The position numbers and the translations under genes are program-made. Under the pieces are notes generated by a model, which did not search any database, had not been told where the DNA came from, and was given only the letters and a program-made list of their open reading frames with translations. Positions 1 through 64,000 of a DNA stretch of 64,000 bases are shown here, piece by piece (the stretch's first letter is position 1; every line of letters starts with the position of its first letter). The DNA comes from Cetorhinus maximus (Eukaryota): the NCBI RefSeq assembly GCF_964194155.1, contig NC_135907.1, positions 9,734,001 to 9,798,000 of the forward strand, read 5' to 3'.

Positions 1-570
1 CTGTCAAATTTTTGTCCACTCACATAAATGTCTATATCCCTTTGCAAATATACCTCCTCTTGGCAACTTACTTTCCTACCTATCTTTGTGTAATCAGAAA
101 ATTTAGCTAGCATACATTCGGTTCCTTCATCCAAATCACTGATGTAGATTGTAAATCGTTGAGACCCCAGCATTGATGGGGGATAGAGTAGGGGTATGGG
201 ACTCAGCAGGTTGGTCTAGAGAGAGCCAGCATGAATCTGATGGACCAAACAGCCTCCTTTTATGTAGTAATGAGTCTTTGATTCTTAATACATATCAAAA
301 TTTTGAAAACCTCAATTAACTCTTCCTTCACACCAGTGAAAAAGCCCCAATTCTTCAAGCCTCTCTTCATAACTCTTACCATTTATCCCTGAGGTGATTC
401 TAGTGAACCTTTGCTGTGTCCATTCCATGGTTTCAATGTAGTCTCATAATGGGGAACCCAGAACTGTATGGAGTGGTCCAGTGGAGGTCTCAGTAATGGG
501 TTGTATAGATTCATCATCACTACCATGCTTTTGTGAACAATGTCCCAAATATAAAGCCCTAAATACCCTT
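1..570. mobile_element. Mosaic of CR1 fragments (RT on minus 1-170, 3' UTR on plus 175-280, older fragment on minus 290-570)
   Basis: 1-170 resembles 3600-3770; 175-280 has the CR1 tail gagagagccagc...ggaccaaacagcctcct. Confidence 0.6.
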
Positions 571-1244
571 TAAGAGAAGCTTCTTGGATTTGATTTTAAG
601 GGCAAAGTTGTCAGATATTGAAGTTATATTGTAGGAAATCAGCTGCAGAGATAGGGAGGAATTAGTGCTGCTATTATGCAGTGGGCCCAGTCAATCATGC
701 ACAGTTTCTCGGAGAGTTACTTCCTTTTTGATAGTCTCTGGGACCCTGTGTATATGATAAAATTTCCACTAACTTCTACATGTGGCCCTCCATTTGAGTT
801 CCAGAAGAGAGGGAAAATGGCAATGGTAAAAGGCCTGAAGATCCACAAATGATCCTGGATATGAACATCACTCAAAAGCAAGAGTTTGGGAATCTCAACA
901 AGACCACACCCTCATTGTGCCACCTCCCTGCTGCAGAGCAGCATTCAGACCAACTATTCTGCTGCCATTCTCAATTGGGAAAAAGAGCAATAGGAAGGGT
1001 CAGACATTAGCCTAAATTAAAACTGGAATAAACTGTTTAAAAAAACTGCCTCCTGTTATACACAGTAATCTCGCCAGTCTGGAAATCTATTGTTCAGAAA
1101 CACCAGTTGTCCAGAAGTTTTCTGAACAGACTGAAGCAACTCATGGCATCATTTTAGTACAGTACTTTGAGTTGAAACGTGGAAGATACTACTGTATTGG
1201 AGAAGTAAAACAATTTTTATGACTGATTTATAATATTTTATCAT

Positions 1245-1975
1245 TGCTGAAAAAGAGACATGTTGACCCGACGTTCTGTCTATCACACAAATGAGTAATG
1301 TGGTATATGAATTTCAGTGCCAGGGTGATGCTAGGTATGTAGGCCGTACATCCCAAAGACTGGCGGATCCTATCAAACAGCATGTCCCAGCCGCTGTTCA
1401 CAACTGGCAAGGTACAGATTGTACCCAGCCAGGCCATACTTGCAAAACTCAAAACACAGTGTCCGACATTAGATGTGATTCTGCGATTGGCCATGTGCTA
1501 AATACTCCTCAATGTGCTAAGAATTACGTTGACAACCAATTTAAGATCATCAGTCGGGCTCACAATGTGGCACATTTGTGTGTTCTGGAAGCTACATATA
1601 TTAATACACAGGGCCCTGTTCTTTGCAGACAGAAAGAACATGTACATACATTGCGCCTGTTTCAGCTAAACAAAATAAGTAATAGCCATTCGCTGACTCA
1701 TTCCTCAGGGCAATACTTGACCAACAGGGTCAAGCTGCCTGGTTTAAATTTCAAACAATGCTCGGCAGTTAATTGTCAGTCACCATCATTTGGTGCATTC
1801 TCCATGGCAACACCTCCACCAATCAGAGTTCACTTGCTAACCAATCAGCAGTCATACAGTATATATTGTTGTTTTCCCCTTATATTGGTATTCTTGCAAA
1901 GTGTCCTGATGAGTGCAAGACGAAAAGCTTCAACATGTCTCTTTTTTCAGCAAAACTCAAGTTCTATGCTACCAA
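1245..1975 (+). mobile_element. Penelope-like element 3' fragment (GIY-YIG endonuclease plus pLTR)
   Basis: ORF 1291..2010 VVYEFQCQGDARYVGRTSQRLADPIKQH...SAIGH...LEATYI is GIY-YIG-like; about 22-bp inverted terminal copy (1245-1266 vs 1930-1952); hammerhead core at 1906-1925. Confidence 0.85.
1901..1936 (+). ncRNA. Minimal type-I hammerhead ribozyme motif (Penelope-associated)
   Basis: GTGTC-CTGATGA-GTGCAAGAC-GAAA-AGCT-TC-AACAT: intact CUGAUGA/GAAA core, palindromic stem III, UUC triplet, one mismatch in stem I. Confidence 0.65.
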
Positions 1976-2189
1976 ACAAATGTTTTATTACTGTTTTATG
2001 CTTCAGGTAAATATTTATATCCACGGTGTTTTCTGGCTCACACACTTGTGGTAGGGGAATTCTAACTTCATTCGATAATCCAGATAATTCTGACATCCAG
2101 AAATGACTTGGTCACAAGCATTCTGGACTGGAGAGTTTAACATGTATACTTTATGTAAATAATAAGATCCTGCACATAAATAGCCCCAT

Positions 2190-2550
2190 TGATGTAGTGA
2201 AACATTAAGGCAGGTGACCAAAAGCTTGGTCAAAGAGATAGGTTTCGAGGAACATCTTAAAGGAAGATAGAGAGGCAGCGAGGTTTAGGAAGGGAATTCA
2301 AGAGTTTAGGGTAGCTGAAGACACGGCCACCAATGGTGGAGTGAGTTATAAGTCAGGGATGCTTAAGAGACCAGAATTAGAGGAGTGCAGAGATCTTGGA
2401 GGGTTTTTAGGGCTGAAAGGAGATTACAGAGATAGGCAGGGATGAAGCCATGGAAGGATTATAATTATGGATGAGAATTTTAAAATCAAAGTGTTGCTTA
2501 ACTGAAAAACAATGTAGCACAGGGGGTGATGGGTGAATGGGATTTAGAGC
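2190..2550 (-). mobile_element. L2-type LINE 3' fragment
   Basis: ggtgaccaaaagcttggtcaaagagataggtt...gaattttaaaatc shared with 50930-51310 and complementary to 9060-9420. Confidence 0.65.
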
Positions 2551-2561
2551 AAGTACCTTAC

Positions 2562-2608
2562 CTTTGTTTTTAATCATTGCCGCCAGCAACTTATCCTCCT
2601 CTTCCTCT
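2562..2608 (-). CDS. MICALL1: MICALL1 exon 15, 47 bp, phase 2 to 1
   Basis: cttacag|AGAGGAAGAG...AACAAAG|gtaagg; [16 protein letters not shown]. Confidence 0.9.
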
Positions 2609-5600
2609 CTGTAAGACAGTAATGTGAGAATTAATCTCCCATTCTCTCTCTCATGTACTTGCCTTTGGGCATAATCAAGAAATACTCCACTATCCTGCGG
2701 CCATTGCTCAGGGATGGAAAACTTGTACCCCAATATGCTGTGCCAGTTACCCCTATAGGAACCTGGTACTCCAATATCTTGTGCCCATAAGGATATAAGA
2801 CGTAGGAGCAGAAGTAGGCCATTCAGCCCATCAAGTCTGCTCCGCCACTCAATAAGATTTTATAATCCTCAACTCCACTTTCCTGCCTTTTCCCCCATAA
2901 CCCTTGATTCCCTTACTGATTAAAAATCTATCTCGGCCTTGAATATACTTAACGACCCAGCCTCTACAGCCCTCCGTGGTAAAGAATTCCACAGATTCAC
3001 TAGCCTCTGAGAGAAGAAATTCCTCCTCATCTCTGTCTTAGATGGGCGATCCCTTACTCTGAACTTATGCTCTCTGGTCCTAGACTCTCCCACAAGGGGA
3101 AACAACCTCTCAGCATCTACCCTGTCAAACCCGCTAAAAATCTTATATGTTTCAATAAGGTCGCCGCTCATTCTTCTAAACTCCAATGAGTACAGGCCCA
3201 ACCTACTCAACCTCCCCTCGTAAGGAAATCCCTCCATACCCGGGATCAACCTAGTGAACCTTCTCTGGACTGCCTCCAATGCCAGTATATCTTTTCCTTA
3301 GATAAGGGGACCAAAACTGTTCACAGTATTCTAGGTGTGATCTAACTAGTGCCTTGTATAGTTTTAGCAAGAATTCTCTATTTTTATACTCCATTCCCTT
3401 TGAAATAAAGGTCAACATTTAATTTGCCTTCCCGATTACCTGTTGAACTTGTATGCTAGCTTTTTGGGATTAATGCATGAGGACCCCCAAATCCCTCTGT
3501 GCTGAGCTTTCTACAGTCTTTCTCCATTTAAATAATATTCAGCTCCTCTATTCTTCCTGCCAAAGTGAATAACCTCACATTTTCCCACATTATATTCCAT
3601 CTGCCAAGTTTTTGCCCACTCACTTAACCTGTCTATATCCCTCTGTAGACTCTTTATGTCATCCTCATCACTTACTTCCCACCTACTTTTATGTCATCCA
3701 CAAACTTGGCAATAGTATATTCACTTCCCTCATCCAAGTCATTAATATATAGTATAAATAACTGTGGCCCCAGCACATCCCTGTGGCACTCCACTCGTTA
3801 CAGGTTGCCAACCTGAAAATGACCCCCTTATTGCAACTCTCTGTCTTTTATTACTTAGCCAGTCCTCTATCCATGCTAATATGCTACCCCCAACACCATG
3901 GGCTCTTATTTTATTAAGTATCCTTATGTGCGGTACCTTATTGATCGCCTTTTGGAAATCCAAATATATTACATCTACTGGTTCCCCTTTATCCATCCTG
4001 CTTGTTACCTTCTCAAAGAATTCTAATAAATTTGTCAGGCATGGTTTCCCCTTCATGAAACCATGCTGACTTTGCTTGATTATATTATGTATTTCTAAAT
4101 GCTCTGTTATTACATCCTTTATAATAGACTTTAACATTTTCCCGATAACAGATGTTAAACTAACTGGCCTATAGTTACCTGTTTTTGTCTTCCCTTTTTG
4201 AATAAGGGCGTTATATTGGCAGTTTTCCAATCCTCTGGTGTTTTTCCAGAATCTAAGGATTCTTGGAAGATTACTACCAATGCATCCACTATCTCTGTAG
4301 CTACTTCCTTTAATATCCTAGGATGCAACCCATCAGGTCCAGGGGATTTATCAGCCTTTAGCCCATCAGTTTCCCTAGTACTTTTTTTCTAGTGATAGTT
4401 ATTGTATTTATTTCTTCCCCCCACCTTTTGCCCCTTGATTATTTAGTATTTTTGGAATGCTATTAGTGACTTCTACCGTGAAGACTGATGCAAAGTATTT
4501 ATTTAACTCCTATGCCATTTCCTGGTTCCCCACTGTTATTTCCCCAGCCTCATTCTCTAAGGAGATTATGTTCACTTTGGCCTCTCTCTTCCTTTTTATA
4601 TATTTAAAGAAGCTCTTACTATCCGTTTTTACATTACTTGCTAGTTTACCCTCAAAGTTGATTTTCTCCCCCTTTATTATTTTTCTGGTCATCTTATGTT
4701 GGTTTTTAGAACTTTCCCAATCCTCAGGCTTACCACTAATCTTTGCTACATTGTATGTTTTTTCTTTCAATTTGAAACTATCCTTAACTTCCTTGGTTAG
4801 CTATGGTTGGTTTATTCCCTTCCTTGGATCCTTCTTCCTCACTGGGATATATCTTTGTTGTGAGTCATGAACTATTTTCTTAAACGGCTGCTATTGTTCA
4901 TCAACCTTTTCTGCTAAACTCCTTTTCCAGTCCACTCCACCCTCAACTCTGCCCTCATTCCTTTGTAATTACCCTTATTTAAGTTTAGCACAGTTGTTTC
5001 TGACCCAAGTTTCTCACTCTCAAACTGAATGCTAAATTCTACCATGTTATGGTCACTGTTTCTTAGGGGATCTTTTACTCTAAGATCATTTATTAAACCT
5101 GCCTCATTACACATTACCAGATCCAAAATAGCCTGCTCCCAGGTTGGATTCACAGCATATTGTTCTAGGAAACTGTCCCGAATACACTCTATGAATTCAG
5201 TGCTCATAGTGCCTACCTCTGCCAATTTGATTTTTCCAGTCTACATGAAGATTAAAGTCACCCATGATTAATGTACTGCCTTTTTTACATGCCCTCATTA
5301 TCTCCTGATTTATTCTCTGTCCTACAGTATAGCTACTGTTAGGGGGCCTATAGACTACTCCCACCAGTGCCTTCTTCCCCTTGTTATTTCTTCACCCATA
5401 TAGATTCCACATCTTCCGATCCAAGATCATTTCTTGCTGTTATATTTATTCCATCTCGTACTAACAAAACTACCCCACCGCCCTTTCCTTCCTGCCTGCC
5501 CTTTTGAAAAGTCACATACCCCTGAATATTTAATTCCCAGCTATGATCTCCTTGTAACCATGTCTCCGTAATAGCTGTAAGATCATACCCATTAACCTCT

Positions 5601-8600
5601 ATTGTGCCTTTAATTCGTTTATTTTGTTCCGAACATTACGTGCATTTAAGTAAAGGACCATTATTTTTTGCCTTTTTACCATTTTTTTCTTCCTTTGACC
5701 CTATTTGCTTTTTTTTATGTTTGTACACTCTGTCCCTTCCTGTCACATTTGAGATATCATTACCTAAATAGCTGCCCTGCAATGCTGCCATATCCTTTTG
5801 CTTTGGAAGCCTACGTATCCCCTCTCCAGAACCCTCCCTCCCTCTATTTAGTTTAAAGCCCTCGCTAGGATCTTTATCATTTATCTAAATGAGTACTCTA
5901 TCACTGTCCTAAACGTTGTAATGTCATATCAGACTTAACTTGGGTGCTTACTCAACTTCCATAAGCTACAACAGAGGTGAAAACCTTGAAAATTTGAGCA
6001 TACACATTCAAGCCAACTTGAAGTGTGATGGCCAAGTGGACAGCACGCTAAAAAACCAAATAAACGAGCGTTCATCTCAGATCCCTCATCCTTTTTAGAC
6101 TCGCTGTCCATGACCTGTTGTTGATCTACACTGGCTAATTCATTCCTTGGTCGAATATGCTGCGCCTGTGTGGCACCCTGGCCTCACATATGTGTAAACC
6201 GCCCAGATTGAAAGAATAGAGAAGCGTTCCTCCTACAGTACCCCAATATCCTATGCCAGTTGCCCCTACAGTAAGCCAGTACCCCAATATCCTATGCCAG
6301 TTGCCCCTACAGTAAGCCAGTACCCCAATATCCTGTGCCAGTTGCCCCTACAGGAAGCCAGTACCTCAATATCCCAGCACTCTAATTACTGATTAGATTA
6401 CCGTTGTCGGTCCTCATCCAGGCTGTTGATGATGGCGTTTCTTTGCTCGATGACTGTAATCAACTCTTGCATTAACTCCGTTTCTCGTGCTCGATCCTCA
6501 TCTGTCCAATCTTTCTCTGCAGGGACAATTGAAGCAATGGTCAGCCTGAGGGAATTGGGAGTGCAGGAGGTAAACCCTGAGTGTGCTCTGTAGCAGTCAC
6601 TGACCTGGTTTGTTGAGTAGACAGCGCAATTCATACTCCACATCTGCCTGTCGCTCTTCCAGATTCTGCTGCTTGAAACTGGGAAATAGGACAAGGTTCA
6701 CATCACTAAAACAGGCTTCACACAGTCTTGAGGTTGAGGGTGGGGAAACCAGGGGAAAGAAAGCGGCGGGGGGGAGGGGGAGGGGCAGGTGTCATACAGC
6801 TTCCTCAGTAATACAGCTCCAAATAGCAGTTGTTATATAGCAGACCATCCATTTACAATTCCTTCACTAAGCCAATGGGACTAGGATATGGCAAGCTTCA
6901 TCCGGGTGCAGCAGTTTTCTCTCACCATCTGCTCACCCTTGCAGATTGACTGCTACTGGTCGGGTCACTGATCAGAGGCCAGGACCACTTACAGTGGCTT
7001 GGATCAGAGTAGAGGGGCTGGCTGATATTCTGAGGCTGTACAAGCACTCAGCCCACTCCGATTCCTGACAGAGGAGGTGACGTAAGAGGCAGGGGATAAA
7101 GAGGAGGGAAAGGGGGTGGGGGAAGAGAGGTAAAGGGGAAGAAGAGTGAGGGAAGGAACATGGGGGCTGGAATGGCACTGCTGCTCAGATAATAAAGAAA
7201 CTAAATTAACTCAAGTTTACTCCACGGCGATGTAGAGGATCACAGGCATAAGGTGCTGACAGCTTCGCACAGCTTACACAGTGTGCAGAGGATAATGGAT
7301 TTCTATAACAAACTAGCCTAGGATTGGCTGCATGCCTGATGCCACATTGACAGGTAATACAACAGGATTTACCAAAGACAGCAATTTCTTTCCTCTCTCC
7401 TTCACACACCTTCCCCCAGGTCAGGGACATCTTGGCAATCCCTGATCAGCCACAAAGAGTAAATCAATTAGGGACAGGAAAAAGTCAGTGCCCTTTACCC
7501 TCAGGACACCCCTAACCTTCACAAGGTTATTGCGCTTTAGGTGGCTACATGGCGTCAAAGAAAAAGATACAGACTTATTGGAATGAAACAGCCCCACTTC
7601 CAGGCCTCAAAACAACTCACGTGTAAACAAGCTCTGACTCCCGGCGGACTAGCATGTGCTTCTCATGGATCAGTTTGAACCAGTCGACCAGGAGATCATC
7701 TTCGTCTTCATCTGGGGATGCAAGATGAAAATGAATACTGACTGGAGATGTGCCAAGGCCCGTTTCCCCTCCTCGAATCATCGCCACTCCCCCGTCCACC
7801 CCCATTTCCCACCTCCCCACAATGTAACAGGGTCAAGGGCACAGTTTTATCCTGGTTTCCAAAACTCTCCATGGCTTTCTCCTCCAGAGGTCCTTAAACC
7901 ATTATACATAATAGGGGTGAGTTACATACAGAGGAAATCTCTCTCTGCCTTTGATATGAATTCTCCTCAGCACACCATCTTCTGTTGTAATGGGATTGTA
8001 TTTCTGTAACCTCCAGCCATCCAAGAATTTGGCAATGCTCCAATTCCAGCCTCTTGCAGATCCCCAATTTTCATCGCTCCACAACTGGTGGTCGTGCCTT
8101 CAGTTGCCTAGGTCCCAAGTTCTGAAATTCCCTCTCTATTTCTCTCCCCGCTTTTTAAAAAGCTCTTTATAATTGACCTCTTTGGCCAAGCAAATTCAGC
8201 TTAAAGGGTATGTCAGTGGCCATCACCAACTCCTGGCTACAAGCTGGGTATGACTGGGAGATAGGTTTCCCAGTTTACAAGGTCTTTAGAAAGGAAAGGA
8301 AGATTTGAAAAGAGGGAGGTTTAGCAATATTGGGAAAGGACACTATTACAGTGAGGGCATATTAGCATGAATGAGCAAGTGGTAGAAGCACTCTGCATGG
8401 AATTCAGAATTGAAAAGACTTGGGGAATTGGATTGATGACCTCCAGATAGCAGGGATAAAGTAGTGGGATATATAAATACGGAGATCAGAGAAGCTTGTT
8501 CCAAAAGCAGCACAGTTATACTGAAATATATTAATTTTCATGTAGACTGGAGAAGCAGAATAGATAAGGCCATCTCTTGTATCGCTTTCTACCCACACCC

Positions 8601-11600
8601 CCCTCCCCACTTCAAACCTTACATTTCTTGTGTGTCTGCCCCGGGGAAAAGCTCTCCCCCAATTACACTGGTCCCTGCCACCAACTCCAGCCCTCTCCCT
8701 GGCAACGGTCAAAGGTTGAACCAGACTTGTGCAACCTCGTTGTTAAGCTTGATCCCAGAATAAGCTTCCAATCACATAACTGTGTAATTACCAAGACGTC
8801 TGCTTCCACCTCTATCACATCGCCTGTCTACCCCTGCCTCAGCTCATCTGCTGCTGAAACGCTCATTCATGCCTTCAACACTTTTAGACTTGTCTATTCT
8901 AATGCACTCCTGGCTGGTCTCCTACATTTTACCCTTCGCAAACTTGAGGCCATTCAAAACTCTACTGGCCGTGTCCTAACTTGCACCAAATCCCGTTTAT
9001 CCATCAACCCTGTGCTCGTTGACCTACACCAGTTCCCGGTTAAGCCACACCACTAATTTAATTTGCTCAACCTTGTTGTCAAACCTCTCCACTAGCTCAC
9101 CGCGACCCATCTCTGCAAACTCTTCCAACCCCTCAACTCTCTGCGATATCTCAGGTCCTCTAATTCTGGTCTCTTGAGCATCCCCAATTTTAATCGCTCC
9201 ACCATTCAGCTGTCTAAACCCTAAGTACTGGAATCCTCTCCCTACACCTCTCCACCTCACTTTCCTTCTTTAAGACTCCTTAAAAACAATTTCTTTAATT
9301 AAGCTTTTGGTCAACTGCCCTCATATCTCTTTCTGTGGGCTCAGTGTCATATTTTGTTTTATAATGCTACTAAGGACATCTTATTACATTAAAGGTGTTA
9401 CATAAATACAAGTTGTTGTTGAACAGCTTGAGACCCAAAGGCAGCAAATTTTTTGAATGTATTCGGGACAATTTTCTGGAGCAATATGTTCTAGAACCAA
9501 CAAGCAGACAGGGTTCTGAAGAAAGGTCCTTGACCTGAAACAACTCTCTTTCTCTCTCCAAAGACGCTGACAGACTTGCTGAGTATTTGCAGCATTTCTG
9601 TTTTTATTTCAGATGTCCAGCATTGGCAGTATTTTGCTTTTGTTGTTATACTTGTTATGAAGATGTGTTGTATAGAATGTTACTTTATAATGTCATCGTG
9701 TGTATATACTGAACTTTTTGAGAAGAACACTTTTGCTAAGCAAAGGACGTTGGCCTACAGCAGCTACTATGTTGCATTTGCGAAGGATACAAGCTGCATT
9801 ATGGGGATAAGAGTCTACAGAGCTCTCAGAGGCAGAAGCCTTAGCCAGAGAGAGGTCACATGACCTAGCTCTTGGGTGTAAAATATACTGGATCGAACTA
9901 ACAGAGGGACTGCCACAGGGACAAAGGGCAACAGCCTTACCCCCTCTTTCTTTCTCCAAAACCTCTCATCAATGCTGAGCTGTTAGTGATTTGAAAACCC
10001 ACCAGAAGAACTCATTGCTGCAAGCCATGAGTTCTTAAAGGAGGATTCTGGGGAGGTGATGGTGTAGTGGTATTGTAGCTGGATTAGTAATTAAGAGACC
10101 CAGGGTAAATCTGTGGGGACCTGGGTTCGAATCCTGCCACGGCAGACTCTGGAATTTGAATTCAATAAAAATCTGGAATTAAAAGTCTAATGATGACCAT
10201 GAAACCATTGTTGACTAATATTCTTTAGGGAAGGAAATCTGTTGTCCTTCCCTGGTCTGGCTTACATGTGACTCCAGACCCACAGCAATGTGGTTGACTC
10301 TTAAATGCCCTCTGAATGAGTGCAATTAGGGGTGGGCAATAAATGCTGGTCTAGCCAGCAATGCCCACATCCATCCAATGAATAAAAAAAATCACTGTCT
10401 CCAAGAGAAAATAGAATCAACCAGCTATGACAGCAGAATGACAGCTCCAGTGAGAAACCCAAGTACCAGCAGTGACTTTGGAAAGTGACCCTTCAGTGTA
10501 AACAAGCATTCAGACAATCCGTGAATAATTATTTTTCTGACATCACTTTTTACTTGGCCAAGTTTTAAGATCTGATACTCTGCAGAGTTTTATTTCTTTT
10601 TTTGCATGCCTGGTGGGGGCGTGGGGGAGCGGGGTGCATTGTGTGTGTGTTGTTTTTGCATTAATGGGTAGTTGGACATATCTGTACATTTTAAACCTTT
10701 TGTTAATAATTTCTGCATCTTTACCTGAGTGAGTTTTAGCAACAAAATTAACTCTTTACTTGTTAACTTAAGGAACCTGGCTGGCTTATTTCTTACACCA
10801 AGCTGTACACAGTTAAGTATATATATTGAATAGGCAATATCACCTTTTAAATTCAAACTCTGTTATAACCAACCCAGGAGTAGGACAAAGAGGGCACCCC
10901 TCCTAACCTGTTTATAAACATAGCAGATATGAATGTTATTTATAAGGGCATCAGAAGGTATTCAAAAAGGTTCCACACAAAAGACAGTTAATAAAAGTGA
11001 CAGTGCATGGAACCTGCAGTAATCTATTGCCATGGGTAGGGAACTGGTTAGGAGGTAAGAGACAGAGAGTAGGGATAATGGGTAGGTGTTACCCAGAGAT
11101 CTATACTGGAGCTGCAGATTTTTACTATATTTATAAACGTCTTGGATTGAGGAATAGAGATCCATATATCCAAGTTTGCTGATAACACCAAGTTAAGTGA
11201 TACAGTAACTATTACTGATGTGAACAGACATTGAAATGGGTAAAAGTGTGAGGTTATTCACGAGACCTAAGATAGATGGATCTGAGTATTTTCTAAATAG
11301 TGAGAAGCTAGAAACTGAGAAGGAGCAGGGATATTTAGGGGTCCAAGTACAGAAGTCACTTAAAGCTACAGGTACAAAAAATATTTAAAAAGGCTACTGG
11401 TATACTGGTGTATATCTCAAGGGGCAGGAATACAAAGGGGTGGAAGTTACAGGTCTGTTGTGCAAAGCTCTGGTTAGATCCCAACTGGAGTCATGCATTC
11501 ACAGTTCTGAGCAACACACCTCAGGAAGGATATATCAGACAGGATGCAATGCAGATTTGCCAGAATGATATCGGGGTTATGTTACGGGGACAGATTGCAT

Positions 11601-14600
11601 AGATTAGGCTTTTAGCCCCTTGAATATAGAAGATTAAGGGGTCACCTAATTGAGGTGTTTAAGATAATCATAGGATAGACAGCGAGAAACTATTTCCTCT
11701 AGAGGGGTAGTCCAGAACAAGGGGTCATAACCTTAAAATTAGAGCTAAGCTATTGAGGGGTGATGTCAGGAAGCATTTCTTCACACAAAGGGTAATAGGA
11801 ATCTGGAACTCTCTCCCTTAAAAACCTGTTGAGGCTGGGGGCCGACTGAAAATTTCAAAACTGAAACAGATTTTTTGTTTGACAAGAGTATTAAGGGTCA
11901 TGGAACCAAAGTTAAGATGTAAATCAGCCATGATCTAATTGAATGGCGGGACAAGCTTCAGGGGCTGAATGGCTTCCTAGAGTCACGACGTCAGGGCATG
12001 GGAAGCGGCCATTAGGTCTATCGCATCTATTCTCTCCGTACAGTAATCCAGTCAGTCCCATTCCCCTGCACTATCCTTGTCACCCTGCAAGTTTATTTCC
12101 CTCAAGTGCCCATCCAATTTCCTTTTGAAATCATTCATCGTCTCTACTTCCACCACCCTCGTAGGCCGTATGTTTCAGGTCATTACCACTCATTACGTAA
12201 AGAAAAGTTCTTCCTCACACCTCCCCTGCATGTCTGGCCCAAACCCTTAAATCTGTGTCCCTCAGTCCTAGTCCCATCAGCTAATGATTATGTTTCTAGT
12301 TTTAAGGAGTGTCTGCTGAACTCACCATTTTCACAGCTGCGCAACTTCTCCTCCAGTGCAACCCCACGATGTTCCAGTTCATCCAGGCTCTGCTCCAGGT
12401 GTTCCAACTCTCCTTGGATACTCTCCTCTGGAATGTACTGATCTGCGTGCACCTAAAAAATCCCAAGGGTCAGAGTTCGATGACTTTGATAGATTACAGA
12501 CAGTTTTCAAAATTAATAGAATATATCAGGGTAGAAAAAGAGAAGTGAGAATCACCCTCAAAGTCCATATTCGAGGTACAGATTTAAGAGCACAGGTCCA
12601 TGCTACTCAATCCCATTTGCCTTGGATCAGTTGGAGAGTTTGGCCATATTTTCAAATGGCTGCCAGGCACAGCGTTATGCAAAGCTGCTCCATTCTGAGG
12701 CGCAGGCAAATTTAACACCATCAAATGGTCCTGCTCAAATAACACTTCCTACTAGTTGATAAAGTGAAAAGCCAGTCTGAGTGTGATAACAGGTCTTTCT
12801 CTCTCACACACATGCACAGCACAGTGAGCTCACACACAAGGTACAATCAGCGAGTGTGAAAACAGCTCACACATACACAAACAGCACAACTGAATGTGAC
12901 AACAGCTCACACTCAGGGCAAAGCGAGTGTGGTAACAGCTCTCTCACAATCAGTGAGTGTTATAACCAGGGAAAACTCTCTGGCTCTTCCTCACAATAGT
13001 AATTGGGATATTTGGTACAAAAACAAAGTACTGGAAATACTCAGCAGGTCCGGCAGCTTCTGCGGAGAGAGAAACAGAGTTAATGTTGGGAGTCGAATAT
13101 GACTCTACTTCAGTTCTTTCTGTTTTTATTTCATATTTCCAGCATCTGCAGTATTTTTCTTTTATTAGATGGGACATTTGGTGTCCACTTGTGAAGTCTC
13201 ATCCTACAGTGCAGCGGAGGCTCCCTCAGTACTGCACTGGAGTGCCAGTTTTGAATTTTGTGTTCCAGAACCAACAAGCTTCTGGTTCAGAGGAATGGCT
13301 GCAACAACTGAGCCACAGCTGACACCTAATGGACAGAGGCCATGAAGCGCCACTCCAGCTGGCTTCTCACAACCTCATTGATGAGGCTTGGGGGGCGAGT
13401 GGCCGATGAGGAACAATGGGGGGAAAACAAATGCAATTTCAGGTGTATCTATGCCACTTATCAATGTCAGTACAAGAGTACAAGACACAGGACTAACACG
13501 AATAGAACTTCGCAAGCGAGAACTCAAGAAACGTCAGTAGCTTTTGGTAGGCTGAGTTTGGTGACGTCACAACTGCAGAGGGTGCACTCCCCACACACAG
13601 GCAGTTCCAGTGCCTGTGACGTCACTGCCAGCAATATCCCAGGCAGCTGTCTGCGTCAAAAATGGCCCAGACCAAACTCAGCCAGAAAAGAATTACATTG
13701 TGAACTGGAAACTGAAAACAATGCTATATCCTCCTCTCTCAAAATAAACCTGCTTTCCTTTAAATTAAGCTGGTAACATTTAAGCAGAGTGTGTTTCAAA
13801 TGATTAGCAGTGCTTTTCTGGTCTGATGAGAGACTGTATTTTGACAATTTAAATGGACAGTGTATTGCTTTACTCTGTATATAATCCATGTTGTACTTTT
13901 CCTGGGCAGTGTGTGGTGGGACAACATACAGGGCAATTTCTTCTGCGTCTAACTGGCACTGTAAGTTCAGGAGACGAGCGGGGGCTTGGGAAACGGGTGG
14001 AAAGTGGGGGCTGGGGAGAGGTGGGGCAAGCGGGGGCTGGGGAGAGGTGGGGCAAGCGGGGGCTGGGGAGAGGTGGGACAAGCGGGGGCTGGGGAGAGGT
14101 GGGGCAAGCGGGGGCTCGGGAGAGGTGGGGCAAGCGGGGGCTGGGGAGAGGTGGGGCAAGCGGGGGCTGGGGAGAGGTGGGGCAAGCGGGGGCTGGGGAG
14201 AGGTGGGGCAAGCGGGGGCTGGGGAGAGGTGGGGCAAGCGGGGGCTGGGGAGAGGTGGGGCAAGCGGGGGCTGGGGAGAGGTGGGGCAAGCAGGGGCTGG
14301 GGAGAGGTGGGGCCTGCGGGTCTCGGGAGAGGTGGGGCAAGTGGGGGCTGGGGAGAGGGACAGTGAATGAGAAGCTGCAAGCGGGAGGTGGTGAGCAGGA
14401 AGCGGCAAGCAGTGAGCGGAGGGTGTGAGGCAGGGATCGGGAGGCAGGTGGCAGCGAGTGGAGTTTATGAGGTGGGGAGCAGGATGCGAGGTGCCGTAGA
14501 TGGGGAGTGGGAGGCAGGGAGGAGGTGAGTGAAGTTTATGAGATGGGGAGCGGGTGGCAGGGAGGAGGTGAGTGAAGTTTATGAAGTGGGGAGCGGGAGG

Positions 14601-17600
14601 CAGGTGGAGGCGAGTGCAGATTATGAGGTGGGGAGCGGGAGATGGGGAGCGGGAGGCAGGGAGGGGGTGGCTGAGAGTGGGAGGTGAGGGCTCAGGCAAA
14701 CAGCAGACAGGATTATGCAACTGCAAACCAGTATTGTCACCAGCTGATATGCACACAATACTGATGTCAGGAGAAACTTTGCATGTGCTGGCAGACGGAG
14801 TGGGCGCCAAGTGCACATGCGCAACTGTTCCTGATCAGCATTATGCATTCGTGTTCTTGGTATTAGAAATGTAGATTCAGTGAAACTAAAAGGAGGTTAA
14901 ACGCCTTACACTTACCTTGCGTTTAATTAATGGGAATCCATGACCAGGCGCTGGTGGACGAGCTGGTTTTGGTCCTTTCCGTGGTCGGGGTGGAGCAATT
15001 AGTCCAGCCGGACTGGATTTTCTATCGAATGGATTTTCTTTGCATGAAGACTGCAAAAAACAAAACAGTTTCACTTCCTGCACAAAGGCAGATCCCCAAT
15101 TATAACCTGCTAAAGCTCTGTTAATTTTGGAACCGTTCAGAATTTGGGACGGTCAGAGAGCCATAGTGATAGGGATTCGATACTTAGGGCATTTCTGCAG
15201 CTGCAGACGAGACTCCAGGATGGTATGTTGCCTCCCTGGTGCTAAGGTCAAGGGTGTCACTAAGCAGTTGCAGAGCACACTGAGTGGGGAAGGATGAACA
15301 GCCAGTGGTTGCGGTCCATATCGGTACCAACGACATAAGCAGAAAGAGGGTGAGGTCTTGCAGGCAGATTTCAGGGAGCTTAGAGGTAGTAAGCTCTGGA
15401 TCAATCCCGACACCACGTGCTACTGAACACAGAAAGGAGGACAGTGCAGATGGATGCATGGCTGGAAATATGGTGATGGAAATGAAGTTGTTAGATTCCT
15501 GGGGTACCGGGATTGGTTCTGGCGGAGGTGGGATCTGAACAAGCCAGGCAGGTTCCACATCAAAAGGGCTGGGACCAATAACCTTGCAGGGCATTTTGCC
15601 AGTGCTGTTGAGAAGGGTTTAAAATAGCTTAGCAGCGAGGTGGGAACCTAAGTGTAGATTCAGAATGCAGAGAATCTAAGTTGGAAATGTCAGGCAGAAT
15701 GTTTGTATGCAAGTAGGGGAGTCAGAGAAAACAGAGGTTAGGAAATAGACAGCAAAGTTCCTTGATTAGTGGCATGTACTTCTATGCAAGAAATCTAGTG
15801 AGTAAGACAGGTGAGCTGAGGGCACAGACAGGCATTTGGACATCAAGCCTGATGTCATAGCTATTACTGTAATGTGGATTACAAAAAGGCAGGTACGGCA
15901 GCTCAATGTTCCTGGTTATTTTCAGATGCGATAGAGAGTGGGATAAAAAAAGGGGTTCACAATATTGATCAAAGAAACAATTTTCTTTGAACTGAGAAAT
16001 AAAACAGGGAACAATCAAACTTTTGGGAATATACTACTACAGACCCCATAACAGTTGGAGGGAGATAGAAAAGCAATTATACGGGCAAATTGCTGCAAAG
16101 TGCAGAAACAACAGGGCAGGAACAGTGGGGGATTTTAACTACCCCAATATTAACTGGGATAAATTCAGTGTAAAATGTATCAAGGGCACAGAATTCTTAA
16201 AATATATTCAGGAGAATTCTTTTAGCCAGTATGTAGCAAGCCCAACAGGAGAAAGGGCAGTTCTGAATTTAGTTTTAAGGAATGAAGCTGGGCAGGTAGA
16301 AGGGGTAGCAATGGGAGAGCATTTTAGTGGTAACAATCACAATCACATTTAGTGTAGCAAGGGAAAAGGATAAAGAGAAGCCCAGAGTATGATTTTAAAT
16401 TGGGGAAAGGAAAGTTTTGTTAAGCTGAGATGTGTTTTAGTAACATTGGACTGGAAACAGTTACTTGAAGGTAAATCAGTGTCAGAGCAGGGGGTGGTAT
16501 TCGAGGAGATAATAAAGGTTCAGAATAAATATGCTTCCGCAAAGAAAAAGGATGGAAGTCCCAAAACTAGGCCCCACTGTATGTTAATAAGCAAACAGGG
16601 TAGGATAAGGCAAAAAAAGGGAAGCTTATGTCAGGTAAGGAGAGCTCAATGCTGCTGAGCCTGGAGGACTTTAGAAAGTGCAGGGGTGAAGTTAAAAAGA
16701 AAATTAGGAAAGCAAAGAGAGAACATGAAAAAATATTGACAAGTAAAATCAAGGAAGACCCAAAGATACTTCTAAAGCATGTAAAGAGTAAGAGGATGGT
16801 GGAGGGAAGAGCAGGATCAATTAAAGACCAGAAAGGTAACTTATATGGGAGATGGACGACGTGGGATGGGCCTTTATGAATACTTTACGCCTGTCTTCAC
16901 AAAAGAGGGGACGATGCAGACACTGTAGTCAAGGAGCGTGAACTATTACATCATATAAACATAGTGAGAGGAGAAATATTAAGAGGTTCAGTATCTTTGA
17001 AAGTGGATAAATTGCCAGCCTGAATGAAATGTAACCCAGGCTGCTAAGAGAAGCAAGGGAAGAGATTCTGACCATTATTTTCCAATCCTCTCTGGCTACA
17101 GGCTGGAGGACTGCGGATCCTGTATCCTTATTTAAAAAGGGATAGCCTGAATAATTGTAATCGGTGGTGGTCAAATTAGTGGAAAGAATTCTAAGGGAAC
17201 TCACCGCCTGAAAAAGTGTTAGAGGCAGAAACCCTCACTGCATTAAAAAAAAACTTAGTTTGCACTTGGGGTGCTGTAAGCTACAGGGCTATGGTGTAAG
17301 CCGGAAAGTGGGAATAGACAGGATAGCTCTTTTTCAGCTGGAACAGATGTAATGGGCTGAATGGCCTCCTTCTGTGTGGTAAATAGTCTATGTTCCTTTA
17401 GATTGGAAAATTGGCATAGCACTCCACCATTTAAGAAAGGTGACAGGAAGAAACCAGGAAATTAACCAGGAAGTTAGCTCAACATCTGTTATCAGGAAAT
17501 TACTAGAGTGTATAACTAAGGCCAGAGTGCCTGAACTCCTCAGAAATTTTCAGTTGATCAGAAAGTGGCAATATGGATTTGTAAAGGGTAGGTCATGCCT

Positions 17601-20600
17601 GAGCAAGCTGACTGAATTTTTTTGAAGATGAGGCCAAAATAGTGGATAGGAAATAGCTATGGATGTTATTTTTATGGACTTCCAGAAGGCATTTGATAAA
17701 GTAACTCATAGCTAAAGTTCATGGATGCTCATGGAATTAGAGGCAAATTATTGGCCTGGTTAGGAAATTGGCTGAATGGCAGGAAACAGACAGTAGGGAT
17801 AATGGGCAAGTACTCGGAATTGGCCGCATGTGACTAGTCATGTCCCACAAGGATCTGAGTTGGGGCCTCAACTAGTCACCATATTTACTAACAACTTGGA
17901 TGATGGGATAGAAAGCCACTGATCCAAGTTTACCAATGGCACAAAGATGGACGGCACTGTAAGCAGTATAGATGGAAGCATAAAATTACAAAGAGATATT
18001 GACAGATTATTTGAATGGGTAAAATTATGGCAAATGGATTTCAATGCAGACAAATGTGAGACCATCTGCAATGGACCCAACATGGAAAGAAGAGTACTTT
18101 TTAAATGGCGAAGAGCTAGAAATGGAAGAAATGTCCATGTACATACATCATTAAAATGTCATGAACAGGAGCAGAAACTAATCCAAAAGGATAAAGGAAT
18201 GTTGACCTTTAAATCAACAGGGCAAGAATACAAGAGGATAGCAGTCATGCTTCAGTTATACAAAGCCCTAGTTAGATCACATCAGGAGCATTTCTGGACA
18301 CCACAGTGCAGCATAGGTTTACTGGAGTGATTTTTAAAAAAATCTTTCATGGGATGTGGGAGTTGTTGGCAAAGCCAACATTGGTTACCCATCCCTAATT
18401 GCCCTTGAACTGTGTCTTGCTGGGCCATTTCAGAGGGTAGTTAAGAATCAACCACATTGCTGTGGGTCTGGAGTCACATGTAGGCCAAACCAGATAAGGA
18501 CAGCAGATTTCCTTCCCTAAAGGACATTAGTGAACCAGATGGGTTTTTACAACAATTGATGGTCACCATTACTGAGACTAGCTTTCAATTGCAGATTTAT
18601 TAACTGAATTCAAAATCCACCATCTGCCAGGGTAGGATTTGAATCCATGTCTTCAGAACATTAGCTGGGTCTCTGGATTACCAGTCTAGTGACTACGCCA
18701 CCGTCTCCCCTTGTTCTAGTCTCTCCCACAAAAGGGATCATCCTTTCAGCATCTACCCCTGTCAAAATCCCCTCAGGATCTTATATGTTTCAATCAGATC
18801 TCCTCTCACGCTTCTAAATTTCAATGGACACAGGTCCAGCCAGTCCAACTTGTCCTCACTGGATAGTCCCCCCGACCCAGGTACCAGTCAAGTATTTCCA
18901 GCACTTTGTTTTCATTTCAGATTTCCAGTATCTACAGTATTTTGCTTTTAATTCTAATTACTTCTTCATTTGTCCAACCTGCAATACAAGGTGCAAACAT
19001 AGGTAGCACAGGAACTGGTGGTAAGATACTGAGAATAGGTCTAAATACTTGGAGCGCTGCTGTGACTGAAATGTCTTTCCTCCCAAGCTGCTTGACCAGG
19101 ACATGCTTCACAATAGGCTGCGAGCTAAAACTGAGCTGGATAAATTGCAGGCAGACACAAGGGGTTAAGGGGAATTCTTGGAATGATGGGCAGGACACCC
19201 ACCAACCAGTGCATTAAACTGTAAATAAATAACCTTTGTCTGATAGCTGCCTCGCACATAGGAAACCACTCTTTGCTGCTCCAAGAGGAAATCTACATAG
19301 AACACACCCTGACATTCCTGGTGACTTCTGTCCTGACAGAAGGAAATGCACAGTACTATATGCTTATCCAACACCATTATAACCTACCTTTGGCTGAAGG
19401 TCAGTGCTGGAGTGTTTTGGACTGTTTGTTTCAGGTGACGGATGAGCAGGTAACCTAGGACTACGGCTGGCGGGAGGTTTAGGTGGAAGTCTGTGATGAC
19501 TGGGTGGTGTAGGACTCTCGGTAATCAAATGGGTATTCTCACTGGCTGCAAGACTCCCGCTGGCTAATGCTGGACTCTCGTGGGCTGGTGCAATACTCTC
19601 ACTGGCCGCTGCTGGACTTCCGCTGGCTAATGCTGGACTCTCGTGGGCTGGTGCAATACTCTCGCTGGCCGCTGCTGGACTCCCGCTGGCTAATGCTGGA
19701 CTCTCGTGGGCTGGTGCAATACTCTCACTGGCCGCTGCTGGACTCCCGCTGGCTAATGCTGGACTCTCGTGGGCTGGTGCAATACTCTCGCTGGCCACTG
19801 CTGGACTTCCGCTGGCTAATGCTGGACTCTCGTGGGCTGGTGCAATACTCTCGCTGGCCACTGCTGGACTCCCACTGGCTAATGCTGGACTCTCGTGGGC
19901 TGGTGCAATACTCTCGCTGGCCACTGCTGGACTCCCGCTGGCTAATGCTGGACTCTCGTGGGCTGGTGCAATACTCTCGCTGGCCACTGCCGGACTCCCA
20001 CAAGCCGCTGCTGGACTGTTGTCTGCTGCCTCGGCTTCAAACCTTCTGTGCAGTTCGGGAGTGGACTTTGCAGAATTCCCTGAAATACTCTCCATGCTGA
20101 GGGATGGGGATGGGCTTGGGCTTGTTTCGGAGGCAGAATAATTGTAGGTCTGAAACTGGAGCGAGCGAGAGGCTGAAAAAGATGAATAACTCTGAAGTCT
20201 AAGTCCTCTAAGCTCAGGAATGAAATTAAAATTGGAAATGTATGCTCATTTTATTAAAGTCACTGTAATAAACACAAACCACTGATAAAGCTTTTAAAAG
20301 CAGTTCAACTAGAAAGAATAGAGCAAATGACATTCAATTGTTCATGTGTGCAGTTAACAAGATACGGAAGGTCTCTGCGGGAGGGCTTGTATCCATAATA
20401 CTTTGTATTCCTTACAAAATCAAGGAATAAAATTAACCCTAGCTACATCCTGTAGGGGACACCAGAAGAAACAGCTTCATGATGCCAAAAAAATATAAAA
20501 TTCAGTCATTGTTAGTTCCATTATTTTAAATCACAGTACATTTGACTCTAATATATACAGGTCGAGGAGTTAATTGGAATAGATCTGATCCAAAATCTAG

Positions 20601-23600
20601 TTCTCTGAGTAGCATCGCATTGACACCTTATTTCACCTTAGGATTATGATTCATATTATCAGTTATTGAACAGTATGGGGACACTCCTCAACTTAACCAG
20701 CACCATTATACCTGACAGAGTCGTGAAGGCAGACCTGAATGCAGTTTTGCTGAGAGCAATGTCACTTCAGAAATAACATTGGCCGTACACGAGCAGCCAA
20801 GCTAGTGGTGGAGGGCAAGTGACCCGATGGAATTTATTTAGATTTACTAAATGCTTTCAACAAAGTTCTTTGTGAGGGTGGCAGGGAAGGTAAAGGTTCC
20901 AGGAGTAATGACAAATTGTCTGATGGACTCAGAACTGACTCTGCAACACAAAACAGAGAAACAGGAAAATTGGAAATAATCCTGCTGGGGAAAGACCACC
21001 ACAGTAGCCTGTCCTGGGCCCCTTATTACTTTTAATATTTCTGAATGATGTGAAATAGAGCAAGAATCAGAGAATGATACAGCACAGGAAGAGGCTACTT
21101 GGCAGGCTCTTGGGTACAGCTATGCAATTAATCCCACTCTCCTGCTTTTTTGCCATGGCCCTGCAAACTTTTTCCCTTTGAGTATTGTAAAAGTTACTAT
21201 TGAAATGGCCTCTACCACCCTTCCAGGCCAGTGCATTCCAGATCATGGCGTGTGTAAAACAATGTTCCACGTTGTTCTGAGTTACCGCCCCTTCAGGGTT
21301 ATTACGTTTGCTGATAACAAAGATCTATCTTTAGACAGATTTGGACAATTTTGTAGACAAGCTGCAGCAAACAGATTATAATAAAGTTTTTTTTTACTCG
21401 TTCATGAGACATGGACGTCGCCGGCTAGGCCAACATTTACCATCCCTAATTGCCCTTGTGAAGGTGGTGGTGAGCTGCCTTCTTGAACCGCTGCAGTCCA
21501 TGTGGTGTAGGTACACCCACAGTGCTGTTGGGGGGGGGGGTGGGGGTGGAGTTCCAGGATTTTGACCCAGTCGACAGAATATGTTACAGTAAGAGTGGGA
21601 TAATGGCGGACAGAAACAAGCTTCACTAACATTGTGCTGGTCAGTGGTGAGACCAGATCAGCGGTATATAAACATGTGGACCGTTGAGTATTCTTTATCC
21701 AAAATACTCGGGGCTGATTGCATTTCAGATAATTTTGGTTTCAGATACCACATATAAACTTACATTAAAGTAGCCTAACCCTAGGGTAGCTATAGTCTAA
21801 AGTAAATGAAATGGCCAAAAAAGTAAGATGTATCACTGAATACTAAATACAGGATACCTGAAAAAGTTTCTTTTTGACATGTTCACCGCAAAAATTGTAT
21901 GGTAAACAGTGCAGACAAACAACTAGATTTCCCATGCTAAAGGTCGATGAGGTTCAAAATAAGTGCGGTTTTTGGATTAACTTATAAACAGTTCTTGACC
22001 TGTACATACATACATATATATATTACATATATATTAAGGCATAAAGGCGTATTAAACCATAAAGACACACATAAACCTTAACATCAGCTCATCAGACATG
22101 AAGACTGAGACAGATTGGAGGCTCCAGTTGATGGGGAGGACACATCGGGTTGCTTTTTGTGGATATTTATGTAGGTAGGAAGAATGTAAGGAATATACCT
22201 TTTTATTTCTGCTGGACTGTTGTAAAAAATATATTTTTATTTTCTATTGGACTGGGGATTAAAATTACAATGGCTGCAGGTTGAAAGACATGTCCACTGG
22301 AACAGGATGAGAGATATATACAATGTTGCAGTCCTGGAACAGAAAGTGTCATGAAAGACAGGATGGTGCCGGAAAGGAGTTCCGGACCAAGGGAGCTGCC
22401 TGGCAACAATGTTTTAATTGGCTCTTGATCAGGTGACCAGGTTTTGTGTGAGAAGCAGTGCAGTAGAATAGCTCCTAGCCTGAAAAGAACAAGACCTAAA
22501 ACCTCTTCCTCCTGTGTGTGGAAGATTCTAGTAATTCCACAATATTAGCTAGCTGGCTTTTTCTTCTCATATCTCTAGAACCTGCTTTCTCTCTGAAAAC
22601 CCCTGTCAAGAGGGAAAGGGGAAAATCACCGTCAGAGACATTGAAAGGCAAGTGCTCAACCAGTGAACTAAATACTGAAAGTGCTGGAAGACCACCTTGT
22701 GTCATCAACAAGAAGTGAAAGGAATTTGGAAGACATCGATCAAAATCAACTCATCGAATCCTGTTCTCCAGAATTGGTGCTATTGAACTGTTTTATTCCA
22801 CCCTTAAAATCCATGTTTTTGTGTGTCTTGTATGTATATAGGGATTTAGGAAGGGGTAGAGTTTAGGTTATAGGGTTAGAAATGAACAGTTCATATTTTT
22901 TTCTTTTTGCCACTGGTTAACGACAGTTTGTTCAATAAACAGTTATTTACTTAAGTTTACAAACCTGGTGCTCGTATTCTGTTAACCTAAATGAAACAGT
23001 TATGTAGAATTGAGGCAATCTGGTGGTTTGATCAAACTTTTTTTGCATTTGTTGCGGCTCGGGGAACAGCGGGGCTTGATATTACAGCGCACTATCCCCA
23101 GTGAGACGTGACAAGAAGCTGTAATCAGACCCAGAGAAAGGAGGAAGCAGCAGCCTGAGCCGGGGCCTTGTATGCCACATGATGCAGGTGACATTACCAG
23201 TGCCCAAAATGTCTTAAAGGCCCCCAGGACGTGCTAACCTGGGCCTCTCCTGGTCTGACCTGGAATGGGAAGTCATTTCAAACAGCATCTTGCTACTCAG
23301 TTGTGGAAAGACTGTGCCTGGACAGAGATGGATATGCTTGAACTTCTTCTACAAACCGCAGCACCAGCTCCCTCTCCCAATAGTAAGGAAATACAGAGTA
23401 TACAAAGATAAATACCTAACGGGAAAAGAGAGGTCATGTTATTAACAATAGATGACTTCTGTTTGGGATGCTCTTCAAACTCACATTGGACAAACACTCA
23501 TCAATCATTGAGTACCAGTGTTGCTCTAGACATCTCTGTATGTGACGTGACATTAAATAATCAGGGAAAGATTGCTACTAAAGGTTAACTATCTCGATAG

Positions 23601-26600
23601 AACACAATCCCCCCCTTTAAACATTCTACAAACATCCAACTTGAAACCCCAGAGGACGAAAGAGCAGAAACTCAATGTCGGGCTCACCTGAGGGCGATGC
23701 ATTCGGTACTCGGGGTGCAGGCCGCTTCTTGCTCCTTGGACTGTTGGTCAGCTGAATTCCATACCAGGGGTGGTTTGATCTGGGAGTAGTCTCTGTCGAC
23801 GCTGCACTCTGCACTTTCTCAGACATATCGTTTGTTTCCTGTCCATCATCCACGTCAAACGGGTTTAGGGGTTGGGACTCTGCTGTCTCCTGTTGAGCGC
23901 TGCTGGGTTTGGCTGGTGCTCCAGGCCGGGGTGGCGCCGGCCTTCTCTTTGATTCAGAATTTACCAAAGTAATCCAAGGATGTTCCTTAGATTTGATGTC
24001 TCCTCCTTTCCTGTTTGAAACAAATAAAATGATCAGGTAATATGGCAACGACACTGCCTCCTTTCAAACCGATCTCACTTTCATTCCAGAGGCATACTAT
24101 TACTGTCAGGGTTAGATAGATTCTTGACTAACAAGGAAGTCAAAGGGTATACAGGGGTAGTCAGGAAAGTGGAGTTGAGGCTACAATCAGATCAGCCATG
24201 GCAGGGCAGGCTCGAGGGGCCTACTCCTGCTCCTAATCTGTATGTTTGTATGTTGCTTTGTTAGACTTAATTTTTATAATTGCAGGGTGGTGGAGATAAC
24301 AGGGTCAGAGCTCAGGACTCAAGGCAAAAATACCCAAACAACTTTCAAAACTAGTATGGCCACTGCGTAAAGTTACAAATGCTTCAGTTTGTAAGTAGCG
24401 GCATTATTTAGTGTGAAACTATAGAGCAAATCTGCACCTTAAAGTTGCATCCATTTCCTATCAAGATGTGTAAATACAAGTTTTGGATTAAGGGAATGAT
24501 ATTTTATGGAACACAATAGTCGATTGATTTTAGATTTCATTATGCTTTTGAGGTAGTGGTTACATTCTCTGCCATTTACAAGTCATTTAAGCCTTGTCTG
24601 TGCTTGTATTGGCATAGCAGGCTTTGAAATGATAAACCTCATTCAACAAGAGACTAAGATGACTGCTGGTAACTTGCAAGGTATGGGATTTTTATCCAAA
24701 GCTAACTGCTCAAAGCAACAAGTGTGTGATCACCAACAAACATTCCGCTGGGACTGCATTGGCCATCAAGCAAAGAAAGGGGGAGTGCTGGAGCGATGTA
24801 GTCTACATAATCTCCTTTGCTAAACAGCTTAATCTCAGGCAACCTCCAAACAATACCCATAGCTTCAAGGCCATTCTGAATTCCAAGTTTCTTTCAGTTG
24901 GGGAAGTGAAATGGAAGGAATGCCCTCCAGTTCTGGATATATCAGTAGAACTGCCAGGAAAAGGCAGCAAGAAGCAAGTTGTTTGGGTGGTGGCTTCCTC
25001 TTCCCTCATTGGTTGGTTGGCATGCAACCACTGACTGTGCTAAATCAAACAGGTGAAAGGAAGTCCATTTTTCCTCCTCACAACTTTTTTTAAACCCTAA
25101 AAGCACAAAGCACAACACTCAAAAAAATCTATAGGTTCATGATGTGGAATACTCCAAAGACTTGAAGAATAAAACCCCTGATCTGGGTGGATTCTACCTG
25201 TACATATTAAAAGCTAGAGAATAGACAGCAAAATCATTATTAGATATCTATGAAAATTCATTAAAGGGAATAATTCCAGTGGAATGGCGGACAGCTAATG
25301 TGGTTCCTATATTTTAAAAGGGAGATGGAACTATGGATCAGTTATAGTAGAACACTTGTGTGAGGAAAGATAGTGGGATCTTTACTCAAAGATGTAATAG
25401 AAAAACGTCTAGAAACCGAAAATACAATAGCATGAATTTCAAAAGAACTTCATGCTTGCTCAACCTTACTGAATTGATTTGAAGAACTAATAGAGTAGAT
25501 AAGGGTAATGTCGTAGATACTTGGGCATTTTTTATTCCTTCATGGAGTGTGGGCTTTGCTGGCTAGGCCAGCATTTATTGCAATCGTTAATTGCCCTTGA
25601 GAAGGTGGTGGCAAGCTGCCTTCTTGAACTGCTGAAGACCATGTGGTATGCGTACACCCACAGTGCTGTTCCAGGAAAGTGAGTTCCAGGATTTTGACTC
25701 ATGTTGTGACTCATGTTTCCTATGGTCTCCTGGAATTCATTTTTGTCACCTTCAGGATGGTTGGAGAAGGAATTTCACAGAATTCCTTTTTCCCTTGAAT
25801 TGCTCTGGGGGCCTTGGGGAACATGATGCTTAATTGAAACACAACTGTAAGGAACCAGCCGGTCTTTTCCTGTCTAGTACATTCATACAGCCTGAAATGC
25901 CAAAGGAGGCCAGGCTTCAGGGAATACATTAGCTTGCTGAGCTGAGTGCCACTGGGGTAAGGATTTACCATGAACTGGCAGCAAGTCATGCCAGAGGCCT
26001 GCAGTGCTTCTGTTCTTAGCTGGGCTGGGGAAGACTGCTCTAGGTTTCTCTGACACACCGTTACACCTAGACAATACACAGAGGCTCTGCTGAGGCCAAT
26101 TCCACATGGGTTTTGTACACAGTGTTCATCACTTTGCATCAAAAGGCAGATGCCCAGAGTCAATTTCATTCCCTTCTGTCTCCCTCACCCTACCTATGGG
26201 ATTTCCACTTTCTTTGTAGCTGGACCAGATTGGTCCATCTCTATCAAAATCACGCAAAACAAGTGGCAGAATTTTTGGCAGCCAGTGTGAAACATGCACT
26301 GGAAGGCTCAGCACTGCCGGGGTGGGGGTGGGGGGTGGGCAAGCGCTGAGGTCTGTGCAGGGTGCAATGAAAGCTCCCTGAAGGCAGTGAGTTGCCTCAG
26401 GGAGCTGAAAATTTTTAAATACAAAAATAAAGATTTTGAAATTCTGAAAAAAATGTCCCCACATCAGATTCCCTCACGTGAATAGAGTCTAAGAATTCTG
26501 TCAAAACATTTTTATTTTAATTACTATCAAAAACCTCGTCCCGCCCGTGGATGAGGTTTCCTCAAAAATACGAAGGCCGCCTGGCCGATTCGCCCGCCCG

Positions 26601-29600
26601 CCAACCGTTACGGTTGGACGGGCAGTGAAAACTCTCCCTTAATGAATAAATTAATGGCCTTAATAGGCCTCTTAATTGTTGGCGGGTGCACTGCTGACTG
26701 TCGCACCCACCAGCCGACCGAAACATCGCACAAGTGCGCGATGGCGTCAGGATGCTCGCCCGACGTCATCGCGCACTATTTTACACCCGATCGTATCAGG
26801 CGCCCGCCCGCCTCCCCACCCGCGGGATGTAAAATTCTGCCCAAGGGGCAGCCTCCTACACCTTTTCCACCACCCTGTACAGGGTGCTTATTCTTCAAAT
26901 GGACGCACTCTACAGTTATCCAGCAGAGAAACGGACACTGCACAAAATCCTTATGGGTAGGTTTGAATTTTAACACGGTGGACATCAAGACTATCGTAAA
27001 CAAAAATATCTGCAGATGTCTCCATCCCAAATCTCTCCAACTCAGAATCATTGAGCTGGACTGCAAGTTGGAGAGATCCCAACACATAAGTGAGGGGGAG
27101 ACATTTCTGGACAGTTTTATCCAGAATACAGTCAAACCCCAGGAGAAAACGCACATTCAGGAAAGAGAGAGTGTGACTGACGGGGAGCTGGGTGGGGCAG
27201 GGATTTAGGAGAGGTTGAGAAGGAGGTTCCGCTGACACTTTCCCTGTCCAACAGAGATGATATAATTGTCACCTGTGAGAATAAGGAGGAAGATTGCAGA
27301 AAGGGCAGCCACAATGAAGAGCAAGGCACCTTGGCTCCGAAGACGCTCCAGATTGGGTGGTAGAGCAGAATAGAAATGTGGTAGTAATGGGAGAGCGCTC
27401 TAATCAGTGGGCCAGATAATGTCCTCTGAAGCCAAGAATAAGAATTCCAAAGGGTGTGTTGCCTACCCAGTGCCAGGATAAGGGATATCACATGGCAGCA
27501 GCAGGAGAACTTGGAAAGGGTGAGGATTAATCGAGTTGTTGTGGTCTATTTTGGAACAAATGACATAGTAGGAACAGGGAGGAGGTCCTGCTGAAAAGTA
27601 ACAGGAGTTAGTCTCTAAATGAAAAAGCAGAACCTTGAGGGAAATAATCTCTGGATTATTGCCCAGGCTGTGCATATGATGGCAAAGGACAGACATATCA
27701 GGAACATTAACATGGTTAACAAGAGAATAAATAAGAGTTATAGAACAGGAGCCTAAAAGGGTGGTTAAACATGAAATGAGAGGAAATCCAATTAAAAATA
27801 ACTTAAAATGTCTGCACAGCAATGCACACACAGTGACCATAATAAAACAGGGGATCTGGAGGCAATCATTCACTGGGAGGAACCAGAGATAATAGGGATT
27901 ACTGAGACATGGCTACAGAAAAATCAGGACTGGGAATTAAACATTGCAGGATATAACATATTTAGAAAAGACAGAAAGGGAAATTGGGGAGGTGGAGTAG
28001 CTGTGCTTATTCGCCATCAGCAAGACAAAAATAGAATCCAAACAGATAGAGATAAAAGGTGATAAAGGATCTATCACACTGTTAAGTGTAGTCTACAGAC
28101 CACCTCATAGTGGAAGGGAGGTGGCAGATGATAGATGTAGACAAATCAGGGAATTGAGTAAAAAACGTGGAATAATCATCACGGGGATTTCAACTACCCT
28201 GATATTAATTGCACAGAAGAGGTAGGTAATGGGGATAAGGGAATGGAGTCCCAACGATGTATAAGGACTCCTTTCTAAACCAAAAGCCCAACAAGGGAAA
28301 ATTCGCTATTGGATCTGGCAATAGGGAATTAACCAGAGCAGGTAAAAGTAGGGGAACGTCTAGGCAATAGTGGCCATAATATGCTTTAAGATGATGATAG
28401 AAAAGGACTTAAGTATGATGAAAACCAAGTTAATAGATGGAGTAAAGTGCAATCTAGGGAAAAGCAGCAACTCTTCATATTTAATAATTTGTTGGTAAAA
28501 GGTGTTGTGCCAGGGGACTGGTGGATAGCTAATGTAATTCCTATATTTAATAAGGGACAGATTATGTCCAGGGAATTATAGACCAGTCAGCTTAACATCA
28601 GTTAAAATGATGAAATCCTTACTAAAGAAGAGAACAGAAGAACATTTAGAAATGAGAAATATAATAATGAATAGTCAGCATGGATCTCAAAAGGGAAATC
28701 TTGCTTGACCAACCTTATTGAACTTTTTGAGGATGTATCAGAGTAGACAATGGTAACATAGTAGATGTAATTTATCTGGATTTTCAAAAGGCCTTTGATA
28801 AGGTGCCTCATAATAGACTAATGAATAATGTCAGAGAATGTGGAGTCAGGGGACAAGTGGCAGAATGGATTGCTAGTTGGATTCGAGATAGAAAGTGGAA
28901 AGTGGGAGTAAAAGGTCATTATTCAGAGCGGCAGACAGTGGAAAGTGGTGTTCCACAAGGATCAGTGCAGGTATCACTGCTGTTTACAATTGACATTAGC
29001 GATTTGGACTTTGGAATCAAAACCACAATCTCTAAATTTGCCGAGACACCAAATTGGAGGGGGATAGTCAATACTGAGAAGGACTCCAACAAATTACATA
29101 AATAAACCTAAAGAATGGGCAAACAATTATGAAATGAGTTTCAACACAGCTGAATGTGAGGTAGCACATTTTGGTAGGGAGAATATGAAGGTCACTTATT
29201 GAAGGTGCAAGTTTTGGTTGAGCAGCAAAAGGAACAATGGGATCTCAGGGTATAAATACACCAATCACTAAAAGTTGCAGGACAGAGTAGCAAGGCCATT
29301 TAAAAAGCAAACCAAGCACTAGGCTTTATTTCTAGAGGGATAGAATTTGAAAGTAGGAAACTTAAGCTGAACCCGTATTGAACCATAATTAGACCACACT
29401 TAGAATACTGCATGCAGTTCTGAATGTTTCCTCTTGTGGAAAGAGCATAACTAGAGGCCATCAACGTAAGATGATCACCAAAAAAATCCAATAGGGAAGT
29501 CAGGAGTTCTTTACCCAAAGAGTGGCGAGAATGTGGAACTCATTACCACAGGGAGTGGTTGAAGTGAATAGAATAGATGGATTTAAGGGGAAACTGGATA

Positions 29601-32600
29601 AGCATTTGAGGGTCAAGGGATTAGAAAGTTACAATGGTAGATTTAGATGAGAAAAGATGGGAGGAGGCAAGGGTAGAGTAGAAACACCGGCATGGACTGA
29701 CTGGGCTGAATGGCCTGCTCTTGTATATTCTGGGTCAAACTCCCTTCTAACAGCACTGTGGGTATACCTAGACCACATGGACTACGGCAGTTCAAGGTGA
29801 TGGCTCACCATCATCTTCTCAAGGGAACTTAGGGATGGGTAATAAATGCTGGACTAGCCAGTGACGCTCATATCCTGTGAAAGAGTAAGTTTAAAAAAAT
29901 ATATGTAATCCTATGTCTGTATGCTCTAGATGGCCAGAGGTACAGAGAGAATTCAGGTTTTTAAAAGGGAGAGAAACACTTACTTGAGAAGGAGGGATGT
30001 AAGGGGATGTGGAGAGTGTGCAAGCAGTTAGGAGCAAGAGATAGAACAAAATGGAGACGCAGGTTAGATGGGCCGAATGTTCCTCCATGCTGCTGGGTTA
30101 AAGGATGAAGGGAAAGCAAGTGTTCATGCTCCTGATCACTATCCAGTGATGACCACTGTAAAGGGTATTGTGGACACCAGGGGCAGAATTTTCTGCCTGC
30201 TGGGCGGGCCCGACCCAATCTCCGGTGGGCGGGGAGCCGATCCCCGCCGGAGAAGCGGGCCCCGCCGCCATTTTATGTGGGCGGGCAGGTCCTTTAATTG
30301 TTTCAATGATCCTGCCAATGGTCTCAATTGGCCATTGACAGGTCTGCGGGTGCACAGCTGATTTTGCTGCGCCCCCACCTTCCTGAAAATTTAAATGGGA
30401 CGGGATGACGTCGGGGGTTCCCCTGCGTTATTTCACGTGTCGGCGAGCGGGCCCCGCCCCCTGCTCGCCGACGGCAAAATTTAGCCCCAGGAGAGGACAG
30501 GATCAGGTTGAGCTGTCATCCTTTGCCTCAATTCAATAGCCCGTCAAAACGCACAGTTTTGGCTCTCCCTTGATGAGATGCTGGAACAGCAGCAGAAAAC
30601 TGAGGCAAGCACTGTTAATGTTTTGTCAAATTACATCATTAAGATTTGTTAATTACATTGTTATGGTCAAGAGAAACAGGTGATGGGTATTAATTGTCTT
30701 CGAGCACATATAAATAGGGGATGTGATGAGGTGGCTGAGGGGTTAAGGTGATGGACTGCTAATCCATTGTGCTTTGTACGCGTGGGTCCAAATATCATCC
30801 TCGTCATTGTGTCTCTGTATGTGTCCATCCCTGTTAAATGCTTGGGGTCAATTGAAAATTCTGGAACTGATAGCTTTTTTTATCTCAAATAGTCTATAAA
30901 TAGGGGATTAGGGAAGATGGTGACGTATTAGCAATGTTACTGTACTAATAATCCAGAAACCCAGGTTAATTCTCTGCGGAGATGGATTCAAATCTAACCA
31001 CTGCAGCTGATGGAATTTGAATTCAATTAATAAATTTGGAATATAGAAGCTTGTCTCAGTAATGGTGACCATGAAGCTAAGATTTTATGGTGGCTGAAAT
31101 AGCTGAGTTGGGAGAGTGTTAGCCTGAAGATCTGAAGGTCCCTGGTTCAATCCTGGGATTCAGCAACCCTTAGGTGGCCATCAACAAGCCCAGCAAGGGG
31201 GTGGTGTGACCTGACTGTCTGCCCCTCTACCGCGGCTATATTCGAGGCTGGGTGGCCCTAGAGAGGGAGCACCTCTCCACTGACATGTTTGAGGCCTTCC
31301 GTGACCGGTGGGCTCCACGGGGTTGGGGTGCATCATCACCCTAGGATGATATTTTGATTTGATTTTGTAAGCTTCCTTTGAAGTTTTGATTTTTTGTTAC
31401 AGTGCCCCACCAGGGGCTGTCATCCCCAACAATTAGTTTTATTGGCCATTTGTTTTATTTAAAAGAGGCTATAAATAGGGGATTAGAGAAGACGGTGGCA
31501 TAGTGGTAATGCTACTGGGCCAGTAATCCAGAGACTAGGCTAATGCTCTGGGGGCAGTGGTTTGAACCCCACCATGGCTGCTGGTGGGATTTAAATTCAT
31601 GGCCAATTAGTTCAGATGGTTAGAGCATCATGCTAATGATACCATAGGTCGCAAGTTCAATTCCTGTATTGGCCAACGAGGATTCCCTATCCTAAAGTAA
31701 ATATGTCACTTTTTCCTTTAACGTTGTTTGTTCTAGTTACAGTACCCTACCAGGGGTTGTCATCCTATCTATTAGTTAATTTGTTTCGACCATTTGTTTT
31801 CTTAAAAGAGTCTATAAATAGGGGGTTTGATTGTCAGACCCAGAAATACCATTTTAATTCGATTTTTTAGGTTTCCTTTGATATTTTGTTCTAGTTACAT
31901 CAGAGGCTGTTTACCCCCCTCCCACTTTAATTAGTTTATTTTATTGATTTTGGTTTTATTTAAAAGAGGCTATAAATAGCACTGAATTGGGTGGGAGGAG
32001 AGCTGTGAGACTGAACAAGTCAATAAGCTCGCTCAATATAAAAAAAAGCTCTGTGCCTTGGTTTTGGCTTCATCAACTGGCTTGGGTCCTATTAACAAGC
32101 ACCGTATCCCAAAAAGATCCATTTAGGGAAACCGCAATGATTGGAGCGGAGACTAATTGGGAGAGAAACCTGAGCAGATTCCGAGAGGCTGAAGGTAGCC
32201 TGAGCAAGCAGCAGACACCTGGATTTTCTGATGCACAAAGCTTCAATCAAGCGAGTGCAAGCATCAAGCCATCAAAGGGATCTCTGTGACTAAAGTGAAG
32301 CACCAAGCAGTCACCCACCAGAAAAAAATCACAGCTTATGCAGTGCCATATTAATTGCCAACAGCACCCTGCTCCCTGCACATGGCCCTGCTCCCTGCAC
32401 ATGGCCCTGCTCCCTGCAGCTACCAAGTCTAGTCCAGTAGAGAATTGCAAGTTGCTTTCTAACAAGGATGGTATCAATCGAGTGAAAGGCCCTGGCCAAC
32501 CTACCTGCACAAAGACACTCACCTTTCCGCAAGGGACTGCAGACAGTCACGTGGCTTCGGTACAGGTGTAGTTTGCTCAGTCGTTCCTCCTAAATAAGTG

Positions 32601-35600
32601 GCAAAAGAAATGATTGAAGCTTCTGCTGGAGAGAGTTAATAAACAGTGACATGGACAGTTACTGCAAAAACTTGCAAGTTCCTCTGTATCTAAGTCGCCT
32701 TTACAAAGTTTTAACTTATGCAGGTTACAAATTTCAGGTTCGCTGTACAGAATCTCTAAGGTTCAATGTCACTAGGTTCTTCTGTAATTGGACCCCACAT
32801 CCTCTAAAATCAGTTTACCTTTACTGCCCAGTATCGAGTATGGTCAGGTGACCCAGGGGTTGTAACAGTGAAACCCTCTTGCTATATGAATTGTGCATGG
32901 GAATCACACACAGTGGCTTTCCCATTCTTTCAAAAAGGGGGACTGATTCATACTTTACTGAGAGATACTAAACAGGTGTACCTCATCCCTGGTCCTGCAC
33001 ACACAAGCAAGCGACACTACATGAGTACCCCCTAAGGTGGATGCAATAAGTTCCTTGGCACTATGTTAAAGAAGCACAAGGGAGTTCTCCCCAGTCTCCT
33101 GGCCAATAATTTATCCGTCAACCAACATCACGAAAACAGATTATCTCGTCATCATCATATTGTTTGTGGGATGTTGCTGTGCACAAACAGGCTGCTAAGT
33201 TTCCGAGAGTGACCGCATTTCAAAAATATCTAATTGGCTGTAAAGCACTTAAGGATGTCCTGAGGGCGTGACTGCCACTATTAAAATGCAAGTCTTTCTT
33301 TTGTTTTTAGTGAGGTGATGTAGTTAGAAAATAATTATAATTCCTCTAAAAGTAAGCTTAACATCACCAACAATTCTAAAGTAGACATTTGCAGTATAGC
33401 ACCACAAAGATTCCTATACTTTATGAGCATCCTCTAACTTGTAGAATGACTTCACCACTGCAGCAGAGTACTGATTACAGATTGCTAATTCCTCTGGGCC
33501 TGACTTTTAACTTAATTTTTTATACTGTAGGCTTAGGAACATTGGATCACACAACCAATTTATCCCTTTAAGCAGTTTGGCCCATGGAAAAATCAGGTAC
33601 CTTCCCGGTTCTACTCTATATAAGGCCTCGTTTTCAGCCACATGTTTGTTTCTGTTCATAACCTTATACCATAAATCAGCGCTAGTTCAGTAAAGACAAG
33701 TTTACACAATGATCCCAAAGGAATTTGAAACACACCAGCTCCGCCATATCTGGAGACTCAATGTCCTTCCTATGTAAGACCTATATTTATACAGTGTCTC
33801 ATAACATTGAAATGTTTCACAGGATCAGAAGTTATAGCACAGAAAGAGATCAGTGTCTGTGCTAGCTCTCTCACTTTAGCTGTGTACAGCAGTTTCATTT
33901 CCTGTATCCCTTTTATATTCTCCCTTTTCAAATCCTTATCCAATTGTTCTAGTCACTGCCTCAATAATGTCTTGTGGTAAAACATTCCCAACTCCAATAA
34001 CCTTCTATTTGAAAACATTCTTTCTAATTTTCTCCTTCATATGTTGAGTGATAAACTTTAGTCTCTGCTTGTTATCACATTGCCAATTACTCCAAACTAT
34101 CTTTCACTATTCACCCTCTCTAAATTTTGAAAACCTCTATCAGAACTCCCCTTAACCTGCTGTTTCAGTGAAACAAGTTCCACATTTTTACATCTTTCTT
34201 CATAACTCTAACCACTGATTCCTGGAATCATTCTAGTGAACCTTCCCTGTGCCTTTTCTTTAAAACAAAGAATTATTTAGCATTTAAGCACAGAAATAGG
34301 TAATTCAGTCCAGCAGATTCCATATCAGTATTTATGTTCCACACATGAGCTCCTCCCACCCTACTCCCATCAATATATCCTTCCAAAGGTCGAATATCCT
34401 TTATCCGTAAATCTGAAAACTGAACGCATCCAAAAACCACACTTCTTTTGAACCTCGTCGACCTTTAGCATGGAAGTCTAGTTGTTTGTTTGTGCTTGCA
34501 GTTTTTGTGGTGAACATGTCAAAAAGAAGCTTATTACTGGTATCCTGTATTTATTATTCAGCATATTTATTATGCAGTACTCATCTTACTTTTCTAGCCG
34601 TTTTATTTACTTTAGGCTATATTTAGCCTAGGTTTAGGCTATTGTAATGTAAGTTTATGTGTAGCATCCGAAAACCGAAATGATCTGAAATCCAAAATGC
34701 AATCAGGCCCGAGGGTTTTGGATAAAGGATACTCGACCTGTATGCCATTCTCTCTCAGGTGCTTATCTTCTGTCCCCTCAAGTGCTTCTATGCTGTTTTC
34801 CTCAGCTACACTGAGTTCCACATTCCAACCACTCCCTAGATAAAGAAGTTTCTCCTGAATTCTTCAATGGATTTATCAGTGATTATCTCATATTTCCCAT
34901 GCTCAGGTTCACAAGCCTTGACCAGCATTGAAACCAGCAAACTTTCGAAGGCGGCAATGGCTGCTTATGGGCACAGGATCTTGCGCGAAGAGGACTTGTG
35001 CTTCCTTTAAGCACATGTGAGGAAGGCAATGGGAAACCAGCTCATGCATTCATTGCCCTAGTCACATGGCTCATTAAAATTGTAAAGGGGGAGGCTCCAA
35101 TGAGCAACTGAAGAGGAAAGGGCAAGACCGCGAGGCATGGGGAGTTCAGGAGGGGACTTGCCCTTAGGCAGACCACTACTACATCTTATATTTCACCTCT
35201 TTTCTATTTTTACTTAGTTCTGTTGAAGAGTCATTTGGACTCGAAACATTAACTGCGCTCCTCTCCACAGATGCTGCCAGACCTGCTGAGTTTTTCCAGG
35301 TATTTTTATTTTATATTTATGCTCTTGGATTTGGACTCCGCACTGAGTAACGTCTACCCCATTATCCCTTTTATAATTTTGAAGGCCTCCATTAGGCCAC
35401 CTCTTTGACTTTTTTTGTAGAGAATCTGGACAGACAGAATACGGAGGAGATTTACAAGAATGTTGCCATGACTTAAAAATTGCAGCTATGAAGATAGGGT
35501 AGGGTAGGATAAACATGAGGAAAGTTTTTTCACCCAAAGAGTGGTGGGCACCTGGAACTCTCTGTCTAAATTGGTTATTGAGGCTGAAACATTCAACTCA

Positions 35601-38600
35601 TTGAAAAGGTACCTGGATGTGCACCTGAAGTGCTATAACCTGCAAGGCTACGGACCAGGGGCTGGAAAGTGAGATTAAAAATGAGCGGCTAGCTTCTTTT
35701 TTCTCTTTTTATGGCCGGCACAGACATGATGGACCGAATGGCCTCTTCCTGCGCTGTAACTTTTCTACGGTTCCAGAACAAAGCCCCACCTCCTCCAGTC
35801 TATCCTGACAAGCATAACATCTTGTATCATTTTCTCCCTGACCCAAATAGCTTCCTATATGAAGAAAAGTGTCAAAAGTACTTTGCAAGTTATCTTTGAA
35901 ACAATGACTTGTTAGCTTGTAATTCTGGGAGTACATTTCACAATGTTATTCAAAGCTATTTAAAACACACAGAAAGAGGCCAGACTCACTGCTCACAGTG
36001 AAGATAACTTTGTGATCACAATGGGTAGTGACACTATGCAGAAATGGAGAATTAGCTAAGCCCACATCAGCCAAATTTGCCTTTTGCTCACTTAAGAATT
36101 CTGCAAAACTTAAGTCATCACAATTTAAAAATAGCAGTTCCTATACCACATGGAGTGACTCATTCAAATTACACCCACTCTGCAACATGGTTCTATTTAA
36201 TTTAATTTAATTTAGAGCAACCCCTGATGGCAGATGACGAGTCAGAAGTTTTATAATAGGATGTATTATAGAGATTTCTTGGTCCAGCCTGGGTTCTGGC
36301 AGTAATGTGGGGGAGAGGAGGTGAGGATTATTACTATGAATCACGTGGTGCTGAGAGCACTATAGTAGAGTGGTCTGAAAACAAAAGGACAAATCCCAGG
36401 AACTGGGCTCCACCAATCTGGGAGTATTGGAGAAGGATGGTGCATAATCTAGGAGTATGCGGTGAAATCAGGGATCATTGGGAATGCAGTCTAACAGCTG
36501 GTGAGCATTTGAGAAGGGTTTGGGAGATCGAGGGGGTAACATTAGCAAGGAGAAGGTCTTGGGGTTCAGCTGCACTGAGAAGAGTGCATAAGCTTTGGGA
36601 TGTATAATAATCTGCAGGAATTGGAGGTTATTGGGATCTGACAGCAGGGGGAAGTCCGGGTCTCACAACCTTGGGGAGGAGGGGACCGAGGACAATAGGA
36701 TCCAAATTTCCCTGATCCTTATCAGCCTCCTTCCATGACCTGCTACCATCAGTGTGTACTGTCCGTGTTTCCCTGTCTTCAGTCTTGGCTTTGCACTAAA
36801 GGAACTAGTGCATTGTAAGATCACCTATCAACACAGACGGCAAGAAACAAATTTCAGTGAACGAAAAGTTTTATTGAACGCTCAAATTCACTCTTCATGC
36901 AGTTTTTAAAAATGTTAAAACTGCTTAAGCCCTAAGAGATTAATTTTGCTAATGAATTTTCAACTTTTCGACTGAAGACAAGGAACTATGTAGCTTCTAA
37001 TCACCACTGTGTTAATCATGTTTGTATTTTTTTTATTCTTTTATGGAATGTGGGTGTCGCCAGCTTGGCCAGCATTTGCTGCCCATTCCTGATGGCCCTT
37101 GAGGACGAGGTGGTGAGCCACCTTGAACCACTACAGTCCATCTGTTATTGACTTTTCTGTAGGGGCTTGGTACAACTAAGTAGCTTGCTAGGCCATTTCA
37201 GGGGGCAGTTAAAAGTCAGCCACATTGCTGTGGGTCCGGAATCACATGTAGGCCAGACCAGGTAAGAAAGGAAGATTTCCTTCTCTGAAGGACATGGGTG
37301 AACCAGGTGGGTTTTTACAACAATCAATGATTATTTCACAGTCACCATTACTGAGACGCCTCTAATTTCAGATTTATTAAATAATTGAATTTATTAATTA
37401 AATTTAAATTCCACCAGCCGCCATGGTGTGATTTGAACCTGAGGCCCCACAGCCTGGGCCTCTGGATTACTAGTCCAGTGACATTACCTCTACACCACCA
37501 TCTCCCCTTGTGAAGGTTAACAAGGAGCGAACAATCTTTTACTGAAGGGTAGGCTATATGCAGTCCTTACTAGTCTAGCAGTATTACCACTATGCCACCG
37601 TCTCCCCTAATGGGCCCCTCACTATTGAAAAAGCTGTTAATATTTTACAGGCTTTTTTGAAACATATCCCTGGGAATCGAATCTTCAGCTTGTTTGGAAA
37701 TCTTTTGGCAAAGGCAAAGCGATTTTCAAACCCTCTGGATAAGGGGGACACACTGTGCCACCAACTCAAATTTACTGATTCACATCAGGAAATTCTGCAA
37801 ACTGCGTATTTTCAAAATATCCAGGTGTGTTTGGAGCAAATTTACTGAGGTAAAAATTTCCAGTCGAAGCCCAGGTTTTTGAGACAAGTTTAGGTCTTTA
37901 TTTCAACCGTGGCTTAGTATTATCTCCTTTGCTTCTGAGTAGCAAGATCCTGACTCCAGTGACCCCAAGCACAAAATTCAGGCTTACACTCCAGTGCAGC
38001 ACAATGAGTGAGTGCTCTGCCATCGGAGCTGCTGTCTTTTGAATGAGTGTTTAACCTAGACCCTATCTGCCCCCTCAGGTGGACATAAAATATCCCATGG
38101 CACTATTCAAAGAACACAAGGATTATCACTTGCGCCTGGCCAATATTTCTTGTTCAACAAAACAGCAGATTATCTGGTTATTATCACGTTGCTAATTGTG
38201 GGATCTTGCTGTGTGCAAATTGGCTGGCATGATTCCTACATTACAAGTGACTACACTTCAAAAGTACTTCATTGGCTGTAAAGAGCTTTTGGACATCCTG
38301 AGGTCAAGAAGATCTATATAAATTCCAAGACTTTCTATATATCTATATATTCCAAGACTTTCTATATTTTTTCCAAGTATAAACTTTAAAGAAGGCAATG
38401 ACATAAAAGACAATGCAGTGGGTAAATGTGATCAAACTATGAAGAAATATTCATTCTTTGAATTTATTTTGGATATTACCTTTTCTTAGTAACTGATAAC
38501 TTTAATGACAATGTTGGTTCATCAACAAACACTGGAAGTTCTTATTACATTTATTCCACAGGCAGTTTCGACGTTAAACATTAACATAAAAGCATGAGCC

Positions 38601-41600
38601 AAAAACTGTGAGAACAGGAGTGTTTGTCGACAGGAAATGCATCTACACACAATATTTTTAACATATCTTTAAATGTAACCTTGCTGCATACAAGCCTAAA
38701 CTGAAACTATCCTCCTGGAACAACAGGATTATAAGCTGTTATACAGATGGGAGACAGCAAGTGCTGTTTACAGGAAGACATTCAAAGGTAGTAGGGGAAC
38801 TCCGTGATTGAAGCTGGTAACTCTATCTGCAACTTGGTTAGGAATAGAAACAGGAGGTGTAGTTTCATCAATGCCCTGTACTGATGCAGCAATACCTCTT
38901 TATTCCTCTACTCCAATCCCCTTGCAATAAAAGTCAACGTGCCATTTGCCTTCCTAATTGTTTGCTGTACCTGCATACTAACTTTCTGAATTCCTTGTAC
39001 GAACACACCCAAGTTTCTCTGAACGTCAACATTTACAAGTTTCACGCCTTTAAAAGGTATTCTGCTTTACTATTCTTACAAGCAAAGTGAATAACCTCAC
39101 ATTTCCCCACATTATGTTCCATCTGCCATCTTGTTGCCCACTCACTTAATCTGTTGATATCTCTTTGCAGGCTCAATGGGTCCTCCTCACAACGTACATT
39201 TCCACCTAGCTTAGTACAGGGAAGTCATTGGAAACGACTATCAGGAGCAAAATAAACTTTCATTTGGGAAGGCATCAAGGAGAGCCAGCATGATTAGTCA
39301 AAAGCAAATCATGTCTGACGAACTTGCTTGAATTCTTCGATGAATAAACAGAGAAGGTTGATCAAAGTAGTGTAGTAGATGTTCTTTATGTGGACTTTCG
39401 GAAGGAATTCAACAAAGTGTCATACAAGAAACTTATTAAGAAAATGGAAGCCTGGAATTAAGGGGAAAATGGAGTGCAGCCCTTTTACACTCAAAACTCT
39501 ACTGACTTACACTGTCTCCTCAGTGCCTCAGGTTTATATTGTTCTCATGTTTAACTCTCTCCATGGCCTTGCCCCACCACATTCCTGTGATTCCCTTCAG
39601 CCCTACAACTCCAATCTTGAACTCTACAGCACCCTATGTACCCTCTCACTTCACCTCACTGTTAACGATTGTAGCCTCTGCCAACCAGGCTCTAAACTCA
39701 GGAATTTTCATCCTTAAAAACCTTCCTTAAGATCCATTTCTTTTACCAAGCTTTTGTGCAAATCTGCTACTCTTATTCTTTATTATCCACTCTTTTCCTC
39801 ACTCTGACACGCATTGGGACGGATTCCTACATTAAAGGTACTGTACCAATAAAACTCGCAATTATTGTAGAAGCATCACATACCATTTACCAGTACACTG
39901 CTCTCCGATTTCAGGATAGCTGTTTCACTTGTTACACTACCACCACCAAAGCTAATTCGCGTCCGTGGTACTGGACGTGGTGTTGTCACGGGTGACGAAG
40001 CAGAGTCAACTGTTTTCCTCGGAACAGGAACCGGAGGAGACTTCAGCTTCTCGTCAGGGGTTTCTTTGTTTACTGAAGCCAGGTTTGTGTGTGGGCTGTC
40101 GCCGGTGTTTCTGGCTGCAGTCCCCGAGGTGTTGGTGCTTGCTGCATTCTCTGTGGCCATGCCCACCTCCACGTGTGCTGCTGGCCGTTGCTCATTCTGA
40201 GAATTCTGCAGGTCAGACTGCGATCCTGGCAACGGCTGCTCACCCACACCAAGCTCAGACTGTTCTTTGGGATCACAGGGTTCTGTTGGCTTTAGTGCTT
40301 CCTCTGATAGTTGAGATTCCCCCACCCCAGGCTTTGATGTATCCTTGAGGTCAGAGCTATGCGAAAGCTCCAGTTGTCTCGACGTTGTGCCAGTCACAGA
40401 GTGAGTGTTTTCAGTTGGAACTGAAAAGGCTGCAGAAAGCCGTTTAACTGAAAGGGAAAGACCCTCCTGTGCGCTCATCTGCTCACCATCTTCCTCTTCA
40501 TTTATTTTTGTCTCTAATGACAGGCTGCCTTTATAATCTTCTGATCCTTCTGTGGGTCCCTGGGAAAGGTTTAGTGTCAGTGGGCTAGCTGATGAAAGTG
40601 TCAATGCAGGCAAGGAGCCACAGCCATGGTGTGATTGCAGGGCCTGTCCAGACAGAGGACGCTGCAGCTGTCCGGTGACTCGTCCTCGATGGTGTGTACA
40701 GACAAAGGTGCCCAAGTGTGCGCCAGGTTTGTAGGCTCCAGGGAGCAGAGTGCTGGAACACTCCTTACACCTTAGAGGAAAGAGGAAACGAGTATGATTA
40801 AACCAGCAGGCCAGATCATGCACCAGTCTTTGATCAAGGTAGGACATAACATGTCTGGAATAAAGTATCTTTCATTGTTCCAAAAACAAGTATAGAACAC
40901 CCCTTCCCCAGCCTAAGACTCACCCCTCACTAAAGATAACACCTCTCTACACCACTGCTCTCAGACTGGTAGAAACTGTAAATTAAAGCTTCCTTTTATT
41001 GTCATGCTCATCATTTTATTTTTTAAACCAAAGGGGAATGTTTAGGCTTTTCACCTTTTTTTTATTCATTCATGGGATGTGAGCACCACTGGCAAGGCCA
41101 GCATTTCTTTCCCATCCCTAACTGCCCATGAGAAGTTTCAGAACAGTGGCCATGATGGGCCAAGCCAACGATAGCCACAACACATTTCTCAATCAGCCCT
41201 GTGCCCTCTCTGAGGTCACCGATTCTACTATCACGCCAGAAGTCAGACTGACCTTGCTTTATTTCATTTCACCCAGGACCCCTACAAGAGCAGGAAGGTT
41301 GTTTCTACCCATTAGACTGAAGCTATATCTCAAGAGCTCTAGCAGAAGTGAGGCCAATGAGGCAGGGTTAAGGGGAAAATCCTCCAGTGTTGGGAGTCAT
41401 GCCTGAGACTGGTTGTGGTTGTCAGAGGCAGGTTATCACAGCCCCAGGAGATCACTGTAGGAGTTCCTCCGGGAAGTATTCAGTCCAGCCACCTTCAGCT
41501 GCTTCAACAATGACTGTCCCTCTATCATAAGATTAGGAGTGGGGCTGTTCACTGACAATTCTAGTGTTCAGCTCCAATTACAATTCCTCTGAAGCAGCCC

Positions 41601-44600
41601 ATGCCAGTCTACAGCAGAATGCAGTTAATACCCAGGCTTGTGCTGACATGTGGCAGGTAACATTTACATGAAGTAATGGCCAACTTGGGGAATAGAAAGT
41701 CCAGTCACCTCAACGTCAAGCCCCCCACCATCAACATCAGGCACCACTGGTCAGGAGCTTAACGCAGCCAACCATACCAATAGCTTGGTTGCAAGGGCAG
41801 GGCAGAGACTAGATACTCCATGATGAGTGGCTCACCTCCTGTCACCTCAAGTCCCTCCACCATCTACAAGGCTCAAGCCAGGAGCGTGATTGAATAATCA
41901 CCACTTACTGCTCGTGGGTGGAACTGCAGCAATACTTAAGAAGCTTGACACCATCCTCAACATAGCCTGTCACTCCAATCACTATCCTTCTCCTCTGACG
42001 CAGTATGTACGATCTACAGGACAAAGTTACTAACAGCTCCTTGATCAACAAGGACAAGAGCAGGAATGGGGAGAGCCATCAACTCCAAGTCATACACCAT
42101 CCTGACCTAGCCATATATAACTGTTCCACCATTGTTGCTAGGCCAGAATTCGGGAATTCCCTCCTTAACAGCATTAAACATCACCACATGGACTGCAGTG
42201 GTTCAAGAGATCCACCAGCAGCTTCTTAGGGCAACTATGTGGTTGTGTCAGTATCACTCAAATCCTCAGAGCTAATTAAAAAGAATTACAAAATATGTAT
42301 TTAATGCATAACGTGTAGGTGAGATTGATATCCAATTAATTTTCTTCATAAAGACTGCTGGCGTGGTTACTGAACCAAGCCTGTGTCAATGCAGGAAACC
42401 ATTAAATTACCTTGATCAGAAAGCATTACAGGTCTAAGTAAGTGACTCTTACTGTTATGCATCCTGTAAATTAATTGACATATCTGCAACAAGTGGTGTG
42501 GCGTTGCAGCAAGGAGCCTGGACCTTCATTTCACATTACCTAAAGCAGTTGCGATGATAAAGTTTCCCATCCACCAAATATCTCTGTACCAAGTGAACGT
42601 GTTTGCTGCAAATTGCACATTTGCTGCTGAGCGTGTTCCAAGAGGGCCTTGCTGCAGTTTTTTCTGAGGAATCACTCTGGTGGATAAAGGACATGGAGAT
42701 TAGGAATGACACACTGTCAGTACTAAACACTTCAGAGTATGGAGAAGCAGACTGATAGCCACTCTCTTACAAGGTGAATTATATAGTATACAGCACAGAA
42801 ACAAGCCATTCAGCCCAACTGGTCCATGCTGGTTTATGCTCTGTATTAGCCTCCTTCCATCTAACACTATCAACATATTCTTCTATTCCTTTCTCCCTCC
42901 TGTGTTTACCCAGCTGCATCTTTGTGACTTATCTCAACCACTCTCTGTGGTAGCAAGTTCCACATTCTAATCACTCTCTGGGGAAAAGGTTTCTCCTTCA
43001 CGAATTCACTATTAGATTAGTGACTAATATTTATTATTAATATTCCCCCACAAATAGTAACATCTCTATATGCACCCTGTAAACCTTTTCATATTTTTTA
43101 AGACCTCTTATCAAGTCACCCCTCACAGCCTTCTCTTTTCTAGAGAGAAAAACATACAAATAAGGAGTAGGCCATTCGGCCCCCTGAGCCTGTTCTGCCA
43201 TTCAATAAGATCATGGCTGATCTGATAGTTAACATCAAATCTGCATCCCACCTACCCCTGATAACCTACGAACCCCTTGCTTACCAAGAATCTATCCAAC
43301 TCTGCCTTTTCAGGCAGAGAGTTCCAAAAACCCGTGACCCTCAGGAAAAATTTCACCTCATCTCCGTTTTAAATGAGCAACCTCTTATTTTTAAACAGTG
43401 ACTCCTAGTTCTAGAAGTGCCCTAGCCTATTCAATCTTTCATAATAATTATAACCTCTCAGTTCTGATCTTGATATCCTGTTTATAATTGAGACCAGACT
43501 ATGCAGAGTGGAAATTAACTGCACAGCAGATTGTGTTCAAGGGAATGCAATCACCTGGAGTGAGGGATGGCTAGGGGCATCTCCTTTGCAGAACAAAGGA
43601 TGTTACATTTTGGAAATTCCTATCAGTTAAGTGTCACAGAATATAAACCAGCAACTATGAATCTGCTTCAGTGGATTTGACAGTTTTACACTCATATAGT
43701 GAGCCTTAGGCCAATTCTTCAGCTCACTTGATCTAATAATTTAGCTCTGCATTGCAGTGGGACCTCCCTGGTGCTTAGAGACCATTTTTCTCCACCATCC
43801 GAGCACCAAGCTAGCAGAGCAGACTACTGCCCTTTATAGAACCCACCTCATTTTTCAAGCCATTGCATGGAACAGAAATGAAAATCAGATGAGTTCAATA
43901 ACAGGCCTGCAAGGCGCCCCAGCCCAACCCTGTTCCCTTCCACACCAAAGCCAGATTACTGCCCAGGTTGTTAAAGACAAAACACTGCCACATGTTCAAC
44001 CCATAACCTCAGTTGAAGAATTCTGATGAAAAACACTCCAAGAATTTCAAAAACAATTAAGGTTAGGCTTACAACAGATGAATGTAACTAAAAATATTAT
44101 CTCAGCCTTATGCTACGTTTGCTTCTTCTTAACCTAATCTAAATAATACTGCTCTGGTAACCTTTGCAACAGTGGAGAGGCAGTATTATTTCTGTAGCAC
44201 ATTGCAATGGCAGAAGGATTCACTGTTTGCTGGTTATACACTGAGCCCAATCACTTTGTGCATTAAGGTCGCCATTTTACATAGAATTACATTGAATTTG
44301 CAGCACAGGAACAGGCCATTTGGCCCAACTAGTTTATACACCACGTCTCATCCCACTCCATCCACCTCATCTCAGTTTTTCAGCATATCTTTCTATTCCC
44401 TTTTTTCTCATGTACTCATCTAGTTTCCTTTTGAAAGCATCTAAGCTAATTGCCTCAACCATCTTGACATTCTAACCACCCTGAGTAGAACTATTTCTCA
44501 AGTACCTATTGGATTTGTTAGTAACTACCTTGCATATATGGCTCCTAGTTTTGGATCTTCCCACAGGTAGAACCTTTCAACCTCTCTGTCCAATCCATTC

Positions 44601-47600
44601 ATAATTTTAAAGATCTTAATAAGGTTACCTGGTCTAAAGAAAAAAAGCACTTAATTGTTCAAGATAAAAGCAAAGAACTGCGGATACTGGAAATCCAAAA
44701 CAAAAACAAAAACAAAACTACCTGGAAAAACTCAGCAGGTCTGGCAGCATCAGTGGAGAAGAGCACAGCTGACATTTCGAGTCCTCATGACCCTTCAAAA
44801 GAACTAAGTAAAAATAGAAAAGGGGTGAAATATAAGCTGGTTTAAGCGGGGGGTGGGGGGGGGGGGGAGAGACGGCAAGTAGAGCTGGATAGAGCGCCAG
44901 TGATAGGTGGAGATAACCAAAATATGTCACAGACAAAAGGACAAAGAGGTATTGAAGGTGGTGATATTATCTAAAGGAATGTGCTAGTTAAGGGTAGAAA
45001 GCAGGACAAGCAAGATACAGATAGCCCTAGTGGGGGTGGGGTGGGGTGAAGGAATCTAAAAAGACTAAAAGGTAGAGATAAAACAATGGATGGAAATACA
45101 TTTAAAAATAATGGAAATAGGTGGGAAAAGAAAAATCTATATAAATTATTGGAAAAAACAAAAAGGAGGGGGGAAAAACGGAGAGGGGGTGGGGATGGAG
45201 GAGAGAGTTCATGACCTAAAATTGTTGAACTCAATATTCAGTCCGGAAGGCTGTAAAGTGCCTAGTCGGAAGATGAGGTGCTGTTCCTCCAGTTTGCGTT
45301 GAGCTTCACTGGAACAATGCAGCAAGCCAAGGACGGACATGTGGGCATGAGAGCAGGGTGGAGTGTTGAAATGGCAAGCGACAGGGAGGTCTGGGTAATG
45401 CTTGCAGACAGACCGAAGGTGTTCTGCAAAGCGGTCACCCAGTCTGCGTTTGGTCTCTCCAATGTAGAGGAAACCGCATTGGGAGCAACGAATGCAGTAG
45501 ACTAAGTTGAGGGAAGTGCAAGTGAACTGCTGCTTCACTTGAAAAGAGTGTTTGGACCCTTGGTCGGTGAGGAGAGGGGAAGTGAAGGGGCAGGTGTTGC
45601 ATCTTCTGCGGTTGCATGGGAAGGTGCAGTGGGAGGGGGTTGAGGAGTAGGGGGTGATGGAGGAGTGGACCAGGGTGTCACGGAGAGAACGATCCCCACG
45701 GAATGCCGCCAGGGGGGGTGAAGGGAAGATGTGTTTGGTGGTGGCATCATGCTGGAGTTGGCGGAAATGGCGGAGGATGATCCTTTGAATGCGGAGGCTG
45801 GTGGGGTGATAAGTGAGGACAAGGGGGACCCTATCATGTTTCTGGAGGGTGAGGGCGCGCACCTCCCACGCATCCGCCCTCACACCTTCTCCTCCCTCCC
45901 AGAAACATGATTGCTGCATTGTTCCAGTGAAGCTCAACGCAAACTGGAGGAACAGCACCTCATCTTCCGACTAGGCACTTTACAGCCTTCCGGACTGAAT
46001 ATTGAGTTCAACAATTTTAGATTATGAACTCTCTCCTCCATCCCCACCCCCTTTCCGTTTTTTCCCCCTCCTTTCTGTTTTTTCCAATAACTTATATAGA
46101 TTTTTCTTTTCCCACCTATTTCCATTATTTTTAAATGTATTTCCATCCATTGTTTTATCTCTACCTTTTAGCCTTTTTAGATTCCTTCACCCCACCCCAC
46201 CCCCACTAGGGCTATCTGTCACTTGCTTGTCCTGCTTCCTACCCTTAACTAGCACATTCCTTTAGATAGTATCACCACCTTCAACACCTCTTTGTCCTTT
46301 TGTCTGTGACATATTTTGGTTATCTCCACCTATCACTGACCCTCTATCCAGCTCTACTTGTCCCCCCCAAACCTTAAACCAGCTTATATTTCACCCCTTT
46401 TCTATTTTTACTTAGTTCTGTTGAAGGGTCATGAGGACTTGAAACGTCAACTGTGCTCCTCTCCACCGATGCTGCCAGACCTGCTGAGTTTTTCCAGATA
46501 TTTTTGTTTTTGACTTAATTGTTCAATCTTTCCCAAAAGCTGTAATCTCTCCATTTGGTACCATCTTTAAAATTTTTTTTGCACTTCCTCCGGTACTTCT
46601 CCGTCTTTTTATAGTATGGAGTCCAGAACTGTGCATAGTTCTCTGTGATCTGACTATGATCATGTAACAAGTTTAACATAACTTCAATACTTTTGAATTC
46701 TCTACCCCTAGAAACAGAACACCAGTTTGTTAGCATTTTAATTACTTTGCGGACATGGGAGGCTGCTTTTAATGATTTGTTCACCTGTATCCCTAAATCC
46801 CTTTACCTTTGCAACCCATTCAGTTTATTTTCCACCCCATTCAATTTATTTTCTAAGATGTAGGTGACATTTTTATTTTTCCTACCAAAGCGCATCACCT
46901 CACATTTATCTGTGTTAAAGTTCACTTCACACTTAAGTGCCCAGTCTGCAAGTTTTCTAATGTTTTCTTGTATCATGCTGCATTTCTCTCCCACCCCCAC
47001 AGTTTGGTATCATCTGCAAATTTTGATCTCGAGTTACTTGTTGCTCAGTCAAATATAATGTAAATTATGAATATCATGAGAGCATTGATCCTTGCAGAAC
47101 ACTGCTTTCTACCTTCCTCCAATGTGAATAAACACTCATTACCCTAAGTCTCTGTTTTCTATCCTTTTTAGCCAATTTGCTATCCATTCAGCTATTTGTC
47201 CCATGATTCCACATGCCCAAAATTTTGTCATGAGCCCACTGATGTGGTACCTTATTGAAGGAAATTCAAGTATATGACATCCATTACAATACCCTTGTCT
47301 ATTCTTTCCGTTACCTCTCGAAAGCAACATATTAAGTTAGTTGAGTATGACTCAGCCTTTAGGAATCCGAGGAGCTGACTATTTTCTGTTATATTTCCTG
47401 CCTTTAGTCTAGATGCTCTTCTATCACTTCTTTTAGTTTGGATTCTAGTATATTTCCTACCTGACGCTAAGCTGACTGGTCTACAATTCCCAGATTTTGC
47501 TTCACAAGAAGTATAGACTGGCCATTGGAAGCTTTACCTTTTGAGATTAGCAAGTGAGAAATATTGGTTGAGAGGTCCAAACTGTAACTGTATGGTGCGA

Positions 47601-50600
47601 TAGAATCTGTGATTTCGAAGCTTGTATTTTTTTTGAGACAGACCCTAATTGAAAAGGGAAACTGAAAAGAGGAACTGACCTTCCTAGAAACAAAGACTTG
47701 AAAGTGAGATGGGAAACCAAAACGTCTGGAAAACTGAAACTGGTTGAAACATACAAAAGGACACAGAGCCATCAGAGTTCAGAGGATGATCCCAGTGGTG
47801 CAGTACAGGCAGGTTGAAGGCAACGGAGGCTAGATCCAGAAGCTAAGATTCGGCAAATATACAGTTGCTGCATCTGTTTCTGTTAATTGAAGATAACATT
47901 GGTGGATCTACACCATCCAGACCATCGTAAGTAGAGTTGAGGAGGTTCTACAGAAAATGTGCAAATTTTGGTGAAGACCCTGCCCGTGGAACTCAAGTTG
48001 ATTGTGCGCTGCTGTCAATTAAAGATCAGGCTAAATCCTAGAATAGGAGCTGAAAATCTTTGTGTGAGAGACAAGAGTTTTGAAGGACTTCGTGACAAGA
48101 TTGATGACATATATGCTGAGTGAACTGCCAATCCAATCCGTAAAGTCTGTCTTAGTTGTATCTGCCATTTAATGTGTAATTTATAGTCTATAATCAACTT
48201 CAATTTGCCTGTTAATCCAGAGTTTAGAGTATAGGAGAGTACCTAAGGTAGTACAGTAAAAATTCTGTTATCCGGCACTCTAACAACCTGAATTCTCTAT
48301 TAACTGGGATTCTAGGGTGGGGTCTGTTTTTTGACTGGAAATGTCAAACTCACTGGTAATTGCTATCTGTGGCTTGTCCTCATTCCAGTCTCAGCCTCCC
48401 ACTGTTCTGTAGCACCATCTCCACTCGGTGCCCTCACTCAATTTGTGCGCTCCAGCACCTCTCGCAAGACCTCTACACCAGCATGATCATCCTGGAGCTT
48501 TTTGATTAGATGAAAACGTGGAACTTGCTTTATACCTTAGTTAACTGGCATATTTAATTAACTGGCACCTCCCATTCCCGGAGCATGTCAGATAACAGAA
48601 ATTTTCCTTTATTTCGTGTTTGCTTTGCTTGACTCTTGTACAGTAAAAATTCTTTTGTTTAAACCGTGGAATCTTATAGCTTCATTCTTTCAGTAAATAA
48701 CTGGGATTTGATTTCTTTTTTTTAAAAAAAGATATTGGTTTCGACCGAGATCATAGCAATGGTCCATAGTACCAATTCCAACCCCTTGGCTCTCCTGCCC
48801 ATATTCTATCCCTCACCCATCATCCCATTCACACTAACCTATATTGGCTCAGCATCCTCTTAATACCTTAAATTTAAAATTCTCATCCTCCAGTTCAAAT
48901 CCCTTCATGGCCTCACCGCTCCCTATCTCTGTAAACTCGAACTCTACCCACTTCCCACCTCATCATTCTCAGAACTCTCCATTCCTTTGACTGGCATTTT
49001 CTGCATCCCCTCCCTTGTGCTCCAACATAGATGATTGTGCCTTCAGTCACCTTGGTCCCTACCTTGAACCCTTCGCTTTTCCATAGCCTCTTCCTCCTTT
49101 AAGATCCCCCTTAAAATCTACCTTTTTTCTGCTAACACCTCTGCCTTTGGCTCAGCATCCATTTTTAGATCATGCCTTTGTCAAGCCCCCAGATGTTTTT
49201 CTGAACTAAAGGTGCTATAGAAATACAAATTGTTGTGAATGTGATTACAAGGATAATGTGATTGTTAACGAATAATGTAATTTCCATGATAGTTAATAGG
49301 ATTACCAGAGTCAAGTTATCCAACTTGCTGATCACTAACACAGACTCACATTTGGTGAGAAGACTTGTTTGCTCACAGTGACCGCTTTCTTGATCGATGG
49401 CTCTGAAGGTGATATTTCAGCCGGTCTCTTCATGGAGGGGGGAACACCAGCTACAGAAAAAAAAGTAACGTTACCTTGGAGTCTTCAAAATCCTAACTGA
49501 CCAGTTAGCGAACATAATTTGCCTCATATGATGGTCTCTATTCTCACAGCTGTTTGGCAGGGTCCACTCTCTCGCAATAAAGGCACTACATCATGAGAAG
49601 AACGATAGATTACCAGAACAGCAGGAGATGGCAGCACAAATGGCAATAGTGCATTGGTCGTCAGCCTAAACAATTGATTAATTTCAATATTATTCAACAA
49701 TTTTATTTGTTCTTGGGCTGTATCTCTGGCAGGGTTAGCATTTATTGCCCATACCTATTTTCCCCCCCGAGAAGATGGTAGTGAGTCACCTTTTTGAGCA
49801 ACAGCATTGACGTACGTATACCCACAATGCTGTTAGGGAGTTGCAGGATTTTGGCCCAGCAACAGTGAAGGAATGGTAATACAGTTCCAAGTCAGAATGG
49901 TGTGTGAATTGGAGGGAAATTTGCAGGTGATGGTGTTCCCATGAGTCTGCATTCCCATGGTGCCCTGAAACTCTCTGTGCCCCAAGATTCTGCTGTAACA
50001 ATCTCAAGGGAATATGGCCATGAAGGTGGGTGCCAATGAGCCCAGGAGCTACATGCGAGCAGATAGGGAGCTCAAGTTCCACTCCAAAACTCGAGGGCAT
50101 TGTCTAAGCTGTCATTTCAGTACTACGTGCAGTGCTGAGGGAGTGCTGCACTGTCAGAGGCACTGTCTTTTAGAGGGGGCACCTATTTTTTTCAAGTGGA
50201 TATTAAAGATTCCATTGGACTATTTGAAGTGCAGCATGAAGTTATAAAAGAATAGAATTGTACAGCACAGGAGGCCATTCGACCTTTCAAGTAAGTACTG
50301 GCTCTTTCCAAGGGCAACCCAGTGAGTTCCTGCTCATTCCCCGAACCCCTCCACTGGTTCCTTTTTCAAATATTTATCCAAACCTCCCCTTGAAGGTTCC
50401 TATTGACTCTATATCCATCAACCTATCAGGTTAAAATCAAGCATTCCAAACCTAGTCAGCAAACCATCCAAAGGTTTTCCTCATGACACCTCTGGTTCTT
50501 CTGGCAATCACCTTAAATCTGTGCCCTCCAGTTATCAACTCTTCAGCCACTGGATATAGTTTTTTCTTTATTTATTCTATCTCAATACTGCTATCAAATC

Positions 50601-53600
50601 TTCTCTTAGTCTTCTTTGCTCCTAGGAGAACAACCCCAACATCTCCAGTCTATCCTCGGAACTGTAATCCCTCATCCCTGAGATCATTCTAGTAAATCTC
50701 TTCTGCACCCTCTTCAAAAACCTTCACTGAAATAAATTTTGAACATGCAGAGTAATATTTGAACTCAATAAAATATTGAAAAAATTGATTGCATCTTTCA
50801 CAGTAACAAATTTTAATTTACCATTAAATTGTCTTTTGTGCCTTTTAATACCTTAATTGGAGTTTCTAAAATCAAGGTCTCAGTCTAGCTCAAAAGATAG
50901 GTTTCAGCTGATGTTTTTTTCTCACTTCAACAATGTGTATTTATATAGCGTTGTAATGTAGTAAAATGTCCCAAAGTGTTATATAGGTGCATTATAAAAC
51001 AAAATTTGATGCAGAACCACATAAGGAAGTATTTGGACTGGTGACCAAAGGCTTGGTCAAAGAGATAAGTTTTAAGGGAAATCTTCAGAGGTAAAGGAGT
51101 AGAGAGGATTTTTGGAGGGAATTCCAGAGTTTAGGGCCCCCATGGCAGCTGAAGCAAAGCTGTTCATGGTGGAGTGATGAAAACTCGGGACACACAAGAT
51201 GTCAGAGAATTGGAGGAGTGCAGAGTTCTCCAGGATTACGGCGATTGGGAGGGGTGAAGCCTTGGAAGGGTTTGTAAACAAGAATTTTAAAATCAAGATA
51301 TGACTAGACTGGGAGGCAATTTAGGTCAGTGAGCACAAGGGGGATAGACGAATAAACTTGGCGCGAGTTTGGATACGGTTAGAATTTTCCATAATCTGAA
51401 GTTTACTGAGGGTGCAAGGTGGGAGACTGGCTGGGAGAGGATTGGAATAATCAAATCTAGAGGTACAACGTTATATATAATGGCTTTTTGCAGATGAGAC
51501 GAGGCAAAGGGGGTGACAAACGATGTTATGGAGATTGAAGTAGGCAGTCTTGATGATGGACAGCATATGGGGTCAGAAGCTCAGCACAGGTCAAGTAGGA
51601 CATCAATGTTGTGAACAGTCTGGTCCAGCCTCAAACAGTGGTCAGGGAAAGTAATGAAGCCAGTGGCTAGTGAACAGAGCTTGTGGAAGGGACTGAGGAG
51701 AATGGCTTTGGTTTTCCCAATATTAATCGGAGAAAATTTCTGCTCATCTAGTAGTGGATGTCAGTCAAGAGGTCTGACAAATCAGAGACAGTGAAGGAGT
51801 TGAGAGAGATAATGGCAAGGTAAAGCTGGGTATTGTCAGCGCACATGTGAAATCTGACCTTGAGTTTTCAGATGATGTCGTTGAGGTGTGGCATGTAGAT
51901 GAGAAATAGGGGTGTGATTTGTCAGACCTCTTGACTGACATCCACTACTAGATGAGCAGAAATTTTCTCCGATTAATATTGGGAAAATCAAAGCCATCCT
52001 TGGCGTACTCCAGGCAAAACGGTGCAGGAAGAGAAGTTATCGTAAGTGATTCAAATTTTTTTTAAAGGGACCATAGAAAGACAGTTCAGCAAATTTGATG
52101 GAGACTGAGCAAAGGATAAGGGGAGGGAAGGGACAATACAAGTATTTTGGCATCGACTGAACAGATACAAATGTAACCAGACAAGGGGAGTCCAACCTAC
52201 CTGGACCAAGGATGAGAGTTATTAGAGGAAGATGTTGTGGTGAACCGTATCCAAGCCTACAGACAGGCAAAGAACGTTGAGGTGGGATAGCTTACCACAG
52301 TCATACAGGGCATGAATTGGGATGTTAATTAAGAGCTGTTTCAATACTGTGGCAGGGGTGGAAACCTGATTGGAGGGATTCACACTTGGAGTTGCGGGAA
52401 AGCTGGGCACAGATTTGGGAAACGACAATTTCAAGGACTTGAGAGGAAAGAGGTTGGAAATAGGGTGGTAGTTTGCAAGAGGTGGTGATGATGACAGACC
52501 TGAAAGGGGGGTGGTGGTGAAGAGAAAACAGTACCCAAGGAGAGAGGGCCATTAACAATTTGAGCTAACATGCGAGCCACAAAGGCAAGTTGGACGGTCA
52601 GCAGTTAATCCAGTCAGATATGCATACCGATCATGCAGAGTTTATAGAATTTCCAGCATGCAATCTATATAAATTTTGAAGATCGGAAGCACGGGTCTTC
52701 TTATCCTCTCGTGCGTTGAAAGTTAATTTAGAACGTTAGAAAGCCGAGTGGTTACTGTCCAGGCTCACACAACATATTATAAATAGTCAAGGGTAAGAAG
52801 GTCATCTGTCCATCAGCATACCTCTAATTTTTTTTTTAAAGAGTGCACAGGCAGTTTAAGCATGTGGTTCCTTGAATTTTTCTTGTGCGGCTGTACACGC
52901 GTGGTAGCTTAAAAGAGCAGACTTGTGAGAGATCTACATGGGAACTTTCAGGTGACCACACAGGATATTACTGTCCAAAGAAGCACGCCTCACATCAGCA
53001 GATTGATTCACGTGGTGCTTATGTTTAGTAAGCTGTATTCAATGACATAACTGACGATAGAATCCCTTCTAAGAACTTGCACATTAGCTACCTGGGTGAA
53101 AGTGCCAGCAGGCAGGCAGCACCTGCGGAACTGGCAGGACTCAGTGTCTTTGAGGAGGAAATTAGGAAACATCGAGAGTGAATATTAATGACTTGTAGAA
53201 TCATGAAGTGCACGAGAAATGTGAAAAACCATTTATAAATGAATGTACAGGGTGCTTCCATTTCTCAAAAACTGTTTTGATCTCGCCAAAGAAATTGGTA
53301 GAGAGATTAATAACCATGAAACTGAGACCAAAATTAATGCTGAGTAACAGGCAACTTTTGAGAGTCTACAAATATCGCTTCCTCCTTCTGTCAGCTGAAT
53401 GCGGGGGAGCTCCTTGGTTGCTGCTACTTTGAGATTGTTAGCCCACTGGATCAAGCTGACATATGTTCATTCCCCCACCCTTTCGTGTCTCTGGTGGCAT
53501 TACACCTGTAAAAGGAATCAGTAGTGGCCTGGAAAACTTTATTGGGCAAGCTTGATGACAGAAAAAACTGCGACCAACATTGGCAGACAAAACCTGAGGC

Positions 53601-54338
53601 GGGAACACATGCCAACTCGGTTCAGAGTGACAACAATCTCAAAGCAGCACCCAAGGAGCTCCTCCATTCAGCTGACAGAATGAGGAAGGGATATTTGTAG
53701 CTCTTCTAAGCTTGCCTGGTGACTCGGCATCAGTTTTGGACCCAGTTTCATAGTTGCTCTCATTACGCAAAACTGTTCCATTGTGTTGTAAAAACAGAAA
53801 ATGCTGGTAAAACTCAGCAGGTCTGGCAGCATCTGTGGAGAGAGAAACAGAGCTCAGAGCCATTGTGTTCCTCTACTTCCATCTTGCCTTGCTTTATTGC
53901 ATCCTAAATCAGCAGTGTATGTGTATCAGCCTTTTAATTTCAAAAGACAATTGCTAATCCTGTCTGCTGCTGTTCTGGATGCCCTTAAACTGCAACAGGT
54001 TGCACAGTGGGTGCATTGCACTTGAAGGATCCTTTGCAACTCATGCTTCAATGTTATTTCACTTTGGGCTGAACTCTCTGCCACCTCCGACAAACTGTAA
54101 AAATATGATTTGGGTTTTTAATTAAAGAAAGTCAAAACAGAGTCAGTGTTCCGCAGTGGGCACAAGTGAAAATGCACAGCTGTCCCAACTCCATACCATG
54201 GGTCTGGTTGGTGAAGTAGTTGTAGAGCTGAGATACATAAGTCAGAATGCTGAGACGGTCTGGAACACGCATTGCAACCATGTCTTCTGGGTCCAAGAGT
54301 GCTGGAATTCCCAGCTCCTGTTCAGCCACTTCAAATGC
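2562..54338 (-). CDS. MICALL1: MICAL-like protein 1, partial spliced gene (13 coding exons in window, about 1010 aa; 5' exons and last exon outside or not found)
   Basis: Spliced translation gives CH-domain end ([21 protein letters not shown]), LIM ([40 protein letters not shown]), [40 protein letters not shown] and bMERB ([21 protein letters not shown]; [24 protein letters not shown]). All junctions are GT-AG and phase-compatible. Exon numbers below follow human MICALL1 by inference. Confidence 0.93.
2787..5860 (-). mobile_element. CR1 LINE, decayed near-complete ORF2 (APE plus RT) and 3' UTR
   Basis: ORF fragments: [17 protein letters not shown]; [11 protein letters not shown]; [41 protein letters not shown]; [29 protein letters not shown]. 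Confidence 0.93.
5900..6230 (+). mobile_element. Ancient LINE RT C-terminal remnant (CR1/L2-group)
   Basis: Decayed translation [13 protein letters not shown]...[12 protein letters not shown]...QIERIEKR. Confidence 0.55.
6236..6375. repeat. 41-bp tandem repeat, about 3.4 copies
   Basis: cagtaccccaatatcctatgccagttgcccctacagtaagc starting at 6236, 6277, 6318, 6359 (partial). Confidence 0.9.
6402..6516 (-). CDS. MICALL1: MICALL1 exon 14 (bMERB), 115 bp, phase 1 to 2
   Basis: cctgcag|AGAAAGATTGG...CGACAACG|gtaatc; [39 protein letters not shown]; preceded by an 88-bp intron. Confidence 0.93.
6605..6678 (-). CDS. MICALL1: MICALL1 exon 13 (bMERB), 74 bp, phase 2 to 1
   Basis: ttcccag|TTTCAAGCAG...AAACCAG|gtcagt; [24 protein letters not shown]. 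Confidence 0.93.
7621..7711 (-). CDS. MICALL1: MICALL1 exon 12 (bMERB), 91 bp, phase 1 to 2
   Basis: ccccag|ATGAAGAC...GTTTACAC|gtgagt; [31 protein letters not shown]. Confidence 0.93.
8700..9420 (+). mobile_element. L2 LINE 3' fragment
   Basis: [22 protein letters not shown]...KLEAIQNS (L2 ORF2 C-terminus), tail ataaatacaagttgttgttg; interrupts CR1 endonuclease fragments at about 8200-8570 and 9420-9510. Confidence 0.8.
9650..10920 (+). mobile_element. Probable solo LTR with inserted SINE
   Basis: Ends ccctcctaacctgtttataaaca, LTR-like composition; no clean target-site duplication found. Confidence 0.35.
10050..10391 (+). mobile_element. Shark tRNA-derived SINE, near full length
   Basis: A-box tggtgtagtgg, B-box ggttcgaatcc, tail gggcaataaatgctgg...aatgaataaaaaaaa. 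Confidence 0.85.
10921..11985 (+). mobile_element. CR1 LINE 3' fragment
   Basis: Decayed RT (aagtttgctgataacacc), catttcttcacacaaagggt..tggaactctctccc, and tail ggggctgaatggcttcct. Confidence 0.85.
12326..12452 (-). CDS. MICALL1: MICALL1 exon 11 (start of coiled-coil/bMERB), 127 bp, phase 0 to 1
   Basis: ttttttag|GTGCACGCA...GAAAATG|gtgagt; [42 protein letters not shown]. Confidence 0.92.
14006..14357. repeat. 26-bp G-rich minisatellite, about 13 copies, followed by degenerate G-rich repeats to about 14700
   Basis: cgggggctggggagaggtggggcaag tandem units. Confidence 0.95.
14916..15050 (-). CDS. MICALL1: MICALL1 exon 10 (second NPF motif), 135 bp, phase 0 to 0
   Basis: ttttgcag|TCTTCATGC...AAACGCAAG|gtaagt; [45 protein letters not shown]. 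Confidence 0.93.
15150..18320 (+). mobile_element. CR1 LINE remnants (ORF1 esterase region, APE, RT; at least two pieces)
   Basis: [26 protein letters not shown] (ORF1 SGNH-like), [18 protein letters not shown] (APE), [30 protein letters not shown] (RT). Confidence 0.88.
18335..18710 (-). mobile_element. Shark tRNA-derived SINE
   Basis: Reverse complement of the 10050-10391 family; ends actacgccaccgtctcccc. Confidence 0.85.
19388..20172 (-). CDS. MICALL1: MICALL1 exon 9 with internal 63-bp coding tandem repeat, 785 bp, phase 1 to 0
   Basis: tttttcag|CCTCTCGC...CAGCCAAAG|gtaggt; ASRSLQFQ...[12 protein letters not shown] (matches the MICALL1 PSPALSVESLS motif)...LPPKPP...DLQPK. Confidence 0.85.
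19541..20023 (-). repeat. Coding tandem repeat: seven 63-bp units ([21 protein letters not shown]) plus flanking 21-bp monomers
   Basis: 63-bp period in DNA (tggctaatgctggactctcgtgggctggtgcaatactctc..); open frame throughout. Confidence 0.95.
21390..21575 (-). mobile_element. SINE/LINE-tail fragment; similar copies at 25530-25700, 29735-29890 (+), 41060-41130, 49700-49945, 56045-56290, 59225-59340
   Basis: Shared ccagcatttattgcccatccctaattgcccttgagaaggtggtggtgagc motif. Confidence 0.75.
21681..22003 (+). mobile_element. Tc1/mariner (Tigger/pogo-like) MITE
   Basis: TIR-like gttgagtattctttatcc ... cttgacctg|ta; same family as 34386-34740 in opposite orientation. Confidence 0.7.
22185..23113 (+). 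mobile_element. Solo LTR (probably Gypsy-type), 929 bp
   Basis: TGTAAG...GTGACA termini flanked by a 4-bp direct repeat AGAA (22181-22184 and 23114-23117); internal AATAAA near 22934. Confidence 0.65.
23688..24010 (-). CDS. MICALL1: MICALL1 exon 8 (first NPF motif), 323 bp, phase 2 to 1
   Basis: aaacag|GAAAGGA...CCCTCAG|gtgagc; [18 protein letters not shown]...NPFDVDD...[28 protein letters not shown]. Confidence 0.9.
26264..26842. mobile_element. GC-rich MITE, probably PIF/Harbinger-type
   Basis: TIRs tggcagaatttt / aaaattctgccc with 3-bp duplication AAG on both sides. Confidence 0.75.
26960..29725 (+). mobile_element. CR1 LINE, decayed with deletions (ORF1 plus ORF2 plus 3' UTR)
   Basis: [20 protein letters not shown] (ORF1), [27 protein letters not shown] (APE), [19 protein letters not shown] (RT), tail gggctgaatggcctgct. 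Confidence 0.9.
30181..30487. mobile_element. GC-rich MITE, probably PIF/Harbinger-type
   Basis: TIRs gggcagaatttt / aaaatttagccc with 3-bp duplication CAG (30178-30180, 30488-30490); related to 26264-26842. Confidence 0.78.
30725..30806 (+). pseudogene. tRNA-Ser(GCT)-derived degenerate copy
   Basis: 82 nt, colinear with the vertebrate tRNA-Ser(GCT) gene (GATGAGGTGGCTGAGGGGTTAAGGTGATGGACTGCTAATCCATTGTGCT...). CpG-type transitions and a broken B-box/T-loop (GGTCCAAATATC). Confidence 0.85.
30909..31080 (+). mobile_element. 5' part of shark tRNA-derived SINE inside the tRNA/Tx1 array; second copy at about 31484-31600
   Basis: gaaga(t/c)ggtg..tagt..aatccagag..caggytaat..ggttygaa..ggaatttraattca matches the SINE at 10050-10391. 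Confidence 0.75.
31093..31165 (+). pseudogene. tRNA-Phe(GAA)-derived degenerate copy
   Basis: 73 nt, GCTGAAATAGCTGAGTTGGGAGAGTGTTAGCCTGAAGATCTGAAGGTCCCTGGTTCAATCCTGGGATTCAGCA; mismatches in D, anticodon and acceptor stems; A/B boxes still recognisable. Confidence 0.85.
31171..31469 (+). mobile_element. Tx1-type (L1-superfamily) non-LTR retrotransposon 3' end (ORF2 C-terminus plus 3' UTR)
   Basis: Decayed translation VAIN...[21 protein letters not shown]...[12 protein letters not shown]...DDILI* resembles the Tx1 ORF2 C-terminus; T-rich UTR ending TTTAAAAGAG. Confidence 0.7.
31601..31675 (+). pseudogene. tRNA-Ile(AAT)-derived degenerate copy
   Basis: GGCCAATTAGTTCAGATGGTTAGAGCATCATGCTAATGATACCATAGGTCGCAAGTTCAATTCCTGTATTGGCCA; acceptor stem pairs, anticodon stem broken. 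Confidence 0.8.
31700..31970 (+). mobile_element. Two further truncated Tx1-type 3' tails in tandem (about 31700-31812 and 31822-31970)
   Basis: Both align by eye to the 31350-31469 tail (ttcctttg...gttacag...caggggytgt...attagtt...ttaaaagag). Confidence 0.65.
32523..32589 (-). CDS. MICALL1: MICALL1 exon 7, 67 bp, phase 1 to 2
   Basis: tatttag|GAGGAACG...GCGGAAAG|gtgagt; encodes [23 protein letters not shown] with the PVPKPR motif; needed to bridge the phases of exons 6 and 8. Confidence 0.85.
34386..34740 (-). mobile_element. Tc1/mariner (Tigger/pogo-like) MITE
   Basis: TIRs aggtcgaatatcctttatcc / ggataaaggatactcgacctg followed by TA. Confidence 0.78.
37030..37607 (-). mobile_element. Shark tRNA-derived SINE with a second short head copy
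   Basis: Same family as 18335-18710; head ends at 37507 and again at about 37607 (accactatgccaccgtctcccc). Confidence 0.8.
37907..38325 (+). mobile_element. DeuSINE (SacSINE1/AmnSINE1-related) copy; fragments also at 13170-13330 (-), 33030-33300, 50060-50240, 57555-57640 (-)
   Basis: ctccagtgcag..gagtgct..gctgtctttt..ctgccccctcaggtggac.taaaa.atcccatggcactattc..ctggccaatattt (Deu-domain-like) with L2-like tail. Confidence 0.7.
38870..39480. mobile_element. CR1 RT fragments in both orientations
   Basis: 38870-39215 resembles 3350-3700 (minus); 39215-39480 resembles the QHGF..SCLTNL region (plus). Confidence 0.7.
39884..40770 (-). CDS. MICALL1: MICALL1 exon 6 (second half of LIM plus disordered linker), 887 bp, phase 2 to 1
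   Basis: ctctaag|GTGTAAGGAG...GTAAATG|gtatgt; [16 protein letters not shown]...FVCTHH...PPVPVPR...PRPVPRTR...VLVN; lies within ORF 39876..40847. Confidence 0.9.
41370..42280 (+). mobile_element. Old CR1/L2-group LINE 3' part carrying the SINE-shared tail
   Basis: ggagttcctccgggaagt (GVP.GS), gggctgttcactgacaat (LF.D), ccaccatctacaaggctcaag, tail ccacatggactgcagtggttcaag. Confidence 0.7.
42540..42676 (-). CDS. MICALL1: MICALL1 exon 5 (first half of LIM domain), 137 bp, phase 0 to 2
   Basis: caccag|AGTGATTCC...TGCTTTAG|gtaatg; encodes [46 protein letters not shown]. Confidence 0.9.
44661..46512. mobile_element. Penelope-like element with about 600-bp inverted pLTR arms
   Basis: Minus ORF 45209..45958: [31 protein letters not shown]...[21 protein letters not shown] (GIY-YIG); arms 44707-45325 and 45911-46512 are reverse complements. 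Confidence 0.93.
46414..46452 (+). ncRNA. Minimal hammerhead-like motif (CUGUUGA core variant)
   Basis: AGTT-CTGTTGA-AGGGTCATGAGGACTT-GAAA-CG-TC-AACT; related copies at 9512-9545, 35216-35254, about 54990-55025 and 58787-58823 (-). Confidence 0.5.
46513..47495 (-). mobile_element. CR1 RT fragment
   Basis: [27 protein letters not shown]; [16 protein letters not shown]. Confidence 0.8.
47500..48758 (+). mobile_element. Probable LTR-like sequence interrupted by a MITE
   Basis: Ends aataactgggattt...gagatcatagca like shark LTR 3' ends; boundaries uncertain. Confidence 0.35.
48254..48610. mobile_element. Tigger-like MITE
   Basis: ta|cagtaaaaattctgttatccggca ... tgtcagataacagaaattttcc inverted termini. 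Confidence 0.6.
49350..49450 (-). CDS. MICALL1: MICALL1 exon 4, 101 bp (74 bp if the internal donor at 49377 is used), phase 1 to 0
   Basis: Poly-T tract ctgtag|CTGGTGTT...CCAAAT|gtgagt; encodes [25 protein letters not shown](VSKQVFSPN); phases match exons 3 and 5. Confidence 0.8.
50930..52610 (-). mobile_element. L2 LINE, decayed RT and 3' end
   Basis: [40 protein letters not shown]; [14 protein letters not shown]. Confidence 0.85.
51702..51997. repeat. 83-bp near-perfect inverted repeat (51702-51784 / 51915-51997), 130-bp spacer
   Basis: One mismatch in 83 bp by eye. Confidence 0.9.
53309..53758. repeat. About 130-bp imperfect inverted repeat (53309-53439 / 53632-53758)
   Basis: ttcctccttctgtcagctgaat..ggagctccttggttgctgct..tttgagattgtt vs aacaatctcaaagcagcacccaaggagctcc..attcagctgacagaatgaggaa. 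Confidence 0.8.
54197..54338 (-). CDS. MICALL1: MICALL1 exon 3 (CH domain C-terminal part), 142 bp, phase 0 to 1
   Basis: ccatag|GCATTTGAAGTG...ACCCATG|gtatgg; encodes [47 protein letters not shown]. Confidence 0.93.
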
Positions 54339-54544
54339 CTATGGAGACAAAGACACACATTAAAGAGCTGCCGAGCTGTTTAAAGAACAAGGTTGGAACA
54401 AACCCGCCAAACACAGGGTTATCAAACGATGCAGCAGGCTCGAGTAGCCGAAAGGCCTACTTCCTTATCCTAATCCGTATGCTCGTGTGCGTCATGAATA
54501 AGCTGCCAGTGCCAGACACAGCAACAGAAGCTCGCGGAACAGGG

Positions 54545-55070
54545 CCTTATCCTTCAAAAAGGCTTTCTGAACTCAACACCAAGTTCAGGAACTTCAGATC
54601 ATAATTTCTGTTATTTTTTCAATGTTAGCTGAGGGTAACGATTCCGCTATTCCCATTTATCGCTCCTCTAGACCAATGCTTCCCAAACTTTTCAACTGCG
54701 ACCCCATTCCGAGGCTTGAACGTTTCTGTGATCCCTTGGAGGGGGCTGCTGCAGAGCTTACCACCCCAGAATCTCATGTCGCGACTCCCAGTTTAGGAAG
54801 CCCTGCTCTAGGCCCAGCTTTTGTTTCTTTACTCGTCCCATTACCACCACCTTTTGCACCATCATCTCTTTCTTTGTCCTTTAATCTCTCCTGCCTTCCA
54901 CCCTATCACAGGCCACCCCTTTTGTTCTTTCCTCCCGATTCACCCTATTTCTGTACGTGCTTAAAACTCGTTACATCTCTAATCTTTCAAGTTCTGATTA
55001 AAAGTCGCCGGCCTGAAATGTTACGGTTTCACCTTCCACACGTGTTGCCAGGCTGTTGAATATTTCCCAA
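54545..55070 (+). mobile_element. Penelope-like pLTR remnant; related copy at 58725-59215 (-) and short pieces at 9510-9640, 13015-13165, 18890-18950, 35185-35320, 53788-53850
   Basis: actcaacaccaagttcaggaacttcagatcataa (end of GIY-YIG ORF) through the hammerhead-like motif. Confidence 0.7.
54674..54805. mobile_element. hAT (Charlie-like) MITE nested in a Penelope remnant
   Basis: TIRs caatgcttcccaaact / agtttaggaagccctg with 8-bp duplication ctctagac/ctctaggc. Confidence 0.8.
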
Positions 55071-55415
55071 GTCAAGGCCTTTACAGTTGATCTACTGCCA
55101 ATTTATTGAAGAAAGGAAGGCTGCTTATTCTAATGATCAGTGAACTGTGGAAAAATAACATGGGCTGAAGGTGTTGGTAAGAAGTAGGGTGAGTGAATGG
55201 TTTAAAGGGAGCTTTTTACTTAGGGGTTTTGCAGACTGGGAGTCGCCTACGTAGATAGAATTCACACATAGTCCCACTATCTTGGTGCAATTAGCGTGAC
55301 CTCAGAGTTCCTTTCCCTTCCTTGATTTCTAATTACTATGAGGTATGCACAAAAGAATGCTGGAGGTAAATCTCTGCAACAAATGAACCAGGCTGTTTAA
55401 TCCAACAATTATTCA

Positions 55416-55545
55416 CAGTTAAGGGATGGAGGACAATCTAGCAATTAAAACAGTTAAGGGACAGAGAACAATTTAGCAAGCAAATCGCTTAAGGGAAAGC
55501 AGATAATTTAGCAATTAACGCAGTTAAGGAGGATAGAGGTCAATC
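55416..55545. repeat. Diverged 35-bp tandem repeat, about 3.7 copies
   Basis: cagttaaggg..(g)acaat(t)tagcaa.. at 55416, 55451, 55486 and about 55520. Confidence 0.7.
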
Positions 55546-56819
55546 ATAGTCTAGAATGTAGAATGGTTACAGTACAGGAGCAGGCCATTCAGCCAGTCAT
55601 GTCCATGTTGATCTTTGCAACAGCAATTCAGCTAGTCTCACTCCCCTGCCTTTTTCCTGTGGCCCTGCAAATTATTTCTCTTCAAGTGCTTATTCAATTC
55701 CCTTTTGCAAATCACAACTGAATCTTCCTCCACCCCACACACACACGCAGGCAGGCACACACATCTGCATTGCAGATTCTAACTAATCACTGCATAGAGA
55801 AGTTTTTCCTTCAACAAACATATACATATACACCATGTCTCTCTTCTCACAACCCCTTAGAATTGTACCCTTCATCTTATTGCCTCTCCTTGTTCTTCCT
55901 ACCAAAATGTATCACTTCACACTTTTCTGTAACAGGTCATCATGGACATTAGGCCAAAGTAAAGGGAGCCACTGCTTCACCAGCCAGCTAATAAGCTAGG
56001 GCTAGTGGGATATGCCCAAGGAAAACTGATCTACCACTTTTCAAAATTCATTCACAGGATGCGGGCTTCTCTGGCTGGGCCAGCATTTATTGCCCATGCC
56101 TAGTTGCCCTTGAGAAGGTGGTGGTGAGCTGCCTTCTTGGACCGCTGTAGTCCATGTGGTGTAGGTACACCCACAGTGCTGCTAGGAAGGGAGTTCCAGG
56201 GTTTTGACCCAGCGACCGTGACGGAACGGGGATATATTTCCAAGTCAGGATGGTGAGTGATTTGGAGAGGAACTTCCAGATGGTGGTGTTCCCATTTATC
56301 TGCTGCCAACATCATGGATGTTGGTTCAAAGTATAAAAATTGTCACATTGCAGAAAGAAGCCAGAATGTTGGGGCATTTTATAATTTGTAACAGGGGCAA
56401 CAAGTGAAGTCAAGTTCTGAAATCAAGTGAACTCTGCCATGCTGTATTTGCTTCTGTTGAATCATACTCAATTTCTAGTTTGCAGCTCTGGAGATACATG
56501 GCGTACCCTTCAACAGGAGAGATTAAGAGCCTATGGAGCTTATTTGTATTTCCATTACATACATCATCAAAAGAAATGATTGTTTACTCTGTAACTACAT
56601 TATGGCACATGTCAGGATTGAGAGTTTGCTTGTGGAAACAGACCTTTGCATTAGGCCTGAGAAAATACCTGGTTATCTAGAATGTGCCCAGCTGTATTAG
56701 AATTGTTACAGCACAGAAGGCAGCCATTCAACCCATCGTTTCTGTACTGGCTCTCCTAAGGAGCAATTCATGTACTGCCCCTCCCTGGACATCCCTGCGC
56801 ATTCCTCCTTTTCAGATAT

Positions 56820-57500
56820 TTAGAAAATGTGGAAACATTTACGGCACAAAGGAGATCACTCTGTCCGTGTCTGCACCAGCCAAAAAACAAGCCCCCCAGC
56901 CTAATTCCATTTTCCAGCACTTGGTCCGTAGCCCTGGAGATTACGGGAATTCAGGCGCATATCCTGACACCTCTTAAACAAGGTGAGGGTTTCTGCCTCT
57001 ACTCACCTTTCAGTGAGTGAGTTCCAGGACCATACCACCCTCTGGGTGAAAAGATTTTTCCTCATCTCTCCTCTAATCCTTCTACCAATCACTTGAAATC
57101 TAGGTCCCTAGTCACTGACCTCTCTGCCAAGGGAAATAGATCTTTCCCATCGACTCCATCCAGGCCCCTCACAACCTTGTACATCTTAAATACATCTCCC
57201 CTCAGCCTCCTCTGTTCCAAGGAAAACAACCCCAGCCTATCCAATCTTTCCTCATAGCTGCAATTTTTCCAGTCCTGGCAGTGCCCTTGTAAATCTCCTC
57301 TGTACCCTCGCTAGTGAAATTACATCCTTTCTGTAATAAGGTGACCAAAACAGCACAGTACTCAAATGGTGGCCTAACCAGTGTTTTATATAGCTCCAGC
57401 ATAACCTCCCTGCTCTTACATTCTATGCCTCGGCTATTCAAGGATAGTATTCCATATGCCTTCTTAACCACATTACCGACCTGTCCTGTTACCTTCAGGG
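56820..57500 (-). mobile_element. CR1 3' fragment
   Basis: VKKAYGILS..SRGIECKSREVMLELYKTLVRP.FEYC. Confidence 0.85.
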
Positions 57501-59369
57501 AAACTCTTTCGAGTTATCAACAGTCACAGGTTGCAACTCTTTCAAGTACAATCACAGTTCTTGGTTTCCAGGAGTGGGACATGAACCCACAACCCTCTGA
57601 TTCAAAGGCGAGGGTGCTACGAACTGAGCCACAGCTGACACCTCCCGTACATGCACTCCAAAGTCCTAGGTTCTTGGTTAAAGGAGCATGATGGAGGTGA
57701 CATTACACCTAGTTCCTCTTTGAATTACTGTTACCAGCCCCCCTGTTTTGCTCTGATTGCTGTGTGCATTGCTGGCCAGGCAGCTTAATTTGATTTCATT
57801 ATTGAAGCAATCGTCTGCTTCGTAAGAAGTTAACTGGAGGTGTGCCAATGCATACTGACTCCCCAGCTTCAGGGAGATTGTAATTACTGATATGGGTTCA
57901 AGAATAAATTAATCCTGATAAAGGAAAAAAAACTGGATGAAGTAATTCTTTTTTAATTTGAGGTTTCTGTAGAATTGGTGGGGGGGGTATCAGATGGTGC
58001 TGAAAGAGATAGAATCAAAGGCAAGTTTCGCTTGGTAGAAAAGCAATTCTTTGTAACAAATAATTGTTTTGATAATGGGACAAGTGAAAAATGGGGAGTT
58101 GCACTGATCTCATTAGCCCAATATAAAAAGAGCCTATTACCTCTTTCGAAAGAAATTCAGTTTAGTAACTTAAGTTATTGTTAATGTATAGGTCTATGGA
58201 GTTAGCATTTAATGTAACTATATATTATAGAAAGGTATAAAATCCCATAAATTAGAGGTAAGAGAAAAATATAAAAGTGGCAAATTGTAATGAGGTTAAG
58301 AAGGGTTCAATCAACCAGAGTTCAAAACTGCAAAGTTTTCACGTCCTCAACAATTGTGTGGTTGTAAGTACCATATTTCTAAGTGTTATAGCATGGACTG
58401 TATGACAAAACTGTGAACGCCTGATCTCAATGTTCTAGGATTCTCGATGATTTTACACAGTAGATGGAACAACTAATCAAACAAAAGCCACCCTGTAACA
58501 CTCCTTTCATTGCTTTAAATTGGCTGCTTTTAAGGACATCTTATTGGCTAACAGTGGCTGCTATGCGAGTTCAAGAGGGCACAGGTAAAAGATGTAAGCA
58601 TGTTAGTGACATAAACTCCATGTCACTCACTTCCTCCTTTTGTTTCTGATAGGTGCGCCGAGACAGATAGATAGCCCAGTCCTGTTGATCGGTGTTGTGC
58701 AAGACTGGCAGGTCTGGCCTGCTGATATAAAACAGAAAATGCTGGAAATACTCTGCAGATCAGGCAGCATCTGTGGAGAGATGAAGTGTTAATGTTTCAG
58801 ATCGATGACCTTTCGTCAGAACTGGAAAAAGTTCGAGATGACACAGGTTTTAAGCAGAGGCAGGGAAAGAGGGGAGAGTGAATAGAACAAAAGAGGAGGT
58901 CTGCGATTGGGTGGAATGCAAAAGGGATGATGGTGCAAGGCAAAAAGTAGTGGTAATGGGACAAGTGAAAAAAAAAGACAAAAGATGGGTTTAGGGGTGG
59001 TGTAAATGGGCACTGCAGAATCATTATCAACAGCTAACATCCCAAAAATATGGGAGAAGTTATGACTGAAATTGTTGAACTCAGTGTTGAGTCTGGAAGG
59101 CTGTAAAATGCCTACCTGAAAGAGGAGGTACTGTTCCTCGAGTTTTATGTTCAGCTTCACTGGAACAATGTAAGAGGATGAAGACAGAGAGGTCAGAGTG
59201 GGAATGGGGCAGAAAATCAAAATTATTTATTTCATGGGATGTGAGTGTCACTGGCAAGGCCAGCATTTGTTGCCCATCCCTAATTCCCCTCTAACTGAGT
59301 GGCTTGCTAGGCCATTTCAGAGGGCAGTTAAGAGTCACCGCCAGGGCCAGCTGGGGAGGGTGGGGGGCT

Positions 59370-59925
59370 ACCGCCAGGGCCAGAGGTGGAGGGGGGCACC
59401 GCCAGGGCCAGAGGTGGAGGGGGGGGACCGCCAGGACCAGAGGTGGAGGGGGGGGACCGCCAGGACCAGAGGTGGAGGGGGGGGACCGCCAGGACCAGAG
59501 GTGGAGGGGGGGGACCGCCAGGACCAGAGGTGGAGGGGGGGGGGGGGGAACCGCCAGGACCAGAGGTGGAGGGGGGGGGGGGGACCGCCAGGACCAGAGG
59601 TGGAGGGGGGGGGGGAACCGCCAGGACCAGAGGTGGAGGGGGGGAACCGCCAGGACCAGAGGTGGAGGGGGGGGACCGCCAGGACCAGAGGTGGAGGGGG
59701 GGGACCGCCAGGACCAGAGGTGGAGGGGGGGGACCGCCAGGACCAGAGGTGGAGGGGGGGGACCACCAGGACCAGAAGTGGAAGGGGGGGACCACCAGGA
59801 CCAGAGGTGGAGGGGGGGGACCACCAGGACCAGAGGTGGAGGGGGAGGACCACCAGGACCAGAGGTGGAGGGGGGGGACCACCAGGACCAGAGGTGGAGT
59901 TGGGGGGGGACCACCAGGACCAGCT
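59370..59925. repeat. About 29-bp G-rich minisatellite with variable G-run, about 19 copies
   Basis: acc(g/a)ccaggaccagaggtgga(g)n units. Confidence 0.95.
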
Positions 59926-60849
59926 GGGAGGTGGGGTGGGGAGGGGGGGGGTCACTGCCAGGACTGACACAGGATCACAGATACTAACTGCATCAGGTGC
60001 GTAGCAACTGGCAAAAGTACTAGTGCAGGTATTATCCAGCAGTGAGCAATTGTTTCCGATTTAAATAGCATCCTTTAAGACAAACACTCTCTCTGTCGTC
60101 AGCTCCTTCGTCCACGCAGTTAGAACAGACGCAAACTGATCCATAATAACAGATAATGCTTCTACTTTAGAACTGAATTGTGAACAACACTGTTATCCCC
60201 CTCGTCTTTATGAATAGATCTGAAAGGAACATAGAAAACTGTTGATGTCATGGGTTACACAGCTGGCAAAGGGCGCTGAGGGCAGTAAGGAGCTGGAGCT
60301 CACTGGCACGGTTGGCAGGGTAGCTGTGCTCAAGCACGCTGCACACTGACCTGCTCAATCTGCCCAAAAAAACACACTCCCTCCAGTCTCAACACTGATA
60401 CCATGGAACATCCTAGCACACAGACATAGCAAACCCATCTTGGGCATAATCAGCTTGTAAAACAACTGCAGCAAGTTAGAGAGTATATCTGCAGTCAGCG
60501 AATGAACACCAGGTGACCAGAGAGAACCCAGTCTGAACTTGTTCAGACCTGTCTGTCTACAGGAAACCACACTCAGGGAGAATCCAATTATCTCCCGGCA
60601 CAATCGTCCACTTTCTCAATGTGACCGAGTGGAGATAATCAAGAATGTGCCTGATTCTTCACAGATCCCCAGCAAACACTGCTCAAATTCTGAGCTCCCC
60701 CTCCGAATGCTCAGACCTCCTTCTCCCCGGAACACTCGACCCCCCCAGCTCCCACTCCCACCAAAGCCCCAATCCACAGCAACCCCCAGCACCCCCCACC
60801 CATTGCTGAGTTCCCCAGCTCCCCTGCAAAGCCCGGCTCCCCAGCTCCT

Positions 60850-61545
60850 CCCCCAATCGCCCGGACCGCCGGGCTTTCCGCGCCGCCCGGCGCCCAGGCC
60901 CCCCACTCCGCCCGGCGCCCAGGCCCCCCGCTCCGCCCGGCGCCCCCGCTCCGCCCGGCGCCCAGGCCCCCCCGCTCCGCCCGGCGCCCAGGCCCCCCCG
61001 CTCCGCCCGGCGCCCAGGCCGCCCCGCTCCGCCCGGCGCCCAGGCCGCCCCGCCCAGCTGCCCCGCTCCGCCCAGCTGCCCCGCTCCCAGACGCCCAGAC
61101 CCCACCGCTCCACCCAGCGCCCAGACCCCCCCACTCCGCCCAGCGCCCAGCTCCCAGACACACAGCACCGCCCAGCGACCAGCTCCCAGACACACAGCTC
61201 CGCCCAGCTCCCAGCTCTGCCCAGCGCCCAGACACACAGCTCCGCCCAGCGCCCAGCTCCCAGACACACAGCTCCGCCCAGCGCCCAGACCCCCCGCTCC
61301 GCCCAGACACACAGCTCTGCCCAGCGCCCAGACACACAGCTCCGCCCAGCGCCCAGCTCCCAGACACACAGCTCCACCCAGTGCCCAGCTCCCAGACACA
61401 CAGCTCCGCCCAGCGCCCAGACCCCCCGCTCCACCCAGACACACAGCTCCGCCCAGCGCCCAGACCCCCCGCTCCGCCCAGACACACAGCTCCGCCCAGC
61501 TCCCAGACACACAGCTCCGCCCAGTGCCCAGACACCCAGCTCTCC
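60850..61545. repeat. GC/CpG-rich composite minisatellite (two related unit types)
   Basis: cgcccaggccccccgctccgcccgg units grading into cccagacacacagctccgcccagcg units; many CCGCCC boxes. Confidence 0.85.
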
Positions 61546-62899
61546 AAAACCCCGCCTACCCCAAACACCACTCGCTCATCACCCCTGTGCCTAGTCTCAC
61601 TATTGCCCTCCATGCTCATGCTGTCTCCAGATTTGAGGTTTTGGGCATTGGGAGGAGCTGGTGGGGGGGGGGGGGGGGGGGTGGCGGCTTTGAGCATGCT
61701 CATGCTGTCTCCATATATGAATTTCTGAAGGTTCTCCACCCTCTGAGCAAGGTTTATTTATCAATGTACAATGTAACCAAACAGGAACAACTGCATCACT
61801 CACACTAGACCCACAGCAAAACTGCACATTTCCAAAGACAAAAGCAGTGTCGGGTTTCTGCAAACACCAGGCTATCCCACACATGCCTGTAACCAACAAT
61901 ACTTAAATTCAAGAACTTGCACAGCTGCCTGAAAATTACACAGGCAGAACTAAAATTAACTGCTTAACCAGAAAATCATTGTAACCATACATGTCTCAAC
62001 CAGAAAACAGCTTCATCCTTGTCTAGTACAGAACACTGCGAGGCAGGGAGGTGACATCAGATCACAAAGGTCCCTTGGATTCTGGAAACTTGTGTCAGGC
62101 TCAATGATTCTTTCTCAACCAGCTCCTCATGAGAGCCACTATTTCTATAATTTTAACTGTTGCTGATGTTTGCAACTGGGGCATTTAAAGACATCGACCT
62201 ATTTAAAAAGATTATTTGTCCAATTAAAGCATCTCATTGTTTGTGCTTAGTAGATGGGGCAGGGCTATTTCTCACTAACCGGATGGTTATGCAAGTGCAG
62301 GCTTGGTCAGTGCCAACCTTCTGCTTGGATCAAACTTATTCTCTCACCTTCTCTAAGCAAATGCTGCCTGCCAGTGTCGCACTCAAGTCTGTCATCGGCA
62401 CAAATGTACTTTATTCCAGCTGATTATTCACTCAGCTCTCAGTGTCTCTCCCTTATTAACTTACACAACGCAATCCAATTAATTAATTGAATTAACTTTG
62501 CAGTTAATCCACTTGGGTCTCAGAAACTGTCTGATCTCTTAGTTCTCCAGTCACCCGAGCACACTAACATCACAACCACCAATTTCTGCTCCAGCCCAAG
62601 TTCCTTAACACTCTCGGTAAAATCACACTGTCAATGTATTGCTTGGTCACCCTGTTGCAGGTTAGCACCCTCATGAGATGCCGAATGCATTTGTTTTAAA
62701 TGCAGCGAGATCACGGCTAGCTACCCTGGACACCCGAGGATCAAAGGACACAAAAGTAGAGTTTTGTTAAAATCCTTGCCCCCTAAATCACTGATGTAAA
62801 CAGAAAGACCTCTCGCAGCTACTTCACTCAAACGGGGTCATCCGAGCACTGAATCCATCAAATCCAATGAAGGACTGGGAGAGACAAGCAGCTTTATAG

Positions 62900-64000
62900 C
62901 AAAGAATAATTATAAAGAGGATTGGATTGTGGGGAGTGAGGTGGGACAAGTGACAGTAGGGGAGCATTTAGGGAACAGTGATCACAGGATCATAGGTTTA
63001 GGTTATTTATGGAAAAGGATAACGTGCAATTTAGAGTAAAAATATTAATTGCAGGAGGGCCAAATTTAAGTGGGGTGGGAACAGATTTGGCACAGGTAAA
63101 CTGGAATCAAAGATTGGCAGGCAAGGCTGTAATGGAACAATGGCTTGATTTGCAGCAGAAAGCAGAAAAAGGGCGAGTATAACAGGTGTGGGATTAAAAA
63201 CACAAGTGAGGACCAGGTTGAATATAGAAAGTACAGAGGGAAAGTGAAAAAGAAAATAAGAGAGGCAAAGAGGGACTATGAGAAGAGATTGGCAACTAAC
63301 ATAAAAGGGAATCCAAAAGTCTTCTATAGGCATGCAAATAGTAAAAAAAAAGTGCTAAGAGACAGGGTAGAGCTAATTAGGGACCTAAAAGGGGATCTAT
63401 GCATGGATGCTGAGGCATGGTTGAGGTACTAAACCCAGCAACTGCAGGCCAGTCAGTTTAACCTCAGCTTTCAGGACTGATAAGCCAGGACGACATTAAT
63501 TCAGACTTGTCCATATGACTGTTAATCAAGGAAAGCCAACATGAATTTGTTAAAGGCAAGTCCTGTTCAACCTGTTTGAATTTTCTGACGAGGTAACAGA
63601 GGGGACTGGTGAGGGTAATGTGGTTGATATTTGTATATGGATTCCCAAAAGGCATTTGATAAAGTGTCACAATCGGGTTGCCAGCAAAGTTCGTGAAATA
63701 AAGGGACAGTGGCAGCATGGATATAAAGTTGGCTGAGTGGCAGGAAACAGAGTAGTAGTGAATTGTTATTTCTCAGATTGGGGGGGGGGGGTGGGGGGGG
63801 GGGGGTGGGGGGGTGGTAGAGAGCGGGGTTTTCCAGAAGGCGGTACCAGGATCAGTGCTTTCATTGATATATATTAATGGCCTAGGCTTGGGTGTACAAG
63901 ACATATTTCAAAATTTGGAAGTATTGTGAACTGTGAGGAGGACAGCGATAGACTTAAAGAGGACATAGGCAGGCTGGTGGAACTGGTGGATGTTGGCAGG
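62900..64000 (+). mobile_element. CR1 ORF2 remnant running off the window
   Basis: EYRKYRGKVKKKIREAKRDYEKRLATNIKGNPKVFYRH; aaggcatttgataaagtg (KAFDKV). Confidence 0.85.

Follow-up and report, generated by a model that had tools for sequence, protein, structure and literature searches.

Four stacked inserts, three of them with Tx1-clade LINE tails, at the TATA box of a Cetorhinus maximus solo LTR

Results

The TATA box of one long terminal repeat (LTR) of Cetorhinus maximus holds four stacked inserts, and Tx1-clade LINE tails end three of them. The array lies in a window of 64,000 nucleotides, the whole stretch of DNA analysed here (NC_135907.1, positions 9,734,001 to 9,798,000), and its host is a solo LTR (30613-32097) of a Copia-type, GalEa-like retrotransposon (Table 1). 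Decayed tRNA copies are present in three of the four inserts and were likely acquired by template switching in reverse transcription. The motif TATAAATAG, which separates the inserts, is the LTR TATA box, a Tx1 target used at many places in the genome.

The five motif copies and the module ends were confirmed as the first-pass annotation had described them, each motif opening one of the target copies in Table 1. The whole window holds six matches to the motif against 0.47 expected; the sixth, at 52778, has neither tail nor LTR around it. The G run that had been taken as the start of each module belongs to the duplicated target (30709-30722), and the feature, previously limited to 30709-31979, extends to the ends of the solo LTR.

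Table 1. Components of the array and its host LTR (positions in the window).
Feature	Position	Strand	Evidence
Left 5-bp target-site duplication of solo LTR, AGCAC	30608..30612	+	sequence
5' part of solo LTR, begins TGTTAA	30613..30708	+	profile match 30645-30708, E 2.6e-17
Target copy 1: LTR TATA box + GGGGAT, ~14-bp duplication produced by Tx1	30709..30722	+	
Module 1 head: decayed tRNA-Ser(GCT) after a 2-nt leader, without CCA	30723..30806	+	
Module 1: tRNA-Ser 3' flank closing in T run, likely precursor trailer	30807..30877	+	95% match at L076
Module 1: ~20 nt like Tx1 3' terminus	30875..30894	+	by eye; without profile match
Target copy 2	30895..30908	+	
Module 2: abundant tRNA-derived SINE, 5' part, closing in T4 run	30909..31086	+	40 matches among examined loci
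Module 2: 6-nt leader, decayed tRNA-Phe(GAA) 31093-31165, short trailer, without CCA	31087..31171	+	
Module 2: Tx1 ORF2 C-terminal end and 3' UTR	31172..31469	+	73%/331 nt to L280 3' end, E 2.7e-46
Target copy 3	31470..31483	+	
Module 3: SINE family of module 2, 5' part, start same as module 2	31484..31599	+	
Module 3: decayed tRNA-Ile(AAT) 31601-31675 and ~36-nt trailer, without CCA	31600..31711	+	
Module 3: Tx1 3' UTR	31712..31812	+	profile match E 2.5e-10
Target copy 4	31813..31826	+	
Module 4: Tx1 3' end alone	31827..31970	+	profile match E 1.1e-15
Target copy 5, without the 13 bases following the motif in empty LTRs	31971..31979	+	
3' part of solo LTR, ends TTAACA	31980..32097	+	profile match E 4.7e-33
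Right 5-bp target-site duplication of solo LTR, AGCAC	32098..32102	+	sequence

Host retrotransposon

TGTTAA...TTAACA termini with a 5-bp duplication were found at the window LTR and, against an expectation of 0.9, at 14 of 36 loci whose two ends could be read. A GalEa-type (tRNA-Met) primer-binding site lies right after the 5' LTR at 14 of 15 loci preselected for TTGG following the LTR end, and is degenerate at three of them. The internal region, ~4.4 kb at locus L246, contains an RVT_2-type RT (E 1.5e-20) and, upstream of the RT region, a weak rve (integrase) match (E 0.085). LTR pairs were present in all four host loci tested, with flanks agreeing at 4/5 bases in two. Among 15 decayed host copies, a C2C4H4C knuckle is seen at the gag position in 7, KARLVA in 4, T/SRPD in 4 and HVDD instead of YVDD in 2. 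In the accessible text of PMC5445492, metazoan GalEa Copia elements have, in common with the host, TGT...CA LTRs of ~220-250 bp, a 5-bp duplication, a tRNA-Met primer site, the C2C4H4C knuckle, KARLVA, TRPD and a length of <5 kb; the host differs from them by HVDD, not YVDD, in the two copies where this is readable. By these features the host appears GalEa-like. The 5' and 3' LTRs of single host elements are 58-85% identical, so that all copies are old and junction detail is blurred.

Identity of the inserts

By sequence comparison, the inserts are 5'-truncated Tx1-clade LINEs. An RT piece of 263 aa is 52% identical over 94% to Xenopus Tx1L ORF2 (P0027, E 9e-72), against merely E 1e-7 to 1e-8 for L1 and R2 structures, and the long copies L281, L280 and L283 match Tx1L ORF2 residues 3-1291 in order, with frames broken. 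The window tail aligns with the 3' end of long Tx1 copies at the DNA level. A translated comparison had been proposed in the first-pass annotation; tblastn of 31150-31400 against Tx1L ORF2 and five relatives gave nothing significant, so the Tx1 link of the window fragment runs through DNA likeness to long copies that match Tx1L ORF2. Pfam searches on EN, ORF1 and C-terminal fragments left 7/8 pieces without a match.

Tx1 profile matches cover 31172-31462, 31712-31810 and 31830-31966. The Tx1-type tails described earlier stand for modules 2-4, while most of the supposed short tail of module 1 (30807-30877) is tRNA-Ser flank. Module 1, which lacks a profile match, could be a tailless trans-mobilised pre-tRNA. 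Module lengths vary from 17 to 2633 nt, with variable 5' truncation, a fixed 3' end and a target-site duplication. The three tails of the window were diverged, as had been stated, and did not cluster together in a weakly supported tree (3 changes; a single change in 0% of the bootstrap trees); this tree was poorly resolved, WIN_2 contained non-Tx1 bases, and six headed rows and modules <150 nt were left out.

Target site in the genome

The exact LTR junction occurs 430 times in the genome (control 0), and the first 100 of these junctions comprised 69 empty, 27 filled and 4 unclear sites. The search for tail plus motif suggested in the first-pass annotation yielded 49 matches (control 2). Outside the window, 27 of the 46 matches run into the LTR 3' half, 16 into a further Tx1 module and 3 into other sequence, which argues against the motif being a fixed element end at unrelated flanks. 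When an internal ORF2 query was used independently of the motif, a TATA-type motif followed 26 of 28 Tx1 3' ends by eye, or 24 of 26 once three segmental copies were merged, in a sample of the best 30 of 396 candidates. A scripted count with misplaced windows gave 20/28, against a background of 2%. The duplication begins at TATA in 32 of 45 arrays and extends up to 14-16 nt. Since Tx1 duplicates ~14 bp from TATA, the target is regenerated and arrays build up. The genome-wide junctions and the TATA-start duplication support the earlier proposal that one site was hit repeatedly by a site-specific, target-regenerating Tx1-clade machinery; the empty site predicted with it lacked the 13 bases that follow the motif in empty LTR copies. 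A further genome search returned 14 matches, six at LTR sites and eight unrelated. Of the sampled words, 7-17% were present in sequencing runs of three other organisms, a figure that carries no evidence on the locus itself.

Small-RNA heads

ARAGORN and Rfam agree on tRNA-Ser(GCT) at 30725-30806 and on the Phe and Ile copies, all on the + strand as previously read, and these are the sole tRNAs found by either tool in the 64 kb. They are identical to intact genes of the genome at 72/82 (Ser), 66/73 (Phe) and 58/74 (Ile) positions and have gene-flank, precursor-type ends. The Ser flank recurs with 95% identity over 82 nt at L076, a locus with neither Tx1 nor LTR, where it is joined to the last tRNA-Ser bases. 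A leader like that of the tRNA-Phe in module 2 is also present at L100 and L105, and the start of the tRNA-Ile trailer resembles trailers of intact tRNA genes. An intact tRNA gene with the exact Ser or Ile trailer was not found among the best 35-40 matches of the DNA searches. Modules 1-3 carry Pol III-type heads (tRNA, SINE) with an internal promoter, now decayed. The SINE heads of modules 2 and 3 are identical at 83 of 122 positions (68%), less than to other SINE copies (75-81%), so copying between these two is not shown.

Non-Tx1 heads (tRNA, 5S, SINE, histone) occur in 10 of 72 unselected filled arrays, the majority of modules being Tx1 only. A tool-supported tRNA head was seen in just two of the 72; hence the template-switch model by itself does not account for a four-module array with three different tRNAs. 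Heads at other arrays include two full 5S rRNAs (L287 modules), tRNA-Ile and a SINE with tRNA-Asp. In modules 2 and 3 and in the 5S modules of L287, a small RNA lies 5' of a truncated LINE end, in the same orientation and within one target duplication. With default settings, ARAGORN called a single tRNA across 30 tail loci, at ~900 bp from the motif, and none across 30 junction loci; because it misses decayed heads, a relaxed run was used, which also miscalls SINEs and Tx1 as tRNAs. Rfam missed Glu-like and Asp-like heads.

The SINE-to-tRNA-Phe junction pattern gave 12 matches, ten of them unrelated and two real: the window and L098, a SINE-tRNA-Phe-Tx1 chimera outside any recognisable LTR. 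Tx1 junctions and tail types differ between the two. An amplified tRNA-Tx1 SINE family, with dispersed copies sharing one head-tail junction, was not found in the best matches or exact patterns, from which rare diverged copies could escape. The earlier suggestion of captured small RNAs or nascent SINEs therefore holds insofar as other Pol III RNAs head modules at the same target; such heads are a minority and amplification into a family was not seen. For tRNA, 5S and SINE heads, the headed modules show the stage that precedes SINE birth, the fusion of a Pol III head with a LINE tail.

Patterns within arrays

Modules of one array often begin at the same place. Shared 5' starts were found in 16/55 adjacent pairs and 15/56 non-adjacent pairs of the same array, compared with 93/6573 pairs between arrays. 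Thirteen of 27 arrays contain them, a number that none of 5000 permutations (mean 2.0) reached. The partner's tail was the closest tail in only 4 of the 31 shared-start pairs. Extra likeness to the neighbour was detected in 9/14 pairs at nt 44-74 and in 3/14 at nt 74-104. Shared starts combined with mostly differing tails suggest that a new insertion copies the 5' end of its neighbour, and this is the new point of our analysis. Tail types are also ordered in arrays: the end type G[TC][CT] is carried by 21/27 first modules and 3/27 last modules.

Discussion

It is very probable that the stack in this solo-LTR TATA box grew by repeated target-primed reverse transcription, during which the Tx1 enzyme jumped to precursor tRNAs and SINE RNAs. 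The Tx1 endonuclease would nick the TATA box, and new copies would enter the most upstream target copy, the one that retains LTR sequence on its 5' side, so that module 4 would be the oldest and module 1 the newest. An age test by tail identity between first and last modules was null (13 vs 11), so that the direction of array growth is taken by analogy from R1. Once it has copied a stretch of Tx1 RNA, short or long, the RT may shift to a nuclear Pol III transcript at its 3' end, in some cases with two switches, from Tx1 to pre-tRNA to SINE. The resident neighbour would often help to complete the new 5' end, its first 30-70 bases serving for pairing or as template.

RNA ligation of a small RNA to broken LINE RNA has been proposed for U6/L1. 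The chimeras of the array might likewise have formed as RNA, ahead of reverse transcription: broken Tx1 RNA would have been ligated to Pol III RNAs whose 3' ends were U-rich or cleaved, and the product inserted as one template. This alternative is plausible but rather unlikely in our estimate, and it alters one step, leaving targeting untouched. Junctions at T runs (5S heads, Ser trailer, SINE of module 2) are consistent with it, as is L310, where a Tx1 tail follows the 5' half of a tRNA-like sequence that, judged by eye, breaks off near the anticodon loop. Ligation and template jumping are inseparable by sequence; ligation, however, needs two events per three-part chimera and leaves the shared 5' starts unaccounted for. 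We consider it improbable that nascent SINE families, with a Pol III head and Tx1 tail, gave rise to the headed modules through master-locus transcripts mobilised by Tx1. A SINE cut at nearly the same place precedes tRNA-Phe and a Tx1 tail in both the window and L098, one SINE-headed module occurs in two copies at L177 (93% tail identity), and the tRNA-Asp trailers of L066 and L311 end alike. Yet only two of the 12 pattern matches have the SINE-Phe junction, and these differ in their type of tail and in where Tx1 is joined. When modules 1-3 were used as DNA queries, L098 alone gave a second copy across the tRNA-Tx1 junction among the best 35-40 matches. Most Tx1 copies are headless, which by Kojima's criterion, as given in the accessible part of PMC4494074, indicates one-off switches.

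The shared 5' starts, and the four pairs in which the partner's tail is closest, would also fit a single insertion followed by array growth in which DNA-level tandem duplication, or unequal exchange between target copies, was the main route. The other 27 pairs are closer to tails of other arrays, and some differ in tail type (the pair at L015 has head 0.92 and tail 0.52). Because tails differ, tail types are ordered and the window modules carry three different tRNAs with ungrouped tails, pure DNA duplication was rejected; as the main route it is highly improbable. It is unlikely for the window array and may lie behind a minority of pairs elsewhere. The probability that the block represents a tRNA gene cluster, either decayed or copied segmentally, with the motif as a fixed LINE 3' end, is close to nil. 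Gene-type flanks without CCA would suit such a cluster, but a single LTR with matching 5-bp duplications encloses the block, the first 100 junctions include 69 empty ones, and true clusters (C32, C36 and others) have different spacers. The module searches returned, among their best 35-40 matches, one full-length match each, the window itself, with no segmental copy of the block, and this reading was rejected.

Several components of repeated target-primed insertion with template switching have been published; the statements below on other systems follow the accessible portions of the sources cited. Tx1-clade LINEs of the crocodilian Tx1-Mar group, Tx1-8_Crp and Tx1-4_AMi, prefer LTR retrotransposon targets as here, and Tx1-4_AMi has a U1 head resembling our headed modules (PMC4494074). 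SINEU-3 shows tandem insertions with target duplication between them and 5' additions repeated by template switch (PMC4494074). SINEU had been cited as Tx1-tailed in the first-pass annotation; what is accessible of Kojima (2015, PMC4494074) gives poly(A) tails and reports no LINE sharing the SINEU-1 3' end. The present system uses a single position, the TATA box of a Copia/GalEa-like LTR. The heads here are tRNA, 5S and SINE, each one-off, in contrast to crocodilian U1/U2 heads (PMC4494074). Xenopus Tx1L, of the same clade (52% RT identity), also inserts site-specifically into another transposable element, Tx1D, but this is a non-autonomous piggyBac DNA transposon rather than an LTR (PMC4494074).

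In Drosophila R1 arrays, a 14-bp duplication regenerates the target as here, insertion of further copies takes place in the duplication that lies 5' of those already resident, and microhomology occurs at truncated 5' junctions (Stage and Eickbush 2009, PMC2718515; PMC5932611). R1 differs in clade and in its 28S rDNA target (PMC2718515), and the accessible text of these two sources does not report neighbours with common internal truncation points but different tails (PMC2718515; PMC5932611). U6/L1-type chimeras resemble our modules in that template switching has joined small nuclear RNAs to truncated LINE ends on their 5' side, and tailless pre-tRNA retropseudogenes are pre-tRNA retrocopies made by LINE machinery (PMC4476161). 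Unlike U6/L1 chimeras, the modules here are products of Tx1, accumulate at a single target that regenerates, and in some cases have three parts, SINE, tRNA and LINE. Publications thus exist on tandem arrays, on small-RNA heads and on the targeting of LTR elements by Tx1, and these precedents for targeting, stacking and head capture limit the surprise. Our search, which lay outside Repbase, Dfam and most subscription papers, listed no publication in which a Tx1 element targets the TATA box of a Copia LTR, and none that describes such a system in sharks.

The arrays provide a precisely mapped case of an LTR retrotransposon whose promoter is parasitised by a LINE, and a single genome offers hundreds of empty and filled sites. 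The shared 5' truncation points bear on how non-LTR insertions acquire their 5' junction and their second strand, and the pattern is testable by counts in other genomes and in vitro. We also suggest, tentatively and as a rather doubtful extension, that the LTR TATA box acts as a self-renewing landing pad with memory: each insertion would finish its 5' end on its neighbour, the array would inherit truncation points and small-RNA heads, and a Pol III-headed locus would preferentially capture more Pol III precursors. If this is true, an array would preserve in order a record of transcripts present in the germline (pre-tRNA, 5S and SINE) and would serve as a nursery of new composite SINEs.

Results

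The array of small-RNA and Tx1 modules, which lies on contig G000:C30 of this 4-Gb animal genome, is a real feature: the five TATA-type motifs, the three tRNAs and the module ends read in the first-pass annotation were all borne out at their positions. The motif has six matches in the window (0.47 expected), the sixth having neither tail nor LTR. Of 26 long frames of the window tested against Pfam, 23 gave no match. The sequence 5' of the first motif has 430 exact genomic copies (control 0); among the first 100 junctions listed, 69 are empty and run directly into one conserved sequence, 27 carry inserts and 4 are unclear, resembling empty sites of a diverged subfamily. The genome search for tails followed by the motif, which that annotation had proposed, gave 49 matches (control 2). 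The 46 that lie beyond the window were all retrieved: 27 continue into this conserved host LTR sequence, 16 into another Tx1 module and 3 into other sequence.

The empty host element is ~220-250 bp long, starts with TGTTAA, ends with TTAACA and has a 5-bp duplication, whose two copies agree at four or all five positions in 14 of the 36 loci with both ends readable (0.9 in shuffled pairs). A genome pattern joining the LTR end to a following TGG had 80 matches, and a tRNA-Met-type primer site with a shared internal region was present at 14 of 15 loci chosen for TTGG. The ~4.4-kb internal region at locus L246 carries an RVT_2 domain (E 1.5e-20) with a weak integrase match upstream; C2C4H4C, KARLVA, HVDD and TRPD motifs are present in some host copies. 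Judged by its sequence, the host belongs to the Copia-type LTR retrotransposons. Its primer site and internal region look GalEa-like, in that they fit the features listed for metazoan GalEa elements (PMC5445492). The motif lies where the LTR TATA box is expected, with AATAAA downstream in most copies, and probably acts as that promoter's TATA box. Since the LTR pairs of single elements are 58-85% identical, the host/insert system is old.

By homology, the inserts are Tx1. Long copies align to Xenopus Tx1L ORF2 residues 3 to 1291, with broken frames, and an RT piece is 52% identical to that ORF2. A stingray sequence is among the closest matches of the RT; together with the repeats, it suggests that the genome is probably that of a cartilaginous fish. 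The Tx1-type tail recognised earlier in the window holds at the DNA level, where 31172-31483 is 73% identical (E 2.7e-46) to the 3' end of a long copy, L280; the protein-level search with the window tail piece alone gave no significant match. An internal ORF2 query from which the motif is absent gave 396 candidates. Thirty loci were fetched, and in the 28 with a 3' end a TATA-type motif follows it in 26 by eye and in 20 by a script (background 2%) whose windows were partly misplaced. Tx1 was also found at related LTR subfamilies carrying TATAAAGAG, TATAAAAAG or TATAAGGAG. In 45 complete arrays, identity between the first and last motif begins at TATA in 32 and extends up to 14-16 bases. The G-run, previously taken as the module start, is therefore part of the target duplication, and the earlier claim that every insertion regenerates the target stands.

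A script called 76 arrays filled. Seventy-two had not been picked for their heads, and 10 of these have non-Tx1 heads by eye; targeted patterns added six loci (Table). The window tRNAs are decayed copies, identical to intact genes at 72/82, 66/73 and 58/74 positions. They look like precursor transcripts because CCA is absent from all of them, the opening bases of the trailers, like the short leaders, agree with those of intact genes or of other retrocopies, and the Ser trailer recurs joined to a tRNA-Ser end at L076, a locus without Tx1 or LTR. Among their top matches, genome searches found no intact tRNA gene with the exact trailer. Precursor-tRNA retrocopies seem to be common in this genome, and the tandem tRNA gene clusters are possible sources of the captured precursors.

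Table. Coordinates and heads of loci with captured RNAs, and other features.
Locus	Contig	Position (strand)	Observation	Basis
Window	C30	30608-30612, 32098-32102	AGCAC, 5-bp duplication flanking host LTR	
Window	C30	3745-4317 (-), 45212-45970 (-)	RVT_1 RT fragment, E 1.3e-18; weak Penelope-like GIY-YIG match, E 6e-4	Pfam
L229			tRNA-Ile head; left motif copy absent (target truncation, no duplication)	Rfam
L048			tRNA-Glu-like head, no tail	relaxed ARAGORN
L287 (= L266)	C5	3900-6950 (-)	Array in related LTR subfamily; two full-length 5S rRNA heads, one followed by ~250 nt non-Tx1 sequence and a 1.4-kb Tx1 piece, the other with a T run joined to a short tail	Rfam
L177	C7		SINE head; first and third modules two copies of one SINE-headed module, Tx1 module between; unique middle in common, very short Tx1-like end, tails 93% alike; candidate local master or duplication	by eye
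L200, L182			SINE heads	by eye
L021			Mixed head	by eye
L194	C21	~2174-2600 (-)	Histone H2B-like coding sequence at LTR target, 5' of two Tx1 modules; left motif lost (target truncation, no duplication)	by eye, translation
L196			tRNA-like head	by eye
L285			Head of unidentified type	by eye
L066			Two tRNA-Asp-like heads	targeted pattern
L311			SINE + tRNA-Asp, no tail	targeted pattern
L310		1500-1640	tRNA-like 5' half ending near anticodon loop, fused to Tx1 tail behind target copy	targeted pattern
L065, L068, L074			Further loci	targeted patterns
L098	C15	1260-1760	Second decayed tRNA-like sequence, SINE 5' part, tRNA-Phe, Tx1-type tail in a row; no recognisable LTR	
L100		1490-1640	tRNA-Phe copy with leader, trailer and 10-13-bp direct repeats, inside another repeat	
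L088		1440-1620	tRNA-Ile copy, likewise	
L105-L108, ~20 further matches	C29, small contigs		Decayed tRNA-Phe copy amplified within larger near-identical repeat	
tRNA-Ser, -Phe, -Ile genes	C32, C36, C16, C29		Large tandem clusters	

The SINE head has 40 matches among the fetched loci. Module-by-module DNA searches returned the window and tRNA genes, with the SINE, tRNA-Phe and Tx1-type tail repeated in order only at L098; the SINE-tRNA-Phe junction pattern gave 12 matches, including both. L098 differs from the window in its Tx1 junction, its tail type and its lack of an LTR. In these searches, which are lower bounds, no tRNA-Tx1 SINE family was found. The tree of tails that the first-pass annotation had called for is weak, and the three Tx1 tails of the window do not group in it.

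Module starts were compared in 62 parsed arrays (117 modules), and agreement at 21 or more of the 30 bases that follow the duplication counted as a match. The 5' starts match in 16/55 adjacent pairs, 15/56 non-adjacent pairs and 93/6573 pairs between arrays. Of the 27 multi-module arrays, 13 contain such a pair; across 5000 permutations the mean was 2.0 and the maximum 6, and 0 reached the observed count. Among 31 shared-start pairs, only 4 have the partner's tail as their closest. Fourteen adjacent pairs, with the window and L287 left out, were also compared further along the module, the selected first 30 bases being uncounted: over bases 44-74 the neighbour is in the top quarter of the ranking in 9 pairs, over bases 74-104 in 3. 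The pattern fits new modules that copy the 5' end of a neighbour, and DNA duplication in a minority of cases. Such copying is possible between modules 2 and 3 of the window, which share a SINE start, yet their heads are alike at only 83/122. Tail end types are ordered along arrays, G[TC][CT] ending 21 of 27 first modules versus 3 of 27 last modules; a direct age test of first versus last modules was null (13 vs 11).

Discussion

Kojima 2015 (PMC4494074) describes Tx1 families with a preference for LTR retrotransposons as targets, insertions arranged in tandem about a duplication, and Tx1 elements carrying U1/U2 heads; beside this study, PMC4640811, PMC5932611 and PMC3747384 are cited as related literature. 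Our literature search, which had Repbase and Dfam outside its scope, found nothing on an LTR TATA target of Tx1 or on neighbour-copied truncation points.

Tool-supported tRNA heads occur in only 2 of the 72 unselected arrays, which makes three different tRNAs among the window's four modules improbable under independence (by our estimate, ~1e-4 for an array of four modules if the rate is 3%). The combination may be an extreme case singled out by a large scan, or it may reflect a genuine local bias.

The joining of heads to tails might be achieved by RNA ligation, which is a live alternative to jumping of the enzyme. We nevertheless regard, with considerable confidence, a route that includes jumping as the most likely. 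The LTR TATA box would be nicked and reverse transcription would begin at the Tx1 3' end; the nicking and the insertion order have a partial analogy in R1 arrays (PMC2718515). The enzyme would optionally jump onto nuclear Pol III precursors, for which U6/L1 chimeras offer a partial analogy (PMC4476161). A resident module would then aid 5' joining, each insertion would make a 14-bp duplication, and the upstream target copy would take the next insertion.
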